Notes under the pieces: model-generated
What the model saw: only the letters and a program-made list of their open reading frames with translations
The model's database searches: none
What the model was told of the DNA's origin: nothing
Made by a program: the position numbers and the translations under genes
Virus record (IMG/VR): IMGVR_UViG_2681813263_000016
Length of the DNA stretch: 30,048 nucleotides
DNA from: a virus
Taxonomy: Duplodnaviria; Heunggongvirae; Uroviricota; Caudoviricetes
Direction: 5' to 3' (one strand)
Part shown: positions 1 through 30,048 of the stretch, in pieces
Layout of the letters: each line of letters begins with the position of its first letter
Position numbering within the stretch: position 1 is the stretch's first letter

Positions 1-462
1 CAGCGCATTAACACCACGGATTTTCAGCTCTCCTGTCATCGTGCCGCCTGATTGTTTTATGACTTTCAGTGCATCTGCAAAATCTGTTGCACTCTCTTTG
101 CCGAGAATACCGCGCACAAAAGCACTGAGCGGTGTTAATGCCATTGTGTCTTTGCCGGTAAAATACGGGAATGTATTATTCTGACCGGTTAATCCGGCAA
201 TAGCACCGGCTGAACCACTGTTCGTAATAAACAGCTTTTTCAGCGCCGTCATAATCTGGTTGGTTGTGTTTTTATCCGGTTTGATATTTGCCTGCCGGAG
301 TATTTCCAGTAATTCAGACTGAATAATATTAAACCAGTCCGGCCCCGGATAGGTGGGCGGAATACCGTTCCCGCCTTCGGTGAAATAAAGCGTTGTTTTG
401 CTTAATTCTGCCGCGACAGGTGGCATTACCGGCACACCCGTCGGGTTATCCACATAAAACAT
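1..462 (-). CDS. tail fibre protein, N-terminal 154 codons only; gene continues past the left window edge
   Basis: Seen: ATG at 462-460 preceded by GGAGAA, 3 nt after the stop of the upstream tail gene; my hand translation (MFYVDNPTGVPVMPPVAAELSKTTLYFTEGG...) is stop-free to position 1. Not in the ORF track because it is unbounded. Inference: position matches Mu tail fibre S. Confidence 0.5.
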   Translation of the reverse strand, partial: MFYVDNPTGVPVMPPVAAELSKTTLYFTEGGNGIPPTYPGPDWFNIIQSELLEILRQANIKPDKNTTNQIMTALKKLFITNSGSAGAIAGLTGQNNTFPYFTGKDTMALTPLSAFVRGILGKESATDFADALKVIKQSGGTMTGELKIRGVNAL

Positions 463-465
463 AAA

Positions 466-1050
466 TTATTCTCCGGTGTAATAATATTCATATTCCGTGC
501 CCGCCAGCCGGTAATGCTTCAGCAGGCATTCCAGCTCACGGGTGCGTTCGCTGATTAATGGTGTCATGACGCCATCAATACAGGTAAACCGCCCGGCATC
601 TTTACCCGGGACGTTCACTTTCAGCATCCAGCGATACCGCGCCGGATGCAGCGGATACATGCAGTCGCGCAGACAGTGGTGCGGCAGAACGGCTGCCACC
701 TTAATGGTGAAGCCCAGCGCCGCTGCTGCGGCTTCAGTCTGCCAGGTTGCCAGCCCGCCCCTGCGACGGTATTTCTCCACCACGGCACGGCGGCGGGCTT
801 CCCTGGTGGTGGGGGCAATTCCGCATTCCGGCAGCGCCAGATACTGCTCCCACTCCGGCAGCAGCCGGAGCGTGGTTTCCGGGCGCATCTCCACATGCAG
901 ACGCGAGGCGTCGTATTCAGTGCGGTTTAAACGTTCTGCAAGCGCCCTTAAAAAGCGGTTTAAATCCGCGTCGTTATCACGCGGCCATGCCTTACCCCGT
1001 GGCATGACCTGTTGCAGTGCGGCCAGCCATTCCGTCACGCTGTGAGCCAT
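466..1050 (-). CDS. R: tail protein, Mu gp48 (R) position
   Basis: 194-aa ORF between the baseplate J-like gene and the tail-fibre start; 16-nt overlap with the upstream gene. Assigned by synteny only. Confidence 0.6.
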   Translation of the reverse strand: MAHSVTEWLAALQQVMPRGKAWPRDNDADLNRFLRALAERLNRTEYDASRLHVEMRPETTLRLLPEWEQYLALPECGIAPTTREARRRAVVEKYRRRGGLATWQTEAAAAALGFTIKVAAVLPHHCLRDCMYPLHPARYRWMLKVNVPGKDAGRFTCIDGVMTPLISERTRELECLLKHYRLAGTEYEYYYTGE

Positions 1051-2111
1051 GTCGCCTCCCCGATGGTGATAAGCTCATCCACATCACTGGTGGTGTCCTC
1101 CCCGATGTTAAGGAAGTAATCCGTGATGCCGGACGTCATACCGATGGCCGTGCGCAGCGAGGACACCGGCAGCGTCTGACCGGGTGCCAGTGTCTTCTGT
1201 AACGCGGTCAGGTTTGCCCGGACGGCGCTCCTGTTCGCCAGGCTGTCCGGTGTCAGACGGATGGATATGCTGACTTTCTTCAGCCTGACCTGTACCGGCC
1301 AGACCTCAATGCCGCCCGGTTTGCCCACCATCACGCCCGTGGCCGGGTGTTTGTGGCAGAACAGATACTGCTCCATTGTCTTCAGATCTTCGCGGGTTGG
1401 CACGATGTTTTCCCGGTCATCATAAAGCCATGCCAGCCCGACCGTGCCGGGGCCGTGCCATGCATCCCACGCCCACGCGCGGCTGACGCCCGGCACTTCA
1501 CGCGCCCATATCACGTAGTCATGCAACGCGCCGCCTGTCGGTGGATTGCGGCGCACATACAGCAGACGGTCCAGCAGCGCTGCGATGGATTCAGTGTCTG
1601 CGCCACCGGTGATGCCACCTTCAGCCACCGCGCCTGTGCTGGCCGTTCCGGGCAGCGGGGACAGCAGGGTGAGTACGGCACCGGCAGCAAGATTGCCCGC
1701 CACACCGGCTTCTTCAGCCTGCACGATGACGGTGACCTCGCCGTCCTGCACCTCGCCGGACGTGAGTACCTGATACACCTGGTTCGTGTCGGACTGCATC
1801 CGGGTTTCTGCCGGAAGGGGGGACTGACTGGTGAAGGTCACCCGCCCGCTGGCAAAGGTGGCCTGCTTGCGGATAACCCCTTCATACTTTGCTGTTTTGA
1901 TAATGGTTTCATCATCAGACGTGGTGGACGGGATTATCTGGTCCTTAATCCAGCTCTGATGGTCGTATAAATCCCGGACCTGACTGCTGAATGACACGTT
2001 CAGCGCCTGCTCAACACTGACAGGCGGCAGCTTTTGCAGGCCGAGTTCATACGCAATATCTTTTTCGCCGTCGGCAATCAGTTTGCCCAGCGTGGGGATT
2101 TCATACGGCAT
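1035..2111 (-). CDS. W: baseplate J-like protein (Mu gp47/W-like)
   Basis: 358-aa ORF; size and position directly after the GPW-like wedge gene fit the baseplate J family; overlapping junctions on both sides. Confidence 0.75.
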   Translation of the reverse strand: MPYEIPTLGKLIADGEKDIAYELGLQKLPPVSVEQALNVSFSSQVRDLYDHQSWIKDQIIPSTTSDDETIIKTAKYEGVIRKQATFASGRVTFTSQSPLPAETRMQSDTNQVYQVLTSGEVQDGEVTVIVQAEEAGVAGNLAAGAVLTLLSPLPGTASTGAVAEGGITGGADTESIAALLDRLLYVRRNPPTGGALHDYVIWAREVPGVSRAWAWDAWHGPGTVGLAWLYDDRENIVPTREDLKTMEQYLFCHKHPATGVMVGKPGGIEVWPVQVRLKKVSISIRLTPDSLANRSAVRANLTALQKTLAPGQTLPVSSLRTAIGMTSGITDYFLNIGEDTTSDVDELITIGEATWLTA

Positions 2112-2553
2112 TAATGGTGGCCTCCCATCGACGGGTGATTTCGATTCTGAGTGTGGTTTTGTCCGGGCGGGTTAACACCACCAGAAAGGCAATACGGTCA
2201 GGAATGATGATGCTGGCCGTGACGGTGGCGTTACGGGTGTAACCGGCATGCAGAAGCGGCTGCATGGACAGCCGCGCGTAATCTTCCACGCGCAGGCGGA
2301 CATCTTCCGTCAGCTTTTCACGCTCAAGCAGCCACAGGCGGGAACCCCACGAAAAATCGCTGTACGTGTCGCCCGGCCAGCCGCGCGGGTCGCCGGAGCC
2401 GTCAGGAATGACATCATCGTCATCAGCGCGGGCATCGGTGAAAAGGCAGATAAGAACCTGAGTGACCAGCCCCTCATCCCGTGAGAGGCCGTTATGGGTG
2501 ACGGTGATGTCACCCCGTGAGAGCATGTTATTCCAGCGGATTTCTGTCGTCAT
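2101..2553 (-). CDS. V: baseplate wedge protein, GPW/gp25-like (Mu gp46/V-like)
   Basis: 150-aa ORF between the spike and baseplate-J genes; ATGA start-stop overlap with the upstream gene. Confidence 0.7.
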   Translation of the reverse strand: MTTEIRWNNMLSRGDITVTHNGLSRDEGLVTQVLICLFTDARADDDDVIPDGSGDPRGWPGDTYSDFSWGSRLWLLEREKLTEDVRLRVEDYARLSMQPLLHAGYTRNATVTASIIIPDRIAFLVVLTRPDKTTLRIEITRRWEATINAV

Positions 2554-3086
2554 ACGGGCGGTGATGTCTTCTCATTGTCGCCGTCCTTATGAATGTGTTC
2601 GCTGAATGATTTACCCTTGATTCTGACATCTTCAGTAAATTCACAGGGACCGACGAATTTCATTTGTTTACCGATAATATTCAGCAATTCGTCGGCGGTG
2701 AGATTTACCGTTTTCCCTGAAACGTCTACCTGTTCTCCTGTGATTTCAATGACGCCGTTTTCCTTCAGGGTGATGTGTGATTTGCCGTCCCGGTGATACA
2801 CCCTGACATCGCCGGGGGACAGTCCTTTCGGGCGACATCGCTTGTCTTCCACCGCGATGGCAACCAGCCCGTCACGCCGTCCGCCAACGGCCAGCACAAT
2901 GGCTTCAGAACCTTCCGGCGGAACGGACGTAAACCCGTAGTTCTGGAAGCGTTCCACGTCGTCATCGGTGGCATCTGCCAGCGTCTGAATTTGCAGGTTC
3001 TGCCGTGCCAGACCGTCAGACACCAGGCGGACAACAGCGCGGTCAACCATCAGTCGCAGGCGGCGGGCAATTGCGTTTAATCCCAT
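2550..3086 (-). CDS. Q: baseplate assembly protein V-like / spike (Mu gp45/Q-like)
   Basis: 178-aa ORF downstream of the P-like gene; size and position typical of gpV-type spike proteins. Confidence 0.7.
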   Translation of the reverse strand: MGLNAIARRLRLMVDRAVVRLVSDGLARQNLQIQTLADATDDDVERFQNYGFTSVPPEGSEAIVLAVGGRRDGLVAIAVEDKRCRPKGLSPGDVRVYHRDGKSHITLKENGVIEITGEQVDVSGKTVNLTADELLNIIGKQMKFVGPCEFTEDVRIKGKSFSEHIHKDGDNEKTSPPV

Positions 3087-4147
3087 GTGGCCACCGCCTT
3101 TGTTTTTTTCGTCTTCGCTTTCATTTCCGGCATGTCCAGTGATTCAGGCGGAACCAGCGCCAGAACCGTCATCCTCCCCTGTGCGCCATCCGTCCATGTC
3201 ACCCCGGATATCAGCCAGGTGGTTTTCAGGTTCTGAATGCTGTCGTCGATATCGACAAGGCGGTTGGTCTGCCACAGCGGGCCGCTGTCGCCCTGTTCGC
3301 GCCAGCCTGCCACCGTGATTTCCGTCGTGCGGGACTCTCCCAGCATCCGGGCTTTGTACCATTCCCCGCGAATGCTGGCCCCGCCCACGGTCAGGCTGTC
3401 TTCATTGACCAGAATGCGCGGGCGGTAACGGTTAATTTCCGGGTCTTCGGTGATGTACTGGCGACCGCCCACCATCGGGGCAGGCTGGCTGTCCCACAGT
3501 TTGCCACCGGCACTGGTGGTGCCCTTGATGATGTACTGGCTGTTACGCTCCCGCCAGCTGAAGCGCCCACGGGCGGCGAGGATATTTTTTCCCAGCACCA
3601 GTGACACGCCCGCGCGAACGGAAGAGGCGCGGGTGATAATCAGGTTACCCGCGCCGTCAGACGTCAGCAGAACGCCGCGCTGTTTTGCCAGCCGGTCGAG
3701 CAGTTCAAAGCCCGTTTCACCCTGTTCCAGAACGACAGACGCAAATGCCTCCCCGGTCGGGGTTTCCGTGATGACGGTTATCCCGAACGGGCGGCAGACA
3801 TCAGCCGCCACCTGTTCAAACCGCACGCCTTTCCATTTCCCGGACGAATGCACCACAGAGCAGTCCACCAGGTCGCCGGTTTTATCGCGCCCCATGACGC
3901 GAATCTCCACGTTTTCAGCGTCATAGCCGGGAATAAAATCATCGATATACCCCGTCAGCACGGTATCCGCGCCCAGCCTGACCGTGCAGGGTTGCCCCTC
4001 ACGAATCACGCGCGGTGCCGCCGCTGACCAGCGGGTTGTCACACTGAGTTCAAACTCACCGGCAATCGCCTTCAGGGAACGGCTGACGGACATTTCCGTC
4101 CAGCCTTCCCACAGTTTGCCGTCAACGGTAAGAATCACGGATTCCAT
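3077..4147 (-). CDS. P: tail/baseplate hub protein, late control gene D-like (Mu gp44/P-like)
   Basis: 356-aa ORF directly after the N-like gene with a 1-nt start-stop overlap; order N-P-Q-V-W-R matches Mu. Confidence 0.75.
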   Translation of the reverse strand: MESVILTVDGKLWEGWTEMSVSRSLKAIAGEFELSVTTRWSAAAPRVIREGQPCTVRLGADTVLTGYIDDFIPGYDAENVEIRVMGRDKTGDLVDCSVVHSSGKWKGVRFEQVAADVCRPFGITVITETPTGEAFASVVLEQGETGFELLDRLAKQRGVLLTSDGAGNLIITRASSVRAGVSLVLGKNILAARGRFSWRERNSQYIIKGTTSAGGKLWDSQPAPMVGGRQYITEDPEINRYRPRILVNEDSLTVGGASIRGEWYKARMLGESRTTEITVAGWREQGDSGPLWQTNRLVDIDDSIQNLKTTWLISGVTWTDGAQGRMTVLALVPPESLDMPEMKAKTKKTKAVATWD

Positions 4148-5421
4148 CAGTCGGTGATCTCCACAGGTTGCGTCGGCAGGATGAATGACGGATGACGCAG
4201 GCGGTTACGCTGCACGATTTCATCCCGTCGGCGTGTGTCACCATGCTCGCGCCATGCCAGCAATGCGGCAGAGGTGGTTGTGGTCAGCGTCACCTGCCGG
4301 GTTTCCGGCAGACGGGCGGCACGCTCGCGGGCATCCGTAATCACGGCCTGCCGTAAATCGCGCAGCGTTCGCCACAATGTCCGCTGGTTGTTTTCCACCG
4401 CCGCCACCGCCTGCTCATGCAGTTCAGCCGCCAGCGTGTCACCGGCAGATAACGCCGCATCACGGGTATCGAACGTCATCGAGGCCACGGCACTGGCCTG
4501 TCCCAGCAGGGCTCCCAGCACAACCACCTGGCGGAAGTCGTCAATGTTCTTTTGCAGGCTGTCAGATACCGGCTGATAATCCGGTGACAGCCCGATGGCA
4601 AAGCCGGGGTTGCCGTCTGCCACGCTGCCGGGCTTCACGGTGATATCTTCCGGCAGTGCGCCGGTGGCAATCTGCCTGGCACGTTCTCCGGCCCACTGGT
4701 TGCGTAATGTCGTGTAAACCGCCAGTGCTTCGGGTGGTTCCGTCACAAGGCCCGCAATATCTTCCACCCGTGCTGACAGCTCACTGACCAGACGCCCCGG
4801 TGTGGCAATGAGAGTTCCGGCCATCGCCTTAAAATGCTTCAGCCTGTCCATCCACTGATTCAGTGCTGCCGGTAACGTGGGCAGGTTAGCCACAAGGTTT
4901 TCCATATCGGCCAGAAAACTGTCGGCCATGTCACCCAGCCCGTCGAGTGCGCCGAACCAGTCGCCATCGTCAATGGCGGCTTTCACCGCATCAATGCCTG
5001 TCAGCACTTCCTGCTGCGTGTTATCCGCCGCAGACGGGAACAGGCGCTCGCCTGCCTCAAACACTTCAAAGGTGACATACGCAATGCCGTCTTCCTCCGT
5101 GCTGAGGCGATGGGTGACCTTGCCAACCTGTACGGTCTGTATCCCGAACCACGGGTGGACAAGCTCGCCGGGGCCGGGGGTATTGAGCGCATCTAAAAGG
5201 GCGTTTAAATCATCCCAGAAGTTTTTACCTGGCAGCTTTGCGTTAATCTGCTGTTGCCCCGGAACGGCCCCGTTATCATCCGTCCAGGCGGTTTCACGCC
5301 GGGGATAAGCACGGGGAATGGCACGACGACCACCGGTGCCCTCCGTATCCACCAGAAAGAAGGGGACGCCACGAAACGAGGCGTCGCGCAGCCCGTCCCA
5401 TTTACCGTTGCTCGTTGTCAT
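4147..5421 (-). CDS. N: DNA circularisation protein N-like (Mu gp43)
   Basis: 424-aa ORF immediately downstream of the tape-measure gene; position and size match Mu N. Confidence 0.7.
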   Translation of the reverse strand: MTTSNGKWDGLRDASFRGVPFFLVDTEGTGGRRAIPRAYPRRETAWTDDNGAVPGQQQINAKLPGKNFWDDLNALLDALNTPGPGELVHPWFGIQTVQVGKVTHRLSTEEDGIAYVTFEVFEAGERLFPSAADNTQQEVLTGIDAVKAAIDDGDWFGALDGLGDMADSFLADMENLVANLPTLPAALNQWMDRLKHFKAMAGTLIATPGRLVSELSARVEDIAGLVTEPPEALAVYTTLRNQWAGERARQIATGALPEDITVKPGSVADGNPGFAIGLSPDYQPVSDSLQKNIDDFRQVVVLGALLGQASAVASMTFDTRDAALSAGDTLAAELHEQAVAAVENNQRTLWRTLRDLRQAVITDARERAARLPETRQVTLTTTTSAALLAWREHGDTRRRDEIVQRNRLRHPSFILPTQPVEITD

Positions 5422-7214
5422 TAACCCTGCTCCACGCTGGTGACGCCAGCCTGCGCACTGAGTCTGACGCCGGGTTGATCCACTCTGACGCTTTTCACGC
5501 GGGCATCACCTTCCACCACCACACGGATTTCCCCCTGCAATTGTTGCGGAAGGAAAGGATAATTCTGAGTGGGTTGCATACCAGCCCACGGTCGCGGGTC
5601 GGCAATATTCTTTTTTTCCAGAGAGTTAAACCAGTTCCTGATATCCGTCCATACCGTCGGGCGGTTGTTGTTTTCCTGAACCCGTGCGATTAACGCATCT
5701 GCTTCCTCTTTGTTCTTAGGGAAAGCAGAGAGCACCATGTCAAGGAGATTAAATCCTGATGCAGTTTGTGGTGTAACCAGCGCTGGCGTCTTTGGCCCAC
5801 GTGGGTTGCGGGAGTTACGGGGATTGCGCGATGAATCCGGCGCATCCGGCAGACCGCCGGTATTACCCTTCATCCCGCCACTGCCCATATTGACCACATA
5901 AACCGGCATCACACCGGAGCCGAAAACATCCGTAATGCTGCCGGGTATCCCTTTGCCTTTCCCTTTGGGATTCATGATGTCGTGGATGGTTTTACCGAAC
6001 TGATACGTCTTTCTGATGGCGATAATGCCGCCCAGCGCGATCGCCATATATTTACCGACCTGCAACCAGTTCTGGGCAGTGTTCTGGTCCACGCTGTTGA
6101 GCGCATCCGCCAGGTCCTGAACGGGCTTTGCCAGTTGCCCTTCAGCAAAACGTTGCCATTCGTTATTCAGTGACTGTATTGCGGCATTAAAGCCTTCGGC
6201 ATTGGTCTGTGCGGCCTTTTGCGTGGAACCCAGCTCAATCGTGCCGTAAATCATTTGTTCCATCAGTTGCCGGTTTTCAGGGTTAAGCAGCGCCTTAATC
6301 CCCTGCATTCCGGTCAGATCAAACACATCCTGAAGTTTCAGCGGGTCGTATTTGGCCCGTTTAAGGATTTCCATCATCAGCTCATAGGGCTTTTTGATGT
6401 CTTTTGTGCCTTTGACAAAAACGTCAATGCCGTTTTTTTTCAGGAACTCGATGTTCTTTTTGTCCGACAGGGAAGCATACATGGCCTGAATACTGGTTAC
6501 CGTCTCATCAATGCTGCCTTTGTTTTTGGCGAACACCTGAGCAAATGCCCCCATCTGGGCAATGGCTTCCGGTCCCTGATCCTGAATGATGGAAAACAGT
6601 TTCGGGGCAGCGCGGGCAACATCGGCAACGCTGACAGACCCCACTGCGAACTGTGCATACAACCTGTCCATTGTGTTGCTGACCGCATCAGCGCCCCGGA
6701 CACCTTTTTCCCAGAACTGCGCCATCATCCCGGCTGCAACCTGTCCGTCAACACCGAACGCCTGCATCATCAACCCCATGTTGCGGAGGTTGTCCACCAC
6801 ATACTGATAATCACCGGTTTTCCCCAGAAGTTCGCTGGCCCCCTGACCAAGCGCAGAAGCATCAATACGAATATCTTTCTGGTTCGATACATCCCTGATT
6901 TTGTCGTGAAGCGTCTTTACCTGTTCAGTGGTTAACTGGGCATCCGTACCCATCCGGCGCATCTGCGCATCAAAATCGGCAACCTGTTTGATGGTAAGAC
7001 TACTGCCAAGCCCGGCTATCATTGCCGTGTAGCGGTTACCAAGCGTATCAAGGCCGCGTCCTGCGGCCTCCGTTGTGGCTTTGACCAGGCGCATGGCTTT
7101 CTGGTTATTCCGGGCGAACTGCGACATATTCGCGCCATACTGCCGGGCTTTGGCGGTCAGGTTCCCGGCAAGGTTGATCATGATTTCCGTGCTGAGACGG
7201 CTACCTGTTGCCAT
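5421..7214 (-). CDS. Y: tail tape measure protein (Mu gp42/Y-like)
   Basis: 597-aa ORF, largest tail ORF, Ala/Gly/Gln-rich and predicted helical; sits between the chaperone-like gene and N as in Mu. Confidence 0.8.
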   Translation of the reverse strand: MATGSRLSTEIMINLAGNLTAKARQYGANMSQFARNNQKAMRLVKATTEAAGRGLDTLGNRYTAMIAGLGSSLTIKQVADFDAQMRRMGTDAQLTTEQVKTLHDKIRDVSNQKDIRIDASALGQGASELLGKTGDYQYVVDNLRNMGLMMQAFGVDGQVAAGMMAQFWEKGVRGADAVSNTMDRLYAQFAVGSVSVADVARAAPKLFSIIQDQGPEAIAQMGAFAQVFAKNKGSIDETVTSIQAMYASLSDKKNIEFLKKNGIDVFVKGTKDIKKPYELMMEILKRAKYDPLKLQDVFDLTGMQGIKALLNPENRQLMEQMIYGTIELGSTQKAAQTNAEGFNAAIQSLNNEWQRFAEGQLAKPVQDLADALNSVDQNTAQNWLQVGKYMAIALGGIIAIRKTYQFGKTIHDIMNPKGKGKGIPGSITDVFGSGVMPVYVVNMGSGGMKGNTGGLPDAPDSSRNPRNSRNPRGPKTPALVTPQTASGFNLLDMVLSAFPKNKEEADALIARVQENNNRPTVWTDIRNWFNSLEKKNIADPRPWAGMQPTQNYPFLPQQLQGEIRVVVEGDARVKSVRVDQPGVRLSAQAGVTSVEQG

Positions 7215-7300
7215 ACTGTTTCTCCAGTTGCTTTATCAGGCGGAACAACTGCCGCAGGGGCAGTTGTTCCAGGTACTGAATGCTGAATCGCGAAGACAGG

Positions 7301-7696
7301 TTAACCAGCAGGTTCATCAGTGCCGCCGCCAGCGGCATCAGTTCGCCCCCGCGTTGCCACCTCCTCAAGCATGTCATCCAGCGCAGCAGCTTTCGTGCTG
7401 ATAAGCTCAAGGTCTGCCGGGTGGAGCATTCGCAGCTGTTTCATGTCCAGCGGGCCGGGAATGCTGCCGATGGCCGCAACCTGACGGCGCATCATCTCCA
7501 GCCCCATCAGCACTTCAGAGCAGTAGGCCACCGCCTTTCCGTTCTCGCCCAGTACCACACGTTCTGCGGCCAGTTGTGCATCAATCACGTCGCTGGCGGT
7601 CAGCTCGCGCAGCTTCACGGTTTTATGCAGGGTTTCATCTGCCGTGCCTTTGCCGGTCAGAAGCCCGTGTTTCAGTTCAAATTCCATCGCGGCCAT
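7301..7696 (-). CDS. tail assembly chaperone candidate (Mu gp41 position)
   Basis: 131-aa acidic ORF between the tail tube and tape measure genes, the conserved chaperone position in long-tailed phages. An overlapping ORF in the +1 frame (7201-7410) ends at the tape-measure start. Confidence 0.55.
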   Translation of the reverse strand: MAAMEFELKHGLLTGKGTADETLHKTVKLRELTASDVIDAQLAAERVVLGENGKAVAYCSEVLMGLEMMRRQVAAIGSIPGPLDMKQLRMLHPADLELISTKAAALDDMLEEVATRGRTDAAGGGTDEPAG

Positions 7697-7697
7697 G

Positions 7698-8054
7698 TCA
7701 CACCTTCACGCATTTTTCACCGATAAAGTTCGCACTGATGGTGCCTGAATCCTCGTCCAGCTCCGCCGGGTTATCCGTGGCGGACCCCGTCATCATGTAG
7801 TTCAGGCCGTTGTCGCCGTAGAACATCACCGTGACGTCTTCCCAGCTGCTGATTTCAATCACGTCCATATCCGCTGCTGCCGCAATGGTCACTTTGATGG
7901 ACGGCGAGGCCATCTTGCTGGAGATGCCCCAGACCTTACCGCCGCCCATATGCTGGGTGCGGCTGAAGCCGCCCGGATTCAGCGTGGATTTCCCCTTGGT
8001 TTTAATTTCGCGGCCATTCACGCGAATGGTCGCCATACCAAGAATTTTTGCCAT
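7698..8054 (-). CDS. M: tail tube protein (Mu gp40/M-like)
   Basis: 118-aa ORF 9 nt downstream of the sheath stop; sheath-tube order is conserved in contractile tails. Confidence 0.7.
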   Translation of the reverse strand: MAKILGMATIRVNGREIKTKGKSTLNPGGFSRTQHMGGGKVWGISSKMASPSIKVTIAAAADMDVIEISSWEDVTVMFYGDNGLNYMMTGSATDNPAELDEDSGTISANFIGEKCVKV

Positions 8055-8063
8055 GTGGCCCCC

Positions 8064-9565
8064 TTAAAGCTTGAACTGAATCAGGCCTGCCAGCACACGC
8101 AGCTGGTTCACCAGATTCGGGTGGCAGATAAAGTTCAGGCGGTTTTTATCACTGCTGTCACGTGTCACCTGAAGCGTGTCTTTGTAATCGCTGAAGTTCT
8201 CCACAAGGCCCGCCGGGAGAAGTTCGGTCTGGCAGATATCCAGCAGTTCTGCGGTGCACAGCTTCGGCGTCATCACCGGCTGCCCCGCATCCAGCGAGTC
8301 CAGCACGTCATCATCCGCCAGCTTGTGGCGCGGATAACGGTTCGTGAAACGGTTCTTGATGATGTAACGGATACGGCCCAGCGTGGCGAGTGACTGCACA
8401 TCAAGGTACGACACATCCGCATCACCGTACTGGTTAACCCGGTACATGGTGATTTCGCGCTCAATGCAGACGTTATCCCCGGCGTCCACCATGTGCGTGG
8501 CAATGCCGTCATGCAGCAGCAGGTTACGCTCCGGCATATCCCAGCGAACATTACGCGCAGGCGGCAGAATGCCGGTCAGGACCAGCGTCTGAAGCGGACG
8601 CGCCGGGTCAATGGCAAGGTGATACGCTGCCGTTGCGCCGTATGACGCGGCCCACATCCACGCCGGGTGCGGTGACAGGTTGGTGCCGATACAGCTAATC
8701 AGCCAGTCATTGCGGGTTTCACCAAATGTGCCTGTCTCGCCGTGTGAGCCACGAAACGCCGTCCACAGCTGCGCCTCCATCATTTTGAGCGGCCCCCAGC
8801 GGTTCAGCAGTTCATCACGCAGGGTGTTCAGGCTTTTCGTGTCGGTGAACGGGGCGATGATATCGGTAAACCACTCCGGGCCGATGGCCGCAACGGCATC
8901 CGCCATTTCCGGTGTCCCGGTGCCGCCGGTAAACGCGGTTGCGGTCACCTTCACACCTGCCGGGAAGGCTTCACCGGTGTGGTAGTTCAGGCGAACGTCG
9001 GCACCGTTGCCGGTGACGCCGTGCCAGTTCACGGTCAGCTCCACGGTATCCGTGGCATCATCCTTCACCGCAGCGGCCACCTGCGTGGCAGGCTTTTTCG
9101 TCACCGCATCAGCAATGGCTTTTGCAATGTTTTCCTTCGTAGCCCCGGCGCTCACACTCACCTGAACGGACACACCATTAATCAGCAGTGCCACCGTTCC
9201 GGCTTCAGTCGCTGTACCCAGCACGGTCAGCGTGGCTTTTGCGGCAGCGCCTTCAGGCGCGGCAACCGGCATTGCCCAGGTTTCCGTGTACGTGTTGGCA
9301 CGACGCAGCATTTTGAGCATTTCAGCCAGCATCGACCCTTTGCCATAAAGCTGGTCTGCCTGGCTGTCACTGGTGATGCGGGTCAGTGACAGGGCGTCTG
9401 CGCTGCCGGACGANNNNNNNNNNNNNNNNNNNNNNNNNNNNNNGCATGGCCCATGACCAGAATTTTTCGGCTTTGCGCGGATGCACCCTCCAGCGCCTGT
9501 GAATTGTCGATATCGATCCAGACAAGCGGGACGCGGATATCATCAGGAATTGAACCCAGCGACAT
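8064..9565 (-). CDS. L: tail sheath protein (Mu gp39/L-like), interrupted by a 30-N gap at 9414-9443 with a frame change across it
   Basis: Seen: N-terminal part MSLGSIPDDIRVPLVWIDIDNS... starts at 9565 and runs into the N-run; the 422-aa C-terminal ORF (8064-9332) is open with no stop all the way up to the gap (checked by hand, 9333-9413). Total span ~500 codons, right for a sheath. The two halves are in different frames, which the unknown true gap length can explain. Confidence 0.75.
9414..9443. other. run of 30 N (assembly gap or masked bases) inside the sheath gene
   Basis: Seen directly: 30 consecutive n characters; the flanking ORF translation carries 11 X residues. Confidence 0.99.
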
Positions 9566-9750
9566 TATTTTTTCCCTCTGGTTTTGTTGTTATTTTTCGG
9601 AAGTGTGGTTATTTCCACATCTCCCTCGGCTTCACGGCGCAGCCAGTAAGCGCAGACGTTGAGACGTTCCCCTTCCGGGGATAAATGTGCGCCATCCGGT
9701 TTACGGACACGGACGTTTTCCCGCGCTGGCTTAATCAGTTTCTGTTCCAT
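9565..9750 (-). CDS. small hypothetical protein upstream of sheath
   Basis: 66-aa ORF (9565-9765); start placed at the internal Met (MEQKLIKP...). 1-nt overlap of its stop with the sheath start suggests coupling. Function unknown. Confidence 0.35.
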   Translation of the reverse strand: MEQKLIKPARENVRVRKPDGAHLSPEGERLNVCAYWLRREAEGDVEITTLPKNNNKTRGKK

Positions 9751-10342
9751 CGTCACCCCGTACATGGATCACGTCGTTAATTTCAGTGTGTTCGCCGCAG
9801 CGCAGCGTTGCCCCGAGGCGCAGGAAATCCGGGAGCGCGGCGAGATCAATCTCTTCATCCAGCCGGAATTCCTGCTCCCACGTCACCGCCCACATGGTGA
9901 CACCCAGCCCGTCGAGGCTGACGGAGTAAATGTTGTCTGCCCGCACATCAGCGGCCATACGTTCAGCCCCCATGCCCCCGGTGGCATCCGACGACAGCAG
10001 GCGTTTGATCACCTTCCCGGCCAGCACTTCACAGCGCACGTCGCGGGAGTACCCCCACGAATCCGTCGCCATGATGTAAGCCACCCAGGTGACCAGACCG
10101 GACAGCCCGCCGCGCGGGTTGATATCCCGGACACGCAGGGCAGCTACCCGGATACAGCCGGTGCGACCGGACAGATAGCGTTTCACTTCATCCGTGCTGT
10201 TGAACTGGCCGATGTGACGCTCCACCACATCAGCCCGGTCGGGGGTGTCCCCCTGAAGGGCCGTCTGCAGCCAGGCCACAATGCGCTCTGCGGCCGCAAC
10301 GGTGCTCCCCGGTGTGCGCAGTTCAGGGCGTTGTTCTGTCAT
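9731..10342 (-). CDS. hypothetical head-tail region protein (Mu gp38 position)
   Basis: 203-aa ORF with ATGA overlap to the upstream gene; assigned by synteny only. Confidence 0.55.
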   Translation of the reverse strand: MTEQRPELRTPGSTVAAAERIVAWLQTALQGDTPDRADVVERHIGQFNSTDEVKRYLSGRTGCIRVAALRVRDINPRGGLSGLVTWVAYIMATDSWGYSRDVRCEVLAGKVIKRLLSSDATGGMGAERMAADVRADNIYSVSLDGLGVTMWAVTWEQEFRLDEEIDLAALPDFLRLGATLRCGEHTEINDVIHVRGDDGTETD

Positions 10343-10884
10343 GGCAGAACCTCCTTCCAGAAATGACTGATAACCTGTTGCAGCTCCTGCTGGCTGGCAG
10401 AAGACAGCCCCAGAAATTCACGTTGCGGAATGTTCATCATGCGGTGATGTGCACCGACGGTCTGCCAGACCGGATATTTCAGCGCCCGCCCGAAACACTG
10501 CGAGATAAGCCGTTTGTGGGCGCTGACCGGCACGCTGCCGGAAAAGCCGTCATTCATGATGCGGGCATAATCCAGCGGTGAACCGATACGCACCACGCGG
10601 TTTTCCACGATGTACTGGATACTCTCCAGCAGATGGCCTTCACCGCGCAGCAGACTCTGGTTGCCGTGGCGGGTCTTTTTGTACCCGTCAGACCAGTCCG
10701 GCCAGCGTTCGCCACCCGGACTGGTTTTCTCATCGATGATGCGGCGGCGGGTCTGTGATTCCACCACCGCACCGATGCTTTCCAGCAGCTCTGACTGCAA
10801 TGAACCCTCTGCCAGCTTTTCAACGGCGCGGCGGATATCCTCCAGACGCTGGTCACCGCTGACCTGTACAGAAATCCCCATCAC
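10339..10884 (-). CDS. virion morphogenesis / tail completion protein (P2 gpS-like family)
   Basis: 181-aa ORF; the motif region ...DEKTSPGGERWPDWSDGYKKTRHG...LLRGEGHLLESIQ... resembles the phage virion morphogenesis family by eye; ATGA overlap upstream. Confidence 0.55.
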   Translation of the reverse strand: MMGISVQVSGDQRLEDIRRAVEKLAEGSLQSELLESIGAVVESQTRRRIIDEKTSPGGERWPDWSDGYKKTRHGNQSLLRGEGHLLESIQYIVENRVVRIGSPLDYARIMNDGFSGSVPVSAHKRLISQCFGRALKYPVWQTVGAHHRMMNIPQREFLGLSSASQQELQQVISHFWKEVLP

Positions 10885-11318
10885 AGCACCCCTTTCAGGT
10901 TGTTACGGGTGAACAGCCGGGCATTGGCACCCACCACAATAATTTTCCCGTTGTCGGTTTCTGCCGGGGTGGCATACGTCGGCAGGCCCAGGTCACGGGT
11001 GCCGTTCGCCATTTCACGCAGGGTTTTAATGGCGTCGTCGTAGCGTTTCTGGATCAGCTCCGTGATTTGATTGTCACGCTCTGATAACCAGTAAAACGCC
11101 AGCGATACCGCCACGCGTTGCAGCGGGCGCGGGATTTCCGTCACCCCCAGCGGCAGCTGGTAGCGGCGGGACAGAAACGAATCAATTTCCGCTTCCGCAT
11201 CACTGATGGCCTGACGGATTTTGTCTTCATCCAGCCCGTTGGTTTCCCGGTTAATCGCCATGTTCCAGACAAGATTGCCGTCCGCGCGTAACAGGTCTTC
11301 CTGCGTGATGTATCCCAT
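10881..11318 (-). CDS. hypothetical head-tail joining protein (Mu gp36/J position)
   Basis: 145-aa ORF, overlapping junctions; synteny only. Confidence 0.5.
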   Translation of the reverse strand: MGYITQEDLLRADGNLVWNMAINRETNGLDEDKIRQAISDAEAEIDSFLSRRYQLPLGVTEIPRPLQRVAVSLAFYWLSERDNQITELIQKRYDDAIKTLREMANGTRDLGLPTYATPAETDNGKIIVVGANARLFTRNNLKGVL

Positions 11319-11629
11319 CAGCCTTTCTCCGCTTCCCGGACAATCAGATTCGGCTCTGCCATCAGGCGGGTGGCAACCGCAGCGCTCACCGCCACATCCT
11401 CACCGATATGTGACCAGAAACGGCCACAGCGCCAGAACCCGTTTTCAGACACGGCCCTGACGTTCAGCCGGACAGGGGCGTCACCCTGTACAGCAACCGG
11501 GTCTTCAGCCGGACGTGGTTCATTCGCCTGACCGTCAGCCACAATAACGTCTGCCAGCGGTGCCGGGTTTTCCTGTGCAGCGCTGTTCTTTGCGGCTTTC
11601 GCGCCTTTGGTTTCTGCTTTTTCACTCAT
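11318..11629 (-). CDS. small Ala/Pro-rich acidic protein downstream of the major capsid gene (Mu gp35 position)
   Basis: 103-aa ORF; ATG at 11629 with an AAGG-type RBS buried in a palindrome; function unknown. Confidence 0.45.
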   Translation of the reverse strand: MSEKAETKGAKAAKNSAAQENPAPLADVIVADGQANEPRPAEDPVAVQGDAPVRLNVRAVSENGFWRCGRFWSHIGEDVAVSAAVATRLMAEPNLIVREAEKG

Positions 11630-11647
11630 GACTCTGCCTTTTAAAAG

Positions 11648-11683
11648 GCAGTTAAAAGGGCATTCACAGCACCTTTTAACTGC
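11648..11683 (-). terminator. strong stem-loop (12-bp stem, 12-nt loop) downstream of the major capsid gene; putative attenuator or mRNA-stabilising hairpin
   Basis: Seen: GCAGTTAAAAGG (11648-11659) pairs with CCTTTTAACTGC (11672-11683); overlaps a perfect 18-bp palindrome CTGCCTTTTAAAAGGCAG (11634-11651) that contains the RBS of the next gene. Confidence 0.35.
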
Positions 11684-11700
11684 GGTTTACAGATGACGGG

Positions 11701-12606
11701 TTATGCCGGGGTGGTGATGTACGGGCTGTCCACGATCTTCACATCCTTGTACCAGATGTTGGAATCGCCGCCGTTAACCAGCATGGCGTCAATAATGAGC
11801 TTCGCGTCCGCACGGTTTTTCGGCCCCACCACAAGGGTGGTCGGGCGGATGCCCAGCGGCTCACCGTTGGTGCCCTTCATGCCCCGCAGCAACTCATTGG
11901 CTTTTTTGTAGTTCTCCACCGTCAGTGCTGCACGGGAACCGACGGCGGTCTGCCAGAAGCCGAAGCCCGCATTACAGCGACCGTCCACGCCGTACAGGAA
12001 CTCGTGGTTCTTGAAGGTGTGCTCGCTGTTCAGATCGTCCAGAGCTTCAAACTTAAAGGCGCGTCGCGTCTGCCAGATGATGGGTTTCAGCACCTGCGAC
12101 TCATCAATCAGGAACCACGGTTCGCCCTTGTCTGATGCCGGGGTGCCGACAACGTTGCTGTACGTACCGTCACCCAGCGGGTGGTCTTCATCAAAGAAGT
12201 TCTGGCCGTCAAAGCACAGGGTGTTAAAACCGGCACACAACAGGGCGTAACACAGCTTGTCCGGGAACACAGCAGTCATACGGCCATAGCGTTCGGCGGT
12301 AATGCTGTACTGACCAATCTGGTCATCTTCAATGTGTTCACGCTTAACGCGAATGGAACTTTCCCAGAGTTTGTTGGTGATGGTGTAACCATAACCGTCC
12401 AGCGTTGCCAGCTGACGCTCACCGACCCATTCTTTGATGTCCGGTAAATCTTTCATCCAGCCGTAAGTGTTGGAGGCGGACGAACTCGGCACCTCAGAAG
12501 CAATACGATTCCACTGCGGTTCGACACCACTCAGTCCACGGGTAAAGGCGGCGCTCAGGCAGGTGGTCAGTGCATGAAGGATTTCAGAACTGATAGTCTG
12601 TGACAT
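11701..12606 (-). CDS. T: major head (capsid) protein, Mu T-like
   Basis: 301-aa ORF directly downstream of the protease/scaffold gene; size and position match Mu T (gp34); followed by strong stem-loops. Confidence 0.8.
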   Translation of the reverse strand: MSQTISSEILHALTTCLSAAFTRGLSGVEPQWNRIASEVPSSSASNTYGWMKDLPDIKEWVGERQLATLDGYGYTITNKLWESSIRVKREHIEDDQIGQYSITAERYGRMTAVFPDKLCYALLCAGFNTLCFDGQNFFDEDHPLGDGTYSNVVGTPASDKGEPWFLIDESQVLKPIIWQTRRAFKFEALDDLNSEHTFKNHEFLYGVDGRCNAGFGFWQTAVGSRAALTVENYKKANELLRGMKGTNGEPLGIRPTTLVVGPKNRADAKLIIDAMLVNGGDSNIWYKDVKIVDSPYITTPA

Positions 12607-12613
12607 GTGTTAC

Positions 12614-13570
12614 TTACTCCTGTTTCGGTTTAGCGGCGAGGAACTCTTCCCCGGTAATACCCATGCTGCGACACATCGCCAGTTCGGCATCGGTCAGTGT
12701 CTGCGCGGGTTTATCCTTGCCCTGGCTGGGCTTGTCGTTGTTAACCAGCGGCTGTGCACCTTTGGTGTACTCCGCAAACTGTTTGCGGCCTTCTTCCGTG
12801 CGGCAGGTGGCAAGGAACATGTCACGGTTTGCCGGGGCGACTTTTCCGGCCCCGATGGCCGCATCCACAAGCGCCTCGGCTTCCTTCTCTTCCAGTTGCT
12901 GAAGGCGTTTTTCTGCGGTTTCGGCACGGTTCAGTGCCAGATTGTGGGTTTCCACCGGCACAAACTTCGTCAGGTCAGGTGTCTGTGCGCGGTTCAGCGC
13001 CACCTGTTCGTTCTCCTGAAGTTGTTTAATGGCGGCCACGGTATCGTCCACCGTGGCGGATTCAGCCAGCCCAAGCAGGCCGGTGATTTGCACAGGTACT
13101 GTCATCGGGTTTTTCTCCGTATTCAGTGCAGGAAAATCCAGGTTAGGTTTGTTGGTCAGCCCGACGCTGGACAGGCGCGTCACCGCACCGTCTGCGTCAT
13201 GGAAAAACGCCGGGCTGTAATAGCGGTAGCGGCGCTCGCTCAGCATCCACCGGGCGGACTCACTCCAGACAACACGCCCTTCAATGGTGCCGCTGTCCGT
13301 CACCCGCAGTGCTTCCACCCAGCCATACGCCGGAGCCTCTTCACCCCGCGGGCCTTTAATTTCGGTGGCATGTTCAATGTCCACCGGAATGTTGATGTCG
13401 GACGAACGGGCAACCACCTCATGTGGATTGCGGTTCATCCACGTCCGGCCATCGCGCCCGGTGAACTCACCCGCAGGAACGAGTTCAAGCCATTCCGGCA
13501 GTTGAGCGGGTGTCAGCTCAGGGATGGGTTCTGGCAGGGAAAAACACAGCGCCAGCAGTTCCGGTTGCAT
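12614..13570 (-). CDS. I: head maturation protease / scaffold protein, Mu I-like
   Basis: 318-aa ORF with a C-terminal coiled-coil and Lys/Glu-rich tail typical of scaffolds (...EKRLQQLEEKEAEALVDAAIGAGK...); first gene after a 214-nt intergenic region carrying a promoter/terminator-like element. Confidence 0.8.
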   Translation of the reverse strand: MQPELLALCFSLPEPIPELTPAQLPEWLELVPAGEFTGRDGRTWMNRNPHEVVARSSDINIPVDIEHATEIKGPRGEEAPAYGWVEALRVTDSGTIEGRVVWSESARWMLSERRYRYYSPAFFHDADGAVTRLSSVGLTNKPNLDFPALNTEKNPMTVPVQITGLLGLAESATVDDTVAAIKQLQENEQVALNRAQTPDLTKFVPVETHNLALNRAETAEKRLQQLEEKEAEALVDAAIGAGKVAPANRDMFLATCRTEEGRKQFAEYTKGAQPLVNNDKPSQGKDKPAQTLTDAELAMCRSMGITGEEFLAAKPKQE

Positions 13571-13619
13571 GTCAGTCTCCGTCGTCTGGGGTTACCGACG
13601 GTCAGTATGCGGAAGGCAG

Positions 13620-13641
13620 AAAAAAAGCCGGATTTACCGGC
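13620..13641 (-). terminator. intrinsic-terminator-like hairpin with T-tract (minus-strand reading GCCGG-TAAAT-CCGGC-TTTTTTT), ~50 nt upstream of I
   Basis: Seen: 5-bp GC stem, 5-nt loop, 7 T on the transcribed strand. The same 26-nt sequence recurs at 21172-21197. Confidence 0.5.
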
Positions 13642-13645
13642 TTCA

Positions 13646-13710
13646 CTGAAAACGGGGAAATACCCCCTTCAAAACCCCTTCAAAAACGCCACAGACGCTT
13701 CAAAAAAGCC
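13646..13710 (-). promoter_or_regulatory. repeat-rich putative late promoter region upstream of I (TGAAG motif x4, GGGG-N5-CCCC dyad)
   Basis: Seen on the minus strand: TTTTTTGAAGC, TTTTTGAAGGGG, TTTTGAAGGGG, then TGAAGCCGG of the hairpin element, all within ~70 nt. Inference: binding sites for a late activator. Confidence 0.3.
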
Positions 13711-13784
13711 AGGGTGTACATTCATGCCATCAGAATAAAAAACGCGTTTCTGATGCGTTTCAGGGGTATTTACGGCGGGGTGGG

Positions 13785-14549
13785 TTATTCACTGTTAAAA
13801 CGGGCCTGTCTGGCCGCCAGCTGGCGCGCCAGCTCCTGCTCACGGTTTATACCGGGATTGTAGTTCCAGCCCGGATCAATCCCTTCCGGCACATCTTCCT
13901 CTTCGCCCGTGCGTTTGTTCACCCAGCGGACAGTTCTGATTTCCGGCGCTTCGGTGTGAATGGTACCCTGTGCCGCCAGTTGCGCATACTCACCACGGCT
14001 GACCTGACGGATGGTGCATTTGCAGCCCCAGCCGTTAGGGGCAAAATGCGTCTGCCAGAACGGATGATCTACCGGCAGACACAGACGCGCCCATTTCACA
14101 TGCTCCACCCGGTGCTCACGGGATGGCCCCAGCTCGTACATCAGATACGGCATGGCCTGCTTTGTCCGCTGAATCCGTTCCCACTGGCCCGCCGCGCGGG
14201 CGGTGCGCATGTTGGTATCAAAAATCGTGCGGAGGCGGCGGTCGCTGCCCAGTTGCACGGTGCGGGTTTCACCCGTCAGCGGATCATCCATCTCCTGTAC
14301 GCCCCACCATCCGCGTTTTATCAGCAACGGTTGCAGCATCTCCCGGAACTCGCTGAACGTCTGCCCGCTTTGCAGGGCGTCTTCCACAAGGGCTTTCACA
14401 TCCGACAACAAATCCAGTTGCAGCATTTTTGCCACCGTGAAGCTGTTCCGGTGCTCTTCCCGCCATACATCCCGGTAATCAAAACCGGGGCGCAGCTTCT
14501 TCGCCTTCAGCCACGCCAGCGCCTCTTTCGGGATGAGGGTTTCACGCAT
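13785..14549 (-). CDS. F: head morphogenesis protein, Mu F-like (minor capsid protein)
   Basis: ORF 13785-14606; start placed at the internal ATG (MRETLIPKEALAWLK...), which overlaps the portal stop; position directly after portal as in Mu. Confidence 0.75.
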   Translation of the reverse strand: MRETLIPKEALAWLKAKKLRPGFDYRDVWREEHRNSFTVAKMLQLDLLSDVKALVEDALQSGQTFSEFREMLQPLLIKRGWWGVQEMDDPLTGETRTVQLGSDRRLRTIFDTNMRTARAAGQWERIQRTKQAMPYLMYELGPSREHRVEHVKWARLCLPVDHPFWQTHFAPNGWGCKCTIRQVSRGEYAQLAAQGTIHTEAPEIRTVRWVNKRTGEEEDVPEGIDPGWNYNPGINREQELARQLAARQARFNSE

Positions 14550-16113
14550 GAGCAGTGTCTCCCAGCGCACGCGCCTTAAAGCACACCTCCGCCAGTTGCA
14601 GGGCAAAGTCGTCCGCGTTCAGCGTTTCCTGAAGCTCAGGCAGGCGTTTCAGAAAGTCATCAAAACTGTCGCACTCCTGCGCCAGTGTCAGCACCGGGTT
14701 CGTGAACGCCTCGCCGGTTTTCTGCCAGTCACGCAGGGCATCATCCACCATCTGTGCCAGTTCGTCGGGGTGTTCCCTGTTCAGGGCGACGCGCTCGCGG
14801 TTCATCGCCATATCACCCGGCATCCCGGCGGAAACCGGATGCAGAACATCAGCCCCTTCGTCTGGCTCAGCCAGGCCGAACCGGTCCCGCAGCTCCGATT
14901 CCTGAACCCGCATCCCCCGGTCAATCAGCGGCACCAGAGCATCCGTCAGCGCCTTCAGATCTTCGGCTTCACTGATACGCAGAACAACACGGGGGTAGTG
15001 CGCCTGTGGCCCGTAGTTGGCCTCGATGTAGGGCCGCACCAGATATTCATTCAGCGTGTTAGCCAGCTGTCGCGCGTCCCAGCGCACAATGTCCATGCGC
15101 ACCTGATTGTGCACGTCCGCCTGTGAACGCGAACTGCCGTTATCCGTGGTCATGGTCTGCCCCAGCACAGCCTTACTGATTTGCGCATCGCACCATTCCG
15201 CCATTTCACGGAACAGTGCGCCGCCGTTATTCCGGCTGGCGGTTTCCTGCATCTCCAGTTGCATGGACTGCGGAATGGCACACCCGGCATCCGAGGCAAT
15301 GGAGGCAATCGCATCAATCAGCACGCGGATTTGCTCCTCCGTGGCGTTGGGACCGTATTTCCCCACCGTAACCGGAATGCCGAATTTTTCCGCAAATGCC
15401 CACCAGTCGCGCACGGTAAAGGATTTCAGCATGTACATCACAGCCACCAGACGGGCCAGACCGTTACGCAGCGGCAGACCGGATTTCAGACGCGGCTGGT
15501 GAACAATGAATTTTCCCGGTGTCAGCGGTACGCCATCCACCGGTTCATCGTCCGTCAGCAGGCGGAACTGGCGCAGCGTGGGCTTTTCGGCTTTCAGAAA
15601 ACGGGGATCAACCCACTCATAATCACGGGGCATCCAGTGGTTGTTGCGGGTGTCCCACAGGATTTCACAGACCGCCACGCCTTTTCCCAGCCCGTCGAGC
15701 AAATCAAACATCAGTTCGGGGATTTGCGGGGCTTCCATCAGCGCACGGATGGCGTCCGCCAGCTGCACGTCGGCATCGTCATCACTGGCGGCCACCACCA
15801 CCGGTTCGATACCTGCCACTGTCAGCTTGCGGGTGCGCAGCACCGAGGCGTAATGCAAATCACGTTCTTCCATCTCTTCGGCAAGGATAAAAAAATCACG
15901 CGTGATGCCGTCGGCGGCATTGCGCAGAATGCCTGCCAGCCTGCCGGGGTTCAGCCCGGAGGCGACGCTGATACCCGGCGAGGCCGGACGCACACCGGCA
16001 TGACGCGGACGGGCCTGTGCTTCGTTGAGCGCCTCTTTTTTCAGCGTGTCTTCCTCACCGGTTGCCGGATTCAGCAGACGGCGAACGGCCCCGGCCAGTT
16101 GTTTCAGGTTCAC
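14542..16113 (-). CDS. H: portal protein (Mu gp29/H-like)
   Basis: 523-aa ORF; apparent GTG start overlapping the terminase stop (GTGA); size and position typical of a portal. Confidence 0.8.
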   Translation of the reverse strand: MNLKQLAGAVRRLLNPATGEEDTLKKEALNEAQARPRHAGVRPASPGISVASGLNPGRLAGILRNAADGITRDFFILAEEMEERDLHYASVLRTRKLTVAGIEPVVVAASDDDADVQLADAIRALMEAPQIPELMFDLLDGLGKGVAVCEILWDTRNNHWMPRDYEWVDPRFLKAEKPTLRQFRLLTDDEPVDGVPLTPGKFIVHQPRLKSGLPLRNGLARLVAVMYMLKSFTVRDWWAFAEKFGIPVTVGKYGPNATEEQIRVLIDAIASIASDAGCAIPQSMQLEMQETASRNNGGALFREMAEWCDAQISKAVLGQTMTTDNGSSRSQADVHNQVRMDIVRWDARQLANTLNEYLVRPYIEANYGPQAHYPRVVLRISEAEDLKALTDALVPLIDRGMRVQESELRDRFGLAEPDEGADVLHPVSAGMPGDMAMNRERVALNREHPDELAQMVDDALRDWQKTGEAFTNPVLTLAQECDSFDDFLKRLPELQETLNADDFALQLAEVCFKARALGDTAHA

Positions 16114-17645
16114 AGTAAACCTCCCTCATTTTTCAGGCCGCGTGTCAGCTTCATCTGGCGGCGCGCGTTGCCTTCTTCCGGTTTCGCCGGGCGGTTCAGG
16201 CGGTGCAGCTCGTAACGGTGGCAGTCATCTTTACTGGCAAGGAAGCCCAGGAAAATAGCCACAGCGGCGTCGCCGTGACGCTTGCGGCCATCACTGCCTT
16301 TAGTACGGGCATCGTCAATACCGGGAACGCCACGCAGTAACTGAATGGCCCCGAGGTCATTGATCACATCTTCATGCTTCGGAAGGATCAGCTCATCATC
16401 TTCAAACGCCGCACGGAAACGGGGCATGTTTTCGCGGTAGAACGCCACGGACAGCATCACCTGTTCCACCTCGTCGCCGTATCGTTCTGCCGCCTGTTCT
16501 GCCAGATACTGACCATTACCCCGCGCATCCATTTTGATACCGTCACGACGGGGCAGACGATCGCAAAGCCAGAACAGCACCTGCTCCTGCTGTTTAAACG
16601 GCACATTGGCAAGCTCAACCAGAAACGGCACCTCGCGGGTGGTGTCGTCGTTCACCGTCACCGGGGCCAGCACGGTCAGGTCACCCGAACGCGCAAAGTC
16701 TTCCCCCAGACAGTGGCGCAGATTCTTCGGGAGTTTTTCCAGCTCAGGGCGCACCACCGTTTCCAGCCATTCCCTGATCTCTGCCCGGCGCTGGCCTTCC
16801 GTCAGTGCGTTAAATTCCGGTGTGCCGGTAAAGCGCAACACTTTTCCGGTGCCACGGGCCGCACGTTCACGCAGTGAGCGGGGGATATACGTGCCGCCGC
16901 CGTTTTTCGGGACGCAGTAATACTCCTCCAGCGCATCTTCGCGGGTGGCGGTATTTCGCAGCAGGCCTTCTTTCCATTCCACCTCGGCTTCCGGTGACCA
17001 CACCATGCCGCGCACCTGACAGATACGCCGGTACAGCCCGTCATTACAGGCGTCATCCAGCGTGATGGTGTGAATACGGTAATCTTTTTTGCCCGCGCGG
17101 CTTTCCTGAATCAGCTGGTTAAACGGGTTGTCCACGCCGTCATGGGTGGAGATAAGGCGAACCTTACCGCCCCACGTGGTCAGTGGTGTGACCGCCTTGA
17201 GTACCTCATCCAGCTTTTCATGAAACGCCGCTTCGTCGATGGTGACATTCCCCTGCATCCCGCGAATGTTGCCCGGATTACTGGACAGCGCCTTGACCTT
17301 AAATCCGCTGGCGAAGTACACGACGAACGTCAGAATGTCCTTGTCTTCGTCGGTGATCACTTCCTCGCGGATTTCTTCCGCGGCTGCATTAAACGCTTTT
17401 GCCCACATCGCCACGGCGTCGATAAATTCGCGGGCCATCTCCTTGTTCGAACCGATGTAAAAGTGATCGCGCCCGCCGTTTTCCTTCTTCAGTGATGCGG
17501 TCAGTGCCGCATCTGCCGCTTCCGCCCAGGTTAAACCGGTACGGCGGGATTTTTCGGCGATTTTCAGTTTTGAATCATCCGCCACCCAGCGTTTCTGATA
17601 CGGCAGCAGAACATCGGATTCACTGAATGCGTTCATCTGTGTCAT
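16110..17645 (-). CDS. terminase large subunit (Mu gp28-like)
   Basis: 511-aa ORF between the small terminase-like gene and portal; ATGA overlap with the upstream gene; size and position typical of TerL. Confidence 0.85.
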   Translation of the reverse strand: MTQMNAFSESDVLLPYQKRWVADDSKLKIAEKSRRTGLTWAEAADAALTASLKKENGGRDHFYIGSNKEMAREFIDAVAMWAKAFNAAAEEIREEVITDEDKDILTFVVYFASGFKVKALSSNPGNIRGMQGNVTIDEAAFHEKLDEVLKAVTPLTTWGGKVRLISTHDGVDNPFNQLIQESRAGKKDYRIHTITLDDACNDGLYRRICQVRGMVWSPEAEVEWKEGLLRNTATREDALEEYYCVPKNGGGTYIPRSLRERAARGTGKVLRFTGTPEFNALTEGQRRAEIREWLETVVRPELEKLPKNLRHCLGEDFARSGDLTVLAPVTVNDDTTREVPFLVELANVPFKQQEQVLFWLCDRLPRRDGIKMDARGNGQYLAEQAAERYGDEVEQVMLSVAFYRENMPRFRAAFEDDELILPKHEDVINDLGAIQLLRGVPGIDDARTKGSDGRKRHGDAAVAIFLGFLASKDDCHRYELHRLNRPAKPEEGNARRQMKLTRGLKNEGGLL

Positions 17646-18223
17646 ACACTAATCCCCAGAATTTCACGTTTGATGGTGTCAGCCGCACCGCCTGACAGAC
17701 CGCCCGCTCTGACCAGCTCTTCGGTTTTCTCTGCCATTTCCTGCGCAAACGCATCGCGGATTGCTTTTTCGCGTTTATGGCTGGTCATGGCTGCCGCTTC
17801 CAGACGCTGGGCAACCAGCGCCAGTTGCCCCAGCGCCTTCGGTGCAACAGGTTTGTCGTCTTCTGTCATCGACATGGACGTTTCAAAGGCCAGCGTTTTT
17901 ACAAACTCCATCAGCAGCCTGCCGACGTCTGACGTCGGCGCGGAACCCAGCTTTGCCGCCCAGACTTCGGCCATTTCGCGGGAGGCACGGATTTTTGCCC
18001 CGACTTTTTCCATGCGGCTGGCATAGCGGTTTAAGCCCGTCCGGCTTAACTGCATCTCCCCCGGCAGGTTGTGTTCGTCAATCAGGGCATTGATGGCTTC
18101 GCGGATTTCTTCCTGCGTGTGCCGCTTTTCCCGCAGCATCTGGTGTAACTGCTCACGGATGCTGTCCGGGAGTAAATCCACTTTGGAAAGACGGCCACGG
18201 GTGGGGCGTTGTTCATTTTCCAT
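17642..18223 (-). CDS. terminase small subunit-like protein (Mu gp27 position)
   Basis: 193-aa helical, charged ORF immediately upstream of TerL with overlapping junction. Confidence 0.6.
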   Translation of the reverse strand: MENEQRPTRGRLSKVDLLPDSIREQLHQMLREKRHTQEEIREAINALIDEHNLPGEMQLSRTGLNRYASRMEKVGAKIRASREMAEVWAAKLGSAPTSDVGRLLMEFVKTLAFETSMSMTEDDKPVAPKALGQLALVAQRLEAAAMTSHKREKAIRDAFAQEMAEKTEELVRAGGLSGGAADTIKREILGISV

Positions 18224-18500
18224 CTTCTGTCCTCTGTGTTTTCAGACCAGCGTATATTTCTTCACGAACGGACTGAATATCCTTACCTGGCAGCTTCCAC
18301 AGCCGCGCACATGCCGGTGATGACCGCAGGGCGCGTTTCATGGGGGTATCCGGTGCATCCGGGTTCCAGGGCTTTCCTGTATGTTTTTCGTATGCACGGA
18401 CAATGGCGTTTTGCTCAATGTCTGCCAGCACAAGGCAGTACGCCAGCTGCCGCACGACGGCCCGTTCTCCACGACTTAACGGCTTCAGTTTTCGGGCCAT
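18213..18500 (-). CDS. hypothetical protein
   Basis: 95-aa ORF in the operon, 11-nt overlap with the downstream gene; no recognisable motif. Confidence 0.45.
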   Translation of the reverse strand: MARKLKPLSRGERAVVRQLAYCLVLADIEQNAIVRAYEKHTGKPWNPDAPDTPMKRALRSSPACARLWKLPGKDIQSVREEIYAGLKTQRTEDGK

Positions 18501-18502
18501 GT

Positions 18503-18796
18503 TCAGTCCCTCGCACGGGGTTTTTTAACGCCCGGCACACCGGACAGGCCGTTTGCCACATCCTCGCCGCTGCCGGTGATTTCAGCCACGTAACAGCCGC
18601 CCACATCAGACAGACGAACCAGCCCCTGCTCGCGCAGCCATGCAAGCTGGGTGCGCACCACATCACGGGATACCTTATGACCGTAGGCCTGAAGGCAGGT
18701 CTGCAACACGGATTCATTCGCGCTGTCGCCACAGTCCAGCAGGGAACGCAGCAACACCAGACGACGGTCTTCAGTGAGGATCTCTTTCATCGCCAT
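18503..18796 (-). CDS. hypothetical protein
   Basis: 97-aa ORF, tightly packed in the operon; no recognisable motif. Confidence 0.45.
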   Translation of the reverse strand: MAMKEILTEDRRLVLLRSLLDCGDSANESVLQTCLQAYGHKVSRDVVRTQLAWLREQGLVRLSDVGGCYVAEITGSGEDVANGLSGVPGVKKPRARD

Positions 18797-19101
18797 TAAT
18801 TTTTTTCCTTTAATTCGTTCTCTAATAACAAATCGCTGATGCGGGATACCTGGCGGATGGATGGCCCCAGCTCTTTGATTTCACCCCGCAGGTTGCTGAT
18901 ATCCAGTTGCAGGCGGTGAAATTCATTGCGGTCGGGTAGCTGATTCACCAGGCCTTCCATCACCGACACGCGGGAACGCAGCGAATCAAACTCTTCGCGT
19001 TTGACGTAAGTCTTCGCCAGAATCAGCTGAATCAGGTTTATTGCTGTCATCAACAGCGCCCATAAAACAGGCCAGTTGGCCCGGATCACTTCCCAGGACA
19101 C
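18796..19101 (-). CDS. membrane-anchored coiled-coil protein (N-terminal TM helix)
   Basis: 101-aa ORF; hydrophobic segment WPVLWALLMTAINLIQLILA followed by heptad-like charged sequence. Could be an i-spanin-like or other lysis accessory protein; no embedded lipoprotein ORF found by hand. Confidence 0.5.
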   Translation of the reverse strand: MSWEVIRANWPVLWALLMTAINLIQLILAKTYVKREEFDSLRSRVSVMEGLVNQLPDRNEFHRLQLDISNLRGEIKELGPSIRQVSRISDLLLENELKEKN

Positions 19102-19313
19102 GTCTTCCTCCTGCGTTCCCGCGCCTGCTGGCAGTCAATACAGGTCACCACATCCGGCAGCACCGCAATGCGCTGTGCCGGAATAACGTTACCGCAGTCA
19201 TTGCAGAAGCCCCGACTGTGGGGTGCTTCTTTTATCCGCATCAGCCAGGCGTTAACGACGTCCTGACGTTCGTTTAAAACCACTTCACTGATGCGGTCGG
19301 TTTCATCGGTCAT
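19086..19313 (-). CDS. TraR/DksA-family C4 zinc-finger protein
   Basis: 75-aa ORF with CNDCGNVIP...CIDCQ (CxxC-N17-CxxC) near the C-terminus; ATGA overlap with the upstream gene. Confidence 0.6.
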   Translation of the reverse strand: MTDETDRISEVVLNERQDVVNAWLMRIKEAPHSRGFCNDCGNVIPAQRIAVLPDVVTCIDCQQARERRRKTCPGK

Positions 19314-19918
19314 TTCGGCCCCGCTGATATTTTGTGACAGCTCGATTTGCTGTAACGGGCAAAGCCGTCAAGGGTTCTTACCCCGAGATAGCCCAGCGCC
19401 GGGGTAAACAACATCAGCGTGATATCCCAGTCCGGTGACGGCATATGCAGCGTGATACCGTTCGCACCGGCAACCGCACCGGCAATCTGGCCACAGGAGA
19501 GCAACAGCACATAGGCCAGACTGCTGTAACAGGACAGACGGGCCAGCAACGGGCGCGTCTGGCGCACATAGCTGTCCGTGGCGTTGTCACCGTTGCGGAT
19601 GGTTTCCTGTTGTTCGTGGTGAGCGGCCTGCTGGTCAGCCAGCACCAGCTTCTGCCGCTCCACCTCCAGCTGTTGCAGCTGGACTTTCAGGGTTTCCAGC
19701 TGCACCAGTTGCTCCGGTGACAGCATCACCAGTTTTTGTTCCAGAATGCGTTGCTGTTCAGCCACCGGCAGGCTTTCCCGGACGCTTTCCACCATACCGG
19801 CCACCGAGTCAGCGGCGGCAGATGTGCTGCCACCAAACCAGCGCCCGACGGAACGAATCAGCCCCGGCCCGGCTTTCAGCAGAACGGAGGCGATGCCTGA
19901 AAGGGTTAACGGGTCCAT
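19310..19918 (-). CDS. holin-like membrane protein (conserved N-terminus, coiled-coil, C-terminal TM segments)
   Basis: 202-aa ORF; Gln/Leu-rich coiled-coil in the middle and hydrophobic stretches near the C-terminus (LAYVLLLSCGQIAGAVAGA, ITLMLFTPALGYLGV); resembles 3-TM holin architecture by eye. Confidence 0.45.
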   Translation of the reverse strand: MDPLTLSGIASVLLKAGPGLIRSVGRWFGGSTSAAADSVAGMVESVRESLPVAEQQRILEQKLVMLSPEQLVQLETLKVQLQQLEVERQKLVLADQQAAHHEQQETIRNGDNATDSYVRQTRPLLARLSCYSSLAYVLLLSCGQIAGAVAGANGITLHMPSPDWDITLMLFTPALGYLGVRTLDGFARYSKSSCHKISAGPK

Positions 19919-20316
19919 GAATCCCCCTTATGAAAACGGCGCTGATGTTTATAAAGTGCCGCACAAAAGATACCGCCCAGCCAGAACGCCAGCTGATAAG
20001 GCTCCTTCAGATAAAGAAGGCCGAATGTCAGCATGAAAAAACCAACGGCCCAGACCACCCATGACCACACGACAATTCGAAGGGAGGCGGCCCGGAAACG
20101 CCTTTTGGGTTGCAGGCGATAAGGTACGTTGCCCAGCTGGAAACTGTGAATCAGGCAGAGTGTCGCGCCGTATGCCAGCACCATGACCGCAAACGCCTGC
20201 CATCCGGCAAAACAGCTCGCCAGAAAAAGGACTGCCGACAGCCCCAGAAACGACCACTGGCACAACATAAAGCGGGAGTAAATAACGCGAACAAAAAGAC
20301 TATTCATTCTGTGCAT
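19906..20316 (-). CDS. integral membrane protein, ~4 TM helices
   Basis: ORF 19906-20487; start placed at the internal ATG (MHRMNSLF...), preceded by AAGGAAA and overlapping the stop of the upstream gene; strongly hydrophobic. Confidence 0.45.
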   Translation of the reverse strand: MHRMNSLFVRVIYSRFMLCQWSFLGLSAVLFLASCFAGWQAFAVMVLAYGATLCLIHSFQLGNVPYRLQPKRRFRAASLRIVVWSWVVWAVGFFMLTFGLLYLKEPYQLAFWLGGIFCAALYKHQRRFHKGDSWTR

Positions 20317-20527
20317 TGAGTTTTTCCTTGTACTTCTGGCACTGCCAGAAAATGTCCCGTGTATCCACGGTGTTCCAGCCACGCATGTAGTGGCTGGCGT
20401 GTGTGCCGTCATGACCGGTATAGTCCAGCGGTTTCGGGGGCGGACCTCCGGCCATACGATGTAAAACCTCCTGACGCAGGCGGTCACGCCGCCCGGCTCT
20501 CAGCGAGGCATCCCAGCCTTTGCCCAT
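20300..20527 (-). CDS. hypothetical protein immediately downstream of endolysin
   Basis: 75-aa ORF starting 1 nt after the endolysin stop; no motif recognised. Confidence 0.4.
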   Translation of the reverse strand: MGKGWDASLRAGRRDRLRQEVLHRMAGGPPPKPLDYTGHDGTHASHYMRGWNTVDTRDIFWQCQKYKEKLNAQNE

Positions 20528-20528
20528 A

Positions 20529-21116
20529 TCATCCCCGCGTGACGGACGACACGTTGTCGATAATTTCCAGACAGGCGTCGGTCACTTTCTCCATGCGGTT
20601 AAACCAGCCGTTCAGGTATTTGCCCTGGGCAGGTTTGGATTTGATGATGTCGGCATAAAAGCGGGAACGACGGACAATGCAGCGGGTCAGCAACCAGTCC
20701 GGGGTGGACAGGCTCACTGCCTTACGGGTACGCGGACCGATGATGCCGTCAGCATCCACATCAGCGGCTTCCTGCAAAATCCTGATAGCTTTTTTAACGC
20801 CATGCTGAACCGCCGCATCGAACACAAACATCGCCACGCCATCAGGCCACTGGTCACATCCGGCAGGCAGCCAGTAATCGCGCCAGTAAATCTGCGCGAC
20901 CTGTTCGCGGGTTAAATCCCTGATGCGGGTATCCGGTTTACCGTCGCCGCTGACATCGGTTTTGCCGTCAATCACACCGTCGCGGCGGTCAGAAATGCCG
21001 TATCTGGTTTCGCCGCCACGGTCAGTGGGGTCATTGACATAGACGCCTTCGATATCGGGACGCAGAATAAAATTCAGCGCATACTCAAAGGCCGGGGAGA
21101 ATTTTTGATTTTCCAT
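20529..21116 (-). CDS. endolysin, GH108-type N-terminal domain with C-terminal peptidoglycan-binding domain
   Basis: 195-aa ORF; N-terminal ...DIEGVYVNDPTDRGGETRYGIS... resembles the GH108 catalytic motif and ...DADGIIGPRTRKAV... the PG_binding_3 motif (by eye). No N-terminal hydrophobic signal-anchor. First gene after the mor-proximal terminator. Confidence 0.75.
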   Translation of the reverse strand: MENQKFSPAFEYALNFILRPDIEGVYVNDPTDRGGETRYGISDRRDGVIDGKTDVSGDGKPDTRIRDLTREQVAQIYWRDYWLPAGCDQWPDGVAMFVFDAAVQHGVKKAIRILQEAADVDADGIIGPRTRKAVSLSTPDWLLTRCIVRRSRFYADIIKSKPAQGKYLNGWFNRMEKVTDACLEIIDNVSSVTRG

Positions 21117-21171
21117 AAAAGCACCTGTGAAGCAGATTTAAACGTGGTCTGCTTCATGGTGCCGGAGGTAT

Positions 21172-21193
21172 AAAAAAAGCCGGATTTACCGGC
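21172..21193 (-). terminator. intrinsic-terminator-like hairpin with T-tract (GCCGG-TAAAT-CCGGC-TTTTTTT) 8 nt downstream of mor
   Basis: Seen: same stem-loop and 7-T tract as at 13620-13641 (26 nt identical); lies between the Mor-family gene stop (21202) and the endolysin start (21116). Confidence 0.55.
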
Positions 21194-21201
21194 TTCATTG
21201 A

Positions 21202-21651
21202 TTAAGGACGTCGTGGCGGACGACGAACGGGGTGAGGCAGGTTCGGGGAGTGGTAAAACAAATCCGGCTGGTATTTATTACACTCCAGACGCCGCATCCG
21301 CTTGATGGCCTTGTAGACGGTTTTATACGTCACCCCGTAACGCTGAACCAGTTCAGGAATATTATGGCCGTTAAAATCACGCCAGATACGCATATCCCGG
21401 ACAAGATTCTCCAGAATATTCCCCCTCGGAACATAAACCTGCATCCCGCCGATATAGCGACAAATCGCCACAACCAGCTCAAGGGAATGGGCAGGGTCTG
21501 CGCCAATCCGGGCCAGCTCTTTACGCAGCAGTGCGTTCAGTTCAGAAAGTAACGCCGGATAAGCCGTGTTTTCCTGGTAATCGTTAAGGTATTCCAGAAC
21601 GCTGTCGTCCCGGAAGTCTTCGAATAAATCCTGCTCTTTCATCTGTTTCAT
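21202..21651 (-). CDS. mor: Mor/C-family transcriptional activator (middle/late operon regulator)
   Basis: 149-aa ORF; C-terminal ...YVPRGNILENLVRDMRIWRDFNGHNIPELVQRYGVTYKTVYKAIKRMRRL... matches the Mor/C family HTH region as I recall it; sits directly after gemA as in Mu. Confidence 0.8.
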   Translation of the reverse strand: MKQMKEQDLFEDFRDDSVLEYLNDYQENTAYPALLSELNALLRKELARIGADPAHSLELVVAICRYIGGMQVYVPRGNILENLVRDMRIWRDFNGHNIPELVQRYGVTYKTVYKAIKRMRRLECNKYQPDLFYHSPNLPHPVRRPPRRP

Positions 21652-22199
21652 ACAGCAATTCTCCCGCTGTTTCGTGCGCGGGCATATGCACTGGTCAGTG
21701 CATCATAGCCGCGCAGCTTCCGCCCGGTTTCGCTCACAGGTAAAGGCACACCATGTCGGGCAAAGGCTTCCCGGATGCAGCGCATATGCCACTGTTTGAG
21801 CGTTTCGAGCACAACATGCAACGATTCCCCGTGACACCAGGCCAGCGTGGAAACACCCTGACCGCCATTACGTCTGGCCGTCAGGCGTTCAACGTATTTG
21901 TCCAGCGCAGCGTCGCTGATATCGGAGACGAAACCATCAAGGAACATCTGCTGCCAGATTTTATAAATCTTCTCGCGCGGTGTGACATGCCCCTTAAAGC
22001 GACGGCGGGGATGTTTTTTCTGCTTCTTAAAACCGCGCTCTTTCATGGCATCGAGCACACGTTCCAGTTGTGCAACGGACAGCTCGCGGCAACTGGTTTT
22101 GCCCGTGTGCTGCACCAGAAAGGCGCGGTAAGTGTCATCGTCGAGTTGTAGATCACGACGGGCGACATGAATTAATTTAATCAGGGATGTGCGATTCAT
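21648..22199 (-). CDS. gemA: GemA-like regulatory protein (Mu gp16 family)
   Basis: ORF 21648-22253; start placed at the internal ATG (MNRTSLIKLIHVARRDL...), preceded by GGAGG; position directly upstream of mor. Confidence 0.7.
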   Translation of the reverse strand: MNRTSLIKLIHVARRDLQLDDDTYRAFLVQHTGKTSCRELSVAQLERVLDAMKERGFKKQKKHPRRRFKGHVTPREKIYKIWQQMFLDGFVSDISDAALDKYVERLTARRNGGQGVSTLAWCHGESLHVVLETLKQWHMRCIREAFARHGVPLPVSETGRKLRGYDALTSAYARARNSGRIAV

Positions 22200-22272
22200 T
22201 ATCGTACCTCCAGAAAAGGGGGCGGTGCGGCAACACCGCCAGAATCCACTCACTAAACAGAGGAAACTTTTT

Positions 22273-22539
22273 ATGAAAAACAGTGAACAGCCTTATGATG
22301 TTGCAGGGTATGTCATTGCCTCAAGGTTGCTGATACTCCTTGTCAGAAAGGGGCTAATTACCGCAGAAGAAGGCAAAACGATCCTCGAAGCCGCAGCAAG
22401 CGGAGCGGCAGAGGCTCCGGCATTGAGAACAACGAATAATCCCATCCTGCAAATATCACAGCTAATCACTGATACCATCAGTTTGTTAGACCAAGATTCT
22501 GATGAATATCAAAAGCCTCAGCCATCTGAGCATCCGTAA
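22273..22539 (+). CDS. small hypothetical protein (88 aa) encoded on the opposite strand inside the early operon
   Basis: Seen: ATG at 22273 with GAGGAA 9 nt upstream; fills an otherwise non-coding 278-nt minus-strand gap; AT-rich; its 3' end overlaps the 3' end of the convergent minus-strand gene 22478-22825 by ~60 nt. Confidence 0.35.
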   Translation: MKNSEQPYDVAGYVIASRLLILLVRKGLITAEEGKTILEAAASGAAEAPALRTTNNPILQISQLITDTISLLDQDSDEYQKPQPSEHP

Positions 22540-22825
22540 GAATATCTTTATTTGATAGTCCCAGCCTGCGACGAATGTATTCCTCGCGGGCTGCTTCATT
22601 TTGTAGCGCCACGGCAGCTTCCACCTGGTTCATTTCACGGTTGATAATGCTCCGGACTTCTCTGGCGGTGAGGTCATGCTCAATACCATATTTAACAATA
22701 TCATGCATACGTTCCAGCATCCTTAAATTAGCCATGACGTCATCAATATTAACTGGTGTGAATTTCATTTCTTTATTCTCTGGTTTATTCATTTCGTAAT
22801 ACCTCTTCGCAATAAAAGATTTCAT
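22478..22825 (-). CDS. hypothetical early protein, helical
   Basis: 115-aa ORF with ATGA overlap to the upstream small ORF; AT-rich codon usage. Confidence 0.5.
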   Translation of the reverse strand: MKSFIAKRYYEMNKPENKEMKFTPVNIDDVMANLRMLERMHDIVKYGIEHDLTAREVRSIINREMNQVEAAVALQNEAAREEYIRRRLGLSNKDILTDAQMAEAFDIHQNLGLTN

Positions 22826-22968
22826 TGGGATAACGTTTTTGTATGCGCTCCATCACCTGCATACATGTCTGCTCTGTGGGCCAGATTTTTTTCCGTTACC
22901 GGAATGGCATCGCAGGCATCATTTCCGCAGGTGCCAACCAGCAGGACAAAGCCAGTTGACTTAATCAT
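22822..22968 (-). CDS. small hydrophobic-N-terminus protein (48 aa)
   Basis: ATG at 22968 lies 3 nt after the stop of the upstream gene; N-terminus MIKSTGFVLLVGTCGNDAC looks like a short signal or lipoprotein-like peptide. Below the ORF-track size cut-off as a stand-alone gene. Confidence 0.3.
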   Translation of the reverse strand: MIKSTGFVLLVGTCGNDACDAIPVTEKNLAHRADMYAGDGAHTKTLSQ

Positions 22969-23500
22969 GCTCGCTGATTTCCTGTGTTTCCGCCGGAACC
23001 GGTGAATAATCAAGAATGAGATAGCGCAGGACGTGGTCGGTGATATTCCAGCCACTGGAGCCACAAATAAAACGACCCAGCCGGATATCGATATAAGCCA
23101 TCACAAAACGGGGCATTCCCTGTTTACACATCTCGTCATCCACTTCAGCAACGATGTAAACCGACTCGCAGGTCAGTACGCCTGTCGCAAATTCTTTTGC
23201 CAGTGCCGGAATGGCATTGCCTTCCAGCCAGGGCAAAGAGCGGCGGAACGTGCACCATTGCGCACCATCAACATCGGGGTGCTCCGTTGAATTTCGCCCG
23301 GCAGGCGGCTCTGCCCGGGAGCGCGGAACGTCGTAAAAGCCGTTCAGTTCAGTCAGCACTCCGGCATCAACCGCATCACGCAGGAAATACACCATTGCAG
23401 AGACCGGCATCCTCATTTTGTCCGCCAGAACACCACAGGTCAGACGTCCGTAAGCCCGTAATAATGTGCTGACACCGTTCAGAACTTTTGCATCAATCAC
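22961..23500 (-). CDS. hypothetical early protein (179 aa)
   Basis: ORF with a 3-nt spacer to the upstream gene; no recognised motif. Confidence 0.5.
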   Translation of the reverse strand: MIDAKVLNGVSTLLRAYGRLTCGVLADKMRMPVSAMVYFLRDAVDAGVLTELNGFYDVPRSRAEPPAGRNSTEHPDVDGAQWCTFRRSLPWLEGNAIPALAKEFATGVLTCESVYIVAEVDDEMCKQGMPRFVMAYIDIRLGRFICGSSGWNITDHVLRYLILDYSPVPAETQEISEHD

Positions 23501-23503
23501 CGG

Positions 23504-24058
23504 TTATTCCTCCGTCAGTGCCACAAATTCAGAATGTTTAATGCGCTGGCATTCGGCAGGAACCGGTCCCTTAACCTCACCATCCAGCAGGCACACCTCA
23601 AACAAAATGCCGAATCCGTCACGGCTGTGGTGCATCGTCCAGACTGATTTGAGATCAAACATGTTGGGTACAACATCAACCCCGAGTTCATTACACAACC
23701 AGACCGGGAATGTGGGATATTTCCGGAGTTGCTCTTCATGTTCCTGAATAAGCGTCGCATTGTTTCGGCCTTCCGGTGTTGTTATATCCGGTACAACGCC
23801 ATAAAACTGAAATCCACCAATAAACAGTCCGTCTGATTTACCACGCCATAATTCCGGCGCTAATTGATTCATCCAGATACATTCAACCCGTTCATACCCT
23901 CTGTTACTGACAAGGGAAACACCGTCTGCGCCAAACGCACGCTGCAATGAGCAGATGATTTTGTCACGCTTAACAGAAACATCTTTCAGACAGCGAATCG
24001 TATAACCGTTAGCGGCTGCGTCACTCAGTTTAAAATAAGCATATGCTTTCATATTCAT
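23504..24058 (-). CDS. hypothetical early protein (184 aa), first gene downstream of gam
   Basis: ORF 23504-24109; start placed at the internal ATG (MNMKAYAYF...) preceded by AGAGGAA; an ATG 6 nt downstream is an alternative. No recognised motif. Confidence 0.5.
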   Translation of the reverse strand: MNMKAYAYFKLSDAAANGYTIRCLKDVSVKRDKIICSLQRAFGADGVSLVSNRGYERVECIWMNQLAPELWRGKSDGLFIGGFQFYGVVPDITTPEGRNNATLIQEHEEQLRKYPTFPVWLCNELGVDVVPNMFDLKSVWTMHHSRDGFGILFEVCLLDGEVKGPVPAECQRIKHSEFVALTEE

Positions 24059-24149
24059 TTCCTCTGGTCCTGATTCAGGCGCGAGCAATCCCCTGACGCA
24101 TCGCGCCATAATTAAAAGAAAGTGAATTAATTAAATATTCGTCGTGGTA

Positions 24150-24674
24150 TTAAATACCGGCATCCTGTTCAAACGGAATAATAGAAAAATCTTCAATGCC
24201 TGATTTAACTGTAATTCCGGCGACACCTGCGACTGCTTTCGGCTCCAGTAAAATCGCTTCCTTGTTGATTTCCTGTTTCGTGCGAATAAAGCGTTGAAGG
24301 CCAAGACGCTCCAGTGTTTCCATCACCGCATCCACACCGCGAATACTTACTGATGGTGGGCGCTGACGCCATGACACATCACCGGTTACCAGGTTTGCCG
24401 TCTTCACCTTGCCGCCGTTCGTCAGTTCGTCACGGTTCGCTTCACACCATCCCTGAACGCCTTTTGAAAGGGTTTCGATACTGGTTTTAAGCGGTGCAAT
24501 CTGTGAGGCGTATTTCTCCGTAATCTCAGCGATAGCGTCATTCATTTCCGTTTCAAGTCGTGCTGCTTCGCGTTGCAGGTCCCCAATCCGGCGGATATCA
24601 CATACCACGGCATCGCGGGATTGCGGAACATAAGCCGCTGCGGCGTTCCTGATTCGTTTTGCGGGTTTAGCCAT
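24150..24674 (-). CDS. gam: host-nuclease inhibitor protein Gam (Ku-like dsDNA-end binding)
   Basis: 174-aa ORF; the translation (MAKPAKRIRNAAAAYVPQSRDAVVCDIRRIGDLQREAARLETEMNDAIAEITEKY...) matches my recollection of Mu Gam along essentially its full length; AGGAG RBS. Confidence 0.9.
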   Translation of the reverse strand: MAKPAKRIRNAAAAYVPQSRDAVVCDIRRIGDLQREAARLETEMNDAIAEITEKYASQIAPLKTSIETLSKGVQGWCEANRDELTNGGKVKTANLVTGDVSWRQRPPSVSIRGVDAVMETLERLGLQRFIRTKQEINKEAILLEPKAVAGVAGITVKSGIEDFSIIPFEQDAGI

Positions 24675-24692
24675 AAATAAAGCTCCTGTTAA

Positions 24693-24992
24693 TTAATATT
24701 CACTGTATACAATGCCGGATACAGCACGATTGCTTAATTCCATCTTTTTGGCTATCACATGAATAGCCAGCCCTTCTTTATAAAGTTCACGGCATAAATA
24801 TTTGTCGTGCTCACTGACCTGGTATGCACACAACGATATTCCGTGCCTTCTGGCATGTGCCTGTAGGGCGGTTGGGGCAACTTTCAGTTTTTTCGCCATT
24901 TCCTCGACGGTCATTTTTCCGACACTGGCTTCGATAAATTCCCGGTCTTCGCGTGACCAGCGTTTACGATTACACGTCATTCCGGTCACCAC
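24693..24992 (-). CDS. small helix-turn-helix DNA-binding protein (putative)
   Basis: 99-aa ORF; two HTH-like segments (MTVEEMAKKLKVAPTALQAHARRHG and GLAIHVIAKKMELSNRAVSGIVYSEY); AT-rich. Confidence 0.45.
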   Translation of the reverse strand: MVTGMTCNRKRWSREDREFIEASVGKMTVEEMAKKLKVAPTALQAHARRHGISLCAYQVSEHDKYLCRELYKEGLAIHVIAKKMELSNRAVSGIVYSEY

Positions 24993-25412
24993 TCAGTACA
25001 ACAGAGGCTCGCGCAGTGATGCCGGAATATGCCGCAGCGATAACTGAACCGCTTTCAGGACAAGCGAGGAATAACAGCAGCGCGCCCAGCCTTTTGCCAT
25101 TAACCGGTAATCGCGCCAGATACGCTGCCACATTTCACGGGCTTTCGGGTCTGACGCGCAGATGTATTCGCGGTCCATGACGTATTCCCATAAATCCACA
25201 TTGAAGGCATTGCCAAACGTAATGGCGCGGAATACCGCCTCTCCGCAATAACGCGCACAAATGCTGTAATGGTCAAATGCAATCAGGTAAGTCTTTTCGC
25301 CATACCCCTCAACTTCGCGCGCACAAATAAATTCGCGCAAGTCTCCACCATTGTTATTACGCTCTTTAATCCGAATTAATGCCCGGATTTCATTTCGGAT
25401 TTTGACGTTCAT
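24993..25412 (-). CDS. hypothetical Cys-rich early protein
   Basis: ORF 24993-25436; start placed at the internal ATG (MNVKIRNEIRALIR...); stop abuts the next start; 9 Cys in 139 aa. Confidence 0.5.
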   Translation of the reverse strand: MNVKIRNEIRALIRIKERNNNGGDLREFICAREVEGYGEKTYLIAFDHYSICARYCGEAVFRAITFGNAFNVDLWEYVMDREYICASDPKAREMWQRIWRDYRLMAKGWARCCYSSLVLKAVQLSLRHIPASLREPLLY

Positions 25413-25426
25413 TGTCAGCGTTCCTT

Positions 25427-25690
25427 TCAGTGGCATGTTTTTTCAACAGCCATTTCAGTGACACGGCCACCGGTGATGACACTATCGTTTTTCAAAATCT
25501 CGATAGCTTCATGGGCTGACTCATTAATTATTTTCTGGCTTTTATTAAGCACCAGTAACGCCACCATGCCAGCAAGTGTACCCTCATCACCGTCCAGTTC
25601 CGCACTACCGTCCACCGCAATGCTGGTGCGCAAATTCAGTCCTTTAATTCCAGATACTGTATTTTTAATTTCAATAATTACTTTTGCCAT
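25427..25690 (-). CDS. hypothetical small early protein (87 aa)
   Basis: ORF 25427-25705; start placed at the internal ATG (MAKVIIEIKNTV...) with GAGGAA upstream; strongly AT-rich relative to the flanks. Confidence 0.5.
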   Translation of the reverse strand: MAKVIIEIKNTVSGIKGLNLRTSIAVDGSAELDGDEGTLAGMVALLVLNKSQKIINESAHEAIEILKNDSVITGGRVTEMAVEKTCH

Positions 25691-25722
25691 TTTGTTATTC
25701 CTCACAAATAAATAAGCCGTTA

Positions 25723-25950
25723 TTAACGCCAGATAATCTGGCAGCCATTAAGGCGGGCCGTCCATACTGAACGGGCAACCCCTGATTTATGCTCCATAAT
25801 CCTGACAGCGTTTCTGACCAGCTCCGGTGGTGGGCAGGTGATTTCAAGTACCGGACGCGCCACGCCGAGATATGATTCATTTACGTGACTCCCGTGCGCC
25901 TGTAACCAGTTCTGCGCATCCGTTGCCATTTTTATATTTCGTGACATCAT
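25723..25950 (-). CDS. small early protein at the position of Mu kil (first gene after B)
   Basis: 75-aa ORF 15 nt after the B stop with AAGGA RBS; assigned by position and size only. Confidence 0.4.
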
Positions 25951-25965
25951 GGTTTATGTCCTTTA

Positions 25966-26916
25966 CTACCAGTTCAGTAACCTGGGGTTGCTGTAAGCCT
26001 CCTTAAAAGCCGCTTTAATGTGACTTTTATTCAGGGATGTGCCTGCACCTTTTGCCGCCAGCCACGCATGATTCAGTGTGTGAGTTAATACACGCAATCC
26101 CCCGGGCTTTTCGGCTACCCTCATCAGCAGGTCCAGCTCATCTTCCTGTGTTACTCCCCATGCTTTGGCTACAGCCATCACATCGGTCTTTTTTACTTTG
26201 CGCAGTTGTTTTGTCATGGCAAAACGGCTGAACAGACGGGCCAGTTCATCAGTCCCACGACGGGTGGCATCCGCCATCTGTTTCGGGTTGCCAATTAAAA
26301 CCATCCCCACGCCAGTGGCATCCTGAATGGCGCGTAATTGCTCCAGACCATCCACACTTAAGTGATCAGCTTCATCAATAATCAGAAGGGGGTTAACACG
26401 GCCACTGGTTTCTTTACCACCACCCAGTTTTCTGCGAATGGCGCGGGTTATATTCCCCTTATTTCTTCCCGGATTATTAATTTCCAGCGCATATGCTATT
26501 TCAAGGAGGCATTCCGTTACGCTCGAATGTGCCGGAGCAAGAGTCACCATCCAGGCATTAGCTGTCCTGCGACAATATTCCCGGGCAGCAAAGGTTTTTC
26601 CGACACCCGGTACGCCAACAACGACACTGATAATCCCGAGTGAGCGCACTGTTTTAAACAGCTCATGCAAATCACAAAATGTCTGGGTCTTCACAACACC
26701 AGGGGTACCTGACAAGTTCTGTCCCTTCTGCCAGACCTGATACCATTTCTGTAATTTGTCATGCATACCTTCGACATTACCGTTGTACTCTCCTTTACGC
26801 AGAGCCGAGAGTGTTGCCGGAGACATTCCGGCTTCATCAGCAATATCTTCCTGAGACTTGTCGCCCTCGTTAATCAAAGCGTTAATAGTGTTGAAAACAT
26901 CATCAATATCAGTCAT
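25966..26916 (-). CDS. B: AAA+ ATPase, MuB-like target-DNA activator
   Basis: 316-aa ORF; Walker A GVPGVGKT and a Walker B-like LLIIDEADHL; N-terminal HTH-like region; directly downstream of the transposase. Confidence 0.85.
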   Translation of the reverse strand: MTDIDDVFNTINALINEGDKSQEDIADEAGMSPATLSALRKGEYNGNVEGMHDKLQKWYQVWQKGQNLSGTPGVVKTQTFCDLHELFKTVRSLGIISVVVGVPGVGKTFAAREYCRRTANAWMVTLAPAHSSVTECLLEIAYALEINNPGRNKGNITRAIRRKLGGGKETSGRVNPLLIIDEADHLSVDGLEQLRAIQDATGVGMVLIGNPKQMADATRRGTDELARLFSRFAMTKQLRKVKKTDVMAVAKAWGVTQEDELDLLMRVAEKPGGLRVLTHTLNHAWLAAKGAGTSLNKSHIKAAFKEAYSNPRLLNW

Positions 26917-26960
26917 AGTATTTCCTCGGTTATTTCAAATCAGCTTTGTTTCCTTTATTT

Positions 26961-26993
26961 AACAGTCCGTTCCCGCGGACTGTTTTTTTATTC
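26961..26993 (+). terminator. plus-strand terminator-like hairpin in the A-B intergenic spacer (AACAGTCCG-ttcccg-CGGACTGTT then TTTTTTTATT)
   Basis: Seen: perfect 9-bp stem, 6-nt loop, T-tract on the + strand only, i.e. antisense to the early operon. Confidence 0.35.
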
Positions 26994-29088
26994 AGGCCAG
27001 CGGATCATCTTCTTCCTGCATGGCAAAAAGTTTTTGCATCCCCAGCCGGAAATCGCGTTCAAATTCTTCGTCATGCTCTTCTTCATATTCCGGTTGCTGA
27101 ACTGCCACCACATTACCAACCGGGCGATAAACATTACTCAGCCAGGGTTCAGCCTGTTTGTGTTCCAGAATCTGAATACCTTCATCTTCAGCATCACGAA
27201 TTTTTTCCTCAGCGCGTTTGCGCATTCCTTTAATACGCTGCTGTTGTTTGTGATATTCAGCACTGACAGCAAAGGCTGCGCGTTTATTGCCGTTCCATAT
27301 CGCCTCACAGATAAAGCTGCCGTCCTTGCGACGTACCGTAATTCGCTCGGCGTCATGAATGTCATAACTGATAAGCACTTTGCGACCGTGTTCGTCACGC
27401 AACTCCGGCGCGTAGTAAATATTGTTCAGCCACTGAATTTCGCAGCGTCTTACCGGTCGTTCCACCATTGGGCGGAACATGTCGCGCAGCTCAAGATCAC
27501 TCAGCCACTCAATTTCGGTGTCTTCTTCTGCCAGGCGTTTTTTTCTGAACTCTGTCGGGCTGTAATGCCGTCCGTTCGGTTTCATCGGCAGCTCAGAATG
27601 CGGGCGGTTGTTGTACCATTCCACGCCTTCACGAATAGCCTCAATAAGCTCCGCCCACGATGGCAGCTCGCGCATTGCCGCTTTCTGGCGGTCGTTCAGA
27701 GGCTTGTCCTGTTGCAGGGCGTTAAACGCTGAACGCAGATCACGGTTAAGTACACGCAACGATTCCCGGTCAGCACCCTTGCCAAAATAGGTGCGATACC
27801 TCCTGGCTATACGCATCGGCAGTGTCCGGTTCAGGCGTTCAATAATGCCGCGTCCCTGTGGATTACCGGCAATACCGGTAGGGTGTTTAATCCCCAGGCG
27901 TGGCAGAATACCCACGACCTCTTTGTCCAGCATGTCAGCCGTTTCACCGGAACCGTTATCCGAGTAATACAGGAACGGTTTTCCGTGGTTGCGAATGCCG
28001 TGCTGTATCGCACCGGCAACGGCGAACACGTTTTCGGCAAGGTCAAGACTCCAGCCAACAACAAACCGTGTTCCACCATCGATCACAAACGTGACTTCCG
28101 GTGAGAATGGACGCCCGTGGATCGGATGCGCACATTTCAGCTTCATACCGTGACCGTCACCAATCCAGACATAATTCACCGGCATAGCTGTCCAGTCGCG
28201 GCGGGTGAATCCTTCAAGCTGACGGTATTCACTGCCGGTAACGCGCCCTTTTTGTCTCACCACTTCCGGCAGTTTTTTCATGGCATACCGGACAACATCA
28301 TAGGAAGGCATCACCTCCAGCATGTACGGTTCGTCCGCATGGCGACGCTGCCATTCTGCGACAAAATCCTCGTAGGCTTCTGACATGGGTCTGCCGTTCA
28401 CCTGCCGATACTGCGCCAGAAATTCAGGCAGCCAGCTGATTTCTTCCGGTTTTATTTCGTCGCGTTTTCCCGGTGCCAGTAACAGCAGCCGTTCGGCGGC
28501 GTTCTGCGACTGGTTGTATTTCAGAACCCACTGGTAAAGTGGATCGCGGCTGATAGTACGATTAGCGCCACGTTTTGCATTGGCGTTAACTGCGGCCTGT
28601 TGCAGGCGCTCCGGCAGCTCACCTTTACGGGCTTTTTCAACAAGAAAGTTAATGGCTTTCAGTCGCCCGAGGTTACCGGCGCTTTCCAGCTTCAGCACTT
28701 CCACCACCAGCGCAGCTCTTGCTTCAGATACCCGGCGCTGGTTTTCGGTCAGCGCATTCAGGCGTTCTTCCATCAGTTGTGGAGAACCGCGATATGCTTC
28801 GATTGCCTGGACAGCGTCAGGATTGCGTGTTTTTCTGGTAACAGCTTTCACTTCAGAAACATTGTTCTCTGTAGCCACCAGCTGTTCCACATAGCGTTCA
28901 CGCAGTGCCTTTCGTGTTATTTCAGGCAGACAATCAATGTGGTACTCAATGGCTTTTGTGCCTTCCCGACGGCGACTAACGTCACCAAGATCACGAGAAA
29001 AACGCTGTAACGCCTGTCGGATGCCTTTTGTGGTGGCTGGCATTCCTGGTACGCCGAGCAGGTCATTTACGGTAACGTACGACTGCAT
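26992..29088 (-). CDS. A: DDE transposase, MuA-like
   Basis: ORF 26992-29157; start placed at the ATG 1 nt after the ner stop (MQSYVTVNDLLGVPGMPATTKGIR...); N-terminal ...GTKAIEYHIDCLP... resembles the MuA winged-helix; catalytic-core-like motifs ...YVWIGDGHGMKLK... and ...YYSDNGSGETADMLD...; ner-A-B order. Confidence 0.9.
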   Translation of the reverse strand: MQSYVTVNDLLGVPGMPATTKGIRQALQRFSRDLGDVSRRREGTKAIEYHIDCLPEITRKALRERYVEQLVATENNVSEVKAVTRKTRNPDAVQAIEAYRGSPQLMEERLNALTENQRRVSEARAALVVEVLKLESAGNLGRLKAINFLVEKARKGELPERLQQAAVNANAKRGANRTISRDPLYQWVLKYNQSQNAAERLLLLAPGKRDEIKPEEISWLPEFLAQYRQVNGRPMSEAYEDFVAEWQRRHADEPYMLEVMPSYDVVRYAMKKLPEVVRQKGRVTGSEYRQLEGFTRRDWTAMPVNYVWIGDGHGMKLKCAHPIHGRPFSPEVTFVIDGGTRFVVGWSLDLAENVFAVAGAIQHGIRNHGKPFLYYSDNGSGETADMLDKEVVGILPRLGIKHPTGIAGNPQGRGIIERLNRTLPMRIARRYRTYFGKGADRESLRVLNRDLRSAFNALQQDKPLNDRQKAAMRELPSWAELIEAIREGVEWYNNRPHSELPMKPNGRHYSPTEFRKKRLAEEDTEIEWLSDLELRDMFRPMVERPVRRCEIQWLNNIYYAPELRDEHGRKVLISYDIHDAERITVRRKDGSFICEAIWNGNKRAAFAVSAEYHKQQQRIKGMRKRAEEKIRDAEDEGIQILEHKQAEPWLSNVYRPVGNVVAVQQPEYEEEHDEEFERDFRLGMQKLFAMQEEDDPLA

Positions 29089-29089
29089 A

Positions 29090-29341
29090 TCACGACACCT
29101 TCCTGATAAATCCATCGTTACGATACCGGCTGGGCCAGATGATTTCTGGCGGTACACCTATAGCGTCAGAAATTACGCGTTCGTATTTTTTGTTTGGTGT
29201 GCGAACTACCGCTTTCAGTGAATCCTGAGCATAACCAGCATGGAGTGAAAGCTCCCGGAAGGAAGACCACCCGTTATCTTTGAGCGCCAGCTGAATCTTC
29301 AGCGAAGGCCAATCGCGGTCACTATCTTCTCTTTGTCTCAT
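29090..29341 (-). CDS. ner: Ner-like DNA-binding early regulator
   Basis: 83-aa ORF divergent from the repressor; C-terminal ...PPEIIWPSRY... is the Ner-family signature as I recall it. Confidence 0.8.
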   Translation of the reverse strand: MRQREDSDRDWPSLKIQLALKDNGWSSFRELSLHAGYAQDSLKAVVRTPNKKYERVISDAIGVPPEIIWPSRYRNDGFIRKVS

Positions 29342-29532
29342 CTTTCCTTTAACCTACAAAATTACCCGCGCGGATATCCGGTCGGATATCCGTATGGATA
29401 AAATCGTAGATCAACCAAAGTACCAATGCAAGGTATTTTGGTTGATTTTGCGGTGATTTGTTTTTCCCTTTCCAATTCAATTGGATACAAGGAAAAGAAC
29501 CTTTATACAGAAAAATACCTGGAGGTACTTTT
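29342..29532. promoter_or_regulatory. divergent early/repressor promoter-operator region
   Basis: Seen: palindromic decamer CGGATATCCG twice as direct repeats 12 bp apart (29371-29380, 29383-29392); 14-bp-arm inverted repeat TCAACCAAAGTACC / GGTATTTTGGTTGA (29411-29445); CCAATT-c-AATTGG (29472-29484); AT-rich. Established: Mu-type phages hold operators and divergent promoters between c and ner. Confidence 0.55.
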
Positions 29533-30048
29533 ATGGAGCAGACAAAAGAACCCGTAGCAAAGCGTATAGATGTTCTTATCAGGCGCTATCCTTCGAGAAG
29601 CGCAGCCGCTAGGGCATGGGGCATAAATACCAACACATTAAAGAGTTATTTCAGGAAAACAGGCGATACCCCAGAGCCACGAGAAAATGTATTACTGCGC
29701 ATTGCTGAACATGAGAAGGTGGATCTTGATTGGCTAAAAACCGGAAGAGGGAAATCACCCAGCATACCCAAATCAACCACAAAGGGTGAAAGTGACCAAT
29801 TAACCGAAATGCTCTCGTTTCTTACTAGTGAAGAACGAGAGGCTCTTACCAGCATGTTCGCAAGGAAAGGCGTTGAAACGGTACTACGCTTATTGGACAA
29901 AGATACTCAAGAACTGCTGCAACTAGAGGGTCGTAAACGCCTAGCAGCATTGATGTTGGTTGATATGCCCGACGAGCAAGTCAGAGAGATTTTGGAAGAA
30001 ATTGAAGCAAGTATTCTCTCGCACAGCGTAAAAGCAAAGGCAGGTTGA
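29533..30048 (+). CDS. c: prophage immunity repressor (c position), XRE/CI-like HTH N-terminus
   Basis: ORF 29458-30048; start placed at the ATG 7 nt after GGAGG (MEQTKEPVAKR...); HTH-like ...SRSAAARAWGINTNTLKSYFRK...; divergent from ner; C-terminal ...AALMLVDMPDEQVREILEEIE... loosely recalls the Mu c C-terminus. The window ends exactly at its stop codon. Confidence 0.6.
   Translation: MEQTKEPVAKRIDVLIRRYPSRSAAARAWGINTNTLKSYFRKTGDTPEPRENVLLRIAEHEKVDLDWLKTGRGKSPSIPKSTTKGESDQLTEMLSFLTSEEREALTSMFARKGVETVLRLLDKDTQELLQLEGRKRLAALMLVDMPDEQVREILEEIEASILSHSVKAKAG

Follow-up and report, generated by a model that had tools for sequence, protein, structure and literature searches.

The spacer between genes F and I of a Mu-like prophage of Escherichia coli appears to combine a gyrase site, a Mor-dependent promoter and an intrinsic terminator, all three with homologues among the characterised elements of phage Mu, a reading to which we assign a probability of about 0.72. 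On the basis of homology, spacing, conservation, folding and position, we infer that these elements would be cleaved by gyrase, would bind Mor and start transcription of the I operon, and would terminate transcripts arriving from upstream. The spacer would be a compact version of the known control region between G and I of Mu, with one twist, namely that its I promoter would belong to the Mor/Pm class.

Prophage and gene context

The window analysed here, a stretch of 30,048 nucleotides (IMG/VR record IMGVR_UViG_2681813263_000016), is a Mu-like transposable prophage of E. coli, and a match at 95–99% identity is carried by 49 of 5,426 complete E. coli genomes. The late genes of the prophage are on the minus strand, and Pfam and RefSeq annotation gave the gene order mor, lys, gp27, large terminase, portal, F, I, T. 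The genes needed here and the spacer are as follows.

21202..21651, minus strand: mor, the sole Mor/C-family activator gene of the prophage (Pfam Mor, E = 4.3e-30)
21116..20529, minus strand: lys (Pfam/RefSeq annotation)
13784..13571, minus strand: F–I spacer, 214 nt
12614..13570, minus strand: gene I, head protease/scaffold (Pfam Mu-like_Pro, E = 6e-45), which heads the predicted PI operon

The TAA stop codon of F occupies 13787-13785 and I starts at 13570. An earlier note made from this sequence had argued that the 214 nt in between leave no room for a gene, and this was borne out, as no conserved ORF was found within the spacer and an Rfam search of it returned no family. An 18-codon ORF was rejected since it has no ribosome-binding site and its ATG is GTG in a close variant, and a sub-threshold Rfam match to sroD (19 bits against a cut-off of 50) was taken as general terminator likeness. 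The statement in the same note that Mu has gene G at this position is correct, the Mu record placing G (17389-17859) between F and I; in the window lineage the G homologue is found downstream of T. A blastn search of the spacer against phage records gave nothing useful, and the homology to Mu was seen only on direct reading of the Mu spacer.

A probable Mor-type promoter upstream of I

A 26-bp hairpin element, GTGAAGCCGGTAAATCCGGCTTTTTT, is located at 13646..13621 on the minus strand, one base away from the 13645-13620 previously assigned to it. It ends 50 nt short of the start codon of I, in agreement with the distance given in the earlier note. The second copy that had been described is also present, at 21198..21173 (minus strand), where it begins 3 nt past the mor stop codon and is 25/26 identical; over a longer stretch of 30 nt the two window copies are identical at 29 positions. 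None of 100 shuffles of the window yielded any match to the element. The near-identity of the two copies could be due to recent gene conversion instead of selection. [quoted passage not shown] The promoter features predicted from these comparisons are listed below.

13632..13647, minus strand: predicted Mor-binding box AGTGA-AGCCGG-TAAAT, corresponding to -51..-36 of Mu Pm
13604..13609, minus strand: -10 hexamer CATACT of the predicted late promoter PI, 22 nt past the Mor box
13594..13598, minus strand: predicted PI transcription start, ~13596, placed by analogy with Mu Pm, where +1 is 8 nt past the hexamer
21172..21199, minus strand: first copy of the element, after mor, with Mor box AATGA-AGCCGG-TAAAT (21199-21184), terminator hairpin and T-run
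21156..21161, minus strand: -10 hexamer CACCAT of the predicted promoter Plys, 22 nt past the Mor box; CACTAT in a variant

In the Mu record, Pm, the middle promoter activated by Mor, is placed at 9163-9233 and contains a predicted terminator. The Mor dyad of Pm, at -51..-36, consists of two 5-bp inverted repeats flanking a G/C-rich hexamer, the Mor footprint covers -56..-36, and the KMnO4-reactive bases are -12, -4, -1, +1, +3 and +4 (PMC4390567, PMC4287176). Only with +1 at Mu 9224 can the six reactive bases all be accommodated by the Mu sequence, and the Mu box is therefore AGTAA-AGCCGG-TTAAT, 22 nt from the hexamer TATCCT. The window box is identical to it at 13/16 positions and has the same 5 + 6 + 5 layout, with a dyad symmetry that is poorer than in Mu (3/5 vs 4/5 arm positions). 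Mu Pm can be written as ACAGTAAAGCCGGTTAATCCGGCTTTTTTT, 15 nt and TATCCT, and the window promoter as TCAGTGAAGCCGGTAAATCCGGCTTTTTTT, 15 nt and CATACT; the longer comparison is between ACAGTAAAGCCGGTTAATCCGGCTTTTTTTACGTCCTCAATATCCT in Mu and TCAGTGAAGCCGGTAAATCCGGCTTTTTTTCTGCCTTCCGCATACT in the window. Nearly the same 30-nt sequence is thus shared with Pm, including the identical arms GCCGG/CCGGC and the T7 run, and the differences include the loop (TAAAT in the window vs TTAAT in Mu) and the left arm of the box (AGTGA or AATGA vs AGTAA).

Like Pm, the window promoter would pair a 16-bp box with a weak -10 hexamer 22 nt away and has neither an extended -10 nor a -35 hexamer: TCCGGC, 17 nt upstream of CATACT, matches TTGACA at one position only. 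A σ70 consensus scan of the spacer found no promoter, and such a scan would be expected to miss activator-dependent promoters that have no -35. The Mor protein of the window is 61% identical to Mu Mor over its full length and 32% identical to Mu C, and it is the single match to the Mor/C family in the whole prophage, in which no C gene was found. Since the element nearly matches Pm and the sole activator is 61% identical to Mu Mor, the predicted I promoter most likely depends on Mor and is a Pm-type, as opposed to a C-type, promoter; Plys is most likely Mor-dependent as well.

The earlier note had proposed an activator-dependent promoter before I, as in Mu. The position holds, the Mu late promoter (17977-18043) also lying just before I, and so does the Mor-family geometry, but the homologue is Mu Pm and not Mu PI. 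The predicted promoter shares with the C-dependent PI its position and its job, which is to start the I/T head operon under the control of an activator; the -10 regions are homologous (CAAACT in Mu, CATACT in the window), and an inverted repeat follows the -10 in the leader of both. In contrast to PI, however, the window box is of the Mor/Pm type and matches Pm instead of PI, and no C protein is encoded, which places the predicted promoter in the Mor/Pm class and outside the C-dependent class. The arrangement also differs from that of Pm itself. In both phages a copy of the element directly follows mor, but Pm is single in Mu, where it drives a middle operon ending in C, whereas the window has a predicted Pm-type promoter twice, heading the lysis/head operon and the I operon, and lacks both C and the middle operon.

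A weight matrix built from nine Mor boxes, those of the window and of its relatives, found exactly two strong sites in the prophage (scores of 31, the next best being 17), before lys and before I, both directly upstream of operon-initial genes. Each phage of the window lineage has two strong sites, at lys and I, compared with one in Mu, at Pm. For a third Mor promoter that might serve the tail genes, only weak matches with scores of at most 17 were found. One weak match, at 2720..2701, has an ATATTA at the correct spacing.

Conservation among relatives points to the DNA box itself. In ECONIH4 the I-proximal box is conserved at 15/16 positions, compared with 36–60% identity in its flanks, and the hexamers aligned to CATACT in relatives (CACACT, GACACT, CATGCT and CAAACT) all keep A2 and T6. 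In ECONIH4, Klebsiella phage Kp4866-3 and Trabulsiella the I-proximal copy has neither the 3' hairpin arm nor the T-run and folds no better than shuffled sequence, yet all three retain the 16-bp box and an xAxxCT hexamer 22–23 nt later. Retention of the box and of the -10 spacing in relatives that have no hairpin argues for selection on a DNA site and not just on an RNA structure.

A predicted terminator within the same element

The promoter-element part of the earlier reading of the hairpin is supported by these comparisons; an overlapping role as an intrinsic terminator, for which the following feature was identified, had not been considered.

13620..13644, minus strand: intrinsic-terminator hairpin GAAGCCGG-TAAAT-CCGGCTTT with T-run, overlapping the Mor box and the would-be -35 region

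On the transcribed strand the hairpin has an 8-bp stem with 5 GC pairs and a 5-nt loop, followed by U7. The I-proximal hairpin has a folding energy of -12.8 kcal/mol (z = -3.4) and the post-mor hairpin one of -12.6 kcal/mol (z = -4.3), and none of 200 shuffles folded equally well. By its anatomy, the RNA form of the 26-bp element is a canonical (Rho-independent) intrinsic terminator, and it would be expected to end transcription.

Wherever the element comes after mor or the early operon (in Mu, TUM9757, ECONIH4, Kp4866-3 and the E. coli variants), each copy retains the hairpin and a run of T7–8. The hairpin before I is retained by the window lineage, by one viral contig and by Shewanella-type phages, where the T-run is also present and the stem changes are compensatory; other relatives have lost it. 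Since ECONIH4, Kp4866-3 and Trabulsiella have lost the I-proximal hairpin and T-run, termination before I seems to be dispensable in relatives. From this distribution, termination looks obligatory after mor and optional before I.

It could be supposed that the element is an intrinsic terminator only, present twice by chance, with I expressed by read-through or from some other promoter and the likeness to Pm being inherited baggage. The canonical anatomy and stability of the hairpin, the location of the post-mor copy where an early-operon terminator is expected, and the failure of a simple σ70 scan to find a promoter in the spacer would all be consistent with this. The relatives without the 3' arm and T-run, however, keep the box nearly unchanged with the -10 at 22–23 nt, the homology of the two copies continues past the hairpin to the -10, and with a terminator but no promoter, I, T and ~13 kb of tail genes would remain silent, so that we consider the terminator-only explanation very improbable.

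[quoted passage not shown]

Upstream of the Mor box the spacer carries three direct repeats, which align with the central strong gyrase site (SGS) of Mu.

13653..13718, minus strand: predicted right arm of a central SGS, ~+1 to +66 from a putative cleavage site at ~13719/13718
13663..13707, minus strand: array of three direct repeats, TTTTTTGAAG (13707-13698), TTTTTGAAGGGG (13686-13675) and TTTTGAAGGGGG (13674-13663)

In the Mu record the gyrase cut is at 17879/80, in the G–I spacer. The predicted right arm aligns colinearly with Mu 17880-17945 (GATTTTTTAAAACGCGCCACGGGATTTTTAAACCGGTATTTAACGGTG in Mu, GGCTTTTTTGAAGCGTCTGTGGCGTTTTTGAAGGGGTTTTGAAGGGGG in the window), and the 133-bp 'Mu SGS' fragment of PMC6379681 corresponds to Mu 17812–17944. 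Within that fragment three repeats stand at +14, +35 and +48, and the window repeats are at +15, +35 and +46 of the aligned position, spaced by 20 and 11 nt. The Mu gyrase site cannot do without its right arm, which bears bending repeat motifs, and the arms of the E. coli gyrase motif show a 10.75-bp G/C phasing (PMC10052514, PMC3820752, PMC6379681, PMC13284261). For positions 13646-13712, AT/GC periodicity at 10.75–11 bp is at the 99.97–99.99th percentile of the window, compared with the 99.6–99.9th percentile for the authentic arm within Mu. The likeness to the Mu site thus extends to its location (the spacer immediately before I, ~48–49% of the way along the genome), to three T-tract repeats with offsets near +15, +35 and +47, to 10.75–11-bp phasing and to a colinear alignment. 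On the other side, the repeat core is GAAG with a G-run in the window and AAAC in Mu, the cleavage-site and left-arm sequences of Mu can barely be aligned with the window, the gene upstream is F instead of G, and the window arm abuts the predicted promoter. The cleavage-site region is poorly conserved.

In NZ_CP065615, where the ends of a ~34.7-kb prophage could be placed to within ~50 bp, the array is ~48.3% from the left (repressor) end, compared with 48.7% for the Mu cut. Fifteen Mu-like viral contigs of 30–42 kb have the array at a median of 48.6% from the nearest end. This central position follows partly from the conserved gene order and is therefore not independent evidence. When viral contigs were scanned for the pattern, 33 loci that have Mu-like head genes were recovered, and the array lies between F or G and I at all of the ~17 loci where both flanking genes are present. 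A regular expression derived from the arrays matched once per examined locus, at the spacer position; Mu's own array fails the strict expression and was placed by alignment. In ECONIH4, Kp4866-3, Trabulsiella, Shewanella MuM16-2 and TUM9757 the array likewise comes after F or G and before I.

A whole-motif scan with the 133-bp gyrase consensus, using exact and strong/weak matches, did not place the true Mu site among its top matches, and the whole-motif score was discarded for that reason. The match to the arm consensus, at 23/47 in the window (99.97th percentile) and 19/47 in Mu, is at most suggestive. In its GAAG form, TTTTGAAGGGGG, the repeat resembles the published E. coli gyrase consensus arm, CTTTAAGGGGG, more closely than the Mu form does. 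Oram and Pato (2004, J Bacteriol 186:4575) studied candidate central gyrase sites in Mu-like prophages, and their work shares with the present proposal the concept of a central gyrase site in the spacer before I; according to later literature, only the site of the E. coli O157 Sakai prophage could replace that of Mu. The Sakai prophage was not among the matches listed for our G–I spacer query. [quoted passage not shown]

Independence of the array from the promoter

The earlier note had taken the hairpin and four TGAAG repeats together as one activator-dependent promoter, with a Mor-family protein acting on the TGAAG motifs. The pentamers start at 13702, 13682, 13671 and 13645 (minus strand), four in 58 nt, within TTTTTTGAAGC, TTTTTGAAGGGG, TTTTGAAGGGGG and CAGTGAAGCC respectively. 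They are indeed clustered beyond chance, as had been claimed (Poisson P ~8e-5, taking 85 nt and the pentamer frequency of this strand; 0/300 window shuffles reached a cluster of four), and they lie beside a -10-like hexamer; the fourth is inside the element common to the mor–lys spacer, the repeats fall on one helical face with their spacings of 20 and 11 nt, and a recent preprint describes Mor/C binding as tetramers over about three helical turns. The grouping nevertheless divides in two. The three upstream pentamers belong to the repeat array, and the fourth is part of the Mor box, which stays TGAAGC in relatives whose repeats read TTTAAAC or TTTGAAC. No TGAAG repeats precede the mor–lys copy, mor coding sequence being there instead, and the -56 edge of the Mor footprint maps to window position 13652, downstream of the three repeats. 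The array also precedes C-type I promoters in Mu and TUM9757, which argues against the repeats being part of an activator site; its gap to the Mor box ranges from ~20 to ~170 nt in relatives, and in Grimontia genes on the reverse strand, 5 kb in all, stand between it and the I promoter. Neither promoter type nor promoter distance thus governs the array, and a single promoter reading all four pentamers appears highly improbable.

A different question is whether the triple repeat might be something other than a gyrase site, such as an array bound by a phage or host nucleoid protein, or curved DNA serving as an upstream promoter element or insulator. The three units have changed jointly between phages, being all GAAG, all GAAC or all AAAC, as is typical of protein-binding iterons and is not obviously required by a purely shape-based readout; phased T-tracts are classic curved DNA upstream of promoters; and the consensus-based gyrase score failed on the true Mu site. 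Weighing against this, the homologous Mu sequence lies within an experimentally defined gyrase site, in its essential right arm, the GAAG form is nearer than the Mu form to the published consensus arm, and the distance to the promoter is not conserved. Array types are, moreover, swapped among phages with divergent proteins and differ among those with nearly identical ones, against expectation for a co-evolving phage protein: TUM9757 has a Mu-type prophage, whose F and I are 95% and 98% identical to those of Mu, but its array is of the window-type GAAG form, identical to that of the window at 42/45 positions. Since array type does not track the phage proteins, this pattern favours reading by a host factor such as gyrase over a phage-specific protein, and a non-gyrase function of the array seems unlikely.

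Other inverted repeats in the spacer

Three further features lie within the spacer.

13728..13755, minus strand: inverted repeat CATCAGAA-N12-TTCTGATG, in the left part of the spacer
13654..13666, minus strand: GGGG-TATTT-CCCC dyad followed by GTTTTC, a weak hairpin (-9.4 kcal/mol)
13579..13601, minus strand: leader inverted repeat CCGTCG-N11-CGACGG, whose 3' arm overlaps the Shine-Dalgarno GGAG (13580..13577)

The latter two, like CATACT, were found where the earlier note had reported them. [quoted passage not shown] The GGGG-N5-CCCC dyad, though present here, is interrupted in the close E. coli variant RIVM_C019217, which has an insertion and a substitution in it; because it is broken there, it is probably incidental and non-essential. 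The leader inverted repeat (-9.7 kcal/mol) by itself folds no better than shuffles. An inverted repeat follows the -10 in 8/8 relatives examined, Mu included, with differing stem sequences. Since the predicted +1 is at the end of its 5' arm, one speculative idea is that the full leader hairpin, covering the Shine-Dalgarno sequence, would form only in read-through RNA. Elsewhere in the window, CCGGTTAATCCGG at 185-197 was dismissed as a chance match, as it is within a tail-fibre gene and has no promoter context.

Proposed function of the spacer

In the proposed scheme, the region ~13784..13653 would be the counterpart of the central SGS of Mu, with the phased T-tract/G-tract repeats TTTTGAAGGGG as its right arm, which by analogy with Mu would wrap around the C-terminal domain of GyrA. 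Processive supercoiling by gyrase, starting at the prophage centre, would help to pair the two prophage ends for replicative transposition. The Mor orthologue would bind the box at 13647..13632, in place of a -35 and 22 nt upstream of the weak -10 CATACT, and would recruit σ70 RNA polymerase, so that I-operon transcripts would start near 13596; the near-identical promoter after mor would drive lys. Because the phage has no C protein, Mor would turn on the late genes directly, in a two-step cascade as opposed to the three steps of Mu. As RNA, the 8-bp GC-rich hairpin with U7 would halt transcripts coming from upstream, the early ones after mor and the lys–F ones before I, and termination of these incoming transcripts would leave the downstream genes dependent on Mor.

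The predicted end of the gyrase arm, 13653, abuts the predicted edge of the Mor footprint at 13652, and the zone contacted by Mor and the RNA polymerase α-subunit would be ~13657-13632. The repeats could be more than a passive wrapping signal, although we think this quite unlikely: they might be iterons of some protein, which would account for the joint change of all three units, or, given the abutting contact zone, the I promoter might be unable to fire in response to Mor while gyrase is bound, and vice versa. If mutual exclusion holds, the end of the replication phase would be coupled to the onset of head-gene expression.

All three elements of the spacer are already known from Mu, and to a specialist this would be a neatly packed but ordinary and unsurprising control region that leaves current understanding in place. 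What the analysis provides is an annotation for a gene-free spacer that occurs in E. coli and also in numerous Mu-like phages from Klebsiella, Shewanella and Vibrionaceae. Even Mu-like phages with head proteins no more than ~27% identical share the triple-repeat arm, and the array appears to move between lineages as a module; if it is a gyrase site, then a central gyrase site would not be peculiar to Mu, and the natural variants GAAG, GAAC and AAAC would be useful for learning what makes such a site 'strong'. If the promoter assignment is also correct, one 26-bp element would serve both as a DNA activator site and as an RNA terminator, insulating an operon and making it activator-dependent, and in Mu-like phages without C the cascade would have two steps, with the late operons driven from Pm-type promoters by a Mor orthologue.

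Inverted repeats in the F–I spacer and in the leaders of I and lys

Three inverted repeats were located in the F–I spacer, the 214-nt gene-free gap upstream of the head-protease gene I, and in the leaders of I and lys:

13579-13601, minus strand: leader inverted repeat of I, also present in the related loci L006, L012, L004, L113, L008 and L013
13728-13755, minus strand: inverted repeat CATCAGAA-N12-TTCTGATG in the left part of the F–I spacer
21127-21155, minus strand: 9-bp inverted repeat of the lys leader, TGAAGCAGA-N11-TCTGCTTCA

At the I promoter, an inverted repeat starting directly after the -10 hexamer was found in all eight of the relatives examined, including phage Mu, and its stems vary among them (CCGTCG/CGACGG, TGTCCGG/CCGGACA, CTGTCCGTC/GACGGACAG and CTGCTCA/TGAGCAG). 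In the window, the full leader hairpin covers the Shine-Dalgarno sequence of I. The predicted transcription start (+1) of the I promoter coincides with the end of the 5' arm of this repeat, so that the full hairpin could form only in read-through transcripts. The repeat in the predicted leader of lys is located between the -10 hexamer of the predicted lys promoter, Plys, and the lys start codon; both of its arms are kept in two E. coli variants, one of which has a single change within the N11 between the arms. Three E. coli copies all carry the repeat of the left part of the F–I spacer without any change.

Across the window, AT/GC periodicity at 10.75 bp peaks at 7104-7168, within the tape-measure gene, where it is slightly higher than the value for the F–I spacer; no regulatory context was evident at this peak. 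A run of 30 consecutive N, representing masked or unknown bases, occupies 9414-9443 in the tail-gene region.

Weak matches to the Mor box and the com/mom region

One further match to the Mor box, the predicted 16-bp Mor-binding site, was recorded within the baseplate V gene:

2701-2720, minus strand: weak Mor-like box TCAGGGAAAACGGTAAATCT, with a matrix score of 17 versus 31 for the two strong sites

The hexamer ATATTA follows this box after 22 nt, and the box could be a weak internal promoter of the tail operon or else a chance match. Mu also has a second, weaker match, AAAGCCGGTAAATCC (score 20), within a baseplate gene at Mu 30674 (L009 11174). Genes similar to com and mom are found at the right end of the prophage, past window coordinate 1 (7083-7208 of locus L011, from the same prophage), and this prophage is without C. 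No strong Mor box was found upstream of com in L011.

Variation of the spacer among relatives

The spot upstream of I appears to be a cargo-insertion site, being occupied by a foreign insert in Grimontia and Enterovibrio prophages (L003 3722-8807; also L001 and L002). In the Grimontia locus L003 the insert is approximately 5 kb in length, carries reverse-strand genes of 801, 391 and 492 aa, and separates the triple-repeat array of the spacer from the I promoter. The prophage of E. coli TUM9757 is of the Mu type, with 95%, 98% and 75% identity to F, I and C of Mu, respectively. Whereas the array of Mu itself is of the AAAC type, this prophage (L013 8968-9168; also PEC422 and SE11) has a GAAG repeat array like that of the window, identical at 42 of 45 positions. 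The presence of a window-type GAAG array in a Mu-type prophage indicates that the spacer is mosaic, and that the array appears to move between lineages.

Follow-up and report, generated by a model that had tools for sequence, protein, structure and literature searches.

A lone Mor-type activator and candidate Pm-like promoters at the heads of the late operons of a Mu-like prophage

The comparisons indicate that the Mu-like prophage in the window (the whole stretch of 30,048 nt that was analysed) probably has a lytic programme of two phases, in which a lone Mor activator would turn on the late operons directly by way of Pm-type promoters. A one-step cascade of this kind had been proposed in the first-pass annotation, and the comparative evidence speaks for it: candidate activator sites that agree with the Mu element at 13/16 and 14/16 positions, a spacing of 22 nt to the -10, and conservation of the arrangement at both lys and I. 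From these likenesses we infer the binding and activation by Mor, the start sites, and that no other regulator is needed.

All long open reading frames of the window are on the minus strand. By comparison with Mu, the gene order of the early part is ner, A, B, kil, gp7-9, gam, gp11, gp14, gemA and mor. After mor come the lysis cassette, gp27, terminase, portal, F, I, T, sheath and tube, and after the tube gene the tape measure, N, P and gp45-48. The prophage has matches in 77 of 5426 complete E. coli genomes, and a near-identical complete prophage (99.1-99.7% identity) is found in E. coli FDAARGOS_943 (NZ_CP065615.1). The 48-kb locus that holds this whole prophage and its flanks is called L001 below, and the sequence outside the window was judged from this 99.1-99.7% identical copy and not from the window's own genome. 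Outside the window, L001 continues with the tail fibre genes and the com/mom pair at one end and with the repressor at the opposite end. An Rfam scan of the whole window gave no match. The features around the end of the early operon are the following.

21648-22253: gemA, the gene preceding mor
21202-21651, minus strand: mor, encoding 149 aa, Pfam PF08765, in agreement with the NCBI annotation of NZ_CP065615.1
21117-21201, minus strand: the mor-lys gap, 85 nt, a predicted early-operon terminator and an overlapping putative Pm-type promoter of the lysis/packaging operon
20529-21116, minus strand: endolysin with GH108 and PG_binding_3 domains (Pfam Glyco_hydro_108; PHROG endolysin), first gene of the late lysis/packaging operon

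It had been noted earlier that mor is followed by only 85 nt before the endolysin gene and that a second Mor/C reading frame seemed to be missing. The coordinates are correct, and NCBI calls the same genes in NZ_CP065615.1. Six-frame phmmer searches (--max) with the window Mor, Mu Mor and Mu C as queries found no second Mor/C gene in the window, and none in the 48-kb L001, which has one member of the family; the same search recovers both Mor and C in Mu. A profile HMM of Mor-type and C-type members gave one match, of 211 bits, and the next best had E = 4.1; the Mu controls scored 199 and 177 bits. The claim of a single family member therefore stands for the window and also for the sequence beyond it, as represented by the near-identical complete prophage L001, on which the suggested six-frame search was run. 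The window prophage thus departs from the three-phase cascade of Mu in two respects, as it is without a second paralogue and without C-type boxes at lys and I.

Judged from its sequence, the 149-aa protein is a Mor orthologue and not of the C type. It matches Pfam PF08765 with 104.3 bits (cut-off 24.9, E 4e-30), residues 31-131 aligning to positions 3-107 of the 107 in the profile, and it belongs to PHROG 532, 'late transcriptional activator' (E 8.5e-41). It is nearer to Mu Mor (61% identity, 176 bits) than to Mu C (57 bits, phmmer), which counters the alternative that the protein is specifically C-like and that a distinct Mor is located elsewhere. It shares the recognition helix TVYKAI-RMRRL with Mu Mor, and its gene is directly after gemA. 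The helix sequences are TVYKAIKRMRRL in the window protein, TVYKAIRRMRRL in Mu Mor and QIYQIIARQRKL in Mu C, the window protein matching Mor rather than C. The linker residues G68, G69, Q71, Y73, P75 and G77 are invariant in an alignment of Mu Mor, Mu C and relatives, and the linker signature of the family in C is G G.. Y. P. G (PMC2582627). [quoted passage not shown] The window Mor has 13 D+E and 7 K+R in its N-terminal half, 6 D+E and 16 K+R in its C-terminal half, and weak HTH_28/HTH_23 matches at residues 94-121. It ends in a Pro/Arg-rich tail of 17 aa that is missing from Mu Mor.

In Mu, Mor binds a 16-bp dyad element at -51 to -36, centred at -43.5, which consists of 5-bp inverted repeats and a G/C-rich 6-bp spacer, and Pm has a -10 and is without a -35 (PMC4390567, PMC4287176). 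We placed the Mu +1 at nt 9224 of AF083977, which fits the published permanganate-reactive A's at -12, -4, -1, +1, +3 and +4 as well as -57G and -54A (PMC4287176, PMC4390567). With this +1 the Mor dyad element is at 9173-9188 and the -10, TATCCT, at 9211-9216. The element used for matching was AGTAA AGCCGG TTAAT, at -51 to -36. Against this element the mor-lys gap of the window contains three features.

21184-21199, minus strand: the P_lys 16-mer AATGA-AGCCGG-TAAAT, 13/16 identical to the Mu Pm element
21169..21196, minus strand: terminator-like hairpin GAAGCCGG-TAAAT-CCGGCTTT and T-run, from the terminator scan
21156..21161, minus strand: candidate P_lys -10, CACCAT, 22 nt past the 16-mer, which is the Mu spacing (Mu: TATCCT)

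On the coding strand, the gap reads AATGAAGCCGGTAAATCCGGCTTTTTTTATACCTCCGGCACCATG... from two bases (TC) past the TAA stop of mor; the sequence directly after Mu mor, AGTAAAGCCGGTTAATCCGGCTTTTTTTACGTCCTCAATATCCTG..., is the middle promoter Pm. A core of 24 nt is identical at 23/24 positions to Mu nt 9177-9200 (AAGCCGGT[T/A]AATCCGGCTTTTTTT), and it occurs exactly twice in the whole prophage, as compared to 0 expected in shuffles. The 26-bp element that had been reported at the heads of both late operons is indeed there, as an exact 26-nt repeat at 13620-13645 and 21172-21197 within a 42-nt repeat of 88% identity. Its reading as an activator site has to be divided: the activator site overlaps its upstream half, but most of it is an intrinsic terminator hairpin, as in Mu. 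The hairpin after mor, at 21176-21196, has an 8-bp stem with 5 G-C pairs and a 5-nt loop followed by the T-run, and is a predicted terminator. The half-sites of the window differ from those of Mu at 2-3 positions (2, 4 and 13), the dyad symmetry is weaker (3/5 positions), and the -10 CACCAT is poor (3/6). A promoter scan found no sigma-70 promoter with a -35 in the mor-lys gap or in the gap between F and I. By its 16-bp element, its -10 and its lack of a -35, the mor-lys gap would be a Pm-type promoter, with a predicted start at about 21148.

The same arrangement returns in front of the second late operon, of which gene I, with its ATG at 13570, is the first gene.

13632-13647, minus strand: the P_I 16-mer AGTGA-AGCCGG-TAAAT, upstream of gene I, 14/16 against the Mu Pm element
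13624-13644, minus strand: terminator-like hairpin ending the lys-to-F operon, from the terminator scan, with an 8-bp stem, a 5-nt loop and a T-run
13604..13609, minus strand: candidate P_I -10, CATACT, 22 nt past the 16-mer
12614..13570, minus strand: protease/scaffold gene I, homologous to Mu gp32 and annotated as 'phage protease' in L001

The start of P_I is predicted at about 13596. The core of this promoter, CCTTCCGCATACTGAC, resembles the core of Mu P_I, CCTCCCGCAAACTGAC, but the activator box upstream of it differs. It appears that the I promoter has a Mu-like core and a Mor box in the place of the C box, which is one of two less expected results, the other being the possible origin of the Mu cascade from two one-step systems. 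The sequence TAACCCCAG in the I leader is similar to the Mu box and could be taken for a relic C box; it is in a hairpin loop and is not conserved in relatives, and we regard it as a chance likeness.

We scanned for the degenerate 16-mer with at most 2 mismatches, followed at 21-24 nt by a -10 with A2 and T6. In the 30-kb window exactly three sites were found, all on the coding strand and two of them at the operon heads. The independent Klebsiella phage Kp4866-3 also gave three, in the equivalent places (lys, I and the gp45-like gene). In Mu, Pm was the only coding-strand site with Pm-like geometry, and one weak match with 2 mismatches, near the mom end, passes the filter. The third site of the window is as follows.

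2674..2718, minus strand: third candidate Mor-type promoter (AGGGAAAACGGTAAAT, 23 nt, TATTAT), inside the gp45-like baseplate gene

Its 16-mer is at 2703-2718, and there is no hairpin. The motif is conserved in the gp45 homologues, 2 of its 4 conserved codons (GGG and AAT) never varying in 38 sequences, as compared to 7% of the comparable gp45 codons that are invariant over the whole gene. Because this is coding sequence we treat the site as a candidate only: it codes for G-K-T-V-N, so constraint on the protein would explain the conservation in part. Its position recalls that of Mu P_P, which is also within a gene. The com/mom operon of the full prophage (L001) has no Mor-type site, which leaves at least one Mu 'late' unit unaccounted for. 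In L001 com is preceded by a C-like box, ATACCCCCAG, which is a doubtful candidate, its spacing to the -10 being 3 nt off compared with the late promoters of Mu.

Taken together, these elements suggest how the switch could work. There would be two transcriptional phases instead of the three of Mu, and the early operon would end with gemA and mor. Right after the mor stop codon would follow a compact 'stop and restart' module, orthologous to Mu Pm. Its first part, the intrinsic terminator hairpin with its T-run, would end early transcription, and the 16-bp Mor element would overlap the left arm of this hairpin, with the -10 located 22 nt downstream and no -35. Once accumulated, Mor would bind the 16-mer at about -43.5 and recruit sigma-70 RNA polymerase, as Mu Mor does at Pm. 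P_lys would then drive the endolysin, the gp18 homologue, the remaining lysis cassette, terminase, portal and F. The second copy of the module, between F and I, would restart transcription for the head and tail genes, and transcription of the baseplate-wedge and tail-fibre genes would come from the third, weaker candidate in the gp45-like gene.

The hairpin and T-run also fit an element that is an intrinsic terminator only, placed at two operon ends, with the late genes being reached by read-through, antitermination or an unrecognised regulator and with Mor acting elsewhere or being idle. To weigh this we compared relatives, 10 loci from other Enterobacterales genomes and 80 from IMG/VR. Of 92 related loci, 91 have the 16-mer after mor, and the remaining one is a truncated contig. 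The -10 after mor is always xAxxxT at a fixed distance, with A2 and T6 kept throughout (CAAAAT, CACTAT, TAAATT etc.), and the sequence downstream of it diverges. The complete hairpin with its T-run is invariant here, in Mor-only and Mor+C loci alike, and since it is conserved after mor in every relative, terminator function alone could explain the conservation at P_lys. The 16-mer is also present before gene I in 63 of 65 Mor-only loci. At the F-I junction, L013 (GGCGG/CCGCC) and L004 (ACCGG/CCGGT) have compensatory stem changes that preserve the pairing, which is again what a terminator would need.

It is at P_I, however, that the two functions come apart. In several lineages the right arm and the T-run are gone, e.g. 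...GGTTAATCTACTTTC... and ...GGTTAATCCACCTGAG... (the arm is missing in L007, L009 and the L086 group), but the 16-mer, corresponding to the 16 bp of the footprinted Mor site of Mu, is kept together with the -10 at 22-23 nt. The promoter, and not the terminator, therefore seems to be the conserved function at P_I. Moreover, the third site has no hairpin, the same sequence in Mu is a proven Mor-dependent promoter (PMC4287176), and a pure terminator would leave Mor without a target in this genome. A terminator with no role for Mor is thus unlikely, and the terminator and activator-site functions both appear to be under selection.

The first late operon has a lysis module unlike that of Mu, as had been remarked earlier. 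The endolysin has no similarity to Mu gp22, and no homologues of Mu gp22, gp19, gp20, gp23 or the o-spanin were found in the lysis module of the window; Mu gp18, gp25, gp26 and gp27 do have homologues in the window. Three small genes of this operon are of interest.

20300..20527, minus strand: homologue of Mu gp18, 75 aa (phmmer 105.7 bits, E 2e-33)
19086-19313: TraR/DksA-type zinc-finger gene, in the first late operon
18503-18796: gp26-like gene, in the first late operon

The gp18 homologue follows the endolysin in 68/68 Mor-only relatives, and gp18 is the first gene of the Mu middle operon. The other two genes could contribute an additional level of regulation. RNA polymerase is the target of TraR/DksA-type proteins, and Mu gp26 is annotated as a winged-HTH protein. 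It is therefore conceivable that the cascade has two steps after all, with one of these non-homologous regulators, both encoded within the first late operon, being needed for P_I or the baseplate promoter. P_I has, however, the same Mor-type element and spacing as P_lys, and we saw no further shared motif that would be peculiar to P_I. Mu also has a gp26, and there C is enough for late transcription. We consider a required regulator of this type improbable, and a direct action of Mor at both operon heads remains the preferred reading.

Layouts could be counted in 85 related loci with at least 2.5 kb downstream of mor. Mor-only loci made up 68 of these, and in 68/68 the element and then the GH108 endolysin are found within 1 kb of mor. 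They come from Escherichia, Klebsiella, Raoultella, Serratia, Kluyvera, Pluralibacter and Brenneria, and the layout is also found in one deposited phage genome. Among deposited phage genomes, two Mor/C genes are found in Muvirus only (Mu, D108, SfMu, PhiR68_1 and the Yersinia vB_YpM phages), and the other Mu-like phage records, at least 40, have one Mor/C gene each. The earlier statement that the single-activator layout is unlike Mu is thus right as far as Mu goes, but with 68 Mor-only loci the layout is the common state of Mu-like phages and not a peculiarity of this prophage. The layout is real but ordinary and does not overturn current understanding; it is rather the textbook cascade of Mu that would be the exception among Mu-like phages.

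This distribution also bears on whether the prophage could be a decaying relative of Mu, in which gp19, gp20 and C were deleted and the late genes are no longer expressed. Mu-type relatives with mor, GH108, gp18, (gp19/gp20), C and lys22 exist, so a deletion of C is formally possible, and the sheath reading frame is broken in the window. The break is caused by a run of 30 N, and we rejected a frameshift in the sheath gene. The same C-less layout is found in 68 loci of seven genera and in a deposited phage genome, and the late promoters have Mor-type and not C-type boxes, which a recent deletion would not give. Decay is accordingly a very improbable explanation, and a functional one-step switch is the reading that we follow below.

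The window prophage is like Mu in that mor comes after gemA at the end of the early operon, in the sequence past the stop codon, in the 16-bp element, the 22-nt spacing and the lack of a -35, and in the gp18 homologue downstream; the Mu record also annotates a predicted terminator at the mor-Pm junction. It differs in what the promoter drives. In Mu, gp18-gp19-gp20-C are under the control of Pm, and it is C that goes on to activate Plys, PI, PP and Pmom, whereas in the window there is no C, and the Pm-type promoter would head the endolysin and the late genes, recurring before I and possibly inside the gp45-like gene.

A close likeness is also seen with Kp4866-3 (OK490420.1, unannotated) and the enterobacterial prophages L004-L059, which have the same gemA, mor, element, GH108 lys and gp18 homologue and Mor-type sites at lys, I and the gp45-like gene. 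They differ in their Mor, which is 63-80% identical, and in P_I, where the right arm is often gone; in some of them mor and the element are separated by a gene for a small membrane protein. The Pasteurellaceae phages 3927AP2, phiMhaMu2 and SuMu have a single mor, a GH108 + PG_binding_3 lys immediately downstream and no C (PMC4553209, PMC3447690). The 2015 paper on the Mannheimia phages describes lys directly after mor and the absence of middle genes such as C (PMC4553209), and the gene list of SuMu is consistent with the adjacency of mor and lys (PMC3447690). These phages differ from the prophage studied here in having other hosts and distant sequences, and the papers give no promoter elements and leave open what replaces C (PMC4553209, PMC3447690). 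The absence of C and the adjacency of mor and a GH108 lys are consequently already in print. Mor boxes at the heads of the late operons are apparently unreported, as we found no description of them at late promoters of C-less Mu-like phages in the limited literature that was searched.

The logic of the switch is also that of P2 Ogr and P4 Delta, where one small activator serves several sigma-70 late promoters without a -35. Those activators belong to an unrelated protein family (zinc finger) and their sites are unrelated.

A one-activator layout can also be built on C. L140, a Mu-like phage within the Stx2c phage LC727881, has gemA, activator, promoter and endolysin in this order, very Mu-like head genes, and a box of its own in front of both lys and I. 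The activator of L140 is C-type (97.5 bits against Mu C and 40.7 against Mor), its endolysin is gp22-type, its boxes are C-like, and no Mor-type sites were found in it. There are thus two one-step layouts, one of the Mor type (gemA, mor, Pm, GH108 lys and gp18; the window and 68 loci) and one of the C type (gemA, C-type activator, Plys-like box and gp22-type lys; L140), and Mor and C are each nearer to relatives in single-activator phages than to each other. Two endolysins are present in seven Mu-type loci, where the order is mor, Pm, GH108 endolysin (at full length), gp18, (gp19/gp20), C, Plys and gp22. We tentatively suggest that the three-phase cascade of Mu is a recombinant that joined two one-step systems, and not an ancestral design, although the odds are somewhat against it. 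Reciprocal loss from an ancestor with two activators may instead be the origin. If the joining took place, the 'middle operon' of Mu would be the decapitated head of a Mor-driven lysis operon, and the I promoter would have kept its core and swapped its activator box.

The proposed switch gives a testable regulatory map, in which a single activator would act on two or three promoters whose boxes are defined and both operon-head targets are paired with a terminator. It would also be a natural experiment on the specificity of activator and promoter, with a Mor box on a Mu-like I core, as in Mu neither Mor nor C activates the promoters of the other (PMC4390567, PMC4287176). A scan for Mor boxes could be used to annotate the late operons of enterobacterial Mu-like prophages of the Mor-only type.

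Both promoters have a hairpin between the -10 and the ribosome site, conserved in position and variable in sequence. It is seen in single-sequence folds of 16/16 diverse leaders; RNAalifold on a MAFFT alignment of the leaders gave no consensus structure, the variable arms being aligned out of register. This inverted repeat is between the -10 and the Shine-Dalgarno, and its 5' arm would precede the predicted start. A translational control like that of T4 gene e, in which the Shine-Dalgarno is hidden only in the read-through RNA, was not supported: base-pair probabilities for 54 distinct leaders did not differ consistently, the median probability of an unpaired Shine-Dalgarno being 0.27 for read-through RNA and 0.245 for Mor-initiated RNA.

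The activator and its site were also found to be paired among the relatives. Without exception, a G at position 4 of the 16-mer goes with Y/K in the helix (VTYKTVYK) in Mor-only phages, and an A at this position goes with F/N in Mu-type phages. The pairing is consistent with a co-variation of the activator protein and the 16-mer, which we suspect.

Both candidate Mor-type promoters, P_lys before the endolysin gene and P_I before the protease/scaffold gene I, have an inverted repeat downstream of the -10 hexamer and ahead of the Shine-Dalgarno sequence.

21129-21155, minus strand, inverted repeat in the leader of P_lys
13579-13601, minus strand, inverted repeat in the leader of P_I

The repeat is kept at the same place in relatives, with a variable sequence, and the fold was present in all of the 16 diverse leaders (16/16), with z as low as -8. 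At both promoters the 5' arm starts at the end of the -10 hexamer, or at most 2 bases from it, which implies that most of the arm would lie 5' of the start predicted by analogy with the Mu middle promoter, Pm. Masking of the ribosome site by the repeat was tested by base-pair probabilities in 54 distinct leaders, and the result was negative. The F-I intergenic region also holds a block that is common to relatives.

13650-13784, minus strand, conserved block of the F-I intergenic region, for example at 13663-13686 and 13719-13732

Part of the block is a direct repeat in tandem, with two copies of TTTTGAAGGGG in the window and TTTGAACGGGG or TTTAAACGTGG in other relatives, and in relatives the block also has a TGTGGTACGATG motif resembling an extended -10. 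Its position is that of the central strong gyrase site in Mu.

The sole Mor/C-family activator of the window, Mor, ends in a tail that Mu Mor does not have, and that is missing from relatives below about 90% identity.

21202-21252, minus strand, last 17 mor codons, encoding the Pro/Arg-rich tail YHSPNLPHPVRRPPRRP

According to a preprint, the C-terminus of Mor/C proteins is important for tetramer formation. No Mor-type site was found 5' of the com/mom pair, which lies outside the window, in the near-identical complete prophage of E. coli FDAARGOS_943 (L001, 9084-9207). Clusters of GATC occur in this region, along with the hexamer TATCCT and a ATACCCCCAG motif that resembles the Mu C box, but with the spacing off by 3 nt.

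In seven related loci of Mu type, with both Mor and C (L060, L061, L068, L073, L075, L076 and L090), a full GH108 endolysin gene heads the middle operon, and a gp22 SAR endolysin is present besides it; in L073 the Pm element is tandemly duplicated. The terminator/promoter element of Klebsiella phage Kp4866-3 (L003) is separated from mor by an inserted gene of low G+C content (7958-8290), which encodes a membrane protein of 110 aa and looks like a moron.

Three genes of the lysis cassette match known families as follows.

20300-20527, minus strand, gp18-like 75-aa protein, positions 3-75 of the PHROG 2121 profile
19310-19918, minus strand, 202-aa protein, positions 91-273 of the same profile
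19086-19313, minus strand, TraR/DksA-type C4 zinc-finger protein

The single PHROG 2121 profile (284 positions) spans both of the first two proteins, and a fusion of the two may exist in some phages; for the 202-aa protein there is also a weak match to a 3-TM holin. The zinc-finger gene occupies the cassette position of Mu gp24. Proteins of the TraR/DksA type bind RNA polymerase, and its product may therefore modulate transcription.

Compared with the window, L001 has about 156 nt extra (30562-30717, falling between window 18220 and 18223), placed between the gp27-like small terminase gene and the gene 5' of it. The tail sheath is 422 aa in the window's ORF list as compared to 491 aa annotated in L001, because the gene is interrupted by undetermined bases.

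9414-9443, run of 30 N in the tail sheath gene

A frameshift was rejected, the run being masking or an assembly gap. The right end of the window, on the repressor side (29403-30048), has no match in L001, which is 99% identical elsewhere, and this suggests a swap of the immunity region.

What the first reader, a model, noticed from the sequence alone, without database searches (positions are those of the whole stretch)
21172..21197. Identical 26-bp hairpin plus T-tract element at the head of the lysis operon (copy 1 of 2)
The sequence AAAAAAAGCCGGATTTACCGGCTTCA occurs at 21172-21197 and again, base for base, at 13620-13645; the next 4 nt differ at one position. On the transcribed strand it reads TGAAGCCGG-TAAAT-CCGGC-TTTTTTT. 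This copy sits 8 nt after the mor stop and about 70 nt before the endolysin ATG, which is where Mu has its activator-dependent lys promoter. One element may therefore be both terminator of the early operon and activator site for the late one. A further 8-bp-arm inverted repeat (GAAGCAGA-N11-TCTGCTTC, ~21129-21155) lies in the leader of the endolysin gene.
Basis: partly seen in the sequence, partly recalled or inferred. Interest (0 to 1): 0.65.

Follow-up and report, generated by a model that had tools for sequence, protein, structure and literature searches.

The report
Mor-activated late promoters doubling as terminators

Summary
The 26-mer occurs exactly twice, at 13620-13645 and 21172-21197, where none is expected by chance. 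The window is a Mu-like prophage of E. coli, transcribed on the minus strand.

The element matches 24 of 26 bases of phage Mu's middle promoter Pm. There, the activator Mor binds a 16-bp box that covers the 5' flank, 5' arm and loop of the same hairpin. The window's only Mor/C-family gene is a Mor orthologue (61% identical). No C gene is present.

In 124 related sites the element, or a diverged form of it, always lies 64-97 nt upstream of the endolysin gene or just upstream of the head protease gene. The invariant bases are those of the Mor box, and a -10-like hexamer follows at a fixed distance. The 3' arm changes by compensatory substitutions. The T-run is invariant only at the early/late boundary.

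The best reading is a Mor-dependent promoter core that, as RNA, is also an intrinsic terminator (-12.6 kcal/mol plus U7). It is homologous to Mu Pm, not to Mu's C-dependent lys promoter.

Extras: a third, hairpin-less Mor box inside a baseplate gene, and leader fold-backs that cover the ribosome site only in read-through RNA. This is a new member of a known kind, of modest interest.

The parts
21172..21197 (-). Copy 1 of the 26-mer: hairpin AAGCCGG-TAAAT-CCGGCTT plus T7, between mor and the endolysin gene
   Evidence: Exact match. Terminator-like. Folds at -12.6 kcal/mol. 24/26 identical to Mu Pm.
13620..13645 (-). Copy 2 of the 26-mer, between the F-like head gene and the head protease gene I
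   Evidence: Exact match. The flanking genes were identified. The hairpin itself is -12.6 kcal/mol (centroid); the MFE of the 41-nt stretch is -12.8.
21184..21199 (-). Predicted Mor box of the lys promoter, AATGAAGCCGGTAAAT. It corresponds to Mu Pm positions -51 to -36.
   Evidence: All invariant columns of 52 distinct related sites fall in this box. The Mu numbering was derived.
13632..13647 (-). Predicted Mor box of the I promoter, AGTGAAGCCGGTAAAT
21156..21161 (-). Predicted -10 hexamer CACCAT of the lys promoter, 25-30 nt from the hairpin centre. Predicted start near 21148.
   Evidence: A CAnnnT hexamer sits in the same register at all lys sites and at canonical I sites, and 1 nt further at diverged I sites and the intragenic site. 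Mu Pm has TATCCT in that register.
13604..13609 (-). Predicted -10 hexamer CATACT of the I promoter. Predicted start near 13596.
21202..21651 (-). Mor orthologue, the only Mor/C-family gene in the prophage
   Evidence: Pfam Mor, 4e-30. 61% identical to Mu Mor and 32% to Mu C. It is the only such gene in the full prophage.
20529..21116 (-). Endolysin (GH108 plus a peptidoglycan-binding domain), first gene downstream of copy 1
12614..13570 (-). Head maturation protease (Mu I-like), first gene downstream of copy 2
21120..21163 (-). lys leader fold-back. GGCACC, which overlaps the -10 hexamer, pairs with the ribosome-site bases GGUGCU.
   Evidence: -21.2 kcal/mol, z -5.9. RNA from the predicted start folds at only -3.1 kcal/mol. 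Family-wide opening-energy test.
13579..13601 (-). I leader hairpin CCGUCG/CGACGG. Its 3' arm overlaps the ribosome site GGAG. It is weak in this window and strong in relatives.
2703..2718 (-). Third Mor-box match, AGGGAAAACGGTAAAT, inside the gp45-like baseplate gene. It has no hairpin and no T-run. A -10-like TATTAT lies at 2674-2679.
   Evidence: The box pattern has 3 matches in the window against 0.01 expected. Box-compatible synonymous bases are kept in relatives at 63-70% protein identity. The full prophage has exactly 3 boxes, all on the transcribed strand.

Best explanation
Each copy of the 26-mer is the core of a Mor-dependent promoter of the phage Mu Pm type.

On the DNA, a Mor oligomer would bind the 16-bp box that spans the 5' flank, the 5' arm and the loop of the hairpin. 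These are positions -51 to -36 relative to the predicted start. Mor would recruit sigma-70 RNA polymerase to a promoter that has no usable -35 hexamer. The 3' arm CCGGCT occupies the -35 position. The T-run is the upstream part of the spacer. A weak -10 hexamer (CACCAT or CATACT) follows 25-30 nt from the hairpin centre.

On RNA arriving from upstream, the same bases form a 7-8-bp G+C-rich hairpin followed by U7, which is an intrinsic terminator. Copy 1 would therefore end the early operon just after mor and, once Mor has accumulated, start the lysis/packaging operon. Copy 2 would end that operon and start the head operon.

The prophage has no C protein, so Mor acts directly as the late activator, giving a two-step cascade instead of Mu's three.

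Shown here: the sequence homology to Mu Pm, the conservation pattern, the gene context and the folding energies. Inferred: Mor binding, the start sites and termination in vivo.
For: Homology to Mu Pm:
- Mu Pm reads AGTAAAGCCGGTTAATCCGGCTTTTTTT against AATGAAGCCGGTAAATCCGGCTTTTTTT here.
- The Mu record annotates Pm at 9163-9233, with a predicted terminator at 9179-9200 inside it.
- Published work places the Mor site as two 5-bp inverted repeats in a 16-bp element centred at -43.5. The footprint is -56 to -36, there is no -35 hexamer, and the element lies just upstream of the non-optimal -35 (PMC4287176, PMC4390567, bioRxiv 10.1101/2025.05.02.651988).
- The window's Mor is 61% identical to Mu Mor, with the same recognition helix TVYKAI[K/R]RMRRL.

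Position:
- All 56 IMG/VR relatives that hold lys carry the element 64-97 nt upstream of it, even where Mor and Lys are only 60-72% identical and an extra gene follows mor.
- Among one genome from each of 185,579 species, the element occurs at 22 places. Sixteen are in Enterobacterales Mu-like prophages, and every one of these with enough flanking sequence lies upstream of lys or of I.

Conservation:
- Invariant columns in 52 distinct sites are offsets -13, -9, -8, -5, -4, -3, -2, 0, +1 and +2, which make up the Mor box, plus +8.
- A -10-like hexamer sits at a fixed distance.

Hairpin and terminator:
- Two stem pairs change by compensatory substitution (GC to AU in 7 sequences, CG to GC in 12). 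94.5% of cells are paired against 88.7% in shuffles, 0 of 500 shuffles reaching the observed value.
- The T7 run is invariant in 45 distinct lys sites but decays at many I sites.
- The hairpin folds at -12.6 kcal/mol.

A hairpin-less third box inside a gene also fits the view that the box is the promoter part.
Against: - No transcript, binding or reporter data exist for this prophage. Start sites and termination are inferred.
- The -10 hexamers are weak. CACCAT matches the consensus at 3 of 6 positions.
- In Mu, bases just downstream of the Mor box are also reported as needed for activation. Part of the conservation of the 3' arm and T-run could therefore reflect promoter function rather than termination.
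- The compensatory changes probably stem from few independent events among related sequences.
- I could not read a paper that shows termination at the Mu Pm hairpin. The held evidence is a TransTermHP prediction in the GenBank record. My recollection of an early-transcript terminator near 9.2 kb in Mu is unverified.
Confidence: 0.8

Rival explanations
1. The element is a Mor-dependent promoter only. The hairpin and T-run are there because the promoter needs those bases, and they do not terminate transcription to a useful degree in vivo.
For: Mu work reports that bases immediately downstream of the activator box are critical for activation. The 3' arm lies at the -35 position and the T-run in the spacer. 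Many I sites have lost the T-run yet keep the box and the -10 hexamer.
Against: The stem is kept by compensatory changes at two pairs. The symmetry centre of the stem (offset 0) differs from that of the Mor box (offset -5.5). The T7 run is invariant exactly at the early/late boundary, in 45 of 45 distinct lys sites, and relaxed between two late operons. The intragenic third box has neither a 3' arm nor a T-run. The hairpin plus U7 is a textbook terminator at -12.6 kcal/mol.
Confidence: 0.12
2. The element is an intrinsic terminator only, present twice. The late promoters lie elsewhere or depend on something else.
For: Both copies meet the generic terminator criteria. Identical hairpins occur as apparent terminators in unrelated Bacteroidota genomes.
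Against: A terminator tolerates loop and flank changes. Here the loop TWAAT and the 5' flank bases A-13, G-10, A-9 and A-8 are the most conserved positions. Diverged I sites lose the T-run and part of the stem but keep these bases. A -10-like hexamer is kept at a fixed distance. The sequence matches the experimentally defined Mor site of Mu. No sigma-70 consensus promoter was found near either gene start.
Confidence: 0.05
3. The two copies are a dispersed host or mobile repeat, or a recent duplication or gene conversion, with no specific role at late gene starts.
For: The two copies are identical over 26 nt, while their wider flanks differ.
Against: Only 22 occurrences were found in 185,579 species genomes. 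All Enterobacterales occurrences are inside Mu-like prophages, at one of two fixed gene junctions wherever the flanking sequence allows a check. The complete prophage has 2 copies and the flanking E. coli DNA has none. Both positions are conserved across lineages whose proteins have diverged to 60-70% identity.
Confidence: 0.02

Closest known systems
Phage Mu middle promoter Pm with its Mor-binding dyad (Howe laboratory; PMC4287176, PMC4390567)
   Same: The sequence is nearly the same: 24 of 26 bases of the 26-mer, with the same T7 run. Mu has a -10 hexamer in the same register (offsets 25-30). There is no -35 hexamer. The element lies directly after mor. A predicted terminator hairpin lies inside the promoter. 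The cognate activator is an orthologue with the same recognition helix.
   Different: In Mu there is one such promoter, and it drives the middle operon that encodes C. Here there are two intergenic copies plus a probable intragenic one. They sit in front of the lysis/packaging, head and baseplate/tail genes, and there is no C gene.
[quoted passage not shown]
   Same: The genome positions correspond: before lys, before I, and inside a tail-region gene. Mu PP lies inside gene N. The logic is also the same: an activator box centred near -43.5 and no -35 hexamer.
   Different: The activator box sequences differ. At Mu Plys the predicted terminator lies next to the box rather than within it. The activator here is of the Mor type, not the C type.
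Rho-independent (intrinsic) terminators
   Same: A G+C-rich stem of 7-8 bp, a 5-nt loop and a U7 tail at -12.6 kcal/mol, placed after the last gene of an operon.
   Different: The loop and 5' flank are conserved in sequence, which a plain terminator does not require.
Fold-back inhibition of IS10 transposase translation in read-through transcripts (recalled from memory, not checked here)
   Same: The 5' arm of the leader structure lies upstream of, or across, the predicted start. Only RNA coming from upstream can therefore cover the ribosome site.
   Different: This is a phage late operon, not a transposase. It is untested, and the effect is weak at this window's I leader.

Membership tests
Mor-dependent promoter of the Mu Pm type | A 16-bp imperfect dyad (two 5-bp inverted repeats) that binds Mor, centred about 43.5 bp upstream of the start | tested here: met
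   The boxes AATGA-AGCCGG-TAAAT and AGTGA-AGCCGG-TAAAT align base for base with Mu's AGTAA-AGCCGG-TTAAT. The box-to--10 distance equals that in Mu. The position relative to the start is inferred, because the start is not mapped.
Mor-dependent promoter of the Mu Pm type | A recognisable -10 hexamer but no -35 hexamer | tested here: met
   CACCAT and CATACT sit at offsets 25-30. The -35 position holds CCGGCT, which matches TTGACA at 2 of 6 positions. The sigma-70 consensus scan finds no promoter there.
Mor-dependent promoter of the Mu Pm type | A cognate Mor protein encoded by the same phage | tested here: met
   ORF 21202-21651 matches Pfam PF08765. It is 61% identical to Mu Mor, with a conserved beta-linker and recognition helix.
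Mor-dependent promoter of the Mu Pm type | Transcription that depends on Mor, and Mor binding to the box | not testable with these tools
   This needs EMSA or footprinting, reporter fusions and 5'-end mapping.
Intrinsic terminator | A stable G+C-rich hairpin directly followed by a U-run, downstream of an operon | tested here: met
   8 pairs, 5 of them G-C, a 5-nt loop and T7. -12.6 kcal/mol with z about -3 to -4. Copy 1 starts 4 nt after the mor stop. Copy 2 lies 139 nt after the F stop.
Intrinsic terminator | Transcript 3' ends in the U-run | not testable with these tools
   This needs Term-seq or in vitro transcription.
C-dependent Mu late promoter (Plys, PI, PP, Pmom) | A C protein, and a C-type activator box upstream of the -10 hexamer | tested here: not met
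   There is no second Mor/C-family gene in the window or in the full prophage. The sequences upstream of Mu Plys and PI do not resemble the element.
Dispersed host repeat (REP/BIME-like) | Many copies spread over the host chromosome, not tied to one mobile element | tested here: not met
   There are 22 places in 185,579 species genomes, and the enterobacterial ones are all inside Mu-like prophages. The E. coli DNA flanking the prophage holds no copy.
Described RNA families (Rfam 15) | A match at or above a family's gathering score | tested here: not met
   Only two sub-threshold matches were found, with E-values of 0.5-0.6.

The most novel reading that the evidence does not exclude
This widespread enterobacterial family of Mu-like prophages runs a two-step cascade. 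A single Mor orthologue fires all the structural and lysis operons from three Pm-type promoters. The two intergenic promoters are built as double insulators. A terminator is written into the activator site and -35 region. A fold-back uses promoter bases (the -10 and start region) as an anti-ribosome-site arm. RNA reading in from the early operon, or from host genes around a randomly inserted prophage, would therefore be stopped. If it is not stopped, it could not be translated into endolysin or head proteins. Only RNA started by Mor would be translatable.
Probability: 0.4. Interest if true: 0.5.

Novelty: new member of a known kind. Interest (0 to 1): 0.35.

Why it matters
The result gives a concrete, testable promoter map for a prophage family found in about 80 of 5,426 complete E. 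coli genomes and in Klebsiella, Raoultella, Serratia, Brenneria, Kluyvera and others.

It shows that the Mor box defined in Mu is conserved almost unchanged across proteins that have diverged to 60-70% identity. It also shows that Mu's three-step cascade can be shortened to two steps by placing Pm-type promoters in front of the late operons.

The natural variants form a ready-made mutational series that separates the Mor box from the hairpin and the T-run. Some sites have all three parts. Some I sites keep the box and stem but lose the T-run. The intragenic box stands alone. This series could help settle which bases of Pm serve activation and which serve termination.

Tried and rejected
- My first numbering of Mu Pm anchored on the wrong one of two GTAAA motifs. 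It put the hairpin centre at -45 and left no plausible -10 hexamer. I rejected it because it disagreed with the GenBank promoter range (-62 to +10) and with the symmetry centre of the conserved bases. The numbering I adopted puts the start at Mu 9224, the -10 hexamer at TATCCT and the hairpin centre at -38.
- RNAalifold on MAFFT alignments of the leaders failed for lys (0 pairs) and found only 4 pairs for I. The leaders differ too much in length and sequence to align. I replaced it with per-sequence folding and opening-energy tests.
- A first measure of ribosome-site accessibility, the mean unpaired probability, showed a clear effect at I leaders but none at lys leaders. The opening-energy measure with a shuffled-extension control showed an effect at both. 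The lys result therefore depends on the measure used.
- I looked for a copy upstream of the com/mom-like genes, which lie outside the window. There is none.
- The Rfam search gave nothing at threshold.
- The key older papers were not held: Artsimovitch and Howe 1996 in NAR and in PNAS, and Ma and Howe 2004. A search for the Mu early terminator 't9.2' found nothing.

Full report
**What is in the sequence.**
- The 26-mer AAAAAAAGCCGGATTTACCGGCTTCA occurs exactly at 13620-13645 and 21172-21197 and nowhere else, even with three mismatches allowed. None is expected by chance.
- The similarity extends to 42 nt at 88% identity.
- All genes in the region run on the minus strand. On that strand the element reads TGAAGCCGG-TAAAT-CCGGC-TTTTTTT.
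- The window is a Mu-like prophage. The order is transposase genes, gam, gemA (21648-22253), a Mor-family gene (21202-21651), copy 1, and a GH108 endolysin (20529-21116).
- Further on come terminase, portal, an F-like head gene (13785-14606), a 214-bp gap holding copy 2, the I-like protease (12614-13570), the T-like major head protein, and the tail and baseplate genes.
- Close relatives sit in 80 of 5,426 complete E. coli genomes.

**Identity of the element.**
- The Mor-family protein is 61% identical to Mu Mor and 32% to Mu C. It is the only member of that family in the window and in the complete prophage of E. coli FDAARGOS_943.
- In phage Mu, the sequence directly after mor reads ACAGTAAAGCCGGTTAATCCGGCTTTTTTTACGTCC. 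This matches 24 of the 26 bases.
- The Mu GenBank record annotates this stretch as the Mor-activated middle promoter Pm (9163-9233). It also places a TransTermHP-predicted terminator (9179-9200) inside it.
- Published work states that Mor binds two 5-bp inverted repeats in a 16-bp element centred at -43.5. The footprint is -56 to -36. Pm has a -10 hexamer but no -35 hexamer. The bases at -57 to -53 are GTAAA.
- A recent cryo-EM preprint places the dyad just upstream of the non-optimal -35 element.
- Combining these facts with the annotated range (-62 to +10) fixes the Mu start at record position 9224 and the -10 hexamer as TATCCT. The Mor box is then AGTAA-AGCCGG-TTAAT.
- The box therefore covers the 5' flank, the 5' arm and the loop of the hairpin. 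The 3' arm falls at the -35 position, and the T-run falls in the spacer.

**Comparative evidence.**
- Sixty IMG/VR contigs encode relatives of the window's Mor at 63-100% identity.
- In every one of the 56 that also hold lys, GAAGCCGGT[A/T]AATCCGGCTTTTTTT lies 64-97 nt upstream of the lys start. This holds where Mor and Lys are only 60-72% identical.
- It also holds where 360-560 bp, containing an extra gene, separate mor from the element. The element is therefore tied to the start of lys.
- A scan of one genome from each of 185,579 species found the element at 22 places. Sixteen are in Enterobacterales Mu-like prophages, and every one of these with enough flanking sequence lies upstream of lys or of I.
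- The other six are in Bacteroidota with no Mu genes nearby. They are most simply chance look-alike terminators. The 'host repeat' explanation is excluded.
- Offsets below are counted from the middle base of the loop. The 45 distinct lys sites are invariant from -10 to +14 except for the A/T position in the loop.
- The I sites are more varied. Some are canonical, as in this window. In many lineages the T-run and part of the 3' arm have decayed.
- Across 52 distinct sites, the invariant columns are -13, -9, -8, -5, -4, -3, -2, 0, +1 and +2, which make up the published Mor box, plus +8.
- A -10-like hexamer (CAnnnT or GACACT) follows at offsets 25-30 or 26-31, the register of Mu's TATCCT.

**Is the hairpin more than a by-product?**
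- The symmetry centre of the stem (offset 0) is not that of the Mor box (offset -5.5).
- Two stem pairs change by compensatory substitution: G-C to A-U in 7 distinct sequences and C-G to G-C in 12. Overall, 94.5% of cells are paired against 88.7% in shuffles (0 of 500 reached this). Slid registers pair far worse.
- These sequences are related, so the number of independent events is small.
- The RNA hairpins fold at -12.6 kcal/mol, and Mu's folds at -12.2.
- The T7 run is invariant at the boundary between early and late genes. It is relaxed between the two late operons. This is the pattern expected if termination matters mainly at the first site.
- I therefore favour a truly dual element. The caveat is that Mu mutational work also implicates the bases just downstream of the box in activation.

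**A third box.**
- The invariant-base pattern ANNGAANNCGGTWAAT matches three times in the window, against 0.01 expected. Two matches are the known sites. The third is at 2703-2718 on the transcribed strand, inside the gp45-like baseplate gene.
- The third site has no complementary 3' arm and no T-run. It does have TATTAT at offsets 26-31.
- In most relatives whose protein is only 63-70% identical (seven degenerate exceptions, below), the codons remain GGG AAA (A/T/G)CG GT(A/T) AAT. The synonymous third positions that coincide with box invariants are kept. The residue changes among T, S and A while C-5 and G-4 stay.
- One variant, found in two loci, has different residues downstream yet still carries TATAAA at offsets 26-31. 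In seven loci (L112-L114, L127-L129 and L130) the box is degenerate or absent.
- The complete prophage has exactly three boxes, all on the transcribed strand.
- Mu itself has only Pm on the transcribed strand. Mu's C-dependent PP is likewise intragenic, inside gene N.
- This supports the view that the box is the promoter determinant, and that the hairpin and T-run are an added function of the intergenic sites.

**Leader structures.**
In RNA that includes the promoter, GGCACC (overlapping the -10 hexamer) pairs with the ribosome-site bases GGUGCU. UGAAGCAGA pairs with UCUGCUUCA.
- That fold is -21.2 kcal/mol with z -5.9. RNA from the predicted start (about 21148) folds at only -3.1 kcal/mol.
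- Equivalent folds with different sequences occur in the other lineages, at both lys and I.
- Opening the ribosome site and start codon costs about 10 kcal/mol in RNA that starts upstream. It costs 5.0 (lys) or 2.7 (I) kcal/mol in RNA from the predicted start.
- Shuffling only the 23-nt upstream extension brings the cost down to about 5 kcal/mol. The real value exceeds the shuffle mean in 39 of 41 lys leaders and 29 of 31 I leaders.
- The window's lys leader exceeds all 25 shuffles. Its I leader does not (8 of 25 shuffles are at least as high).
- A simpler accessibility measure showed the effect only at I.
- Mu's own PI leader has the same kind of fold (-14.7 kcal/mol, z -4.6).
- I read this as a possible second layer of insulation against read-through. 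It is an inference and was not part of the original finding.

**Verdict.**
- The element is the counterpart of Mu's Pm, a system studied since the 1990s. It is not a counterpart of Mu's lys promoter, so it counts as a new member of a known kind.
- What goes beyond Mu is the wiring. There is no C gene. Three Mor boxes sit in front of the late operons. Natural variants separate the box, the stem and the T-run.
- I found no description of this in the searchable literature, but that library lacks most older papers.

Noticed in passing
window 2703-2718 (-), with TATTAT at 2674-2679 (-): A third Mor-box match lies inside the gp45-like baseplate gene, with no hairpin and no T-run. Synonymous codon positions keep the box in most relatives at 63-70% protein identity. 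It is probably an intragenic late promoter for the baseplate and tail-fibre genes, comparable to Mu's intragenic PP.
   Followed up: yes
window 21120-21163 (-) and 13579-13601 (-): Leader fold-backs use promoter bases as the 5' arm and cover, or abut, the ribosome site. They can form only in RNA that reads in from upstream. The effect is strong at lys here and weak at I here. It is strong at both sites across the family.
   Followed up: partly
L001 10023-10053 (phage Mu, PI leader): Mu's C-dependent PI leader has the same kind of fold-back (-14.7 kcal/mol, z -4.6). Its 5' arm starts a few bases after the -10 hexamer, and its 3' arm reaches the ribosome site. Mu's Plys leader has no such fold.
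   Followed up: partly
window about 13650-13784 (F-I intergenic region): This stretch aligns with the region between genes G and I of Mu that holds the annotated gyrase cut site, the strong gyrase site. Here it reads TTTTTTGAAGCGTCTGTGGCGTTTTTGAAGGGGTTTTGAAGGGGG. The motif is conserved in all relatives examined.
   Followed up: partly
L084 8252-9260 (complete prophage in E. coli FDAARGOS_943, beyond window position 1): A com/mom-like gene pair ends the prophage. Its upstream region has a cluster of GATC sites and a TATCCT hexamer but no Mor box. How it is activated without a C protein is open.
   Followed up: partly
L022 7768-8283 and equivalent positions in most non-E. coli relatives: An extra gene lies between mor and the element in most relatives and is absent from this window. 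In L022 it encodes a 171-aa protein with a hydrophobic N-terminus.
   Followed up: no
L050-L052, lys leader loop: The loop of the lys leader hairpin carries ACCGGATTAACCGGT. On the opposite strand this reads as a Mor-box-like sequence (CATGGAAACCGGTTAATCCGGT).
   Followed up: no
L063, L071, L075, L076, L081, L083 (Bacteroidota genomes): The same GAAGCCGGTWAATCCGGCTTTT hairpin occurs in six Bacteroidota contigs with no Mu-like genes nearby. These are presumably independent, look-alike terminators.
   Followed up: no
window 21202-21255 (-): The window's Mor is 149 aa against 129 aa in Mu. The extra length is mainly a C-terminal tail of about 17 residues. The cryo-EM preprint reports that the C-terminus of Mor matters for activity.
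   Followed up: no
window 29349-29414: A 32-nt-arm imperfect inverted repeat (72% complementary, 2 nt between the arms) lies between the ner-like gene and the divergent repressor-like ORF. This is probably the early operator/promoter region.
   Followed up: no
phage Mu record position about 35018, minus strand: The sequence ACAGGAAACGGTAAATCAGGC, near the G-segment boundary of Mu, is a one-mismatch match to the Mor-box pattern. It may be chance.
   Followed up: no

Follow-up and report, generated by a model that had tools for sequence, protein, structure and literature searches.

A gp15-like gene facing against the early operon of a Mu-like Escherichia coli prophage and paired with a convergent gp14-like gene

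Introduction

Bacteriophage Mu is a paradigm phage, and most genes of its semi-essential early region are without an assigned function. One interval of this region, directly upstream of gemA, is described in two conflicting ways. RefSeq NC_000929.1 places Mup15 between gp14 and gemA on the complement strand, complement(7896..8162), whereas the curated Mu record AF083977.1 has in its place Mu_54, a frame of 55 codons at 7960..8127 on the strand of the early operon; strand and frame are therefore both in conflict. In the early record M64097 the frame of gp15 had been entered as 'putative F-134', and the annotation update of AF083977 is tied to the Mu lysis paper. Which gene does this interval hold, and in which phase of the phage life would it act?

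We address these questions with the equivalent interval of a window of 30,048 nt (IMG/VR record IMGVR_UViG_2681813263_000016), by which we mean the whole stretch of DNA that was analysed. The window represents a Mu-like E. coli prophage, and its interval matches the chromosome of E. coli strain FDAARGOS_943 at 100% identity. Among 5,426 complete genomes of E. coli, 27 contain identical DNA. Genes of the minus-strand early operon are arranged in the order gam, a DUF5420 gene, a gp11-like gene, a frameshifted small gene, a gp14-like gene, gemA, mor and a GH108 lysin. A preliminary description of this DNA had pointed to a 278-nt coding gap in the operon. The size of this gap is correct (22200–22477, as gemA extends to 22199 and 22478 is the end of the convergent gene), but the gap is not free of coding capacity on the operon strand, where an ORF of 61 codons had been overlooked. 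The plus-strand ORF of the gap, hereafter gp15-like, and the other features of the locus are collected in Table 1.

Table 1. Features around the interval upstream of gemA, in coordinates of the window
Feature	Position	Strand	Remarks
mor, 149 aa	21202–21651	-	Directly upstream of GH108 lysin
gemA (gp16 family)	21648–22199	-	Pfam GemA, E=5.5e-33; PGAP; divergent from gp15-like
Stem-loop GGCGGTG-N6-CACCGCC	22221–22240	-	C/T tract CCCTTTTCT at 22212–22220; located where gp15 and gemA diverge, between their starts
Shine–Dalgarno sequence GAGGAA	22260–22265	+	Predicted from sequence; SD before ATG in 6/6 subfamilies
gp15-like CDS, 88 aa	22273–22539	+	ATG 22273, TAA 22537–22539; orthologue of Mu gp15/SfMu gp16/phrog_8747
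Rival same-strand ORF, 61 aa (= Mu_54 of AF083977)	22293–22478	-	Judged a non-coding shadow frame
gp14-like CDS (phrog_6075)	22478–22792; PGAP 22478–22825	-	Convergent with gp15-like, 3′ overlap 62 nt
gp15-sense intrinsic-terminator-like hairpin	22562–22605	+	CAGCCTGCGA..TCGCGGGCTG (22562–22593), tail CTTCATTTTGTA; inside gp14-like codons

Results

A plus-strand ORF related to Mu gp15

The plus-strand ORF of 88 codons reported in the preliminary description is present, and so is its 3′ overlap with the convergent minus-strand gene. The ribosome-binding site stands with a corrected spacing, since the nine nucleotides reported before the ATG apply to GAGG and not to GAGGAA (GAGG-N9-ATG equals GAGGAA-N7-ATG). 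The description of the ORF as AT-rich and unlike the phage backbone is weak, because its GC-content is ~48% in comparison with 52–58% in gemA and mor. The stretch that is in fact AT-rich, with 37–40% GC, is at 22600–22900 inside the gp14-like gene. Codon usage of the window copy of gp15-like is atypical, with a slightly negative log-likelihood, which is positive in Mu gp15.

A tblastn match to Mu covers 99% of the length at 54% identity (E=1e-18), and residues 1–86 match phrog_8747 (E=7e-26). Position and orientation also agree with those of Mu gp15, which lies between a convergent gp14 with overlapping 3′-end and a divergent gemA. Moreover, hypothetical-protein CDSs are annotated at the equivalent place in RefSeq (Mup15), in SfMu (gp16), in three Yersinia Mu-like phages and by PGAP. 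Recurrence of ORF, position and orientation in diverged relatives indicates a feature beyond chance. Judged by these sequence comparisons, the plus-strand ORF is a protein-coding gene and the orthologue of phage Mu gp15. The gp15-like gene is accordingly a member of an already known, uncharacterised family and is not peculiar to the present prophage.

Two observations concern the neighbouring genes of the operon. The gp14-like gene probably starts further downstream than PGAP has it (115 aa, MKSFIAKRYYEM...); relatives have 100–104 aa, and their first codon is the ATG equivalent to 22792 (MNKPENKEM...), which overlaps the stop codon of the upstream small gene (ATGAATAA). This lipoprotein-like small gene (MIKSTGFVLLVGTCGNDAC..., 22785–22968) is a homologue of Mu gp13/E14 that is frameshifted in an A7 run (poly-T at 22886–22892 of the plus strand) where relatives have A6, and it is marked as a pseudogene by PGAP. 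A plus-strand terminator call at 22867–22891 was rejected as spurious, because it is produced by the T-run of this frameshifted gene. At the other end of the operon (region 20529–21651), mor is followed by a Pm-like dyad with a T-run (GAAGCCGGTAAATCCGGCTTTTTTT, ~21170–21200) and then directly by the GH108 endolysin, without gp18–20 or a C gene between mor and the endolysin, unlike in Mu. Late-gene control in this prophage may deviate from the Mu paradigm.

Conservation at the amino acid level in two overlapping frames

The obvious competitor of gp15-like is the same-strand ORF equivalent to Mu_54. In this alternative, Mu_54 is the gene of the gap and is translationally coupled to gp14, and the plus-strand ORF is its antisense shadow. 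The curated choice in AF083977 supports it, as do an ATG that overlaps the TGA of the upstream gene and a frame that is open in three clades. A further point in its favour is that dN/dS is similar in the two frames (0.24–0.38 in both). However, third codon positions of the plus-strand and rival frames coincide, and codon-position periodicity and dN/dS hence do not discriminate between them. We used stop-codon survival and a BLOSUM permutation test in their place. In the latter test, observed substitutions were shuffled inside codon-phase classes 5000 times.

Both approaches gave different results for the two frames. An intact plus-strand ORF is kept by each of the six subfamilies. This holds for the L024 clade too, where the Mu_54 frame is interrupted by a stop and lacks a start codon (L024, L026 and L028). 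Indels are absent across the 267-nt ORF at ~70% nucleotide identity. All indels of the alignment fall outside it, and one of them, of 2 nt, lies exactly between the SD sequence and the ATG. For the same nucleotides, 27 of 56 residues are conserved in the plus-strand frame (BLOSUM62 score 128) and 20 of 55 in the minus-strand frame (score 71). In the permutation test the plus-strand frame reached z of 3.4–4.0, and no more than 3 of 5000 shuffles scored as high, whereas conservation of the rival frame was at chance (z of 0.6–0.8, P ~0.25). Identity between homologues is 51–53% in the plus-strand frame and 36–38% in the rival frame, which is in addition variable in length and C-terminus and has no PHROG match. 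An E. coli variant with 98.6% identity differs at five sites, four of which are synonymous third positions. A fourth clade (P0008/P0007), found by exhaustive HMM search, is ~45% identical and occupies the same slot in Mu-like prophages; it is in this clade that the Mu_54 frame is broken and the plus-strand ORF intact. Moreover, Mu_54 leaves unexplained the conserved block that codes for QPYDVAGY, as this block is mostly outside Mu_54 in Mu. The comparative evidence favours gp15 over Mu_54, the frame of which we conclude is a shadow, and we consider it very improbable that the same-strand ORF is the gene of the gap.

A linked cassette in a mosaic slot

For a wider comparison, 63 viral loci were fetched with gemA as anchor, and the 45 close loci were used for counts. 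The slot immediately upstream of gemA is mosaic among related loci. Both the gp14-like and the gp15-like gene are present in 19 of the 45, gp14-like alone in one (L067, a recent deletion) and gp15-like alone in none. In 11 loci the opposite strand carries another gene (phrog_585, with weak similarity to DUF2513), and the remaining 14 have neither gene, with mostly same-direction genes in the slot. The comparison with related Mu-like prophages, which had been recommended in the preliminary description, finds the cassette in some loci and other genes in the same slot elsewhere. Where either gene is present the two occur together in 19 of 20 loci, and in all six subfamilies gp15-like converges on a diverged gp14-like partner, their 3′ overlaps measuring 41–74 nt. 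The gp14-like and gp15-like genes are a linked, fast-diversifying accessory cassette, which is found in ~40% of close Mu-like relatives and always directly upstream of gemA. Presence in some close relatives and absence in others fits an accessory, moron-like unit.

The slot also holds three more divergent opposite-strand ORFs of 79, 80 and 119 aa (the last is phrog_38610), each with an SD sequence and with an ATG 64–74 nt from the ATG of gemA. By HHalign (probability 93.7%, E=1.9e-7) the N-terminal core of gp15 recurs in their proteins. Those of 80 and 119 aa (L040 and L060) match phrog_32893, as does the window protein. The phrog_585 genes (L034, L035, L049–L051, L053, L054, L065, L066, L068 and L074) encode 134–138 aa on the opposite strand, ~31–447 nt upstream of gemA; a small inverted repeat accompanies their divergent starts, and the stop codon is followed by a GGCGGC..GCCGCC hairpin. 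With phrog_585 genes in 11 of 45 loci, the site upstream of gemA is a general hotspot for opposite-strand, backward-facing genes.

Several natural variants have altered gp15. In L067 (IMGVR_UViG_2541047851_000005) gp15 is cleanly deleted between two TGATG repeats, and gp14 and the gemA-proximal hairpin are retained. In L070 gp15 is replaced beyond the fifth codon, and in L028/P0007 (4236–5444) an IS256-family transposase is inserted in the 3′-end of the gp15-like gene, which alters the C-terminus. The natural deletion in L067 and the disruption in L028 indicate that gp15 is dispensable.

Word-indexed protein searches returned near-identical relatives only, and the exhaustive HMM search returned eight proteins, among which two long repeat proteins are probably motif-level noise. 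Two scans of GTDB representative genomes gave no relatives. A metagenome scaffold of 591 nt (L029) encodes at 51–203 a protein of 50 aa (P0011) with the N-terminal core of gp15, and its gene is convergent with a gene for a Sigma70_r2-domain protein, with an overlap of 65 nt. This arrangement hints at a convergent-overlap layout beyond Mu-like phages.

A terminator-like hairpin on the strand of gp15

In all six subfamilies, a GC-rich hairpin followed by a T-run is located on the gp15 strand 20–50 nt beyond the stop codon of gp15-like. The T-tail of the window (CTTCATTTTGT) is the weakest among seven variants, and other subfamilies have TTTTTTCAAG or TTTTGTTAT. Across the seven variants 97% of cells are paired, with two compensatory and four wobble-compatible pairs. 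All seven are more stable as gp15-sense RNA (e.g. −19.2 versus −10.5 and −20.4 versus −11.6 kcal/mol), and this advantage originates from G.U pairs. AF083977 also has a TransTermHP terminator entered at this position.

The hairpin is embedded in gp14 codons (KKAR...RRRLG), and hence protein constraint contributes to its conservation, part of which could be a by-product of gp14 protein conservation. A candidate terminator serving gp15 is favoured by the difference in stability between the strands and by the location of the T-run, which is on the gp15 strand. This terminator-like hairpin with covariation is new here and had been missed in the preliminary description.

The hairpin between the divergent starts

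A second hairpin is located just 5′ of the gemA SD sequence (22207–22211). The minus-strand repeat GGCGGTG-TTGCCG-CACCGCC had been described as a terminator or attenuator-like structure. The repeat is indeed present (22240..22221), followed by the C/T tract of Table 1, and its stem is GC-rich. The U-tract is poor (CCCUUUUCU in the window and CCCCUUUCC in Mu), and of the proposed function at most a weak attenuator is left. The 46-nt fold has −16.8 kcal/mol with z = −2.3, and eight pairs are formed in gemA-sense RNA versus seven in gp15 sense. The stem is invariant in cassette-bearing loci, and the loop is variable across clades. One pair covaries; the outer pair (gemA sense) is G-C in most loci, A-T in PhiR68_1 and G.T in L040. 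Rfam gave no match for either hairpin beyond chance-level snoRNA matches (E >=0.4).

The gemA-proximal hairpin occurs in 22 of the 45 loci, comprising all 19 cassettes and three derivatives, of which two have gp15 or start-region remnants and the third (L067) has gp14. The 23 loci with other gemA leaders lack it. This distribution marks it as the gemA-side boundary of the cassette and not as a general element of gemA.

Could this hairpin be an efficient intrinsic terminator that closes the initial portion of the early operon ahead of gemA–mor? A GC-rich stem of 7–8 bp followed by CCCTTTTCT was flagged by the terminator scan in the window, and Ts stand directly behind the stem in the PhiR68_1 and L040 variants. 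However, Mu and most relatives have CCCCTTTCC or TCTTTCC behind the stem, tails that do not pass the scan, and gemA lacks such a hairpin in half of the related phages. Early transcription of Mu extends to a terminator beyond mor, which also counts against such a function. The t9.2/Pm annotation of AF083977 supports this end of the early transcript. Efficient termination at this site is improbable, and the gemA-proximal hairpin is at most a weak attenuator, or else a leader structure of gemA mRNA. Its use as a Mor-binding dyad was rejected, because the sequence of the Pm dyad differs.

In Mu, the gemA-proximal hairpin falls inside the annotated gem semi-early promoter (AF083977, citing PMID 9454718), which extends over Mu 8151–8217 and spans both the hairpin and the start of gp15. 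Expression of the gem operon in lysogens has moreover been reported. According to a more radical alternative, which builds on this promoter and this expression, the whole interval is non-coding regulatory DNA, i.e. the semi-early promoter and a leader, and both ORFs are accidental. However, the promoter occupies ~65 nt only, and the other ~200 nt are open, free of indels at ~60% nucleotide identity and show protein-like substitutions; SD, ATG and ORF are kept in six diverged subfamilies. We regard an entirely regulatory interval as extremely improbable, and continue with gp15-like as a gene.

Features of the gp15-like protein

The gp15-like product is small and acidic, without a transmembrane segment, and its AF2 fold has three helices with a mean pLDDT of 70 (moderate confidence). 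Across subfamilies only an N-terminal helix-turn-helix-like hairpin is conserved, with the pattern Y-D-V-A-G-Y...L-L-V-x-K-G-x-I-T-x-x-E-G. Sequence searches of PDB and Foldseek against PDB gave no match for gp15 or gp14-like, PADLOC gave no defence-system match for gp15-like, and its Pfam matches were all below threshold. A SHOCT-like domain (PF22746) was rejected, as it scored 17.5 bits against a cut-off of 27 and the Mu and L024 homologues had no match. Hence the profile searches and structure prediction proposed in the preliminary description, now carried out, found neither functional homology nor a structural match. The suggested role in superinfection exclusion, defence or regulation finds no link in PADLOC, Pfam, PDB or Foldseek, and the membrane topology that is typical of Sie proteins is absent. 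Accessible literature on Mu gp15, the semi-early promoter and promoter mapping yielded nothing on the function of gp15/Mup15.

When gp15 would be expressed

The gp15 locus has the order of a compact unit, namely stem-loop, A/T-rich leader of ~20–30 nt, SD sequence, 88 codons and terminator-like hairpin. A consensus scan found no convincing sigma-70 promoter in the direction of gp15; the best PWM matches in this direction reach ~6 bits, and their position is not conserved among the six subfamilies. The preliminary description had seen in this locus the classic layout of a moron expressed from the lysogen. An opposite-strand gene with its own SD sequence, a terminator-like hairpin and patchy presence agree with this layout, and the sigma-70 promoter is the part that was not found.

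Overall, the locus is best explained by a gp15 orthologue that forms a backward-facing unit, is paired with gp14-like, and would be expressed in the lysogen and bind a protein; we assign this explanation a probability of roughly 0.7. According to this scheme, the gp15 unit would be transcribed in the lysogen, while the early promoter Pe is silent. After induction, convergent transcription driven by Pe would shut gp15 down, and the complementary 3′-end of gp14 mRNA may add to this shutdown. The conserved helical hairpin of gp15 would bind a protein, most plausibly gp14-like or the target of gp14-like.

Timing could also be the reverse. Gp15 could be a real gene of the lytic programme, transcribed leftward after induction from an activator-dependent or weak promoter, and not a lysogen moron. 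The failure to find a constitutive sigma-70 promoter fits this possibility, as does the tight linkage to gp14-like, a gene of the early operon. [quoted passage not shown] Lytic expression is the less likely timing, although it deserves consideration, and we prefer expression in the lysogen.

A more specific proposal goes one step further. The gp14-like and gp15-like genes might be a so far unrecognised convergent two-gene switch of Mu-type phages, in which gp15 would be made in the lysogen only, be silenced on induction and antagonise gp14 or a host or phage target. We offer this switch as speculation and think it rather doubtful. If it were true, gp15 could serve lysogenic conversion, immunity control ('cim' in the Mu semi-essential region) or anti-defence, and the rapid diversification of the cassette would reflect an arms race.

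Discussion

Our results can help to settle the dispute between RefSeq and the curated GenBank record over the Mu interval, for which the comparative evidence decides in favour of gp15. The resolution of this gp15/Mu_54 conflict, the terminator-like hairpin on gp15's own strand, the gp14/gp15 cassette and the hotspot upstream of gemA are new here. The anatomy of gp15 is that of an independent backward-facing unit minus an identifiable promoter, paired with gp14. This makes gp15 a candidate for a second Mu gene, in addition to the repressor, to be expressed against the lytic direction.

Some known systems resemble gp15 in layout. Lambda bor, the HK97 gp15 moron and olg1/sie1 of phage Fc02 are likewise small accessory genes against or inside a lytic operon, with their own terminator and a patchy distribution among relatives. 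They differ from the present gene in that gp15-like has no sequence or fold similarity to them, no membrane segment, no nuclease domain and no promoter that was found. The olg1/sie1 gene of the Pseudomonas transposable phage Fc02 is located within the early operon on its opposite strand; lysogens express it, and it confers exclusion of other phages (PMC9936078). It is the nearest functional analogue of gp15, which has no homology to it and no exclusion-type features. At the level of the protein, the core helix-turn-helix of the SHOCT-like domain (PF22746) resembles G-L-I-T-A-E-E-G-K-T-I-L of gp15-like, which is not a member of that family.

Within Mu itself, the t9.2/Pm dyad downstream of mor (AAGCCGG-TTAA-TCCGGCTT with a T-run) is another hairpin of the early region, and it too overlaps with a promoter annotation. 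In contrast to it, the gemA-proximal hairpin has another sequence and a far poorer U-tract and is absent in half of the relatives. Mu_54 and the semi-early promoter of AF083977 cover the equivalent Mu interval. However, Mu_54 lies on the opposite strand and in another frame than gp15 and is not conserved, and the annotated promoter serves gemA.

The direct counterparts of the window protein are Mu gp15 (Mup15, NP_050619; NC_000929 complement 7896..8162) and SfMu gp16, both of 88 aa and with 51–54% identity to it. They share with the window the slot between gp14 and gemA, the reversed orientation, the 3′ overlap of 62 nt and the upstream hairpin. In comparison with Mu gp15, the window copy is a diverged allele, and it resides in a prophage that has its GH108 lysin directly after mor.

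Follow-up and report, generated by a model that had tools for sequence, protein, structure and literature searches.

Accessory early genes between gam and gemA in an SfMu-type prophage of the Mu family

Genes and features of the gam–gemA interval

The window, meaning the whole analysed stretch of 30,048 nucleotides, is an SfMu/Mu-type prophage lying on the minus strand. Over this whole stretch it shares 99.8% DNA identity with an annotated RefSeq prophage of E. coli FDAARGOS_943. Its genes from gam to gemA follow the order gam, A (DUF5420), B (Mu gp11 orthologue), C (frameshifted), D (Mu gp14 orthologue), E (gp15) and gemA, with gp12 and gp13 absent from the interval. The ORFs of A to D are encoded on the minus strand and E on the opposite one. 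The features are the following:

24150..24674, minus strand: gam, left flank, encoding the Mu Gam/Ku-like DNA-end-binding protein (PF07352, E 1.9e-43; 91% identity to Mu Gam)
23504..24052, minus strand: A, predicted DUF5420-family early protein of 182 aa, orthologue of SfMu ORF11/gp11 (99.5% identity; phrog_2260, E 8e-55)
22961..23500, minus strand: B, Mu gp11 orthologue of 179 aa with a GTG start (PF25754 Gp11_C; phrog_1949, E 1.9e-96)
22785..22968, minus strand: C, frameshifted pseudogene of a 60-aa Cys-containing small protein (phrog_16556; A7 versus A6)
22478..22792, minus strand: D, Mu gp14 orthologue of 104 aa (phrog_6075, E 1.5e-42, profile positions 2–100 of 100)
22273..22539, plus strand: E, Mu gp15 orthologue of 88 aa (phrog_8747, E 7e-26, profile positions 1–86 of 88)
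22221..22240, minus strand: conserved GC-rich hairpin between the gp15 start and the gemA ribosome-binding site, a terminator-like match
21648..22199, minus strand: gemA (gp16 family), right flank, 183 aa from the ATG at 22199 (PF06252, E 7e-33)

A to E are real genes rather than chance ORFs, with PHROG families for all of them, dN/dS values of 0.21–0.43 and close homologues annotated in RefSeq/GenBank. An earlier note on this DNA had described four uncharacterised genes between gam and gemA. The four ORFs are present where it placed them on the minus strand, but one of them (C) is frameshifted, the starts of A and D probably lie further downstream, and a fifth gene on the opposite strand (E) had been missed.

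The start of A is likelier to be the ATG at 24052 (182 aa, MKAY...) than the one previously chosen at 24058 (184 aa). The ATG at 24052 is preceded by GAGG 8 nt upstream and is the start used by PGAP and by most homologues. D most likely begins at the ATG at 22792 (104 aa), not at 22825, the 115-aa version starting 33 nt too early; AAGAGG is found 9 nt upstream of this ATG, and both Mu gp14 and the PGAP calls in two relatives (L011 and L013, 104 aa) agree with it. The 201-aa GTG-started ORF of gemA is likewise an over-extension, with the alignment to Mu GemA (79% identity) beginning at residue 19 and a PGAP call of 552 bp.

The translational coupling proposed for these genes holds in part. A and B are separated by a 3-nt spacer (TAA-ccg-GTG), the end of A contains GGAGG, and B and C overlap by 8 nt (ATGATTAA). 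However, the 'ATGA overlap' between C and D is a by-product, because C is frameshifted and D appears to start at 22792. The AT-richness attributed to the block is also only modest, with a GC content of 0.47 in A, 0.53 in B, 0.44 in C and 0.42 in D against an early-region mean of 0.50.

Transcription of the genes would take place as part of a long early operon that extends from the transposase genes past gam and on to gemA and mor. This co-transcription is suggested by the gene orientation and by the lack of internal terminators. Rfam, promoter and terminator scans of the 21.0–25.5 kb region returned a sub-threshold sroD match and sites at chance level (5 terminator-like sites versus 3.5 ± 1.9 in shuffles), the exception being the hairpin before gemA. 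The sequence of this hairpin (GGCGGTGTTGCCGCACCGCC, then CCCTTTTCT) is conserved up to a single loop substitution in Mu and in the relatives L012 and L014, with indels in the flanking non-coding bases; L012 shows one further change, in the flanking G-run.

The DUF5420 and gp11 genes

A is assigned as a divergent member of DUF5420 (PF17457). The membership is transitive because A itself scores below the PF17457 gathering threshold (26 bits), and its search against Pfam gave no match at E<=0.1. The profile built from close relatives of A retrieves P0135, P0138, P0143, P0145 and other proteins over nearly the full profile length, and 7 of the 10 distant members tested among those retrieved pass PF17457 with 40–98 bits. 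Furthermore, WP_000649298.1, which differs from A by one residue, is named 'DUF5420 family protein' by PGAP, and A shares the DUF5420 motifs, namely the N-terminal YFK, PD..EG, P.F..W and the C-terminal IK(H/K)SEF(V/I)ALTEE.

Only P90, G97, F117, I173 and E183 are invariant in the wider DUF5420 alignment. The possibility that A is a PD-(D/E)xK nuclease was rejected, as the candidate residues are not invariant across the family alignment: in some members R or N takes the place of D91, and the position preceding I-K is occupied by E, R or Q, at a spacing of about 80 residues. A shows no catalytic signatures. The AF2 model of A reaches a pLDDT of 89.4 and a pTM of 0.80, so that the DUF5420 fold is confidently predicted, without a solved relative.

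B contains the PF25754 Gp11_C domain (133.6 bits versus a cut-off of 27) and is 80% identical to Mu gp11 over its full length (176 aa). Both proteins have the same two-domain layout and early-operon position, B comprising an N-terminal winged-helix domain, a disordered linker and the Gp11_C domain. In the predicted structure, a bundle of three helices and a wing at the N-terminus superpose on winged-helix domains of the known Lrp/AsnC, MarR and ArsR types; the pLDDT of this segment is 68–83, while the whole model is moderately confident (pLDDT 61). The overall pI of B is 5.0, an acidic value that is unusual for a DNA-binding protein. Its homologues fall into 222 clusters, every one of them 'hypothetical'.

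Structure prediction with fold comparison, as suggested in the earlier note, gave a predicted winged helix in B; no solved structure or annotated fold related to A was found, and its BFVD matches are uncharacterised proteins only. The same note had recognised no known family among the four products. The Pfam score of B and the PGAP name given to the near-identical relative of A contradict this, and profile searches identify PHROG or Pfam families that make three of the four genes recognisable as orthologues of named Mu/SfMu genes.

DUF5420 is followed by gp11 within 3–4 nt in the window, in SfMu, in O157:H7 and in L012, L014, L043 and L046. DUF5420–gp11(–gp12) is a recurrent, tightly spaced cassette directly downstream of gam. 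In complete E. coli genomes, gp11-like DNA was found in 318 of 5,426, and DUF5420-like 3' ends in about 220, from which we infer that the cassette is carried by about 220 of the 5,426, or about 4%. In Mu, gp11 comes directly after gam and is followed by gp12, whereas in the window DUF5420 precedes B and gp12 is missing. Mu, D108 and L013 lack A, and L011 has a broken copy.

SfMu ORF11/gp11, with its 99.5% identity, occupies the same slot after gam as A. It has been published as unique to SfMu (PMC4406740), but in the present comparison it is spread widely among Mu-like prophages of E. coli. It has also been suggested that Mu gp12 is the diverged equivalent of ORF11 (PMC4406740). This equivalence was rejected: the hhalign probability is 9.9%, over 40 N-terminal residues only, gp12 is not matched by the DUF5420 HMM, and the gp12 and DUF5420 genes are present together in L046 and O157:H7. 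Besides the position after gam in Mu-likes, DUF5420 genes are found after Erf–YqaJ–SSB in an integrase prophage and after a protein resembling RusA or the DNA-polymerase sliding clamp (beta-clamp), and in several non-Mu contexts they lie among unannotated small genes.

The smaller genes C, D and E

The frameshift in C maps to a run of seven A residues at 22886–22892, compared with six in the intact 60-aa gene of E. coli RIVM_C019217 (one extra A). The 48-aa ORF reported previously (22822–22968) is the 5' part of C. PGAP also labels the gene 'frameshifted' in two near-identical prophages, L001 and L011, which together with the window makes three assemblies. The intact 60-mer matches phrog_16556 at profile positions 2–55 of 55 (E 1.4e-27), whereas the 48-aa ORF matches through residues 3–27 only, as a fragment rather than an intact member. 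C is predicted to be non-functional in this prophage.

The intact C family and the zinc-ribbon-like Mu gp13 occupy the same slot, between gp11/gp12 and gp14, and both are 60 aa long. However, C belongs to phrog_16556 and not to the gp13 family, with a hydrophobic N-terminus and 4 Cys, in contrast to the 8 Cys in CxxC pairs of Mu gp13.

The lipobox rule (PROSITE PS51257) requires [LVI][ASTVI][GAS]C with the Cys at about 15–35 and a K/R in the n-region. C fails it with V-G-T-C and Cys14, despite K3 and a hydrophobic GFVLLVG stretch. Distant homologues of C start with MIIGFILLVSAC, which provides a canonical V-S-A-C lipobox at Cys12, with no K/R, and the first Cys is invariant in the C-family proteins. 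The lipoprotein-like character that had been suggested for the 48-aa product is thus seen in distant relatives, but not in the local, frameshifted gene. No transmembrane segment was found in C or E, with Kyte–Doolittle maxima over 19 residues of 1.16 to 1.51 versus 1.6, although such a scan could miss the short signal peptide of a lipoprotein.

Across residues 17–115 of the 115-aa ORF, D and Mu gp14 share 72% identity, and D belongs to a narrow family of 7 clusters. E is convergent with D, overlapping the 3' end of D by 62 nt, and is 54% identical to Mu gp15, with an annotated identical protein (WP_072035588.1). Mu gp14 and gp15 show the same convergent overlapping arrangement just upstream of gemA. 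Both D and E are more diverged from Mu than gam (91%). Compared with Mu, the ORF of E is open and free of indels despite a divergence of about half in its central part, and the upstream non-coding DNA does contain indels.

A reverse-strand gene recurs at the gp15 spot in diverged Mu-likes (phrog_585 in L043 and L046). No homology was found between gp15 and the 136-aa reverse-strand gene of L046, which is the phrog_585 member, nor between gp14 and the 104-aa gene of L046, which belongs to phrog_1988, the SfMu gp14 family. A gp14–Mom fusion (P0149) was set aside, since it looks like a deletion or an assembly artefact.

These features bear on a reading in which the small genes benefit the lysogen or exclude superinfecting phages, the C-family protein being an exported lipoprotein and gp15 a moron-like gene expressed independently of the early operon. 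The lipobox and invariant Cys of the distant C homologues, the orientation of gp15 opposite to the early operon and the reverse-strand gene at its spot in L043 and L046 are consistent with it, and a benefit to the host has been proposed for low-level transcription in lysogens from Pe, the early promoter (PMC3820752). However, C is both frameshifted in the window and at odds with the lipobox rule, the promoter scan of 21.0–25.5 kb detected no sigma-70-like promoter ahead of gp15, the hydropathy maximum of gp15 (1.51, Kyte–Doolittle, 19 residues) is below the transmembrane threshold, and A, B and D are left uncovered. This reading is very unlikely.

Selection, function and the role of the interval

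The gam–gemA interval is a presence/absence mosaic across Mu, SfMu and Yersinia Mu-like phages, and the same mosaic extends across E. coli, Kluyvera, Brenneria and Gilliamella prophages. Compared with relatives, dN/dS is 0.42 for A, 0.21–0.26 for B, 0.26–0.29 for D and 0.40 for E, whose codon-position bias is weak, against 0.10 for gam, the accessory genes evolving 2–4 times faster than gam. The interval is a variable accessory region, given this mosaic and the dN/dS of 0.2–0.4 versus 0.1 for gam. Differences from relatives in A, B, D and E are mainly synonymous, and selection on the accessory genes is purifying but relaxed. The comparison across related prophages and the faster evolution thus bear out the variable content next to gam that had been anticipated; the idea of free-floating cargo does not survive it, as A and B belong to the recurrent DUF5420–gp11(–gp12) cassette.

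In a further reading, the block would be mostly decaying baggage in this prophage, its genes having been functional in an ancestral phage and now, under relaxed selection, contributing nothing. Several signs of decay agree with this: the frameshift of C is shared by the window and two near-identical prophages, A has a Cys in place of a nearly invariant Trp at position 23 (184-aa numbering), which the FDAARGOS_943 copy keeps, the strain VL40 copy of A is broken into two pieces, and SfMu carries gp12 remnants. Nevertheless, A, B, D and E are all full-length in the window with those mainly synonymous differences, D and E are identical to RefSeq proteins, and elsewhere the prophage appears intact, its late region being covered by long ORFs without interruption. 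Decaying baggage is considered quite unlikely.

PADLOC and NCBIfam searches of the genes returned no meaningful match, no gene matched the PHROG 'host takeover' category, and no enzymatic motif or defence-family match was found among them. PDB searches by sequence with A, B, D, E and their profiles gave nothing below E 0.4, and literature searches on DUF5420, PF17457, PF25754 and the PHROG ids found no papers.

[quoted passage not shown] Equating A to D with arm would be conjectural, because arm and cim are not tied to specific ORFs, no published link of this kind having been found. The Mu SEE genes are non-essential and affect replication, immunity, regulation and host killing (PMC4553209), and the functions of the Mu semi-essential (SE) early genes have been described as 'largely unknown' (PMC3820752).

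The earlier note had proposed the block as candidate host-takeover or anti-defence cargo, and as one of the most likely places for a novel system. In this reading, at least one of A, B, D and E would bind and block a host immune system early, for example one for restriction or abortive infection, or one that senses DNA ends blocked by Gam. The genes are expressed early and evolve fast (dN/dS about 0.4 in the case of A and E), their products are small and probably non-enzymatic, and their presence/absence is mosaic. A lambdoid-type prophage likewise has DUF5420 among its early accessory genes, adjoining recombination genes, and an early accessory region beside recombination genes is the usual seat of anti-RecBCD and anti-restriction genes. 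Moreover, in the Pseudomonas Mu-like phage JBD30 gam and gemA license Gabija targeting (PMC12407980). A counter-measure at gam–gemA would make sense because of this licensing, and the genes adjoin both gam and gemA.

Against this, the genes show no likeness to annotated host-takeover PHROGs and no PADLOC-related match, A has no solved or annotated structural relative, and DUF5420–gp11–gp12 keeps its synteny as a stable cassette in diverged Mu-likes rather than forming a shuffled island. B, in particular, is fairly strongly constrained (dN/dS 0.21). DNA-mimic anti-restriction proteins are not supported either, with none of the proteins as acidic as DNA mimics (pI 4.6–5.6, without extreme charge). 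Lambda Gam, P22 Abc and T7 Ocr resemble A to E in location and size only; no sequence or fold similarity to them was detected, and A to E lack a DNA-mimic charge. An anti-defence role for A to E is possible, but PADLOC, the PHROG category, charge and the structure and fold searches give no specific pointer to it, and as an explanation of the block it is unlikely.

The interval is probably a set of standard accessory early genes of an SfMu-type Mu-family prophage, encoding small binding proteins that aid Mu DNA transactions. A, B, D, E and the C-family genes are already catalogued as Mu-family accessory genes. As judged from sequence comparison, there is no new gene among them and the block is ordinary rather than a new system, because it consists of the usual Mu accessory genes, one broken by a frameshift and a fifth, on the opposite strand, previously missed. 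Homology to Mu early genes is clear, although it does not extend to a known housekeeping role.

As accessory genes of this kind, they would encode small cytoplasmic proteins that bind their targets rather than catalyse reactions. Early in lytic growth these proteins would engage DNA itself, or the DNA-transaction proteins of the host or the phage, and so make Mu replication or transposition more efficient. B would act through its predicted winged helix. A would bind protein partners among the DNA-end and recombination functions around it, the gene neighbourhood being what suggests a DNA-transaction role; GamMu and GemA both affect the host handling of DNA ends (PMC12407980). Such genes would be helpful but dispensable. 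The Mu semi-essential early region is a decades-old gap, with genes catalogued and a molecular function for almost none. The comparison sharpens this picture with a recurrent cassette after gam, a DUF5420 family that is not restricted to SfMu, an orphan predicted fold and a predicted winged helix in gp11; it reveals no new kind of system, and gives a rational order for experiments.

Finally, DUF5420 and gp11, with gp12 where present, might be a conserved, translationally coupled module that partners Gam at the ends of Mu DNA or on transposition intermediates. It could, for example, hide ends that Gam has bound, and that are free of RecBCD, from Gabija-type nucleases or other host sensors. Such a module is very unlikely; if it exists, it would represent an early function with an orphan fold.

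Gene content of the gam–gemA interval

The minus strand of the window encodes a Mu-family prophage, in which MuB is followed by small early genes, gam, the interval considered here, gemA, mor and a GH108 endolysin. The landmark genes are:

26992–29157, minus strand: MuA
25966–26916, minus strand: MuB
24150–24674, minus strand: gam
21648–22199, minus strand: gemA
21202–21651, minus strand: mor

The segment running from gemA to gam (2.6 kb) aligns with Shigella phage SfMu over 91% of its length at 88% identity, and differs at only 4 of 2,601 bases (99.8% identity) from a prophage annotated in E. coli FDAARGOS_943. Four ORFs (184, 179, 48 and 115 aa) had been described in this interval as candidate host-takeover or anti-defence cargo. 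All four exist, but the first and last probably have shifted starts, the third is frameshifted and a fifth gene had been overlooked. With near certainty, the five genes have their orthologues among the catalogued early genes of Mu/SfMu. The accessory region was correctly recognised, but it is not a new system. Its genes, their families and even this very sequence already figure in public annotation. The by-products of the analysis are corrected gene models, the frameshift, gp15, a recurrent DUF5420–gp11(–gp12) cassette and an orphan DUF5420 fold.

The AT-richness mentioned in the earlier note is modest only, with a GC content of 0.42–0.47 in the first, third, fourth and fifth genes and 0.53 in the second, against 0.50 for the whole early region.

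Within 20529–21651 (minus strand), the GH108 endolysin lies directly after mor, and the gp18–gp20 and C genes present here in Mu and SfMu are missing. An SfMu-like early region is therefore joined to a differently organised middle/late junction, comparable to prophage loci L006–L008.

Revised gene models and family assignments

Families can be assigned where none had been recognised: DUF5420/phrog_2260 for the first product, Gp11_C (Pfam PF25754, 133.6 bits) for the second and phrog_6075 for the fourth. The DUF5420 gene most likely starts at ATG 24052, giving 182 aa, since this codon has a well-spaced GAGG and is the start used by PGAP and in most homologues. Its product is 99.5% identical to SfMu gp11/ORF11, and PGAP names a one-residue variant "DUF5420 family protein". 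The protein itself has no direct Pfam match; only 15 relatives emerged when 1.84 billion representative proteins were searched exhaustively with a profile, and seven of the ten distant relatives tested passed the DUF5420 (PF17457) threshold. Motifs common to the protein and its distant relatives extend along the whole length (YFK, PD..EG, P.F..W and the C-terminal IK(H/K)SEF(V/I)ALTEE). The predicted structure is of high confidence (pLDDT 89.4, pTM 0.80) and resembles only three predicted viral structures, all of uncharacterised proteins (TM 0.70–0.74). Only P90, G97, F117, I173 and E183 are invariant in the wider DUF5420 family, which argues against an enzyme.

Codon 21 of this gene (window 23990) encodes Cys. 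Trp occupies this position in over 90% of close homologues, the FDAARGOS_943 copy among them, and its replacement could be mildly damaging. The DUF5420 gene of a 99%-identical prophage in E. coli VL40 (L011 1705–2310) is annotated as two pieces, of 64 and 62 aa, which shows that the lysogen can dispense with it.

The second gene starts at GTG 23500, with GGAGG within the last codons of the DUF5420 gene; the 3-nt spacer reported between the two is correct. It encodes the Mu gp11 orthologue (80% identity), modelled with moderate confidence (pLDDT 61) as a three-helix N-terminal domain, a disordered linker and the beta-rich Gp11_C domain. As the protein is acidic as a whole (pI 5.0), binding to DNA cannot be taken for granted.

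The 48-aa ORF is no gene in its own right, being the 5′ part of a gene frameshifted after codon 27. Where the aligned, intact 60-aa homologue in E. coli RIVM_C019217 has six A, the window has a run of seven (22886–22892), and PGAP flags the same stretch (22785–22968) as "frameshifted" in two near-identical prophages. The intact protein aligns with phrog_16556 over its whole length (E 1.4e-27); for the 48-mer, the match is confined to residues 3–27. The suggestion of a lipoprotein-like peptide has some basis in distant homologues from Brenneria and Symbiopectobacterium prophages, which begin MIIGFILLVSAC, a sequence that includes a canonical lipobox, and whose first Cys is invariant, but the local V-G-T-C with Cys14 fails the lipobox rule. 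One may speculate that RNA-polymerase slippage on the A7 run restores a little full-length product.

The "ATGA overlap" with the next gene is an artefact of this frameshift. The fourth gene most likely starts at ATG 22792 (104 aa), as indicated by AAGAGG 9 nt 5′, the Mu gp14 start and PGAP calls elsewhere, and encodes the Mu gp14 orthologue (72% identity). In a database protein of 154 aa (P0149), gp14 is joined to a C-terminal portion of Mom; this fusion probably stems from a deletion derivative (mini-Mu-like) or a misassembly.

The overlooked gene (22273–22539, plus strand; 88 aa) is convergent with gp14, overlapping it by 62 nt, and corresponds to Mu gp15 (54% identity, phrog_8747). It is a putative coding gene for which the evidence is weaker than for the others: third-position bias is weak, but the ORF is open and indel-free relative to Mu despite a roughly half-diverged middle, while the adjoining non-coding DNA has indels. 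No promoter was found for it. In the diverged Mu-like loci L043 and L046, a non-homologous reverse-strand gene (phrog_585, 136 aa) occupies the same pre-gemA spot.

Mosaic distribution and selection

The interval was mapped in 40-odd loci. As the earlier note had expected, its content varies between relatives; it is a mosaic, yet with a stable core. Mu gp12 and gp13 are absent from the window.

Gene content of the gam–gemA interval in the window and relatives
Mu: gp11, gp12, gp13, gp14, (gp15)
SfMu: DUF5420, gp11, gp12 remnants, gp13, SfMu-gp14, gp14, (gp15)
Window: DUF5420, gp11, frameshifted third gene, gp14, (gp15)
E. coli RIVM_C019217: DUF5420 absent
E. coli VL40: DUF5420 in two broken fragments
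L006–L008 (prophages; NCBI assemblies and metagenome contig): DUF5420 and N-terminal part of gp11 only
Gilliamella, Haemophilus and betaproteobacterial Mu-likes: none of the interval genes

The gp11 gene lies within 3–4 nt after DUF5420 in the window, SfMu, L012, Yersinia phage Tongde, L043, L046 and E. coli O157:H7, with gp12 next in L046 and E. coli O157:H7. An unlikely but more far-reaching reading would make this cassette a Gam-linked module. In L046 (4274–4912), a DUF3164 protein (phrog_846) occupies the gam slot, followed by the same DUF5420–gp11–gp12 cassette, which is thus not strictly dependent on Gam.

Of 5,426 complete E. coli genomes, 318 contain gp11-like DNA, and only six have full-length DUF5420 DNA similar to that of the window. 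Another 215 match only its last 59 nt (window 23504–23562; ~88% identity), the rest of their DUF5420 gene being too diverged for blastn; in O157:H7, a diverged DUF5420 gene ends with this segment at its 3′ side. The 59 nt encode the invariant C-terminus ECQRIKHSEFVALTEE and hold the gp11 ribosome-binding site (Shine–Dalgarno), and might also act as a junction for recombination during mosaic exchange.

ORF11 was called unique to SfMu (PMC4406740), a claim outdated by the spread of DUF5420 across E. coli Mu-likes. The same paper's suggestion that ORF11 and Mu gp12 are diverged equivalents is unsupported, as both occur in the same genomes and profile comparison gave a probability of 9.9% only. 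Between SfMu gp12 and gp13, an unannotated gap of 515 bp (L002 2653–3220) holds two stretches with homology to Mu gp12 (E 4e-78 and 1e-07), so SfMu has a disrupted gp12 that is missing from the annotation of its record.

Substitution ratios show purifying but relaxed selection on all five genes, with dN/dS of 0.42 (DUF5420), 0.21–0.26 (gp11), 0.26–0.29 (gp14) and 0.40 (gp15), compared with 0.10 for gam. The five genes are dispensable in nature.

Functional clues and flanking elements

The arm function is presumably located between gam and gem on the classical Mu map. Non-essential functions of this type (arm, cim) have been mapped to the Mu semi-essential early region (PMC4553209), whose genes have had undetermined functions for decades (PMC3820752). 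A recent preprint on a Mu-like phage of Pseudomonas shows that GamMu and GemA each alter host treatment of phage DNA ends (PMC12407980), so the block is flanked by two genes of that kind. DUF5420 follows gam in Mu-likes, Erf, YqaJ, a 364-aa protein and SSB in an integrase-type prophage, and a protein resembling RusA or a DNA-polymerase sliding clamp in another element; in three further contexts its neighbours are unannotated.

As the leading, though tentative, mechanism, we propose that the products are small binding proteins without enzymatic activity which, produced early in the lytic cycle, would act on DNA or DNA-transaction proteins and thereby improve Mu replication and transposition. 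The anti-defence cargo envisaged in the earlier note is unlikely and has nothing specific in its favour. PADLOC, NCBIfam and PDB sequence searches with the interval proteins gave no result, and none of these proteins is acidic enough for a DNA mimic.

The interval genes, gp15 excepted, share one transcriptional orientation, and no convincing internal terminator was found in the gam–gemA block. An inverted repeat spotted by eye only, GGCGCGA...TCGCGCC (7-bp stem, 16-nt loop; 24070–24099, minus strand), sits in the 97-nt gap between gam and the DUF5420 gene, just 5′ of the ribosome-binding site of the latter. A GC-rich hairpin (22221–22240, minus strand), followed by CCCTTTTCT, lies immediately 5′ of the gemA ribosome-binding site. 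Apart from one substitution in the loop, it is conserved in Mu, L012 and L014, while the flanking non-coding bases have indels, and may be an attenuator or RNA-stability element of the early transcript.
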